From positions 1-34,761 of the IMG/VR virus record IMGVR_UViG_3300009481_000048: DNA of 34,761 nt. One strand, 5' to 3'. This stretch comes from a virus (taxonomy: Duplodnaviria; Caudoviricetes). The first letter of the stretch is position 1. The number at the start of each line of letters is the position of its first letter. The notes under the pieces are model-generated. The model ran no database searches, had not been told where the DNA came from, and worked only from the letters and a program-made list of their open reading frames with translations. This document shows positions 1 to 34,761 of this stretch, one piece after another. Made by a program: the position numbers and the translations under genes.

Positions 1-549
1 AAGTTGTTTAATAAAACCTTTTTCATCTACAAAATATTCGTTGCCTGTAAAACGAAAAGTTTGATATAGATTGTGCAATCTAGTTTCATTAAAAATATCT
101 GTTTCTAAACGAATACCGATTAATCTTACCCCCTCTGTTGATAAAACCAGTTGTTTAACTCTATGTACCCAATCGTTACTTTTACCTATTTTTATATGCC
201 CCTGAGAATTTTCTAAAAAATAAATCATACTAGGTAATCGTTTTATTTCAAAAACATCATCATAAGTTAAACCTTGAGCTACCAATTTTTCACATTCTTG
301 TACCCTGATCCGTGCATCTTGAATTGACATAGCAGGATAATAGCCAATGACTTTTGATTTATGAACACCTTTTAAAGAATAATCAAAACCAAAACTATGT
401 GATCCTTTTTTACTTGCATTACATAACAGGTTTTTTTGTATGGTATCACGAACATAGATACCTCTTCGTCCTTTAAAATCAGGTTTCCAAGTTTTTAAAA
501 ACTCGTCTGTTAATTCAATATGGTTACTTTTGTCTGTAATTCTACCCAT
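1..549 (-). CDS. Integrase arm-type DNA-binding domain fused to a T5orf172/MUG113 (GIY-YIG) domain; runs off the window edge; not in ORF track
   Basis: Manual translation from ATG 549, open to base 1: MGRITDKSNHIELTDEFLKTWKPDFKGRRGIYVRDTIQKNLLCNASKKGSHSFGFDYSLKGVHKSKVIGYYPAMSIQDARIRVQECEKLVAQG (LTD, YVRD, G.YP.MS..DAR pattern of Arm-DNA-bind_3) then MIYFLENSQGHIKIGKSNDWVHRVKQL...ETRLHNLYQTFRFTGNEYF (T5orf172 pattern). Confidence 0.75.
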   Translation of the reverse strand, partial: MGRITDKSNHIELTDEFLKTWKPDFKGRRGIYVRDTIQKNLLCNASKKGSHSFGFDYSLKGVHKSKVIGYYPAMSIQDARIRVQECEKLVAQGLTYDDVFEIKRLPSMIYFLENSQGHIKIGKSNDWVHRVKQLVLSTEGVRLIGIRLETDIFNETRLHNLYQTFRFTGNEYFVDEKGFIKQL

Positions 550-556
550 AAATGTA

Positions 557-585
557 AAAATAACTTAAATATCAATATGGTACAA
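557..585 (-). promoter_or_regulatory. Putative sigma70 promoter, leaderless, for the gene starting at 549
   Basis: TTGTAC-17 bp-TATTTT, 7 nt, ATG; no Shine-Dalgarno. Confidence 0.35.
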
Positions 586-648
586 GGGGTTTACAAATAT
601 ATGATTATCAGGTAATAATAAGAAGTTACTAACATAACAACCCCCTTT

Positions 649-719
649 GGAATGGGAAGATGTCTTCATTTAATTTTAGAATGATTGAAAGTACAAGGCT
701 ACCTTTCCATTCCCTTTTT
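649..719 (+). other. Long irregular intergenic stem-loop (terminator or small RNA candidate)
   Basis: GGAATGGGAAG (649-659) pairs with CTTTCCATTCC (703-713); GTCTT/AAGGC and TCATT/AATGA nested inside; followed by CTTTTT. Confidence 0.4.
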
Positions 720-1179
720 AAAACAAAAAAGATATAAACGTTTCATTTAAAATCTCTTCAGAAGTTTGATATATTTTAAACCGCATGTTTTTTATTTGTC
801 TTCGTATATGTTTTTTTTCTTCTACATCTAAATTTTCTTTAAGTCTTTGATATACCCTGTCATATCGAAACCAAAGTATTTGTTTTTTATTAAAGGTAAC
901 TATGCCTTTCTTTAAACTTTTACGGTAATTAGCTTGAATGACTTCAGGATCTAATCCTGCCCAACAACATATATCAAAAAAATTAGAAGTGTTGTTTAAA
1001 ATCCAATTATGAGCTTTAAGTTTTGCTATGGAGTGTTTGCGGTCAGAGTGTGTAATACGAGCATCTTCTAAAGCGGTTATGACTACACTACGCCATAAAC
1101 GTTCTTCTGGCTTTAACTCAGGAAAAGCTAAAGCATCTGGAGAAAGTTGATAAGTTTGTGTTACGGTAAAATCACTCAA
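718..1179 (-). CDS. Hypothetical phage protein
   Basis: 153 aa ORF in operon-like spacing; PEERLWRSVV..ALED and F..IC..AGLDP patterns recalled from phage proteins of unknown function. Confidence 0.65.
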   Translation of the reverse strand: MSDFTVTQTYQLSPDALAFPELKPEERLWRSVVITALEDARITHSDRKHSIAKLKAHNWILNNTSNFFDICCWAGLDPEVIQANYRKSLKKGIVTFNKKQILWFRYDRVYQRLKENLDVEEKKHIRRQIKNMRFKIYQTSEEILNETFISFLF

Positions 1180-1184
1180 TTATT

Positions 1185-1406
1185 TCAATGTCCATATGTT
1201 TTAATTAAATGAGATAATATGGTCTCATAAAGTTTAATTACATATGTATCATATTTTTGTTTTTTATAAAAGATATAATCTTGATAAATTGATTCGACAA
1301 AAGCATGTAAATCATCAGGGCTTAGATCTGACGGATTTGCTAGACCTGTTGCAAATACATCAGTTTCTAATAATTCGTCCCAATTTGTAGTTTTTTTACT
1401 TGCCAT
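1185..1406 (-). CDS. Hypothetical protein
   Basis: 73 aa ORF, 5 nt from the next gene, promoter-like sequence upstream. Confidence 0.65.
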   Translation of the reverse strand: MASKKTTNWDELLETDVFATGLANPSDLSPDDLHAFVESIYQDYIFYKKQKYDTYVIKLYETILSHLIKTYGH

Positions 1407-1440
1407 ATGGTTATTTTCTCATATGGCATAAAAATGTCTA
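1401..1440 (-). promoter_or_regulatory. Putative promoter overlapped by a 9-bp inverted repeat covering the start codon
   Basis: TAGACA-16 bp-GAAAAT-6 nt-ATG(1406); TGCCATATG (1401-1409) / CATATGGCA (1420-1428). Confidence 0.4.
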
Positions 1441-1453
1441 GTTCTTGACCGTA

Positions 1454-1473
1454 TATGGTGTGGTATGGTATGG
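1454..1473. repeat. Pentamer tandem repeat (TRTGG)x4
   Basis: tatgg tgtgg tatgg tatgg in the intergenic gap. Confidence 0.6.
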
Positions 1474-1719
1474 CTAAATAACTTTTATTTTTTCTTTCCC
1501 GTTGTCTACAATACAAATTTCTTTAGTTTCCATCCAAACTTTTGCACCACAAGACAATGGTTTATCAGGAGAGTAAACAACTTTTGAGGCCCCCTGTACT
1601 TCAACGGTGTGTCCATAAACATTTTGTTTTGAAGTTTTAACAGTTATGACAGGCTCTCTTTCACCTGTTTTAGCATTTTTCTTTATGATATGTTGATTAA
1701 CATGTATTCTTTTTATCAT
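1474..1719 (-). CDS. Conserved hypothetical phage protein
   Basis: 81 aa; IHVNQH..K.N...G..EPVITVK and KPLSCGAKVW.ET motif recalled from many phages; ATGA overlap with upstream gene. Confidence 0.75.
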   Translation of the reverse strand: MIKRIHVNQHIIKKNAKTGEREPVITVKTSKQNVYGHTVEVQGASKVVYSPDKPLSCGAKVWMETKEICIVDNGKEKIKVI

Positions 1720-1844
1720 TTGTTTTTATCGTAATACTCTCTTCGTTTAAGTTCTTTCATGATATTAGCCTTTTGCACGGCTCTTAGCCACCTTTTAATT
1801 AAAATGTTAAAGGTTTCATTTTTCTTTAGTTTGACTTTTGGCAC
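1716..1844 (-). CDS. rpsU: Phage-encoded ribosomal protein bS21 homologue, C-terminally truncated (42 aa); not in ORF track
   Basis: GTG 1844 to TGA 1716: MPKVKLKKNETFNILIKRWLRAVQKANIMKELKRREYYDKNK; ungapped manual alignment to E. coli S21 residues 1-42 as recalled ([42 protein letters not shown]) gives 16/42 identities; TAGTG and ATGA overlaps with both neighbours. Confidence 0.8.
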   Translation of the reverse strand: MPKVKLKKNETFNILIKRWLRAVQKANIMKELKRREYYDKNK

Positions 1845-2290
1845 TATTGTTTAATATCCACAGTGCAAATGGTGTCGTTGTGTTGACCACCGTGAGCCAC
1901 GAGTAAAATACGATTCAACTTGAAACCATACTTTTTACCAATACCCCCACTATTCCAACCAAAAGACATAACCCTGCCATTTTTTTTAACAATTCTACCT
2001 ATCTCTTTTTTACAATTAGACCAGTAAGAAGCGTTCATTGGGTTGTCTAAAGCAAGACCATTACCTTCGTACATTTCTTTCAACTGTCGTTGTGAATAAG
2101 GCGGATCAAAAGCAAGAGACTCCACTGATTCAGACGGTATGGTTTTTAAATACTCAATTGCATCTTGTTTATAAGGGTAGGGGAAAGGGTCCACAAAAGT
2201 GTACCCTAACTCGGCCTCTATTAGTTTTGCAATAGGTGGTATTTCAAAAGTTTTGTGAGAAGGCATTGCCCAAACTCGCTCAATTAACAT
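1844..2290 (-). CDS. Small putative amino (N6-adenine/N4-cytosine) DNA methyltransferase
   Basis: FDPPYS catalytic motif, VDPF motif-I-like remnant, DA.EYL; only 148 aa. Confidence 0.6.
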   Translation of the reverse strand: MLIERVWAMPSHKTFEIPPIAKLIEAELGYTFVDPFPYPYKQDAIEYLKTIPSESVESLAFDPPYSQRQLKEMYEGNGLALDNPMNASYWSNCKKEIGRIVKKNGRVMSFGWNSGGIGKKYGFKLNRILLVAHGGQHNDTICTVDIKQ

Positions 2291-2486
2291 CTTTATTTTC
2301 CACTAAAAGTTTTTTTATAAAAGTTTCTGGTTTAATCTTACTTCCTTTAGCTCGTTTCTCAACATAACCTTTTAATAACATGCTGACAAAGGCCGCAGGT
2401 TTACGAAACTCTTTATTACATAAACTTTTTAAAATAGCATAATCTTCCACTGTTATTGCTACACTTTTCCATTTAGTTACATCCAT
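2280..2486 (-). CDS. Small DNA-binding protein, ribbon-helix-helix-like
   Basis: Likely start MDVTKW (ATG 2486, AAGGAG upstream) rather than 2510; strand KSVAI, helix VEDYAILKSLCNKE, helix PAAFVSMLLKGYVE. Confidence 0.55.
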   Translation of the reverse strand: MDVTKWKSVAITVEDYAILKSLCNKEFRKPAAFVSMLLKGYVEKRAKGSKIKPETFIKKLLVENKDVN

Positions 2487-2631
2487 TGTTATACTCCTTT
2501 TGTAATTCATTTAAAAGTTTTTGTCGCTCTTCTTCAATCCACTTTAAATTTTCGTCATTGTTGTTTTGTAACTGTTGATCATCTCTATCTTCAGTACATG
2601 TTTCTTTAATTTCTTCATCTTTTTTACTCAT
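2473..2631 (-). CDS. Hypothetical small charged protein (52 aa); not in ORF track
   Basis: MSKKDEEIKETCTEDRDDQQLQNNNDENLKWIEEERQKLLNELQKEYNNGCN; fills the gap with short overlaps on both sides. Confidence 0.6.
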   Translation of the reverse strand: MSKKDEEIKETCTEDRDDQQLQNNNDENLKWIEEERQKLLNELQKEYNNGCN

Positions 2632-2764
2632 AATTTTTTTCTAAAGCTCCTATTTCTTCAAATTTTTTCATAGCGTATTTTGCCGCTTCTTCTTCAGAAA
2701 GACCTTGTTCTAGGCCGTCTTCATAAAGATCTTCTAAAATCGCTTGGTTTATATTATTACTCAT
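2624..2764 (-). CDS. Hypothetical small acidic protein (46 aa); not in ORF track
   Basis: MSNNINQAILEDLYEDGLEQGLSEEEAAKYAMKKFEEIGALEKNYE; directly behind a near-consensus promoter. Confidence 0.65.
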   Translation of the reverse strand: MSNNINQAILEDLYEDGLEQGLSEEEAAKYAMKKFEEIGALEKNYE

Positions 2765-2771
2765 AGAGCTT

Positions 2772-2801
2772 ATTTTATTACAGCTAGATAAGATATGTCA
2801 A
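2772..2801 (-). promoter_or_regulatory. Sigma70-like promoter, leaderless, heading the small-gene operon
   Basis: TTGACA-18 bp-TAAAAT-7 nt-ATG(2764). Confidence 0.7.
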
Positions 2802-2808
2802 GAAAAAA

Positions 2809-4680
2809 TTAGCTAGCCTCGCCAAAGTCTTTACCTAAAGCAATATCGACTACACTAGGAACTTTTAACTCTATACAATTTTCCATAGTATTTTTAATGA
2901 TTTTAACTTCTTTATCATTTTTAATACTAAAACAAAGTTCATCGTGTATTTGAAGCATAGGAGTAAATCCTTTTTTGTAACAATCAACGACTGCCTGTTT
3001 AGTTTGATCTGCGGCACTACCTTGAATAAGACGGTTTAAAGCTTTATAAGTAAAAGCTCTTTTTATATTTTGAGCCCCATATTTAGCTGAAGCATTGTCA
3101 AAACGTTCTGCTGTGTGGATTCCAAAGTCTTTTGGCTCCCACATATCAAAACGGCATTTTCTACCTAATTTAGTGCGAATTATACCCTCTGAGGACGCTT
3201 TCTGCATACATCTATCTGATAAAGCTTTGACAAATGGTGCTTTAGTGTTGTATTTGTTGATTAAATCATGAGCTTCGTCAGGGTTTACACCTAACATAGT
3301 GCCTAATTTGTTCTTACCCATGCCATACATTAAACCTAAACCTATTGTTTTAGCCTGTTTACGCTCAATACCAATCAAATCTGCCACTGTTTGATGAAAG
3401 TCTGCATCAGCATTAGCGTAAGCTTCTACTAATTCCTGAGAACCTGCATAACCCTCACCAATAGAAGATGCGTAATGTACCACTAAACGTGGTTCTTGTT
3501 GTGAGTAATCAAAACTACCCCACTGACAACCTTCTTCAGGCAAAAACAAACTTCGTACCATTGGGCCAAACTCTTTAGATCTTGCAGGTAACTGCTGTAA
3601 GTTAGGATTAGACATAGACAATCGACCACTTACTGTGCCACCAAAATCATTTTTAATTTGCCTAATCTCAGCGTGTATTCTACCTTTATGTTCAAATTTC
3701 ATAATAGAGTTTAAAAAAGTATTGTGAAATTTGTTTATCTCTCTGGCCTGAACAATAAGTTTACTAATCTCATTAGGATTATTATTTAACCAATTTTGTG
3801 TAAAACTTGGTTCGTCTGTTTTAGCTGTTCTTGGGTAATCAATACCTAACTTATCAAAAGCAAAACCTATTTGCCTTGCCGCCCAAATATCAATATCTTG
3901 ACCAACCAGTTTCTTTATCTTTTGTAATGTAGCCTTTTCTTGTTTTTTAAAAGTGTCTTGTAACTTTGAACATTTCTCAGTATCTACTCTTATACCCTGT
4001 TCTCTCATTTCAATAATAATAGGCAAAAGACTTTTTTCTAAACCCCAAATGGTTTCTAAACTTTGCGTATAGATTTCACTTTTAAACCTCTGCCACAGCA
4101 TAAGCGTGAGCCGTGCATCTTGTTCCGCGTAAAAACCAACATGTTCCGCAGGTAACTTCCACATCTCCCCTTTCGGATCGACCCCGTGTTGCTTTGCGGC
4201 CTCTACCAAATCAGTTTCTGCTTTGAGTTCACCTAAATAATCTTTAGATAAAGAGTTTAAAGTATAACTAAAACGATTTTCATCAATTAAAGCACCCGCA
4301 ACCATGGTATCTATAATCTCGCCCTGTACTTCAATACCCATAGCCCTTAGCCAACCTACATCATATTGAGCATTATGAAATATTTTTACCGCAGGTAAAC
4401 TACAAACACTTTTCATGTACTTTATAACTTGCTCTTTAATTAAATTACCACCACCAAAATGGGCAAATGGAAAATAGCCTTGCCACCCTTCAACGGCAAC
4501 GGCAAAACCAATGACTTCACCATTATTAGTAGCCCAACCTGCACCGAGTCCTGCGTTAATACCTTCGTCTCTAGTCTCTAAATCTATTGCTATTTCGTCA
4601 TACTGCGAAAGATCCTTATATTCGCTTGGGGCTGACCAAATGTGCTTTTTAAAATTAAAAGTTAATTGTAAATTAGACAT
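2809..4680 (-). CDS. polA: Family A DNA polymerase (3'-5' exonuclease + polymerase, no 5'-3' exonuclease), Leu762 type
   Basis: Exo motifs DLET, HNAQYD, YAEQD; SGRLS..NPNLQQ, motif A DYSQQEPR, motif B RKQAKTIGLGLMYG, IQGSAAD, motif C IHDE. Confidence 0.97.
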   Translation of the reverse strand: MSNLQLTFNFKKHIWSAPSEYKDLSQYDEIAIDLETRDEGINAGLGAGWATNNGEVIGFAVAVEGWQGYFPFAHFGGGNLIKEQVIKYMKSVCSLPAVKIFHNAQYDVGWLRAMGIEVQGEIIDTMVAGALIDENRFSYTLNSLSKDYLGELKAETDLVEAAKQHGVDPKGEMWKLPAEHVGFYAEQDARLTLMLWQRFKSEIYTQSLETIWGLEKSLLPIIIEMREQGIRVDTEKCSKLQDTFKKQEKATLQKIKKLVGQDIDIWAARQIGFAFDKLGIDYPRTAKTDEPSFTQNWLNNNPNEISKLIVQAREINKFHNTFLNSIMKFEHKGRIHAEIRQIKNDFGGTVSGRLSMSNPNLQQLPARSKEFGPMVRSLFLPEEGCQWGSFDYSQQEPRLVVHYASSIGEGYAGSQELVEAYANADADFHQTVADLIGIERKQAKTIGLGLMYGMGKNKLGTMLGVNPDEAHDLINKYNTKAPFVKALSDRCMQKASSEGIIRTKLGRKCRFDMWEPKDFGIHTAERFDNASAKYGAQNIKRAFTYKALNRLIQGSAADQTKQAVVDCYKKGFTPMLQIHDELCFSIKNDKEVKIIKNTMENCIELKVPSVVDIALGKDFGEAS

Positions 4681-6310
4681 TTTTACTCTCCTGTAAAAAA
4701 ATTAAATAGTCTTCCCCAATAGGGTAATTAAACTTATGATCTGTTGATAAAATATGTAAACTATCTTTTGCTCTGGTAACACCTGTGTAAATAACTCTTT
4801 TTTCATCAGATTGTTGTGTATTATTTTTATTAACAAAAGCAGAGGGCCAATTAGCTTTTGAATAAAGTAAAACATTATTTGCTTCCCCACCTTTCACCGA
4901 ATGTATTGTATCTATTATTATATCAGGTTCTTCATCTAAAGTTTTTTGTCCATAACGCTCTAACAATCTTATAAAGTAAGCCACTTGATTAGGTGTAAAG
5001 TTTCTTTTTAAAATATTAAACCAAGCTAAAATTTGATGTTCTACATCTAAATCTAAACCACAATAATCAACTAAATCTACAAAACTTAATTCTTCATGAT
5101 CCGAAGTGTTCATCCAAAATTTAGGTGTTCGATATTTAGGAGCTTTTAACTCCCTAATATAACGATACATATTCTCAGCTTCTTTTTTAAATATTTTTTT
5201 GTCATTACTTAAAGTAGTCCAAGCTTTAATTGCTCGCCATTGTTTTATGTCAAAAGATTTATTACCTCTGTTATCCGCATAATACAAACCTGAATCTTTA
5301 GCACACATTCTTAACTCGTTAACAGTTTCATTAACCCGACCAAGTATATACCAAGTTCCTGCTAACTCACCAATAGGCACTTCATTAAAGTTTAAATACC
5401 TTTTAACAGAGCCCTCTTTGTCCAAATAGTCATAATCTTTCTCAACGCTATCAACTATACCGCGTCTAATAATTTCAGAAAAATGATGAATATCTTTACC
5501 AAATCTTCTAGTTTGTCTTAATATAACTTTTCGACCTGGAAAATACTCAGTAAAATATTTAGGGTCTGCCCCATTCCAACGATAAATACCCTGATCATCG
5601 TCTCCTGCTAAATAAATTCTCTTTACATTGTCTGCCATTTTATACAATACAGACCATTGTAATGGGGTAAAATCTTGTGCTTCATCAAGAATTAAAACTT
5701 CTAGTGGTGGAAAGTTTACTTCATCAATAGCCCTTTGAATCATGTCGGTAAAATCTATAAAAGATTCTTTTTTGTAATGTTCGTAAGTTGATATTTTTCT
5801 ACAAAACACATCCAAATTATCTTTTTTATAAGATTCTTTTTTGTATACGAGCCGTGGGTCTTGTAACATGTTTCTTGCTTTATCATACACACCCAACGAC
5901 CAATCTTTGTAAGTAAAATTATCATCCGCTAATCTTGAGTCAGACGTTTTAATTATTTTAGCTTCCATAGCATAATCCAACATGCAGTTTTTAGGATCAA
6001 ATACTTCTTCTTCAAAGTATTGACGACAGTATTTATGTAAAGTTTTAAACCTTGCAAAATCTTCTATACTAAAATTAGAAAAAGTATTTAAAGCTCTATC
6101 TCGTGCTGTGTTTACAGCTTTGTTAGTAAAAGAAATAAAGGCAATGTCTTTAGGGTGAACACCTTTGTTCAGATAACCTTTCAACACTCTTTCAATAAGA
6201 GTGTAGGTTTTACCAGTTCCAGGAGGACCAAATATCTTAATGGTCTTCTGGTGCAGTAGTTTTTGTTTTTGAATTCCTGAACTTTCTGTGATAGTCATCA
6301 TCCATCTCAC
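4673..6310 (-). CDS. UvrD/Rep-like SF1 helicase (exact start uncertain)
   Basis: GPPGTGKT, SFTNKA, TLH, DEAQD, GDDDQGIY, TIHSVKGGE, YTGVTRAK. Confidence 0.93.
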   Translation of the reverse strand: MRWMMTITESSGIQKQKLLHQKTIKIFGPPGTGKTYTLIERVLKGYLNKGVHPKDIAFISFTNKAVNTARDRALNTFSNFSIEDFARFKTLHKYCRQYFEEEVFDPKNCMLDYAMEAKIIKTSDSRLADDNFTYKDWSLGVYDKARNMLQDPRLVYKKESYKKDNLDVFCRKISTYEHYKKESFIDFTDMIQRAIDEVNFPPLEVLILDEAQDFTPLQWSVLYKMADNVKRIYLAGDDDQGIYRWNGADPKYFTEYFPGRKVILRQTRRFGKDIHHFSEIIRRGIVDSVEKDYDYLDKEGSVKRYLNFNEVPIGELAGTWYILGRVNETVNELRMCAKDSGLYYADNRGNKSFDIKQWRAIKAWTTLSNDKKIFKKEAENMYRYIRELKAPKYRTPKFWMNTSDHEELSFVDLVDYCGLDLDVEHQILAWFNILKRNFTPNQVAYFIRLLERYGQKTLDEEPDIIIDTIHSVKGGEANNVLLYSKANWPSAFVNKNNTQQSDEKRVIYTGVTRAKDSLHILSTDHKFNYPIGEDYLIFLQESKNV

Positions 6311-7817
6311 TAGGTTTGTTTACTACTTTCTGCTTAATTATTTTATGGGTTACAAAGGTAGGCATTTCTACACACCAAACATTCTTCTCACCCTCGTGAT
6401 AATCTTTTCTAGAACAACCTAATAAACGAATAGCTTCAGTTGTGCTAGCAAAAACTCTTGTACCACTTTTCTTTAAAAACCTGTCTAAAGTAATTTTTTT
6501 AAAATAACAAAAATTAGTTTTAGAATCTAAAATAACATAACCATCTTTAAGTTTATCAAACTTATCCTGCTCCATATGCGATTCAAAAAAGTCTTTCAAT
6601 GCTTGATACCTCTCTTCTTCAAGTGTATCCTCATATGTATGTTCTTTATCTTCCTCTGCTTTTTCAACAATACCTTTCATTAACAACTCAAAAGGGTCGG
6701 GCCCCTTTCTTGATTTTGGTAAGGTCATCCAAAATATTCTATGTCGTAACAACTTGACTCTAAAGGATTTTTCGTCTTTCATATCCTCTGGTAATACTAT
6801 AACATGTTGTTCTTTAAAGTCGAATGTGTAAGAAGTATTTTTTGGATCTTGTATGTAAGTTATGTTTTTAAAGCTATCTATAATTTCTGGTATTGCTTCC
6901 CCAATACCTAACCTTCTAGTTTTACATAAATCTTTATTACAGATAGGTTGAAATTCTGGATGTTTAGGTGGACATTGAAACTCATAACCAGATTTATGCA
7001 CTGACTTTGCTATAGAAGTTACCTCATTTCTATCTAACGGGGTTTTAAAAATAGTAGAATTTCTGTCTTGAGCTGTCTCTTCTATCTGTTGAATTGTTAG
7101 TGCATTGTTTTTTTTCATTTCAAGAACAAGCACGTTAAATAAATAATTGTTGCGGTTGTTACCTGCCCAACCTTCTTGTATTAATTTTTGTACGCAGGGT
7201 GGGTACTGACTCCACTCAGATTCAACATCATACTCTTGTACTTTATAGTCATAAAATTCTTGTGGTTTTATTTTTTTCTGCTCGGCAAGTTTTAAAAAAC
7301 GACCAATTAAAAGTGCATTACTGTTATCATCATAAGCGTGTTCCATAGTGGCTTCTTGATCGTTGTAAGGCATGTTAAGCATTTTGTTACATGGAAAAAC
7401 TTCTTGAGCTTGAAAGTATTGCTCATTAATTTGAGAAAGTTTTCTAGATACTTTAGTAGCATCTGCCCATTCAGTAAAGAAAATAAAAATATGTAAACCA
7501 CCTGACTTAGATTTAACAGCAATCAAAGGTAGCTTATATTTTCTTATTATATCTATATATTTTTTAGAAGAAAAACTAGTATAGCTGTGAGGGTCAACAT
7601 CAATACACCCCCAAATACACTTACCCTCTAACTCAGGTTTAATACCTATACGAATTTTACCGTCTAAGTGTTCTTTCCAAAGTTCCGCGGTCAGTGGTTC
7701 GTGTATCGTTTGATACTCGGTGCCTTTCTTACCCCTCTCGTCGTCCTTGCCTGTAAGCAAGGACTTGAGGTAGCGGGTATTGTCCCCCGCAAAAAGTTTC
7801 AATAACTTTTGGTGCAT
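6237..7817 (-). CDS. AEP-type primase(-polymerase) with PriCT-like domain
   Basis: GCIDVD (DxD), KSKSGGLH, PPC...GNNRNNYLF, further Cys cluster; located in replication operon. Confidence 0.8.
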   Translation of the reverse strand: MHQKLLKLFAGDNTRYLKSLLTGKDDERGKKGTEYQTIHEPLTAELWKEHLDGKIRIGIKPELEGKCIWGCIDVDPHSYTSFSSKKYIDIIRKYKLPLIAVKSKSGGLHIFIFFTEWADATKVSRKLSQINEQYFQAQEVFPCNKMLNMPYNDQEATMEHAYDDNSNALLIGRFLKLAEQKKIKPQEFYDYKVQEYDVESEWSQYPPCVQKLIQEGWAGNNRNNYLFNVLVLEMKKNNALTIQQIEETAQDRNSTIFKTPLDRNEVTSIAKSVHKSGYEFQCPPKHPEFQPICNKDLCKTRRLGIGEAIPEIIDSFKNITYIQDPKNTSYTFDFKEQHVIVLPEDMKDEKSFRVKLLRHRIFWMTLPKSRKGPDPFELLMKGIVEKAEEDKEHTYEDTLEEERYQALKDFFESHMEQDKFDKLKDGYVILDSKTNFCYFKKITLDRFLKKSGTRVFASTTEAIRLLGCSRKDYHEGEKNVWCVEMPTFVTHKIIKQKVVNKPSEMDDDYHRKFRNSKTKTTAPEDH

Positions 7818-7819
7818 AA

Positions 7820-8617
7820 CTAAAAATCAACTTTATCGTTTTCTTTTTCAGGTGCACTTGCATCAGATTCAAAAGCAACCTTACCGAATAAATCTAACTT
7901 CATAGCAGAATTATAAAACTCTTTAGTTACCTCAAGAGTTGAAGAATCGGTTGGTTGATCTAAAAGACGGTCAAACTCTACAGCCCACCCAGTCCATGAA
8001 CCCTTATTATTAGATTCTTGAACAGTTGATAACCTGTAAGCACTTGCCCATGAAGGTGGTGTGAAAAAACCATTCTTACCTTTCATCTTTCTAGTTGATA
8101 TCATAGAGTTCCAAAGTTTTGATTTTTTCTTTTGAGTAGACTTCATAGTAAGAAGAGCCATTTCAACAGGGTTATACTCTTCGTCTAATATATAAACAAA
8201 ATGATTCCCTGTATCCTCTACATAATTGCCATTATTTAGTCTATCTCTACCATCATCTCCTCTGCTTGTTTGAGCCAAAATACTTGGATCTGTATGTATG
8301 TTGATAGGTCTTCCTGGAGAATCCCCACGATCAGCCCACTCGTTAAAAGTGTTTACATACAAACACGGCACAACAATACAGCCATCTTTTCCTCTGTACA
8401 AAGAACCTGTAACTTCATTATAGATGTCACCTAACTTAGCGTCCTCGTTATATTTTGAATCAGATGGGTTTAAAACAGGGGAAGTATTACCTATTAATTT
8501 TAATATAGGTAACTTTGTATCCCTTGCGGTGATATGCTCTGTGCCTTGGCCCGAAAACTCTTCTAGGCTAGAGACAACTGGCAGTTTTACGTCTTGTTTC
8601 TTTATTGCTTTAGTCAT
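7820..8617 (-). CDS. Putative single-stranded DNA-binding protein
   Basis: Position between replication genes, beta-rich core, acidic tail ending in Phe (ENDKVDF); AGGAG upstream. Confidence 0.55.
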   Translation of the reverse strand: MTKAIKKQDVKLPVVSSLEEFSGQGTEHITARDTKLPILKLIGNTSPVLNPSDSKYNEDAKLGDIYNEVTGSLYRGKDGCIVVPCLYVNTFNEWADRGDSPGRPINIHTDPSILAQTSRGDDGRDRLNNGNYVEDTGNHFVYILDEEYNPVEMALLTMKSTQKKKSKLWNSMISTRKMKGKNGFFTPPSWASAYRLSTVQESNNKGSWTGWAVEFDRLLDQPTDSSTLEVTKEFYNSAMKLDLFGKVAFESDASAPEKENDKVDF

Positions 8618-8625
8618 ATTTACTC

Positions 8626-9162
8626 CTACTTGGTTAGTTTAGTTTTGCTTGCGATATATACCCCAAAAAGTTCCATGTCGATCTTTTGACCATTTTGAAT
8701 ACGCTCTTTAACGTAAGCTTTTAAAGTCATTGGTTCAACTTTCATTTTTTGGTCGACAGCGTACCCTCTAGTTTTTAAATCTTCGACAAGATTACTTGCT
8801 TCTTGATCTTCAGATTTACCAAAGTTTAAGGATACAATGTTCTTTATTAAACCCCCCGCACCATTTTCACGAAGCCATTCAAAAGCTTCTTCTTGTTTAG
8901 ATGCTGGGATTTTTGCAGCGTAGAAAGGTCGAACATCAACAGTAACACCATTTTCTAGTTTTAACATTGATAGTCCTGCCGCTTGCATTGCACTAGGTAT
9001 TGTCATCTCAGAAAGTTCACGTTCAGTCTCTTTTAACTTTTTCAGTTTGTCTTCAACTTTTTGTACTTCATTCTGAGTTTCTAATAACTTATTGCAAGAT
9101 TCAGCGATGTCTTTCGTTGCTGCGGTATCAACCGTTACGGTTGATTCTGCTTCTAAGTCCAT
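8626..9162 (-). CDS. Conserved phage replication-module protein, function unknown
   Basis: N-terminal coiled coil, AFEWLRENG.G.LIKN and V.P.TLKAYVKE motifs; AGGAG upstream. Confidence 0.75.
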   Translation of the reverse strand: MDLEAESTVTVDTAATKDIAESCNKLLETQNEVQKVEDKLKKLKETERELSEMTIPSAMQAAGLSMLKLENGVTVDVRPFYAAKIPASKQEEAFEWLRENGAGGLIKNIVSLNFGKSEDQEASNLVEDLKTRGYAVDQKMKVEPMTLKAYVKERIQNGQKIDMELFGVYIASKTKLTK

Positions 9163-9196
9163 TGAACTCTCCTATCTAAATAATTATAGAATACTT

Positions 9197-9225
9197 AATT
9201 TAATATTATTACCTTGCAATGTCAA
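9197..9225 (-). promoter_or_regulatory. Sigma70-like promoter of the replication operon
   Basis: TTGACA-17 bp-TAAATT. Confidence 0.65.
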
Positions 9226-9242
9226 TAAAAATTATCTATTAT
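9214..9242 (+). promoter_or_regulatory. Sigma70-like promoter of the SNF2 helicase, overlapping the divergent promoter
   Basis: TTGCAA-17 bp-TATTAT, 11 nt before ATG 9254. Confidence 0.6.
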
Positions 9243-9253
9243 TCTATATCGTC

Positions 9254-10660
9254 ATGGGATATAAATATAAAACAAAACCGTATGCACATCAAGAAAAAGC
9301 TTTAATAAAAGGAGCAGAAGCCTATTCGTACGCCTATTTTATGGAAATGGGTACAGGAAAAACTAAAGTTTGTATCGATAATTTCTCAAAACTTTGGTTA
9401 GATAATAAAATAAAGATAGCGGTTATTATAGCTCCTAACTCCGTTTATCAAAATTGGAAAAGAGAAATAGACATACATTGTCCTATTGATACATCAGTGT
9501 TTACTTATAAAGTAGATAAGTTAAAAGATTTTATTTTTAGTAAAGATAAATTAAATATTTTTTTAATGAATGTTGAAGCCTTTAGTCACAAATCAGGTGT
9601 GGAAACTTTAAAACCTTTAATAGAAAAATACAAAGAAGAGTGCATGATGGTGATTGATGAATCAACTACTATTAAAAATAGAACTGCAAAAAGAACTAAA
9701 AATTTAGTTGCTTTAGGTAGACCTGTTAGATACAAAAGAATATTAACAGGGTCACCAATTACAAAAAGCCCTTTAGATTTGTACAGTCAAGCTGATTTTT
9801 TAAGCCCTAATCTATTAGGCACTGATAATTTTTATGTGTATAGGGCGACTTATTGTGTTATGCACAGTATTAACACAGGCACAAAATCATTTATGATACC
9901 GCAGTATTATAAAAATTTAGACGCTTTAGAAAAAATAATTAAATCTTTTTCTTTCAGGGTTAGAAAAGAAGATTGCCTAGACTTACCTGATAAGTTATAT
10001 CAAAAAAGAATAGTTACTTTAGGTAAAGAACAGGCTGATATATATCACGAGTTAAAACAACAAGCTCGAACTATTATTGAAGACAAAGAAGTAAGCTATA
10101 ACAACAAATTAACTGAGATAATAAAACTATTACAGGTAACTGCAGGTTTTGTTAATTCAGATGACGGAGAAATAAAAGATTTAAAAAATGCTAAATTAGA
10201 AGAGCTTTTAAATATATTAGAAGAAACTGAGGGTAAAGTTATTATCTGGGCTAATTGGGTACATACTTTAGAAACTGTTATTAAAACTTTAAAAAATAAA
10301 TTCGGTGAAGAAAGCACTGTTGCAAACTACGGAGCTATTTCAGGTAAAGATAGAGAAGAGGCCGTAGAACTTTTTCAAAAAAATAAAAACACTAGGTTTT
10401 TTGTTAGCAACCCGCAAACAGGTGGCTACGGTTTAACTTTGACTGCAGCAAGCACAGTCATTTATTTTAGTAATAATTACGATTTAGAACAAAGACAACA
10501 ATCGGAAGATAGAGCACATCGTATAGGTCAAAAAAATAATGTTTTATACATAGATATTATTGCAAAAAATACTATTGATGAATCTGTTATTAGAGCTTTA
10601 AACAAAAAAATAAAATTAAGTGCCGAAACTTTAGGCGAAGATGTTTTGTCATTTTTATAG
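9254..10660 (+). CDS. SNF2-family (SF2) helicase
   Basis: PYAHQ, MEMGTGKT, IDEST, ILTGSPIT, GGYGLTL, QSEDRAHRIGQ; start moved from 9092 to MGYKYK at 9254 because the upstream part is promoter and antisense overlap. Confidence 0.93.
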   Translation: MGYKYKTKPYAHQEKALIKGAEAYSYAYFMEMGTGKTKVCIDNFSKLWLDNKIKIAVIIAPNSVYQNWKREIDIHCPIDTSVFTYKVDKLKDFIFSKDKLNIFLMNVEAFSHKSGVETLKPLIEKYKEECMMVIDESTTIKNRTAKRTKNLVALGRPVRYKRILTGSPITKSPLDLYSQADFLSPNLLGTDNFYVYRATYCVMHSINTGTKSFMIPQYYKNLDALEKIIKSFSFRVRKEDCLDLPDKLYQKRIVTLGKEQADIYHELKQQARTIIEDKEVSYNNKLTEIIKLLQVTAGFVNSDDGEIKDLKNAKLEELLNILEETEGKVIIWANWVHTLETVIKTLKNKFGEESTVANYGAISGKDREEAVELFQKNKNTRFFVSNPQTGGYGLTLTAASTVIYFSNNYDLEQRQQSEDRAHRIGQKNNVLYIDIIAKNTIDESVIRALNKKIKLSAETLGEDVLSFL

Positions 10661-10661
10661 G

Positions 10662-10735
10662 TTTTTAGGGGGTTACCAATGGGTTAGGTGCCTTTTAAAA
10701 ACGCCTATATGGGCCTCTCAGGAGCTCGTTTTTTT
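10662..10735. terminator. Convergent intergenic region with imperfect hairpins and a T tract
   Basis: TTTTTAGGGGG..TACC/GGTG..CCTTTTAAAAA (10662-10700); GC-rich GGGCCTCTCAGGAGCTC followed by T7. Confidence 0.35.
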
Positions 10736-10745
10736 GGCAAAATAG

Positions 10746-11462
10746 CTAAAAATTAACATTTTTGTGGTATTTATCAACTCTCTCCAACCACCGTTCTTCG
10801 TACTCATTTAACATAGATTTGTCCATAATAAACTCTTGAAACAATAAATTTTTAGTACAAACAAAAATAGCACCCTGTTCAATCTCACCATATTGATGTT
10901 TGTGAGCTAAAGAGTAAGCTGCAATTTGATAATAATAATCTTCAATCCATTCTTCTCTTTTAGGTTTGTTAGATTGTTTAAAATCTCCAATAGTAGGCAT
11001 ACCGTTATAGTTACAAACTAAATCGGTAGACCCCGCCCAACGATCTTCATAAGCTAAATTTATTTCAGTTCCATAAACTTCAGATAAATTTTGTAAATTA
11101 TTTATAATTGTATGAGCCATCATTCTAGGAAGAGAACCATCTTCACCTAAGTTTAAATAACCTACACCATTCATATACTGTTCTAGTACAAAGTGCATTT
11201 CAGTTCCTCTAGTAGCCGCTTGAGTCGTGATCCGTGCAGCTTCTTCATGGCCCACTCGATTACGCCAGTTTTCTAAAATTCTTTTTTTCTCAGAGGATTG
11301 TGTAGCGGATAATATAGTAGTGACACTAGGTACTTTTTTATCTTCAACATTATAGGTTCGAGGGCCGTCATTATCGTTTCGAGTATAATTTTTATATTGG
11401 TAAGGGTACGTTTTTTTAAATCCAGATACAGTAAAGCTAGTATTATTTCTTGTTAGCTTCAT
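10746..11462 (-). CDS. PD-(D/E)XK exonuclease (phage lambda-exo/MGME1-like)
   Basis: VPSVTTIL, RGTEMH, E, AGSTD, IGDFKQS, QIAAY. Confidence 0.88.
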   Translation of the reverse strand: MKLTRNNTSFTVSGFKKTYPYQYKNYTRNDNDGPRTYNVEDKKVPSVTTILSATQSSEKKRILENWRNRVGHEEAARITTQAATRGTEMHFVLEQYMNGVGYLNLGEDGSLPRMMAHTIINNLQNLSEVYGTEINLAYEDRWAGSTDLVCNYNGMPTIGDFKQSNKPKREEWIEDYYYQIAAYSLAHKHQYGEIEQGAIFVCTKNLLFQEFIMDKSMLNEYEERWLERVDKYHKNVNF

Positions 11463-12201
11463 CTTTCACCTTTTGATTGTATTTAATACTTTCTTTGATT
11501 AGCGTTAAATTGACACCGTAATACAAGGCTGACTGTTTTATGGCTTTTATATCTTTAGGAAAACAATGCCCACCAAAACCACGTTCTTTAGTAACTAGTG
11601 TATGACTAGTGCCTATTCTTTTATCCAAGGCTATACCTTTTCTTACATGCTCGTAGTCAATACCAGATGCTTTACACAAATCGTATATTTGATTAAAGAA
11701 AGATACTTTGGTAGCTAGATAAGCGTTTCTAAAATATTTAATTAATATTAGTTCTTTTGGATCAGCTTCTATAATGTGAGGACAACTAGGAAATATTTGT
11801 TTAAATATTTTAGTCCAAAAATCAGTTTCAGCTCCACCTATCATAATTAATTCTTGTTGCCTTAAATCTTCTAGTGCTGTATTGGCTCTTAAAAATTCTG
11901 GAGAATAAGACATACGTTTTTCGTAAAAACTACTTAAATGATCCCAACCTTCTAAAGATATTGTGCTTTTTATTAAAATGGGAACGTTCGGACAATCTCG
12001 CATAACTTCAGAAACGTGTCTCATGTTACAGCTGCCGTTGTTACCTTCTGGGGTAGGCACACATACAATAACCCCATCCGTATCATCACTGACCTTTCTG
12101 TCGTAATGTTTAGGATCTATTATCTCTACTTCATGATAATTTTGCAAAATGGCTGCGTAGGCTTTACCAACAAAGCCGTAACCCGCTATAGATATTTTCA
12201 T
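11443..12201 (-). CDS. ugd: UDP-glucose/GDP-mannose 6-dehydrogenase family protein lacking the C-terminal domain
   Basis: GYGFVG, VCVPTP, IKST, SPEFL, KY..NAYLATKVSFFN, D.RIG, GFGGHCFPKD; 252 aa. Confidence 0.88.
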   Translation of the reverse strand: MKISIAGYGFVGKAYAAILQNYHEVEIIDPKHYDRKVSDDTDGVIVCVPTPEGNNGSCNMRHVSEVMRDCPNVPILIKSTISLEGWDHLSSFYEKRMSYSPEFLRANTALEDLRQQELIMIGGAETDFWTKIFKQIFPSCPHIIEADPKELILIKYFRNAYLATKVSFFNQIYDLCKASGIDYEHVRKGIALDKRIGTSHTLVTKERGFGGHCFPKDIKAIKQSALYYGVNLTLIKESIKYNQKVKDEANKK

Positions 12202-12884
12202 TTCTTTTTCTTTCCTTCTGGTGCATATAGATTGTTAAATGTGTATTCCCAATTCATGTAGCTATCATGAGCTTCTGCTTTATGTGTCCATTGCGATGGA
12301 ATAAAATCTGGTGGTCCGTTGCCCGTGACCCACATGGCAGGCGAAGTAACCCTTACTCTATTGTTTGGTAAAGCTACAAAACAACCTTTCCATGGTCCTT
12401 CAGTCAAAGCTAAAACATGAGATTGTTTATGTTGAGCTGGGTCATCAGCTATTTCGCTATTGGTATAGTCCACGGTGAAGTAATACTTAGCGGTGTAAAA
12501 CTCACCTTCAATACGAGCCAGCCAAGGACTTGAACTGGTTCGGTCAAACACAATAATAGAATGATCTCTTGATGATACATCCCAAGGTTGAGCAATATGG
12601 GTTGGCATAGGGGGTGGCATTTCATCTAGTGGTTCATCTTCAACTAATGCGGTAATTGGCATACGAGCCCACATTGCACCACCGTGAGGATTCTCTAAAC
12701 GATTCTCTTCATCCTCACAACCAGTAAAAATAACTTGAAAACTTAAACAACGATCTGGGATACAGTTAACTGCGATGACATAACAGTGTAGAAACTCACC
12801 GTGATAAGCACGATGGTTGTGTGTAAATTCTTTTCTAACCCAAGCCTTGAGAACTAGGGGAATATTAGATATTAAATGTGACAA
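12198..12884 (-). CDS. Conserved hypothetical phage protein
   Basis: 228 aa; GGAMWARMPITAL, QPWD, YYFTVDY, QHKQSHVL, ALPNNRVR patterns recalled from marine phages. Confidence 0.8.
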   Translation of the reverse strand: MSHLISNIPLVLKAWVRKEFTHNHRAYHGEFLHCYVIAVNCIPDRCLSFQVIFTGCEDEENRLENPHGGAMWARMPITALVEDEPLDEMPPPMPTHIAQPWDVSSRDHSIIVFDRTSSSPWLARIEGEFYTAKYYFTVDYTNSEIADDPAQHKQSHVLALTEGPWKGCFVALPNNRVRVTSPAMWVTGNGPPDFIPSQWTHKAEAHDSYMNWEYTFNNLYAPEGKKKK

Positions 12885-12886
12885 GA

Positions 12887-13072
12887 TTATGCCTTGACTA
12901 CTTTGTACCCTTTTACTTTAGCCGCTGCTTTTAGTTGAGCGACGGTCATTGTTTTTACACCACCTTTACCAGTGCCTTTGGAATAGCCCTTAGCCATTTT
13001 ACCACCCATAGCTTTCATCATTTTAGGACCACCTTTAGAATAACCTTTAGCCATTTTACCTTTACTTTTCAT
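12887..13072 (-). CDS. Small Lys/Gly-rich basic protein, possible internal DNA-condensing protein
   Basis: GKMAKGYSKG twice, no acidic residues. Confidence 0.65.
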   Translation of the reverse strand: MKSKGKMAKGYSKGGPKMMKAMGGKMAKGYSKGTGKGGVKTMTVAQLKAAAKVKGYKVVKA

Positions 13073-13081
13073 ATTAACCCC

Positions 13082-13459
13082 TTATTTGGTGAATTTACCA
13101 ATTGATTTTAGCCCAAAACTAGCACCAATGGAAGCCATAATTGACCATTGTAACCACTCAGGGAATGTAGCTAAAAATTCAATACCTCTAGCAATAGCAG
13201 GTTGCAATGGCTCAATGAAGCTGGCCACAATTATTAAAATAAAGCAAATTGTCCAGGCTTCATCTTTCCAGGAATCATCACTTGCTTTAGCCATAGCAGT
13301 TTCCCACTCAATTTTACCTTCCGCAACCTTTTTCTGCACAGCAACTTTAGCATCTATCTCTGCAATTTTTAAATCAGATTTAGCTTTAGCTTTCTTTGCT
13401 GAGTGTTCGAAATAGCCCCCTACAGCCTTAGATAATCCAGATACTATTAAACCTACCAT
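13082..13459 (-). CDS. Putative holin (GTA-type 3TM holin-like)
   Basis: Amphipathic N-terminus, SWKDEAW, two hydrophobic segments, P.W and ASFG.K ending. Confidence 0.6.
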   Translation of the reverse strand: MVGLIVSGLSKAVGGYFEHSAKKAKAKSDLKIAEIDAKVAVQKKVAEGKIEWETAMAKASDDSWKDEAWTICFILIIVASFIEPLQPAIARGIEFLATFPEWLQWSIMASIGASFGLKSIGKFTK

Positions 13460-13662
13460 TATATTCCATCTCCATATTTAAATAACCCTGCAATCACTCC
13501 ACAAATAGAGCCAATCCAGATTAAGGTTTTGACACTGCCACGACCCATATTAACTTGTTTTTTTAATTCATCGATGTCTTTACTGTTTTGTTCAACATCT
13601 TTGTGAATGTGTTCAATCTTTTCTTCAATACGCAGTAAACACTTTTCGGTTTCGTTAGCCAT
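13459..13662 (-). CDS. Coiled-coil protein with C-terminal TM helix (lysis-module membrane protein)
   Basis: RIEEKIEHIHKDV coiled coil then TLIWIGSICGVIAGLF; TAATG coupling to holin-like gene. Confidence 0.65.
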   Translation of the reverse strand: MANETEKCLLRIEEKIEHIHKDVEQNSKDIDELKKQVNMGRGSVKTLIWIGSICGVIAGLFKYGDGI

Positions 13663-13663
13663 G

Positions 13664-14020
13664 TTATTGTCCTAATGGATTACCTTTATTGTTTAAGATA
13701 TCATAAATTTTAGCCATTTCAGTTTCCATCCAACCAGCTAACTTATCTTCCATATCTTTCATTTCAGTATCTAATTTGTCCATACCTACATAGACTTCTT
13801 TAATAGAATCATTATTAAATTGTACACGTTCTTCTACAGTAACCAACCTTTCTTGTAATTTAGAAGTATCTGTTTCTTTAAAATTACCTACCGCTGCTTC
13901 GGTATGTTGGACTCTGGTAGCGAGATTGGACACCCAATAGACTGTCGAACCTATCGGCACTATCGCCCCCAAAACTAGACTCAAAAGAAGACTGGACGAG
14001 ATCGTAAGTGTTTTGTTCAT
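13664..14020 (-). CDS. N-terminal TM anchor plus coiled coil (i-spanin-like topology)
   Basis: LLLSLVLGAIVPIGSTVYWV then heptads, ends NPLGQ; overlaps upstream gene by 137 nt. Confidence 0.65.
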   Translation of the reverse strand: MNKTLTISSSLLLSLVLGAIVPIGSTVYWVSNLATRVQHTEAAVGNFKETDTSKLQERLVTVEERVQFNNDSIKEVYVGMDKLDTEMKDMEDKLAGWMETEMAKIYDILNNKGNPLGQ

Positions 14021-15554
14021 ATATCATATCCTGTGTGATTGACACTGTTTCTACTATTTTAATCGTATCTTGTAGCACTTGTAAATAGGCAGCTGGAAGC
14101 ACCATATGCCCTAAAGAATCAACGCTCAACACATCTGGTGAACCTTCTGTTTTAGGTTTCTGTACCACTGTTTTAGTCTTTGATTTAGGTTCTTTTTTTT
14201 CAACGGTGGATTTTTTAGCGTCATCTTTCTTGCTTTTTTTACTGTCTTTAGATTTACTTTTTTTGACGACTTTACTGTCATCACTTTTGACTTCGGTTTC
14301 GCTTGACTTTGATAACTCGCTTTTTTCATCTCCTCCATCATTTGTTTCTGTCTCTTTTGCTTCATTATTATTCTCCTTATTTTCAGCAACTTCTTCAACC
14401 ACTTCATCGACATTCTCTATTATCTCATCATTTATTTCAACAAGATCTTCTTCCATGGTTGAATTATTTAATTCTTCAGGTTGTTCCATTTCAACGCTTT
14501 CCATTTCTACTTCAATATCTGCAGAAACAGGAATTTCTATTACGGGTATTTCTTGAATTTCTTGAACTTCGTCGATTGGAGTTAAACTTGCAAGGTCAGG
14601 TATATTAGTTGATATAACAGGAGCAACGTTAATTTCTACGGTCATATCAATTTGTTGTGGTATTTCAATTTCAATTGGTTGACTTTGTAAATTTACATCG
14701 GCAGGCATTTCAATATTAGTCATGTCCATATTCATATCAACACCCATGTCCATATTATTTACTTCAGGAGTTAATTCAATGCCTTGTATTTCAGGCATCA
14801 TTTGCACATCTTGAATTAAATCTAAAGTAACTTCAGTAGATAAATCTATATTACCAATCACAGTGGGTTCAATGACTACAATAGGTTCAATAACAACAGG
14901 TTCAATGATTACAATAGGTTCAATAACAACAGGTTCAACAATAACAGGTTCAACTACTGGAGCTACATAATCTTGATACGTTACTAATAGCTCATAGTTA
15001 TCGGTAATAGGGCCTAACCAACCACTAGAGTCTCCTGTATCAATACCTTGTAAAGTAAACGTTATACCAGTCTCACCTGTTAAAAAGGTATCATTAATGG
15101 ATTTAGTAATTGTGTGATAAGTCCAACCGTCTTCGTAGGGCACTGCTGTGGTATTAGTAGAAACCTCAGTACCTGTTTCGTTTTTTAAAGTAACATTAGT
15201 AACAATCGTGTCATCACCACCAGCAGTACACCAACCATTAGGTGTATTACCGCAGCCATAGCCATGATATTTAACAGTAACACCTGTAATTTCTTTATTA
15301 GTTTCTAAACCAGAAGTATCTACAGATTGAGTAATAGTTGAAGTTTGCCCTTTAAATCTTATAGTGGGACTGTTACCAGCATCATTATAAGAATTAGCGT
15401 CACGCTTGACATTAGAATCAGATAGTGTCCATCCATCTGTGTTCTCGTCAAATGTGTTGTTATTCAGTAGGTTGGCCGAGGTCGTTGAGTCGGCGTGGCT
15501 TACTAATATTGATGTGCATGACACCAGCAGTGCCCACAAGATTACCTTCTTCAT
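13884..15554 (-). CDS. Exported protein: signal peptide, beta-sandwich/carbohydrate-binding-like domain, Pro/Glu-rich and Lys-rich linker
   Basis: MKKVILWALLVSC.., NLLNNNTFD...GW start typical of galactose-binding-like domains, Cys pair, EPVVI repeats, acidic then basic tracts. Confidence 0.7.
   Translation of the reverse strand: MKKVILWALLVSCTSILVSHADSTTSANLLNNNTFDENTDGWTLSDSNVKRDANSYNDAGNSPTIRFKGQTSTITQSVDTSGLETNKEITGVTVKYHGYGCGNTPNGWCTAGGDDTIVTNVTLKNETGTEVSTNTTAVPYEDGWTYHTITKSINDTFLTGETGITFTLQGIDTGDSSGWLGPITDNYELLVTYQDYVAPVVEPVIVEPVVIEPIVIIEPVVIEPIVVIEPTVIGNIDLSTEVTLDLIQDVQMMPEIQGIELTPEVNNMDMGVDMNMDMTNIEMPADVNLQSQPIEIEIPQQIDMTVEINVAPVISTNIPDLASLTPIDEVQEIQEIPVIEIPVSADIEVEMESVEMEQPEELNNSTMEEDLVEINDEIIENVDEVVEEVAENKENNNEAKETETNDGGDEKSELSKSSETEVKSDDSKVVKKSKSKDSKKSKKDDAKKSTVEKKEPKSKTKTVVQKPKTEGSPDVLSVDSLGHMVLPAAYLQVLQDTIKIVETVSITQDMIYEQNTYDLVQSSFESSFGGDSADRFDSLLGVQSRYQSPTYRSSGR
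14866..14958 (-). repeat. Imperfect 15/18-bp coding repeat (EPVVI/EPIVII)
   Basis: GGTTCAA recurs six times at 15-18 bp spacing. Confidence 0.8.
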
Positions 15555-15969
15555 CTAATTGTACCATCCCTCTTTCGATATATAATTTCTTTGCTTCTTC
15601 ACCTATCTTACCATCTATTGGACAAGGAGAATTACTGTCCCACATGGCCTGCCAGACGCGTGGATCTTGGCACAAAATAGCAGTAGCACTCACACGTAAT
15701 CCCAGCTGAGCCATGGCCCTACTGAGCTTGATACGCTCACACGTCTTATCAACGACATGGATACCAGCTGATGCGTTAAATAAACCAGTGCCAATTGCAC
15801 CAGATCTTACCACCACACATACATCGGTACCACCACCAATAGAAATAGAAGGTGAGATAGCTGATGCTGGAGGCTGGTCTTTATAATATATATTTGAATC
15901 CGCGGCGTGCAATGTTGCAGCGTGTGTAAAAATTATTACCATAATAGCTATAAAAAATATACGTTCCAT
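15460..15969 (-). CDS. Exported Cys-containing conserved phage protein
   Basis: Signal peptide ending LHA, PPASAISP, four Cys (DVC, TCER.KL, LCQDPRV, SPCP); 95-nt overlap with next gene. Confidence 0.75.
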   Translation of the reverse strand: MERIFFIAIMVIIFTHAATLHAADSNIYYKDQPPASAISPSISIGGGTDVCVVVRSGAIGTGLFNASAGIHVVDKTCERIKLSRAMAQLGLRVSATAILCQDPRVWQAMWDSNSPCPIDGKIGEEAKKLYIERGMVQLDEEGNLVGTAGVMHINISKPRRLNDLGQPTE

Positions 15970-18900
15970 TACACTATACCTTTATTACCAAAAGCCATAT
16001 CATATCTGGCTCTTTGAGTTGGATCGTTTGCAATATTACTATTTTTTATACCTAAATTAGCAATACCACTGTTAGCTTGGTTTGTGTTCATCGCTACATT
16101 AGTTGGAGCTACATTAGTTGGAGCTACATTAGTTGAAGCTACATTAGTTGACATATTTTCTGTAGTAGCCACGTTAATTGGTTCTTGTGATAGTTTGTTA
16201 GCCCCTTCATAAAAATCTTTACCTTTCATATCTCTATAAAGTTCAATATTTTCTTCAACGTCATTTTCTGGATAAGGTCCTAAATTAAAAATATCTTTGT
16301 CTTTTAAATATGAACCAAAAAGCACATTAATATATTTTTTAAATGTTTCCATGTCACGAGGGTTTAATTTTTTTAGCCCTTTAGGTCCTGTTTTGTTACC
16401 TAAAGCTACCATTTTGTTAAAAGTGCTTAATAAATCTGGGTCTAATAAAATTTCAGTCATTTGTTTATGTGTTTTTAAACCAAGACCTCTTTTTAAACCC
16501 TCATAAAACCTACCTCTAGCCGTTAAAGGTGGAGCAAGTCTAGTTATTATAAAAGTATCAATAATAACAGGCACAGTAAGTTTTGCTTTAGTGCCTCCTT
16601 TTGCTGCTTGTGATCTATACATTATTTTTAAAGACTCTTTAAAAGTTTCTAAATTATTTAAATATTGAGGTTGATCTGCAAAAACAATTTGTAATTTTTT
16701 CTTTTGCTTGCCGTAATTTGCAACAAATTTTTTAAAATCTATTAGATCAGTCATTGGATCTAAAGAATCGTTACGAAGATTTTGAGCTATAACTGTTTGT
16801 AATCTTTTTAATACGGCAGGTTGTTTTTTAACTTCGTTTACAACAGTGCGTAATGTTTGAATTGCATCTCTTGTATATATTTTATTAACAATCTGATCAG
16901 GATCAAGATTTTCAAGTTTGCCAAGCGTTGTGGTTTTTAAGTCTTTTGCAAGTTTTGTGTTGTTTGCAGCATTTTTTTCAAAAGTTTTAGCTAAATCCGC
17001 TATTGTATCAAATTTATTTTTATCAGCTCCGTAAAATTTTTTTACAGCATAACCATAATCTTTCATAAATCTAGCATGTTTAGCCAGATCAGGCTTACCT
17101 GATCGAGTAGGGTCAACAAAATCTTTGTAAAAATTTTCTATACTTTTTTTATAATTATTTAAATAACTAGGCTTTTGTTTAAGTATGTCATAAACTTGAT
17201 CTATAGCTCTTTGATTATTTTTTAAAAAAGTTTGTTTAAAGACTTCTTCGTCACCTATTTTTAAAGCACCCGTAGACGGATCTATTTTCATGACCCTGTT
17301 AATAACAGAGCTTATATGTTCTTTATAATATTTATATTCGTCACCTATTTTTAAATAATCTTTATAGAATTGGTCATCTACTCCTAAATCTTTTTGCATT
17401 TGTTTGTTTAAAGCTTTAATTATATTTCCTGGAAAACCTGTAATCTCTTCAGGGCCTCCTTTTTTTATATATCTATCTATTTTTAACAAAGCACTTAAAG
17501 TTTCTTTAACTTCGTTCATAGTCATTGTGCCTTTTTGAAAATCTTCTACTTTAAGAAATGCTTCAAGATCTTTTGAACGAACTTTATTTAAACTTTGATT
17601 TTTTTTAATAATACCAATTGCTTTTAATATTTCATCTGTATTAATAGTTCTTGCACCACCTACTTTAAACAAATTAGCATATGATTTTTCAAAACCTTTT
17701 AAAATAGTATCCTCAATAGTTTCAAAAGTATTTCTTATTTTTTGGCCTAAAAGTTTTTCTTGTCCGCTAGGTAATTTTATAAACTCATTAGTTAATTTTT
17801 TGCCTGCATTAATTTCAGCATTTAGAGCTTCTTTTCTTAAAGGGGCGTGTGCTTTTTCTATTATTTTTTTAATAAAAACACTTAATTCTTCAGCGTCTAC
17901 AGAACTTTTTTTATCATAAGCACTTTTTTTATGAAAAGCTTTCTCTGAATTAATTATAAAATCTCTTAAATTTTCAGCTCTTGCTTTGTTAAATATATCA
18001 AAAGTTCCTCGAACGCCATACTGTTCATTAAGTTCATAGCCACTTTGTTTAGCTAAAAGTTCAAAACTATCTGAGGCTTCTGCTATAGTAAAAGTTAATT
18101 TGTTTTTCATGTTCATTTTAGCAGACGCATCTCGATAGTTTTTTAAAGTTTTTACAGCACTTTCTGTTAATTTATTATTAGTGTATAAATTTTTTATTTC
18201 TTGTTCTGAAAAAGCCTCTACAGGGTCAGCACTAGTTTTAAATTTAGTACCTAAAACTTTATTACTTGCTTTTGCTACATTATTAGCTGTCCATTTTAAT
18301 ATAGGTACAAATGCAAAACCTCCAGCAGTTAAAACAGCCGAAAACTCATTAAACCAATCTTCACCATATTTCTCTTTTACAACATTAATTGCTCCTTCCG
18401 CTGTTTGAGAACCGTACATGTAATCACCTATACCTAACCTAATCGCATCCGCCGCTGCAACTGTAAAACCTGAAGTTGTAGATGCTGCAGCTATTTTACT
18501 TTTTACCCCACCTGGAGTGTAGATAGCCGCAAGACTGCTGGCTATTATGTCAGGTATGACAACAACAGCGTCTCCCGTAAATCGTGAAAAATCAGAAGCA
18601 TCAATACCTTCTGGATTTAATAAACTCCATTGATTTTTAACGGGGTTAAAAAATTCTATAGAGCCTGTTTTAGGTCCAGTTCTTATTTCTATTTTTTGAT
18701 CAAACACTTCTTCTAAAGCCGTGCTTAAATATTGCATACCTTGCTTTTCGTTTTCAGCAAAACTTTGAGCTTTTCTAGCATCGGTTATGTCACCACTAGG
18801 GTTTACATCCACATCAAAACTTTTAGCTATTTCAAATTCACCATAAGGGTCTGCAACCTCTTCATAAGCTAAAGGCATAAATATATCAATAGGGGATTGT

Positions 18901-19274
18901 GTCACAGCTTCTTGTTTTGTTCTTTTATCGTATGTATTTAAAAAATCTTTAAATTTAGGATTAAAATTTTTATCTTTACTTTTTATATATTCATAAACAT
19001 CGTTGGTTTTTTGTATATTATCTTTTTCACTTGTGTTGTTATTTTTAAAATAACCATCTCCGTAGCTAGATAAATCAACATTGTCTAAATTTTTTAAAGA
19101 AACTATAGGGCTTTTTGGATCAAACTTTTTTACAAAATCATAATAATTATCGTTGGTCTGCCCTTTACTACGTTTTTGTTCAAAAAAATAATTAGTTACC
19201 TTTTCATCAGTGCTTGTTGATTCAGGTCTTTTTTCTCTAAATTGTTCCAGTGTTTCAATTTCGCTAATTTTCAT
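15969..19274 (-). CDS. Large putative internal virion (ejection) protein
   Basis: 1101 aa, helical and Lys-rich, Ala/Gly hydrophobic stretch near aa 225-330; last of the size-ordered genes after the tail module. Confidence 0.65.
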   Translation of the reverse strand: MKISEIETLEQFREKRPESTSTDEKVTNYFFEQKRSKGQTNDNYYDFVKKFDPKSPIVSLKNLDNVDLSSYGDGYFKNNNTSEKDNIQKTNDVYEYIKSKDKNFNPKFKDFLNTYDKRTKQEAVTQSPIDIFMPLAYEEVADPYGEFEIAKSFDVDVNPSGDITDARKAQSFAENEKQGMQYLSTALEEVFDQKIEIRTGPKTGSIEFFNPVKNQWSLLNPEGIDASDFSRFTGDAVVVIPDIIASSLAAIYTPGGVKSKIAAASTTSGFTVAAADAIRLGIGDYMYGSQTAEGAINVVKEKYGEDWFNEFSAVLTAGGFAFVPILKWTANNVAKASNKVLGTKFKTSADPVEAFSEQEIKNLYTNNKLTESAVKTLKNYRDASAKMNMKNKLTFTIAEASDSFELLAKQSGYELNEQYGVRGTFDIFNKARAENLRDFIINSEKAFHKKSAYDKKSSVDAEELSVFIKKIIEKAHAPLRKEALNAEINAGKKLTNEFIKLPSGQEKLLGQKIRNTFETIEDTILKGFEKSYANLFKVGGARTINTDEILKAIGIIKKNQSLNKVRSKDLEAFLKVEDFQKGTMTMNEVKETLSALLKIDRYIKKGGPEEITGFPGNIIKALNKQMQKDLGVDDQFYKDYLKIGDEYKYYKEHISSVINRVMKIDPSTGALKIGDEEVFKQTFLKNNQRAIDQVYDILKQKPSYLNNYKKSIENFYKDFVDPTRSGKPDLAKHARFMKDYGYAVKKFYGADKNKFDTIADLAKTFEKNAANNTKLAKDLKTTTLGKLENLDPDQIVNKIYTRDAIQTLRTVVNEVKKQPAVLKRLQTVIAQNLRNDSLDPMTDLIDFKKFVANYGKQKKKLQIVFADQPQYLNNLETFKESLKIMYRSQAAKGGTKAKLTVPVIIDTFIITRLAPPLTARGRFYEGLKRGLGLKTHKQMTEILLDPDLLSTFNKMVALGNKTGPKGLKKLNPRDMETFKKYINVLFGSYLKDKDIFNLGPYPENDVEENIELYRDMKGKDFYEGANKLSQEPINVATTENMSTNVASTNVAPTNVAPTNVAMNTNQANSGIANLGIKNSNIANDPTQRARYDMAFGNKGIV
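16093..16152 (-). repeat. 15-bp coding tandem repeat x4 encoding (S/P)TNVA
   Basis: GCTACATTAGTTGga/ga/aa/ac four times. Confidence 0.9.
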
Positions 19275-20698
19275 AAGTTATCATCTACCTCGCCGTCATT
19301 TTCTTCAGAGCCTTCTTTAAGTTTATTAGGAATATAACCAACTTCAGGAAATTTACCTTTTCCGCTACTTAAACTATCAACTACATCAAAAATTTGCATA
19401 AATCTTGAATTAAAACCTGCATTTTTACAAGATGTTCTATCTGTACAGTCATAAACTCTCATTAATTTACCTAAATTGCTTTGAGATAAATCAAGTGTAA
19501 GTGCTCTAACACCTGATAAGAAAGTCTTGTAATCTCCACCTGTACCAACAGATTGTAAAGCTAATTCAATATCTGTAACAGAGAACCTGCCCCCCTCCTC
19601 TCTAGATTTAGCTATGGCGTAAGCAAATTCTATAACTTGAGTTTTCTGTGCTTGATTTAAAGCTAAAAACTTATCTCGAGATTTTTGACTTAAAGGAGAA
19701 CCTACCTTATTGTTATCATAAATAAGTGTCCCTTCTTCAATCGCTTTTCTAACTTCACGGTTTATATCGTAAAATTCATTTTTAGCGTCTGGATCCCTAC
19801 CTACAATTGATTCAAATAATCCTTTTACAGCACTGTTAACTGTATTTATCGTGTCAGCAACATTTCCAGATAAAGCCCCCGCTATAGAAGTTGCCTCTAT
19901 CCTACCTGCAGCTTGTATCAAGCCTAAAACATTGTCAGCTTGTTTTTCATACCCAATTTTTACTTTAACTCTTTCTTTTTGTTCTTTTTCCTCTATGCTC
20001 ATTTGCATTAGTTTTTCTAAATCACCTTTAGTATCTAAAACAATTCCTGGATATGTTTTTGCTAAATTTCTAACAAAATCCCCACTTCGAGTGTAGTCTT
20101 TAGCTATTTCAAAAAATGTTCCTGGTTTAGCAGGGTTTTCTATTCTTTTATTAACAGAAAAACTTGCAGTTTTAGGACTAGCTTGTTCGTATTGATCTGG
20201 ACTAGCAGTGTATAGTGCATAAGGAACTTTTTTAGTTTTTCCATCTAAAGTGTCATATACCTCAACTAAATTTAAAGAACCCGTTTTTGCAGCTTCACGG
20301 TCTTCTTTTCTTTTTTTCAAATCTAATTCTTTCATAGCAAGTATACTAGGTCCAACCGCAGCTAAACCTTTACCCGTGCTTTCTAAAAGACCACTAAGTC
20401 TAGATTGCCCTGGTCTTACTGTACCTGTCATTAATTGTGCGGCAATAGGTAATAAAATTTGTAATCTAGCTTGATCGGGAGTAAATGCGGAACCTTCACC
20501 ACCAAAACCCATAAAAGTTTCATTACCAGTGTTTGTGTTTTTTTCTTCGGGTAACTTTTTAATACCAAAATCAGACATATCTGTTCTACCAAGATTGCCA
20601 TCAACGTCACCTCCGTTTTTAAACTTAGGTAAATTTTTAGGTTTAACGGTATTAAGATACTTTTGTCTAAATAATTTTCTGTTTAATACTTTATCCAT
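19271..20698 (-). CDS. Putative internal virion protein
   Basis: Likely start MDKVLNRKLF (20698); FKNGG motif, amphipathic helices, GGRFSVTDI; ATGA coupling to next gene. Confidence 0.6.
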   Translation of the reverse strand: MDKVLNRKLFRQKYLNTVKPKNLPKFKNGGDVDGNLGRTDMSDFGIKKLPEEKNTNTGNETFMGFGGEGSAFTPDQARLQILLPIAAQLMTGTVRPGQSRLSGLLESTGKGLAAVGPSILAMKELDLKKRKEDREAAKTGSLNLVEVYDTLDGKTKKVPYALYTASPDQYEQASPKTASFSVNKRIENPAKPGTFFEIAKDYTRSGDFVRNLAKTYPGIVLDTKGDLEKLMQMSIEEKEQKERVKVKIGYEKQADNVLGLIQAAGRIEATSIAGALSGNVADTINTVNSAVKGLFESIVGRDPDAKNEFYDINREVRKAIEEGTLIYDNNKVGSPLSQKSRDKFLALNQAQKTQVIEFAYAIAKSREEGGRFSVTDIELALQSVGTGGDYKTFLSGVRALTLDLSQSNLGKLMRVYDCTDRTSCKNAGFNSRFMQIFDVVDSLSSGKGKFPEVGYIPNKLKEGSEENDGEVDDNL

Positions 20699-20699
20699 A

Positions 20700-21755
20700 C
20701 TATACTTTTCCTGACATTCCTTTTGCAATTGGGTTAAACGCAGCATACGCAGCTAAACCTGTTCCCGCCGCTTGAGCTAATGGGTTAGTTCCAGGAGCCG
20801 TGGTCGATGTTACCTGACTCGCGGCAGTTGGTAATGCAGTCATAATTCCTTTTTGAAACTCTAATCTTTGGTAAGGTTCATACGCTCTTGCTAATTCAGT
20901 TTGTCGAGCAGCATCTAAAGCTTGTTGTCCCGCGGCCCTTTGCGATTGTCCTGCTTGTAACATTCTTTGTATATCTTGACCCTGCATGTTTTGTTGTTGT
21001 TGGCCAAACGCACCTAATTGACTTGCGGCCTGTTGTTGAGCAGCTACTTGTGTTGCTTGTTGATTTTGAGCTGCTTGTAAAGCTTGACCATAATTTTGCT
21101 GTGCTGCCGCTCCAATAGCTTGTTGTGTTCTACCTTGAAGTTCAGCTAACTGTATACCTTCACGTCCACCACCAAATGCCCCTGACCCTACTGCTTGAGC
21201 ACCTATAGCATTTCGTTGCATTGCTGCTTGACGATTTATTTCATCTGTTACAAATTGATTGTATGGATTTAAAAAACCACTAACATCAGGAGCCTGCATC
21301 GCTGTTGTTTGAGCACCCAAGGCTGAAGCAATACCTTGATTTGTAGCTGTTGTTCCAGTCCCTGTCATTGCCGCATCACGATAAGCTTGTTGTTCTAACG
21401 CTGTAGGAGCTGCCGCTTGAAAAGCTGGAATATTAACAGGTCTTTGAGTTAATTGTGCTGAAGCATCGTACAAAGCTAATTTACGAGCTTCGATTTCAGG
21501 TGCCTCACGACTAAAAGTTGTTTGTGTTTCAGAAGGTGTTGAGGTACTACCACCACCACCAAAGTAACCTTTTAATTTTGTTTTAGGATTAACTTGACCA
21601 GCACCGCCAACAGACTTTAACAATTCTATTTCATAAAGATTTACATGAGCTAGCTCAGTGTCTTCATATTCACCACAAGATGCAATATCTTTGTGTAAAA
21701 CTTTATACAACCAGATTTTAAATTGTATTGGTAATAATTTAAAAATCAATTTCAT
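20700..21755 (-). CDS. Putative ejection/pilot protein (Gln/Ala/Gly-rich)
   Basis: DTELAHVN..E..LLK..GG.G..NPKT, FLNPY, GAFGGGR, Gln/Ala coiled coil, hydrophobic C-terminus. Confidence 0.7.
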   Translation of the reverse strand: MKLIFKLLPIQFKIWLYKVLHKDIASCGEYEDTELAHVNLYEIELLKSVGGAGQVNPKTKLKGYFGGGGSTSTPSETQTTFSREAPEIEARKLALYDASAQLTQRPVNIPAFQAAAPTALEQQAYRDAAMTGTGTTATNQGIASALGAQTTAMQAPDVSGFLNPYNQFVTDEINRQAAMQRNAIGAQAVGSGAFGGGREGIQLAELQGRTQQAIGAAAQQNYGQALQAAQNQQATQVAAQQQAASQLGAFGQQQQNMQGQDIQRMLQAGQSQRAAGQQALDAARQTELARAYEPYQRLEFQKGIMTALPTAASQVTSTTAPGTNPLAQAAGTGLAAYAAFNPIAKGMSGKV

Positions 21756-22158
21756 AATAACTTCCAGTTTGTTTAAATTTAATATCTTTATCTTTAATTA
21801 CTTTAGACCAGCCTGTTCGACCAATCACTTCTATACCTCGGCAGTCTCTAAATTTAGCGTATGCTATAAAATACTCTTGCATACTTTTTAAATTTTTTAT
21901 AACTTCACTGCCTCCTATAAACAACAACAAATATATAACTTTTGCTGGGTAATACATTTGTTGTCCCACATAAGCCGATTTTAATTCACCATGTATATAA
22001 ACCAAAAATAAATCCATAGTGCCATCTTTAATCAAACAATACGTTGTAGCCATCGTATGCTTGCCATTAGATAAGTCACAAGCCTTACTTATCCAATCTT
22101 TAACATCACCCCAACAATCATCTACATCTTCTAGTTGTACTTTTTTTATTTTAATCAA
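21739..22158 (-). CDS. GNAT-like phage protein in the ejection module
   Basis: TTG start; W..V...I.KA, LLFIGG, YAK..DCRGIEVIGRTGW pattern; position like T7 gp13-type genes. Confidence 0.55.
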   Translation of the reverse strand: MIKIKKVQLEDVDDCWGDVKDWISKACDLSNGKHTMATTYCLIKDGTMDLFLVYIHGELKSAYVGQQMYYPAKVIYLLLFIGGSEVIKNLKSMQEYFIAYAKFRDCRGIEVIGRTGWSKVIKDKDIKFKQTGSYYEIDF

Positions 22159-23309
22159 TTAACTAAATCGTATATACGTTTTAAACTATCCTGTTGATTG
22201 TAAAAGAAAGCTGCTCCCTTCTTTCTCATTTCTTTCATATCTTTTGGATCAGCTCCTGCCATAATACCAGCTCCAAGTATTGCATCTGCACGAGATACAA
22301 ACTCGCCGTCAGCAAGTTGAGCTAACATAGTGTCTTCGTCCTTATCACCCACACCTGTGCCATCTTCTACATAGCCAGATGCTCTAACATAGTTGTTTAC
22401 ATCTTTTTCATCGTGTTCCATTTTACTTGGTAAGTAATTAATACCGCCCTCATTGTATTTAGGCATAATATTAACGATGCCACCTTTGTTGGCATACATC
22501 ATATTGTTATCATAAGTATAAAGATCAGGCATAGCATCATCTTCTTCTGTGTACGTTCTAGGTGTAGTAATACCTGCAATCTGTTTATCTGCTTTTGCTC
22601 TTTCAGAAGTAACTAAATCTTTGTATTCTTGAGTCTCGTAATAAGAAGGTTTTTTATCAGGTGTTTTTGGAGCTGCGGCTAAAGTAAGGGTAGACACGCC
22701 TAATCCAACTTTAGTAGGAGTGCTCATGTTTTTAAAGTAATCTTTAACACGGTTTGTTAAAGTAGGGTTAGCTTGTTCCTCTGCCCCTGCTTTTAAAATA
22801 TTTTCATACACAGAATTTATACCACTTGATGTAGAGCCTGTTACAGCAGATTCTCCTATGCTACGAGTAATACTACCTGTATCCGCTAAGACTTGACCAC
22901 TTGTAGGGTCATAACTAATTGTTGGTAGCCTCATTGTTGGATTAGGAGCAACAAAAGCTGGAGCACCTGCCGCGGTATATGTTTCAACTGCTCCTTTGCC
23001 AAAAAAACCTTCGGGTAAAGCTACTGTTCTTGTAGTTGTTCCAAGATTTGACAAATTTGCAAATTTAGAAACATCCATTGCAGAACCACCCGCAGCTTGA
23101 GCACCTTGAAACATTGCATTTGTTTTAGCAGCCGCATCTGTTGCAGATTTAGCCATAACAAGATCTTTAGATGCTTGTGAGCCAGGCCCAAAAATACCTG
23201 CCGTAACACTACCTAAGATGCCTGACTTTATTGCATTTTTTGTTGAAGCTCCAGCTAGTTTAGCGATTCCAAAACTAGTTAGACCTGCAATTACCCAAAT
23301 TGGCGGCAT
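22155..23309 (-). CDS. Putative internal virion protein
   Basis: Hydrophobic Gly/Ala N-terminus; C-terminal G.G....D...AQLADGEFV..ADA motif; NKGG/NEGG motifs; AAGGAG upstream. Confidence 0.7.
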   Translation of the reverse strand: MPPIWVIAGLTSFGIAKLAGASTKNAIKSGILGSVTAGIFGPGSQASKDLVMAKSATDAAAKTNAMFQGAQAAGGSAMDVSKFANLSNLGTTTRTVALPEGFFGKGAVETYTAAGAPAFVAPNPTMRLPTISYDPTSGQVLADTGSITRSIGESAVTGSTSSGINSVYENILKAGAEEQANPTLTNRVKDYFKNMSTPTKVGLGVSTLTLAAAPKTPDKKPSYYETQEYKDLVTSERAKADKQIAGITTPRTYTEEDDAMPDLYTYDNNMMYANKGGIVNIMPKYNEGGINYLPSKMEHDEKDVNNYVRASGYVEDGTGVGDKDEDTMLAQLADGEFVSRADAILGAGIMAGADPKDMKEMRKKGAAFFYNQQDSLKRIYDLVN

Positions 23310-23325
23310 ATAATAATCTCCTTAT

Positions 23326-23367
23326 ACTTGTTAGTACAAGTTTACCTCTATTCTTCAGTGCTATCAA
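23326..23367 (-). promoter_or_regulatory. Sigma70-like promoter of the ejection-protein genes with an inverted repeat at the start site
   Basis: TTGATA-17 bp-TAAACT (23367-23339); ACTTGT-4 nt-ACAAGT (23326-23341). Confidence 0.55.
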
Positions 23368-24160
23368 CACTAGTAGGCTTCATTTCGTCCCATAAACGGC
23401 CTGTATACTGAAATTCGCCTACATGAGTTATATAATCCATAATATAACAATAACACTTACCACCTGTGTTACGCCATAACCTACAAAAAGCAAAGTCTTC
23501 ACCAAGAAAACGTTTGTTTTCTTGATCATAATAAGTGTCAAAAAAGTTATACAGATAAGGTTTTTTCTGTAGTTTGCCATCAATCAGGCTCTCTTGGTGT
23601 ATCTCCATATCTGGATAAGATTCAATCAAAGTATCAAACACTTCTCGTTTAATGAGCATACACCCCGTAGGTGCATGAGTGACTTCAATCACTCCGTCTC
23701 CTTCTATCTGAATTGCTTCATTATCTTCTAATCGCAAGGGGTAAGTATTACAATTGACATGAGCTTCGTGGGCCGTGGTCACATCACCATGTAATATTTT
23801 TTGAATGAGTCGGTCGAACTTAATATCTTTTAAAGGGTAGGGTACAGAAATGACATCCTTGTCAGCCTCAAGCATACTCCATATACTGTCTGAGGAAAAC
23901 GCTATATCTGAATCAATAAAAAGCATATGCGACATTTCGCTTTTTAAAAAAGAGGCAGTACATAAGTTTCTGCCTTGTGTGACTAGTGATGATTTTATCA
24001 TTTCAAAAACGACTTTAACACCTTTTTTCATACATTCTTTTTGAAACTCTAATAAACTTTGGGTGTAATGAATAGATACATCCGAGTGCACGGGTGTAGC
24101 TACATAGATACCCAGTTCTCTTTCTTGATTAAGCCACAATGGTTTACTTGGATCTGGCAT
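23348..24160 (-). CDS. GT-A fold glycosyltransferase-like protein
   Basis: VATP, SLVTQGRN, LFIDSDI (DxD), TGCMLIKR, GEDFAFC, HVG. Confidence 0.8.
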   Translation of the reverse strand: MPDPSKPLWLNQERELGIYVATPVHSDVSIHYTQSLLEFQKECMKKGVKVVFEMIKSSLVTQGRNLCTASFLKSEMSHMLFIDSDIAFSSDSIWSMLEADKDVISVPYPLKDIKFDRLIQKILHGDVTTAHEAHVNCNTYPLRLEDNEAIQIEGDGVIEVTHAPTGCMLIKREVFDTLIESYPDMEIHQESLIDGKLQKKPYLYNFFDTYYDQENKRFLGEDFAFCRLWRNTGGKCYCYIMDYITHVGEFQYTGRLWDEMKPTSVDSTEE

Positions 24161-25079
24161 GTAGGGCTCCTTCTAAAAATCTAGTCCACTCAATAGCTTT
24201 CTTATCCCAATTATAATAACGTTTGGTGTAGTCTTGTTGTACCAAAAGATGCTCATAGATAGCATCCTCATGTAAATGTCGCATACCAGCTTTAATCGCA
24301 TAAGCAAAGTTTTCAGCTAGTTTTTTATAATTATCGGTATAATTAACATAGATAGGAAATTCAGCACAAGTCTCATACAAAGCCCCGTAGTTGGTGGTGA
24401 CACAGTATAATCCAGCCGCCATAGCTTCGAGAGCCGAGATACATGAGGTCTCCTCCCAGATACTAGGGTAAGCAAACATGTGATAATCTTTCATCTTATT
24501 TAAAATAAAATCGTTAGACTCATGCCCGATATAGTTAACATTAGGTAATGCTCTTGCTTGATCGAATAGTTCTTCCCAGTCGGCATTGTTATCTTTAGCA
24601 AATTTTTCACCATACACTTCACAGTTGCTGTATACATCTAATACTATATTCTCATCTTGCAAGTGTTGCATAGCTAGTAGCAATACGTTCAAACCACGCC
24701 ACGGTGTTGGTTGAAAGACTAATCGTAAGGTGTCCCCTTGTTCATACGGTTTTCTTTCTGGGAAATGTGTAACCCCATTTTTAATCACATGACACCTTTC
24801 GGTCGGTATGTCATACATCATACGAAACTTCTCGTAGTTCCAATGCGAGTTAAACACATACCAATCGTATTTATAATGATTAGACTTGTTTTGAAAAAAA
24901 GGTCGAATATTAGGTTGGTCGTAACTGTTCTTTTGCCACAAGATGTTGATCTTGTTTTCATCAATAGGGACTTTGTTAGGTATAGAAGTGCAGATTTGAA
25001 AGTGACTAAGTAAGTCTGAGTCAACTCGTGCGGTTAAAAAATCGTGTTGTAATTCTGTGCCACCTTTAGGCTCACTCAT
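24144..25079 (-). CDS. GT-B fold glycosyltransferase (GT4-like)
   Basis: Likely start MSEPKGGTE (25079); VFNS, IKNG, PWRGL, YPSIWEETSCISALEAMAAG (E-x7-E). Confidence 0.88.
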   Translation of the reverse strand: MSEPKGGTELQHDFLTARVDSDLLSHFQICTSIPNKVPIDENKINILWQKNSYDQPNIRPFFQNKSNHYKYDWYVFNSHWNYEKFRMMYDIPTERCHVIKNGVTHFPERKPYEQGDTLRLVFQPTPWRGLNVLLLAMQHLQDENIVLDVYSNCEVYGEKFAKDNNADWEELFDQARALPNVNYIGHESNDFILNKMKDYHMFAYPSIWEETSCISALEAMAAGLYCVTTNYGALYETCAEFPIYVNYTDNYKKLAENFAYAIKAGMRHLHEDAIYEHLLVQQDYTKRYYNWDKKAIEWTRFLEGALHARSK

Positions 25080-25263
25080 TCGTCTCCCCAAAGAGATCAA
25101 GTTTAGGAACAATAATGGTTACATCACGTTGGATATCTTCTTCTTTGGTGTCAGTGCCTGCATCAGCTACATCAGCTTGAGCTTCTTCCTCAGTAGCATA
25201 CTCTAAGCCAGACTTTTTATTAGATATCTTAGTTTGTGATTCGCAATCAATAGTAATCGTCAT
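25072..25263 (-). CDS. Small acidic hypothetical protein
   Basis: 63 aa, own promoter upstream, overlaps GT start. Confidence 0.7.
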   Translation of the reverse strand: MTITIDCESQTKISNKKSGLEYATEEEAQADVADAGTDTKEEDIQRDVTIIVPKLDLFGETNE

Positions 25264-25269
25264 GGCTGT

Positions 25270-25298
25270 ATTTTAACCATTTTCTTGCGATCTGTCTA
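25270..25298 (-). promoter_or_regulatory. Sigma70-like leaderless promoter for the 63-aa gene and two glycosyltransferases
   Basis: TAGACA-17 bp-TAAAAT-6 nt-ATG(25263). Confidence 0.6.
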
Positions 25299-25614
25299 AT
25301 TGAGCATAGGAGATGACACCTGATACCTTAGCTGCTGTTTCTGCGGTCATTTTAAGAATATCACCTTCTTCTAATACAAGCGTGTTCGTTATAATATCAG
25401 TGGTGCTAACGGCTGCAATATCTTGATTACCAATGGTATGCGTAGCCGTAGCTGAAGTATCTGTTAGTTTTGTAGTTAAAGTCACTGCACTACTATGTAT
25501 ATTTACTGCTTGAATTTGTTTAATTAACAATCTTGCATCACTAGGAGCAGTTAATACAGAAGTCTCGTCAGTATTCGCTAAAGTAAAACCTTGGTTTTTA
25601 TATTGTATTGTCAT
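25273..25614 (-). CDS. Small beta-rich tail-associated protein
   Basis: 113 aa, LVLEEGDILK motif, downstream of large tail gene. Confidence 0.7.
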   Translation of the reverse strand: MTIQYKNQGFTLANTDETSVLTAPSDARLLIKQIQAVNIHSSAVTLTTKLTDTSATATHTIGNQDIAAVSTTDIITNTLVLEEGDILKMTAETAAKVSGVISYAQLDRSQENG

Positions 25615-25775
25615 GAAATAAACCAGTTAAAAGTATCTTGTTCGTTTTTAAAATCTGTTTGAAATGAAAAATTAAGTTGATTTTTTAATGTGGTCAAAGC
25701 ATCCATAATCTGTCTTTGATTTGAAGCATCATATTCAGATTTAGGTTCTGGTATATTAACAGTAATTTTAGCCAT
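25611..25775 (-). CDS. Small tail-module protein (54 aa); not in ORF track
   Basis: MAKITVNIPEPKSEYDASNQRQIMDALTTLKNQLNFSFQTDFKNEQDTFNWFIS; TAATG and ATGA overlaps with neighbours. Confidence 0.75.
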   Translation of the reverse strand: MAKITVNIPEPKSEYDASNQRQIMDALTTLKNQLNFSFQTDFKNEQDTFNWFIS

Positions 25776-27943
25776 TATCTTTTTCCATCTGGTTGTACAT
25801 CTGCTCTAAATGAACCAAAACGCCAGTTCTCATCTTGAGCACTGTTTTGTATTTTAAGTGAAGCAAATCGACCTCTTGCTCTAGTGTCTATTTTTTTAGT
25901 TGATGAGGTTACGGTAAACGGCCCTAATGATGAACTTGATTCTGTTTCAGATGGAAAGTCTTTGAGTTGTATAGTGACTGTCGCATTACCACTTAACACC
26001 TTAAAGTCTGGTAAGAAACGCCTAATCTTGATAAAGTTTTCTCCTTGTCCACCTTCAGCGTCTAAAGTAAAATCACCTGATTCTATAAAAGCATTAATAC
26101 TTTGCACAAAGTTTCCATTTTGATCAGATTCGTTAACGCCTTTTTCATGTTCGTAAACAGTTGTCTTACCTAAATTTGTACTGACTCCTTGAATCGTAGG
26201 AAAAGTAGGTGCACTTGAAGTAGTAAATTCTGTAGCTATTGGGTTATCAAATAAATATTGGTCAATGTAAGCAGTTCTTGATAAAGAACTGGTTGTCCAT
26301 GCACCTTCACGATAATTTAATGTTACACATCTATCAATACCAGTAGAACCCGCTTTAGGATAAAACCAATTAATTTCTGTAAACAATGAATTGTAATTAC
26401 AATAGACAACTTCACCAGAATCATAATTAATACCTAAATCATCACTATCAACATTAGTAAATACAAAGTCTTCCACCGAACAAGGTAGTCGTTTAACCGT
26501 ACCATCAAAGACAAAAAAACCACCCGATTCACCCATCCAATATACCGCACCATCTACATAGACAAGTGCGTGTTGACCAATTAAACCACAGTTAGAGCCT
26601 ACCTGTTGTATATTAAAAGTAAAAGGTGGACCGACAAATTGCATTGTATAAGCAGAAGTATCGGTTAATATAAAAATATAATCTTTTGCTCGTAAAGCTC
26701 CCACTATTTTACTACCAGAGTCTAATCTAAAAGTACCCGCAGTATTAGTAGATACTGGAGCATAGTCTGTTCGATCTTCTTGATCACTGAAACGAATAAA
26801 CATTTTGTCTTGACTATCTGTGCTGCCTACTGTTGTTTCTGTGCCTAAATGTATTAAATGTCTATCTCGACCTGAGACTAATGACATAACACTTGCTGTA
26901 GGATTTGTAGTAGACACAGTGGCTCGAGTTTCTACACCACTAGTCGGATTCCATTCAAATGTTTTACCGTCGTGTACGGTAGCAATTAAAATAGAACCAA
27001 AATTATCTAAAGCCCAGTTTGCAGGGTCTATAGTTACGCTAGTAGTAGGAGCAGCATTGCCCCAAGCAACAAAGTTAGTCGCATCAGTGACGACCGCCTC
27101 GTCATCATGTGCTGCTCTGGTTGAACCTAAAGCCGCTCTAGTAATGCCTGTTAAATCATTACTGGAAATGCCTGTGTAAGTAATTAATTCTGAACCTACC
27201 AATATGTGTCCAGATGAACTAAAACCAGAAGTAGAAGTTAATGTTACTGCTGTACCCGAACCACCTGTACCTGCGGTGTTATCACCTAATGCACCATTAA
27301 GATCGTTTTTTGTAAGTGAAGCTGACTCACCACCCCACTGAGCAACACCCCAACCATAACCAGCTGTTGCTTGTGCAGGTCCAAATTTAACATATGGGTT
27401 TATATTACAACCTGTCGCACCAGTTACACCAGCACCAGATTCAACTTTACCCATTGTTACAGTAAAGGTATCAGATGTTCTAGTGACAACTTCAAAGGTA
27501 TTAGTCGTGAAGTCAGAAGCAACAAATCCTGTGCCACTTCCTGGTATAGTCATATTACTAAATGTAAATAAATCACCTACTACTAACCCATGAGCCGCTT
27601 TGTTAACTGTTAAAGTAGCTGAATTGTTAGTGGTTGTGTAAGTACAAGAGGTAAGAGCTGTGTCAAGAGGTGTAATGTCAAAAAAAGCATTACCATAGTA
27701 TAAAGCAAGTATCTTGTTAGTAGCGACGGCTAAATATTTTTTACCATCTAGATCTGACCAATTGTGTAAATCTCTAGTAGCTCCAGCTAAAGTATTTGAT
27801 GTAAGCTGTTGCCAACCCCCTACTTTCTCTGGTTCGCCATAACGAAAACGTACAAAGTCGCCGTCAGTCCATGTGTATTCAGCAGATGATTGAGTCATCT
27901 GTTTATTAAAACCTGGTTTGAACGGTACTTTAACTAATGGCAT
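25775..27943 (-). CDS. Tail nozzle/stabilisation protein (P22 gp10-like beta-propeller) with inserted beta domains
   Basis: 722 aa; VRFR.G.PEK.GGW, IRFSDQED, NTAG.FRL..GS, GPPFTF, CGLIG, YWMG, EINWFYP, R.RGR; inserts AHGL..GD and ELITYTG..LTGITR. Confidence 0.75.
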   Translation of the reverse strand: MPLVKVPFKPGFNKQMTQSSAEYTWTDGDFVRFRYGEPEKVGGWQQLTSNTLAGATRDLHNWSDLDGKKYLAVATNKILALYYGNAFFDITPLDTALTSCTYTTTNNSATLTVNKAAHGLVVGDLFTFSNMTIPGSGTGFVASDFTTNTFEVVTRTSDTFTVTMGKVESGAGVTGATGCNINPYVKFGPAQATAGYGWGVAQWGGESASLTKNDLNGALGDNTAGTGGSGTAVTLTSTSGFSSSGHILVGSELITYTGISSNDLTGITRAALGSTRAAHDDEAVVTDATNFVAWGNAAPTTSVTIDPANWALDNFGSILIATVHDGKTFEWNPTSGVETRATVSTTNPTASVMSLVSGRDRHLIHLGTETTVGSTDSQDKMFIRFSDQEDRTDYAPVSTNTAGTFRLDSGSKIVGALRAKDYIFILTDTSAYTMQFVGPPFTFNIQQVGSNCGLIGQHALVYVDGAVYWMGESGGFFVFDGTVKRLPCSVEDFVFTNVDSDDLGINYDSGEVVYCNYNSLFTEINWFYPKAGSTGIDRCVTLNYREGAWTTSSLSRTAYIDQYLFDNPIATEFTTSSAPTFPTIQGVSTNLGKTTVYEHEKGVNESDQNGNFVQSINAFIESGDFTLDAEGGQGENFIKIRRFLPDFKVLSGNATVTIQLKDFPSETESSSSLGPFTVTSSTKKIDTRARGRFASLKIQNSAQDENWRFGSFRADVQPDGKR

Positions 27944-27999
27944 ATGCTTATAAATCCTGTTTTAGTTAGTATAATTCAATTGTAGCAGCTTATAAAGAC

Positions 28000-28569
28000 C
28001 TAGATAAGGGGCTTGCCATTCATCCATGCAACCACTGCATGGCGTTGTCCTTCATATACAGTCTCACAGCCATGTAAGCTATAAGATGGAAATATTATAA
28101 TATTACCTTTTTTTTGTGGAGGAAAAAACTTCTCTCCACTACCATTAATTAAATAAAATAAACCACCTTTAAAATCATCATTTAATACAGTCAGACATGT
28201 TAATTTTCTTACATATTCTTGGTTTTGAGAAAAAGCGTAATCCACATGAGAAGTGTATTTACCGTTACGTTTGTATATTAAATACTCAGCTTGGCTACAA
28301 AAAGTTATATCGTATTTCCAATTTTGAAAATTAGCATCTAATGCAGCAGCTATTAGATATGAGGCAACACCTGTGTAAGGAGGTAGGTCTATTTTATTAA
28401 CATCCCTTACCTTTTTGTCAACTATTTCTTTCTTTAAACTATCAGTTTTAGCTTTAGTAGTTTTTTGGTTTTTATGTTTATTTATATAAAAGTCACATAC
28501 ATCATGAGGTATACCTTGATCGTCTTGATAAACCCAACAAGGTACAATTAAACTTTCAACTCCTTTCAT
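28000..28569 (-). CDS. 2OG-Fe(II) oxygenase (prolyl hydroxylase/PKHD-like)
   Basis: HVD, RKLT, FKGG, FPSY.LH, G.RHAVVAW. Confidence 0.88.
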   Translation of the reverse strand: MKGVESLIVPCWVYQDDQGIPHDVCDFYINKHKNQKTTKAKTDSLKKEIVDKKVRDVNKIDLPPYTGVASYLIAAALDANFQNWKYDITFCSQAEYLIYKRNGKYTSHVDYAFSQNQEYVRKLTCLTVLNDDFKGGLFYLINGSGEKFFPPQKKGNIIIFPSYSLHGCETVYEGQRHAVVAWMNGKPLI

Positions 28570-29206
28570 TTTTACTCTCCCAATTAAAAAAGTGTGTTAC
28601 ACAATACCTACCATCTCCGAACTTTGCATTAGTATCCATTTTTACAGGATATACTTTGTGCCCTAAATAGCTAGGAAACATAACCATCCTATTTGATATA
28701 CATTTAATTTTTTTATTCGCTTCTGTAAGGCAAAAGTCACCACCTTTAAATTTTTTAGGTTCTTTATAAAGCCAGATAAGAAAAGTAAACTGCGTACTAT
28801 CTTTGTGAGATTTATACTCCTGCTCATGGTCATAATAACTGACCATAGTAGAATCAGTATTTGTATTTATATAATTATTGTGGTGAAGAGGCATCCCTTT
28901 CTCTACAATTTTTTTAAATTCCTCAGATTGTTGTTTGTATAGTGCTTGAACTATATGCGAAAATTTTGTGCCTTTGACTGTGTAGGTATCCCATAAATAA
29001 AAACGAAAAGCATTTGACTTAGCTTTACCGTCAGTTGACTTTGCTACAACAGTGTCTTCTGCTTTCTCGATAGTGGCTATTTCTCTACTAGAATAAAAAT
29101 CAAGCTCTTTCCATATAAGACTTAGTTCTTCTTCTGTATACCAATTATCTATTATAATATGAGGATACACAGGATCTTTAGATGTTTTTACTTTCCACTG
29201 TTTCAT
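28556..29206 (-). CDS. 2OG-Fe(II) oxygenase
   Basis: IIDNWY, HKD, FKGGDF, FPSY..HKV, GRYCVTHF. Confidence 0.88.
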   Translation of the reverse strand: MKQWKVKTSKDPVYPHIIIDNWYTEEELSLIWKELDFYSSREIATIEKAEDTVVAKSTDGKAKSNAFRFYLWDTYTVKGTKFSHIVQALYKQQSEEFKKIVEKGMPLHHNNYINTNTDSTMVSYYDHEQEYKSHKDSTQFTFLIWLYKEPKKFKGGDFCLTEANKKIKCISNRMVMFPSYLGHKVYPVKMDTNAKFGDGRYCVTHFFNWESKNERS

Positions 29207-29712
29207 AAGTAATTAATGTTAAAGTTTACTCTTCTAGGAACGTCAGTACAGTTAGTGCTAGCGTGTGGCTTACTAGAATCAAAAAACAATATTCGATTCG
29301 CTACGGATTCTACTTTTGTACCATCATCTAAAATAGTAAATCCATTATTTGTATTAAGATAAAATATAGCACCTTTGTGAGGTTCGCATTGATCGACATG
29401 TTTTGCGTATGTAGTTAATACTTCTGTTTTTAAAAATAAATTAGCTTTAGCCCTAATAAGTTGTTGTATGTTTATTTTTGAAAATAAAATGTCTGCAACT
29501 AAATCTAAAAACTGACTACATTCTTCTATACCATGATCATAAAAATTATGTATAAAATAAAAACCATCACTCTCTGTTTTCTCTGTAACTCCTACATGAC
29601 CAGCAAAATACCAAGGAAACCAAAGGTCTCCCTTATCATGTAAAAATATATCTTCAATTAATTTAAATTCTTCAAGGGGTAAGAAGTTATCAACTACTTT
29701 TGGCTTTCTCAT
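29203..29712 (-). CDS. 2OG-Fe(II) oxygenase
   Basis: VVDNFL, RAKANL, HVD, YLNTNNG.T, HASTNCTD..R..FNINY. Confidence 0.85.
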   Translation of the reverse strand: MRKPKVVDNFLPLEEFKLIEDIFLHDKGDLWFPWYFAGHVGVTEKTESDGFYFIHNFYDHGIEECSQFLDLVADILFSKINIQQLIRAKANLFLKTEVLTTYAKHVDQCEPHKGAIFYLNTNNGFTILDDGTKVESVANRILFFDSSKPHASTNCTDVPRRVNFNINYL

Positions 29713-30460
29713 TTACTCTCTCTATTTTTTTTAGTAAATTTATTAAAAACTTTATGTGGTCTATTTCATACCACTTAACTGAAATATCTAAACTGCTTGG
29801 ATCTGCATGATGATTGTTGTGGTATGGGTGCATTAAGATAAAGGGTAAGTGTATATTCCTTGAGTTGTCATTGGTTTTAAAGTTTTTGTACCCTATTTTA
29901 TGACCAAACACATTAACCCACGATGCTGCATGTAGTGAATATACAGCTGGTAAAGCAAATAAATATAAAGACATTTTAATATCTATAAACATTGTTGGTA
30001 ACACTACACCCCAATATATAAGGTAGTAGTATTTTTTAATAAATACATGTGCTTTGTCTTTAATTAATTTCTTAATTAAACCTGAACTTATCTTAGAGTT
30101 CTTTTGTGTTTCAATCCAAAACCAAGTACGCCAACCGTCTGTAGCTGGGTGTGGGTCTCCATCTACATCTGAATACTTGTGGTGTGTAGAGTGATTTGCA
30201 GCCCATACCATGGGAGGTCCTTGCAGACCAAATATAGCACAACTATTTAAAAACAACTGTGTAGGTCTAGTAATCGTGAAGGATCCATGAGATAGATACC
30301 TATGACAATAACCTTCTATACCTAGCTTTGCAAAAAATATAATACCTATCAAAGTAAACCATAAATAATTTATATCCCACATATAAAAAAGACCTACAGT
30401 AGTAAATATGTGTATAAGACCTTGAGATAGTAATAACTTATGATGATCCGCTATTTTCAT
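29690..30460 (-). CDS. Membrane di-iron fatty acid desaturase (delta-9/DesC-like)
   Basis: His boxes HRYLSH, HSTHH..SD..GDPH, N..GH, HNNHH; several TM segments. Confidence 0.9.
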   Translation of the reverse strand: MKIADHHKLLLSQGLIHIFTTVGLFYMWDINYLWFTLIGIIFFAKLGIEGYCHRYLSHGSFTITRPTQLFLNSCAIFGLQGPPMVWAANHSTHHKYSDVDGDPHPATDGWRTWFWIETQKNSKISSGLIKKLIKDKAHVFIKKYYYLIYWGVVLPTMFIDIKMSLYLFALPAVYSLHAASWVNVFGHKIGYKNFKTNDNSRNIHLPFILMHPYHNNHHADPSSLDISVKWYEIDHIKFLINLLKKIERVNEKAKSS

Positions 30461-30879
30461 CTATACCCTTTAATTAATCTTGTTGAGGGAATAATCTTAT
30501 CATTAACAATAACGGATGTATTGTTTTTTGTCGGTCCCATAAATAACAAGGTATAAGCAGGTTTATCAGCTTGTATCTCGTGAAATTTGTTGTGAGTTAA
30601 TAAGTTTACCCACTTATGATGTCTTGTTTCTTTTACCTTTGTATTAGGATCATAAGTCAATTCTTTATATTGACCCCAGAGTATAAAAGATATAAATGTA
30701 CCTTCGTGGTCGTGCATTACTTGTTGTACAGGTAGTACTTTACAAAATAAAATTGAAAAATAAGGACACCATATACCCCAGCGTCTAATGGTCATATGAC
30801 CAGTTCTAGTTGTAACGTGTGTAGGACCTATTCCTGAGTCGTTATAAATCCTTGAGAAGTACTTTATCATATCCACCAC
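30457..30879 (-). CDS. Cupin-fold protein
   Basis: HDH....SFILWGQY.E and FHEI....YTLLFMGP motifs. Confidence 0.7.
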   Translation of the reverse strand: MVDMIKYFSRIYNDSGIGPTHVTTRTGHMTIRRWGIWCPYFSILFCKVLPVQQVMHDHEGTFISFILWGQYKELTYDPNTKVKETRHHKWVNLLTHNKFHEIQADKPAYTLLFMGPTKNNTSVIVNDKIIPSTRLIKGYR

Positions 30880-31669
30880 TTCCGTCTGATTTAGGAACTT
30901 TTACATACTCACCAATATTAGCTTTATTAACACTTTGAGCTATGCGATTACCGTGATTGTCCGTTTTTGGTACAACAATTTCAGTGTCAGCTAAATTACT
31001 TATTTCATCAGCAAAAGGTGCAGTATATTCTATGTATAGACTAGTACCTTCCCCATACACTTGATACCTTTCTAAATGACTGTAAAGAGACACAGATACT
31101 AATTCTTTTGAACTATTAAATTTAAACTGAAAGGAATCATCCGCATGAGCTAATGATTTACTTTTAGATATTGGCATAACAATATCAGATTTTAATGATT
31201 TAGCCCACGCCCAAATATCATCATTTGACCCTTGTGCATAGATAGATTGAGTTTGTTGTAGCTCAAAATTTGAATTACACATATCAGTTATATACAAAAC
31301 AGTTATACCTGAACCTAAATTAACTACTGGTAAGGCTTGATCTTTCTTATAAAAAATTTCTATTGTTTTTGTTGCAGTATCTAAATCATAGATATACCTT
31401 AAAAAATCTTTATCAATCAACAGACTATTTTGCATCTTACTACTGTCTTTGTAATCTGGAGCACAACTACATTGATGAAAAGTTAATACATTACCGTCTG
31501 TATCCACACCCCATGTCTGAACTTCATAGGGAAAAGTTTCAGAAGTAAATACGTCTGTAACTTGTTTTTTAATTTTTGTAACTTCATCATCATCACTACC
31601 ACCAAAATACACACGGTTAGTGACTTTTTTATTATCAATATATGCTCTCATACAAACTAGATTACTCAT
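30842..31669 (-). CDS. Hypothetical protein; five beta-hairpin pattern suggests an antiparallel barrel
   Basis: 275 aa, TAATG-coupled to the adhesin; fold is inference only. Confidence 0.7.
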   Translation of the reverse strand: MSNLVCMRAYIDNKKVTNRVYFGGSDDDEVTKIKKQVTDVFTSETFPYEVQTWGVDTDGNVLTFHQCSCAPDYKDSSKMQNSLLIDKDFLRYIYDLDTATKTIEIFYKKDQALPVVNLGSGITVLYITDMCNSNFELQQTQSIYAQGSNDDIWAWAKSLKSDIVMPISKSKSLAHADDSFQFKFNSSKELVSVSLYSHLERYQVYGEGTSLYIEYTAPFADEISNLADTEIVVPKTDNHGNRIAQSVNKANIGEYVKVPKSDGSGGYDKVLLKDL

Positions 31670-32565
31670 TATGATACTGCTCCTTGAATGTTTCCACTGC
31701 CATCTTCATATGTTACCTGATTACCGTTTAAATTTATAGCCTTACCCGCTGCTCCACCTGCTGCTCCACTGTTACCTCCGCCAGAACCTGCTGCACCAAA
31801 GCCTCCACCAGCTCCACCATTACCTGCTGGGCTTTGTCCGCTTCCACCACCACCAGCTCCACTTATACTACCTGCTTGACCAGCTCCTGTTCCAGCACCA
31901 GCCGCACCACCTTGTTGGCCAGCTCCACCGCCACCGCCACCAGCAGCGAAATTTTGTGTGGTTGGAGTTTGGCCTTTACCACCACCTCCAGGCTGTGTGG
32001 CTGTAGCTCCTTTACCACCACCGCCGCCACCACCGCCACCACGGATAAAACCTCCGTTGTTTTGAATTGTAGTAGCAATGCCTAAGTTAATTGCATTTTG
32101 TGCAGCAGTACCAGCTGCACCTTGTGCGTTTTGCCCACCACCAGCTCCACCAGCTCCACCTCGACCAACAATTTGGCTATTGTTAATAATTTTAACGGTG
32201 TCACCTGAAGTCCACTGATTACCTGTATCAATAGCAGAAGCTCCTGTAGAACCAACGATTGCTTGTACAGTTAAGGTTACGTCCGAAATACCTGCCGAGT
32301 ATGAACCCCCTCTGTTTGCAAAAATGTTGTAACTTTGTGTGGTTGATGAAATAGTCAGTGCAATAGCTACACGATCTGAACCACCGTAAAATTGAGAGAA
32401 CGCAATAGCTCCACTACTTGGGATAGCACCAGCGTCTCCTGTAGCTCCAGAAGCCACGTTGTCACCACCTGCATAGTATTCACTCATACCAATAGGGTTA
32501 CTACCACCGTATTCAGTTTGTATCGCAGATAAAGCTAAGGATGAGCCCGCACTAGGTATTGCCAT
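31669..32565 (-). CDS. Glycine-rich tail-tip adhesin, T-even gp38-like
   Basis: N-terminal attachment-like domain, I.GRGGAGG, I.GGGGGGGG, C-terminal GGAAGKAI...GNIQG matching gp38 polyglycine-sandwich layout; follows an S74 tail fibre. Confidence 0.75.
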   Translation of the reverse strand: MAIPSAGSSLALSAIQTEYGGSNPIGMSEYYAGGDNVASGATGDAGAIPSSGAIAFSQFYGGSDRVAIALTISSTTQSYNIFANRGGSYSAGISDVTLTVQAIVGSTGASAIDTGNQWTSGDTVKIINNSQIVGRGGAGGAGGGQNAQGAAGTAAQNAINLGIATTIQNNGGFIRGGGGGGGGGKGATATQPGGGGKGQTPTTQNFAAGGGGGGAGQQGGAAGAGTGAGQAGSISGAGGGGSGQSPAGNGGAGGGFGAAGSGGGNSGAAGGAAGKAINLNGNQVTYEDGSGNIQGAVS

Positions 32566-33760
32566 TTTCTAATTTCTCCACTTTTGCTTCTAGTTCTTTA
32601 ATTGCTTCTATTAATACACCTACTAAGTTACCGTAAGCCACTGACATATATTCGCCTTCATCATGTACTACTTCTGGCATTACTTTTTGCATTTCTTGAG
32701 CAATCACACCAGTTCCTCTTCTACCGTCTCTATCAAAGGTAACACCACGCATATTAGTAACTTTATCTAAAGCACTATCAATAGTTTTAATCTCGGACTT
32801 TAATCTTTCATCTGAAAAAGCTGTAACATCATTGTTAAAGGTTGCAGCACCTGCTGCTGACATATCTAAGGTAAGTGCTGTTATAACTGCACCACCATCA
32901 TTACCTTTAAAAATAATGTCTTTATCACTGGTAGCTGATTGCATTACAAAATCAGTTGAACTATTAGTAAAACGACCAAACTCGGTGCCACCATCTTTTA
33001 AAATTATATCTGCTCCATCCGCATCTAAAACAATGTCTTGACCATCAAATAAAGATTGATCTCTTGTTTTATACTGCCAACCAACCGTGCTATCTCCTGA
33101 ATAAACTAATGTAAATGCTGCTCTTTCGTTTGCTATTACTAAATCAGAACCAGCTCCATTTATATTAGAACTGTTTCTACCAACTGTAAGATTGTTAGTA
33201 TCAAAGGTATTTTCTGAATCCATGAAAGTTACTTCATCACCTGTGGCAGGTGAGGCGGGTAGAGTAATCGTTCTAGCTGCACCAGAAGTATCAACTAATA
33301 TTTGTGCTCCAGCTTGTACTGTTTCGGCTGCTGCAATAACACGCCAATATCTAGTTTCTTGATCTTTAACAATATCAGTGCCGTTAGAATGACATATGTA
33401 ATGATGTCCTTCACATAATAAAAAACCTGTTTGACTGGTTACTTTAAAAGTAAGTGTGTAACCTGCATGATCAGTACCATCAATAATATTAAAAAACTTT
33501 TCAATACTTGCAGGCATGTTAACGGTTCGGTTAGCTGCTAAAGTACCTGTAAATTTAATACTCATGTTTCTTGCATTAGATATTGTGGCATTTGACATTG
33601 CTAAAGTAACATCAGAAGATGCAACATCTATTTCTTCATATCCCGCAACAGCTTGTTGTACAACATTAAGGTTATTATTACTTTTATCACCCCATGTTCC
33701 AGGGTTTTCTCCTGTTGCCATTAATTCTAATTTTAAATCACTTGAAAATGTTGATGCCAT
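32552..33760 (-). CDS. Tail fibre with C-terminal S74 intramolecular chaperone
   Basis: GEN.GTWG..N.N anchor, VDTS..ARTITLPASP..GD.V domain, FSDERLK, GVIAQE, VAYGNLVGVLIEAIKEL. Confidence 0.88.
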   Translation of the reverse strand: MASTFSSDLKLELMATGENPGTWGDKSNNNLNVVQQAVAGYEEIDVASSDVTLAMSNATISNARNMSIKFTGTLAANRTVNMPASIEKFFNIIDGTDHAGYTLTFKVTSQTGFLLCEGHHYICHSNGTDIVKDQETRYWRVIAAAETVQAGAQILVDTSGAARTITLPASPATGDEVTFMDSENTFDTNNLTVGRNSSNINGAGSDLVIANERAAFTLVYSGDSTVGWQYKTRDQSLFDGQDIVLDADGADIILKDGGTEFGRFTNSSTDFVMQSATSDKDIIFKGNDGGAVITALTLDMSAAGAATFNNDVTAFSDERLKSEIKTIDSALDKVTNMRGVTFDRDGRRGTGVIAQEMQKVMPEVVHDEGEYMSVAYGNLVGVLIEAIKELEAKVEKLENGNT

Positions 33761-33787
33761 AATTACCTACTTTGTATGTTTATATTC

Positions 33788-33816
33788 ATTATAAGGTCGT
33801 TATGCGACCTTTTCAA
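33788..33816 (-). promoter_or_regulatory. Near-consensus sigma70 promoter with palindromic spacer, ahead of fibre-adhesin-enzyme genes
   Basis: TTGAAA-AGGTCGCATAACGACCT(17)-TATAAT. Confidence 0.65.
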
Positions 33817-34156
33817 CCTCATCAACAGGAACCCACGTTTGGCTTGTGCCTGTACTAACAGCAGTCCATGTCTGACCTGTGCCTGTGCTGACGGTTGCCC
33901 AACCAATACCATTGGCTATACCAATACTACTGGTCAATCCAGCTGCGGTTGGAACTATATTAGCATCAGCAACGGTAACAACGCTGTTAATAGAAAAAGC
34001 CAAAGCACTACCCGTAAGACTAACGTTAGCATCCGCCACAGGAACTACAGCAGTTTGATTTAAAGCTAAGGCTGTACCTGTTACGGCAACGTCTAATACT
34101 TCAAACTGTTGAGTAGAAAAAGGAGCTTGTGAAAAAGAAACGATACCAAAGCTCAT
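33800..34156 (-). CDS. Small tail-associated structural protein
   Basis: FG..SFSQAPFS start, V.ADAN repeats, W..VSTGT.QT repeats. Confidence 0.7.
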   Translation of the reverse strand: MSFGIVSFSQAPFSTQQFEVLDVAVTGTALALNQTAVVPVADANVSLTGSALAFSINSVVTVADANIVPTAAGLTSSIGIANGIGWATVSTGTGQTWTAVSTGTSQTWVPVDEVEKVA

Positions 34157-34158
34157 AA

Positions 34159-34761
34159 TTAGCCCCTATCAATTTTATTAAGGTCTTTAAATATACCCTC
34201 ATTGTGTTCATGAGGTAATTGACTTTTTAATTCTTCTACTTCAGCTTTTAATTCTTTGATTGCTTCAATAAGAACGCCGACCATATTGCCGTAAGCAACT
34301 GATTTAATCTTATCTTCTGAATCATCTTCTTTTACAACTTCTGGTATTATCTTTTCAACTTCTTGAGCTATCACACCCATTTGTTTTTCACCATCAAAGT
34401 CAGTTCTGTTAAAAGTAACACCACGCATTTGACATACTTTATCTAAAGCATTAGGTATTGTTTCAATATTTTCTTTTAGTCTTTCATCTGAGAAAGCAGT
34501 AACATCGTTATTAAATGTAGCCGCTCCAGCAGCTGACATATCTAAAGTTAAAGCAGTTATAGTTGAACCACCGTCATTACCTTTAAATATCATGTCTTTG
34601 TCGCTAACAATACTTTGAATTACAAAGTCAGACGAGCTATTAGTAAAAGAACTTATATGTGTACCATCATCTTTAAATTGAATAGTTCCTGCATCAGCAT
34701 CTAAGATAATTAAAGCAGCAGAATCAAGAAACATATCACCTGAACTTAAATCAATCTCATT
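34159..34761 (-). CDS. Second tail fibre, C-terminal part with S74 chaperone; 5' end outside window
   Basis: Frame stays open from 34734 to window end; FSDERLK, GVIAQEVE, VAYGNMVGVLIEAIKEL. Confidence 0.88.
   Translation of the reverse strand, partial: NEIDLSSGDMFLDSAALIILDADAGTIQFKDDGTHISSFTNSSSDFVIQSIVSDKDMIFKGNDGGSTITALTLDMSAAGAATFNNDVTAFSDERLKENIETIPNALDKVCQMRGVTFNRTDFDGEKQMGVIAQEVEKIIPEVVKEDDSEDKIKSVAYGNMVGVLIEAIKELKAEVEELKSQLPHEHNEGIFKDLNKIDRG

Follow-up and report, generated by a model that had tools for sequence, protein, structure and literature searches.

We analysed a window of 34,761 nt, positions 1-34,761 of the IMG/VR record IMGVR_UViG_3300009481_000048 of a Caudoviricetes virus, and all coordinates refer to this window. 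On the minus strand, 28000..32565 holds seven ORFs, each overlapping its neighbour. Counted from the adhesin, the overlaps are 1 nt (adhesin/U275, at TAATG), then 38, 4, 23, 4, and 14 nt, which agrees with the initial annotation. The next tail gene is separated from the seven-gene block by a 56-nt gap. The features are as follows.

32552..33760, minus strand: tail fibre with a C-terminal S74 chaperone domain (profile matches); context, outside the swapped module
31669..32565, minus strand: polyglycine adhesin of the gp38-like kind, 298 aa, candidate substrate (AF2 pLDDT 84.5; Foldseek matches to PP01 and S16 gp38)
31948..32007, minus strand: main inter-glycine loop of the adhesin, predicted beta-hairpin (translation and AF2 model)
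31975..31977, minus strand: codon of K197, the tip lysine (centred Lys in 48/48 U275-linked loops)
30842..31669, minus strand: U275, 275 aa, predicted barrel with an ABBA-prenyltransferase-like fold, proposed transferase (AF2 pLDDT 90.3; conserved R8, R19, H65, C67, E104)
30457..30879, minus strand: cupin, 140 aa, 3-His metal site, second core gene (PHROG match; in 36/38 complete cassettes)
29690..30460, minus strand: membrane desaturase, acyl-CoA desaturase (SCD1)-like, optional (SCD1-like match, E 1e-13; PF00487)
29203..29712, minus strand: 2OG-Fe(II) oxygenase 1, optional (Pfam and PHROG profile matches)
28556..29206, minus strand: 2OG-Fe(II) oxygenase 2 (Oxy2), the commonest accessory gene, in 21/38 complete cassettes (profile match)
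28000..28569, minus strand: 2OG-Fe(II) oxygenase 3 (Oxy3), last gene of the module, optional, of the PKHD/PF13640 type (profile match)

The S74-domain tail fibre is likely the carrier of the adhesin. A tail gene identity of 55% marks the phage as HTVC023P-type, and two glycosyltransferase-like genes lie 3-5 kb from the module. An ATG three codons into the cupin gene may be its true start. The GC content of the cassette (0.32 vs. 0.35) gives no information on recent transfer.

The adhesin and its loop lysine

The Gly-rich protein is predicted to have the gp38-type fold, a beta-helix with a polyglycine II sandwich. Its AF2 model matched PP01 gp38 (Foldseek E 5.2e-8, TM 0.69 by target) and S16 gp38 (E 9.6e-7), in line with the initial proposal; at the sequence level, no match to gp38 in the PDB was found. 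The alignment of the adhesins contains Gly-rich motifs with variable loops between them, as in the gp38 type. Where the gp38 type has an N-terminal helical domain for attachment to the fibre tip, residues 1-60 form two short helices in a low-confidence part of the model (pLDDT 43-63). The loops had been described as poor in aromatic residues, and this was borne out: relative to non-Gly residues, the median aromatic content was 0.033 in 46 U275-linked adhesins and 0.095 in 26 that have no cassette. The segment 31948-32007 encodes the 20-mer that was originally pointed out, and the model places K197 between strands 187-191 and 202-206 of a predicted hairpin. The description of a lone Lys needs a correction, as a second one, K185, is located at the hairpin base, just beyond this 20-mer.

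A centred Lys was found in all 48 distinct loops of U275-linked adhesins (codons: 43 AAA, 5 AAG), with Arg in none of them and with free flanking sequence, and K-G was the commonest context (32/48). At other positions of their polyglycine domains, Lys accounted for only 14 of 2060 non-Gly residues. None of the 26 cassette-less gp38-like adhesin clusters had a centred Lys. One lineage (L042/L048), nested among the U275-linked adhesins at 70% identity, has lost both the Lys and the cassette; U275 was absent from the 38 kb record of L042, and the control record was positive. The covariation of Lys and U275 is strong by count and thin by events, because this lineage is the only independent loss. 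A further scan for Lys-less relatives gave no new lineage, and the scan that used the distant adhesin alignment was based on poly-Gly patterns and covered 1/64 parts. The U275-linked adhesins form one clade in a quick tree of 137 columns. In a sister clade, the Lys is kept in 16/20 clusters; X115/Y157 genes accompany it there, and no transferase could be recognised. X115, Y157, and Z180 have no profile similarity to U275 and are therefore not a split U275; the search of Y157 and the cupin against the PDB gave no useful match. We considered a lipoyl-domain-like motif that host ligases would use and did not adopt it, as the flanks are mostly Gly and no acidic residue is conserved at -3.

The adhesin and U275 shift jointly across at least four phage backbones. 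Pairwise identities of U275 correlate with adhesin identities at rho 0.44 (n = 41); with the tail gene on the flank, there is no such correlation (rho 0.03, n = 23). Neither U275 nor such an adhesin was found in the GenBank phage set. Our literature search, which covered article texts, found no such system of adhesin Lys and cassette; the genes themselves may be listed in gene tables that accompany PMC9599517.

U275 and the other cassette genes

The AF2 model of U275 is a barrel of ten antiparallel strands. When 48,161 chains were ranked by structure, ranks 1-17 all went to ABBA prenyltransferases, which aligned over 173-199 residues with an rmsd of about 4 and a Z of 7.0-9.0. The best Z reached 9.5, and the identity of these matches was 3-13%. 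Z values of 7-9.5 for a predicted model are middling; the comparison tool cautions that Z below 8 is common. Foldseek with the same model gave nothing at E <= 0.001 (best 8e-3, TM 0.34-0.41). The model has only two long helices and crossovers that are partly loops, against an ABBA expectation of five alpha-alpha-beta-beta repeats and an outer helix ring. Mapping the Arg/Lys/Tyr diphosphate site of ABBA enzymes onto U275 did not succeed. Among 21 diverse homologues, the strand positions R8 (20/21), R/K19 (18/21), and R/K91 (18/21) are conserved and would face inward, judging from strand alternation; C67 is present in 21/21 and H65 in 18/21. To our knowledge, a C67 and H65 pair is not an ABBA feature.

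No match to U275 was found in Pfam, PHROGs, NCBIfam, PDB sequences, the ESM Atlas, or GenBank phages, nor by sequence with prenyltransferase family profiles, and a profile search returned 26 representatives, none with a name. Cultured-phage fold matches had no detectable sequence homology to U275 (the Atu_ph07 candidate came 4th among 98 control ORFs), and no gp38-like adhesin was found in the four records concerned. In the cultured cyanophages S-CAM1, S-RIM44, and ACG-2014e, a candidate fold homologue is the last gene of the fibre operon.

The assignments of the cupin, the desaturase, and the three 2OG oxygenases were upheld by profiles and metal-site residues. The cupin was recognised by PHROG 4786 only (E 2.7e-8) and has invariant H56/H58/H100. 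The desaturase matched PF00487 (E 1.8e-12) and has three His boxes of the membrane di-iron type, and the oxygenases matched PF13640 (E 1.3e-11, 2.2e-9, and 1.1e-3; the third match falls short of Pfam's cut-off), all with an HxD...H facial triad and a distal Arg.

The conserved core consists of adhesin, U275, and cupin, while the desaturase and oxygenases are optional. The six enzymes had been taken as one cassette, and a fixed six-enzyme pathway found no support: the full six-gene set is a rare long form (3/38 complete cassettes) of a 2-3 gene core, and 14/38 have U275 and cupin only. In L196/L197 the adhesin is followed by U275 alone, which fits an enzyme in need of a host donor only. The idea that the oxygenases are general Pro/Lys hydroxylases of the loop is likewise unsupported, as Oxy2 is independent of loop Pro (9/16 vs. 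12/22, p 1.0). Oxy3 goes with Pro loops (6/16 vs. 0/22, p 0.003), in two or three lineages only.

Discussion

The initial annotation had proposed that the cassette acts on the adhesin loop. This core idea gains independent support because the Lys tracks U275 and the fold of U275 is prenyltransferase-like. The comparison with a RiPP cluster is not supported as it was stated: there is no leader and no cleavage, the candidate substrate is a 298-aa folded virion protein, and the module has no protease or transporter. One RiPP-like trait is present, namely that the adhesin gene is clustered and co-inherited with tailoring enzymes.

A kept Lys goes with a swappable enzyme block, so a small lipid is likely put on the adhesin by which the phage picks its host. 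From the gene layout, the fold matches, the Lys-U275 link, and the joint movement between backbones, we infer the catalysis, its donor and product, the order of steps, and a host-range role. In our best, still tentative reading, U275 with its ABBA-like barrel would put a prenyl (or acyl) group on K197 at the hairpin tip, the cupin, desaturase, and oxygenases would then modify the attached lipid, and the modified tip would have a role in host range.

The position of U275 might point to another role, since the same slot behind cassette-less adhesins is often taken by a Tfa-like chaperone. U275 would then have no catalytic function and serve as a chaperone in assembly or as a partner at the tip, docked on the Lys hairpin or cross-linked to it; the Lys would be chemically plain and bind the partner or the receptor, and the oxygenases and desaturase would be passengers of a variable tail region. 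This would fit Y157 of the sister clade, which is beta-rich with a single invariant Gly and no catalytic-looking residues, the coming and going of accessory genes, and the 2OG gene clusters that HTVC023P-type tail regions have anyway (PMC9599517, in part). However, U275 matches enzyme barrels and not Tfa, and it has no PHROG match to tail fibre assembly profiles, unlike the genes behind L216 and L235. Moreover, invariant polar residues lie on its barrel strands, the Lys is never replaced by Arg, the cupin is nearly always retained, and desaturases recur in separate Lys-loop cassettes (34-44% identity). We consider a chaperone or partner rather unlikely.

A second enzymatic route, in which U275 is an acyltransferase that passes a fatty acyl from a Cys67 thioester to K197 for tailoring by the desaturase and oxygenases, appears unlikely. 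It would explain the conservation of C67 and H65, a desaturase nearest to acyl-CoA desaturases, and a weak GNAT match (E 0.036) behind another Lys-bearing adhesin. The fold matches of U275 include no acyltransferase, however, and isoprenoids are also substrates of membrane desaturase folds. Lys fatty acylation alongside hydroxylases is reported for selidamides in the consulted portion of PMC8784127. We give the least weight, as decidedly improbable, to readings that leave the adhesin without a lipid: the Lys might undergo oxidation only, to a hydroxylysine that the phage glycosyltransferases perhaps glycosylate, or the enzymes might act on host lipids or produce a small molecule that stays free. 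The frequent K-G context is that of collagen lysyl hydroxylation, the sister clade has oxygenases only, and glycosyltransferase-like genes are nearby. Against this, 15/38 complete cassettes without a 2OG oxygenase keep the Lys, one of them with U275 alone, and both glycosyltransferases also occur in HTVC023P and HTVC027P, phages without the module.

Known systems resemble parts of the proposed prenylation module. T-even gp38 (S16, 6F45; PP01, 9V85) shares the predicted beta-helix and polyglycine sandwich, the variable loops, and a gene behind the fibre, and its receptor binding is described through plain variable loops in the sections seen of PMC12032242. Unlike it, the present adhesin occurs in podovirus-like and other marine backbones, has loops with few aromatics and a single long hairpin whose Lys is fixed, and is followed by enzyme genes. 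ABBA/PT-barrel prenyltransferases (NphB, EpzP, TleC, MpnD, and the peptide-acting PagF, LimF, KgpF, DciF) share ten antiparallel strands colinear with U275; U275 differs from them by its low identity, fewer helices, an extra C-terminal 75 residues, an invariant Cys, and a proposed acceptor Lys that belongs to a folded protein of the virion. We know of no Lys-N-prenylating ABBA enzyme, and among the entries listed the literature on N-prenylation gave Arg only. Members such as AutF N-prenylate peptide side chains (PMC9609003, excerpts). The selidamides, with KspN/PhaN GNAT acyltransferases and the PhaI hydroxylase, combine a Lys/Orn side-chain lipid with a clustered hydroxylase (PMC8784127), whereas our module has no leader, cleavage, or GNAT in the window and does not release a peptide as its product. 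MepM-dependent methylation of mycobacteriophage Gp34 is a tail-protein modification needed for adsorption (PMC13445384, in part); it uses a host enzyme and a methyl group, while the present module is phage-encoded, swappable, and multi-enzyme. The 2OG-Fe(II) 'auxiliary metabolic gene' clusters of HTVC023P-type pelagiphages share enzyme families and genome region, and the excerpts of PMC9599517 connect them with ferrochelatase and iron and not with an adhesin. Such clusters also lie behind tail genes without this adhesin (HTVC023P, L258).

The claim reduces to one residue (K197) and one enzyme (U275). If true, U275 would be the first viral PT-barrel enzyme, as far as could be found, and possibly a Lys-specific protein prenyltransferase that is useful as a tool. 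Going somewhat further, and with a little less assurance than for the locus itself, we suggest that many aquatic phages may recognise hosts by a small molecule built on an adhesin tip Lys and not by plain loops, with transferases that can replace one another (in this phage a viral PT-barrel, different ones elsewhere) and variable oxygenases and desaturases diversifying the ligand. Of the 2OG oxygenases and desaturases that are currently classed as auxiliary metabolic genes, a considerable fraction would then be tail-tailoring enzymes. This would give a function to the unexplained tail-region oxygenase/desaturase clusters of very abundant marine phages, and phage host range would gain a chemical layer, an enzyme-built ligand beside the protein sequence.

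Results

All seven genes of the adhesin-cassette block described in the initial annotation were found in the window, on the minus strand and mutually overlapping: a gp38-like polyglycine adhesin, U275 (the 275-aa protein encoded directly after it), a cupin, a membrane desaturase and the 2OG-Fe(II) oxygenases Oxy1 to Oxy3. The metal-binding motifs are kept in the desaturase, the cupin and all three oxygenases. The 34.8 kb phage record also encodes DNA polymerase A, primase, helicases and a tail module. Its tail stabilisation gene (25775-27943) is 55% identical to the counterpart in Pelagibacter phage HTVC023P, so the backbone is of the HTVC023P type, and we infer a Pelagibacter-type host. The tail region has two genes resembling glycosyltransferases, and a UDP-glucose dehydrogenase is encoded as well (23348-25112 and 11443-12201); these possibly serve glycosylation of the virion or the host surface.

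The module was present in at least four phage backbones. At locus L037, the flanking fibre and tail genes are 95-96% identical to those of the window and the adhesin and cassette are different; at L006 the tail gene is only 29% identical, yet the cassette is 75-92% identical. U275 identity correlated with adhesin identity (rho 0.44) and not with that of the tail gene (rho 0.03). Among 38 cassettes whose end is visible, the gene sets were U275-cupin-Oxy2 (15), U275-cupin (14), the full six (3) and others (6, one of them U275 alone). The six-enzyme cassette of the initial annotation is thus the long form of a small core. Enlarged cassettes were seen in L053-L055 (8993-16240; three U275 paralogues, two cupins, an SDR reductase, four oxygenases) and L309 (2461-6003; two U275 paralogues, two desaturases), both preceded by long Pro-rich Lys loops. 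L283 and L303 lie on the same 110 kb contig, which may be a chimeric assembly, and are differing adhesin-U275-cupin modules, each ahead of a tail stabilisation gene.

The predicted adhesin model (pLDDT 84.5) matches the fold of gp38 from PP01 (E 5.2e-8) and S16 (E 9.6e-7). In this model the loop-tip lysine, K197, is flanked by strands 187-191 and 202-206, and the hairpin base holds K185. We collected adhesin loci by scanning viral sequences seven times and metagenomes and genomes once each; several of these scans were limited to the best 80 matches. The parsed adhesins formed 99 clusters at 85% identity. The downstream gene was U275 in 50 clusters, X115/Y157 (genes of a sister-clade cassette) in 20 and neither in 26; three had too little DNA to class. 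The 50 U275-linked clusters gave 48 loops, as one ends before the loop and one loop duplicates another; three were misparsed and their loops obtained separately. A centred Lys was present in 48/48, at relative positions of 0.42-0.65 in the parsed loops; both Lys codons are in use, Arg takes its place in 0/48, and the flanking residues are freely variable. Among the 26 clusters with neither gene set, none had a centred Lys and two had an off-centre one. A reverse search seeded on U275 found the adhesin as the upstream gene in all cases among the matches listed.

The initial annotation had proposed comparing relatives for covariation of loop and enzyme set. The Lys went with U275 in these clusters. 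Adhesin and cupin identities were uncorrelated (rho 0.00), which would fit enzymes that target an attached group instead of the loop sequence, and would equally fit passengers. The Lys-U275 association carries a kinship caveat: a quick tree built from 79 rows and 137 columns outside the loops places the U275-linked adhesins in one group, with L042/L048 as the only nested loss. These two adhesins are 70% identical to U275-linked ones and have no tip Lys. L042 has other genes directly downstream, and U275 was not found in its 38 kb record (65% complete); in L048, no U275 start occurs in the 137 nt of downstream sequence available. The Lys-less adhesin of L048 has a cupin fragment (L048:2-241) 3.7 kb upstream, and therefore that phage may have a second adhesin with a cassette.

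Other adhesin arrangements were also observed. L299 (835-1905) has one adhesin with the Lys hairpin and its glycine run duplicated in tandem. L176, L244-L246 and L259 have two or three gp38-like adhesins in tandem arrays, cassette-less and aromatic-rich. In L216/L264 (L216:6494-7469), an adhesin whose Lys-Gly turn lies in a later loop is followed by a gene like tail fibre assembly chaperones (Tfa-like), a weak GNAT match (E 0.036) and a 2OG oxygenase.

Sequence-level searches gave no named relative of U275. Its predicted model (pLDDT 90.3) has five beta-hairpins; Foldseek returned no structure at E <= 0.001, and the first 21 among the matches listed were ABBA prenyltransferases (best E 8e-3). 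With an independent structural aligner run over 48,161 chains, the top 17 ranks were all ABBA prenyltransferases (Z 9.0-7.0), ahead of any other fold (Z 6.9 at best); a second comparison, spanning residues 1-199, had a maximum Z of 9.5. The likeness of the model is consistent yet middling, and a common fold does not demonstrate function. Over 21 homologues, each below 75% identity, C67, G54, F41, E44, P166, N225 and D237 are invariant; R8, K101, E104, Y94 and Y107 are kept in 20 and H65 in 18. Strand alternation suggests that R8 and R19 are paired within the barrel.

Viral proteins resembling the U275 model in fold were found, among others, in Atu_ph07 (E 9e-6) and in cyanophages S-RIM44, ACG-2014e, S-CAM3 and S-CAM1 (E 3e-3 to 3e-2). 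The candidates of ACG-2014e, S-CAM1 and S-RIM44, assigned to genes by ORF length only, are mutually homologous, have no detectable sequence similarity to U275, and close an operon. The second cassette type follows Lys-loop adhesins of the sister clade.

Operon and cassette types beside the U275 cassette
KJ019156:40740-48036; L362:7039-14443; L397:3957-11163: cyanomyophage operon (cultured); tail fibre, three 2OG oxygenases, Tfa-like gene, 117-aa gene, candidate U275-fold protein
L199-L234, L318-L344 (e.g. L229:773-5328): second cassette type; X115 (small, Tfa-like), Y157, Z180 (oxygenase-like, HxD/H...H), up to five further 2OG oxygenases, sometimes a desaturase

Of the 20 sister-clade adhesin clusters, 16 keep the Lys, 3 lack it and 1 could not be parsed; L233 and L330 carry a Lys in the first loop instead. 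The Lys tracks Y157, and L211 is without either. Y157 is beta-rich, was assigned to no family by search and has no catalytic-looking residues, and no recognisable transferase was found in the cassettes of these 20 clusters. Some cassettes include a Coq4-like gene, as in L318 (5450-6127; PF05019, E 1.2e-8), inside the cassette of a Lys-loop adhesin.

Discussion

Our results suggest, as the most likely course, that U275 would take a host prenyl diphosphate and alkylate the K197 amine in late infection. The cupin and the optional oxygenases and desaturase would then oxidise the prenyl chain, and the decorated tip would bind the host, either at a hydrophobic site or at its membrane. Because the adhesin loops are low in aromatic content, the lipid may stand in for aromatic residues. 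We consider a covalent lipid on K197, whether prenyl or acyl, to be somewhat probable; the prenyl group itself is a tentative assignment, and an acyl group is unlikely.

That U275 is instead a chaperone or partner seems rather doubtful to us. Its gene holds the position that Tfa-like genes hold elsewhere, which counts against a transferase, and the Lys kept with Y157 in cassettes without a recognisable transferase means that U275 is not required for the Lys everywhere. The viral fold matches link the predicted fold to tail-fibre maturation in unrelated phages, which is compatible with an enzyme or a chaperone alike. Oxidation only, or a host target of the enzymes, is quite improbable. Oxygenase clusters also occur downstream of tail genes without this adhesin type, which counts against the proposed modification of the adhesin. 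In HTVC023P, gp59-gp67 (L068:2235-10915) comprise four Gly/Pro-rich fibre genes and then a 2OG oxygenase cluster, which makes this cultured phage a candidate for prolyl hydroxylation of its fibres.

In the literature searched, which includes few subscription papers, we found neither a phage-encoded cassette for adhesin modification nor a phage prenyltransferase of this kind. Taken together, and with its chemistry as a proposal, the module is real, conserved and mobile, and it offers a candidate transferase and a predicted target defined to the residue.
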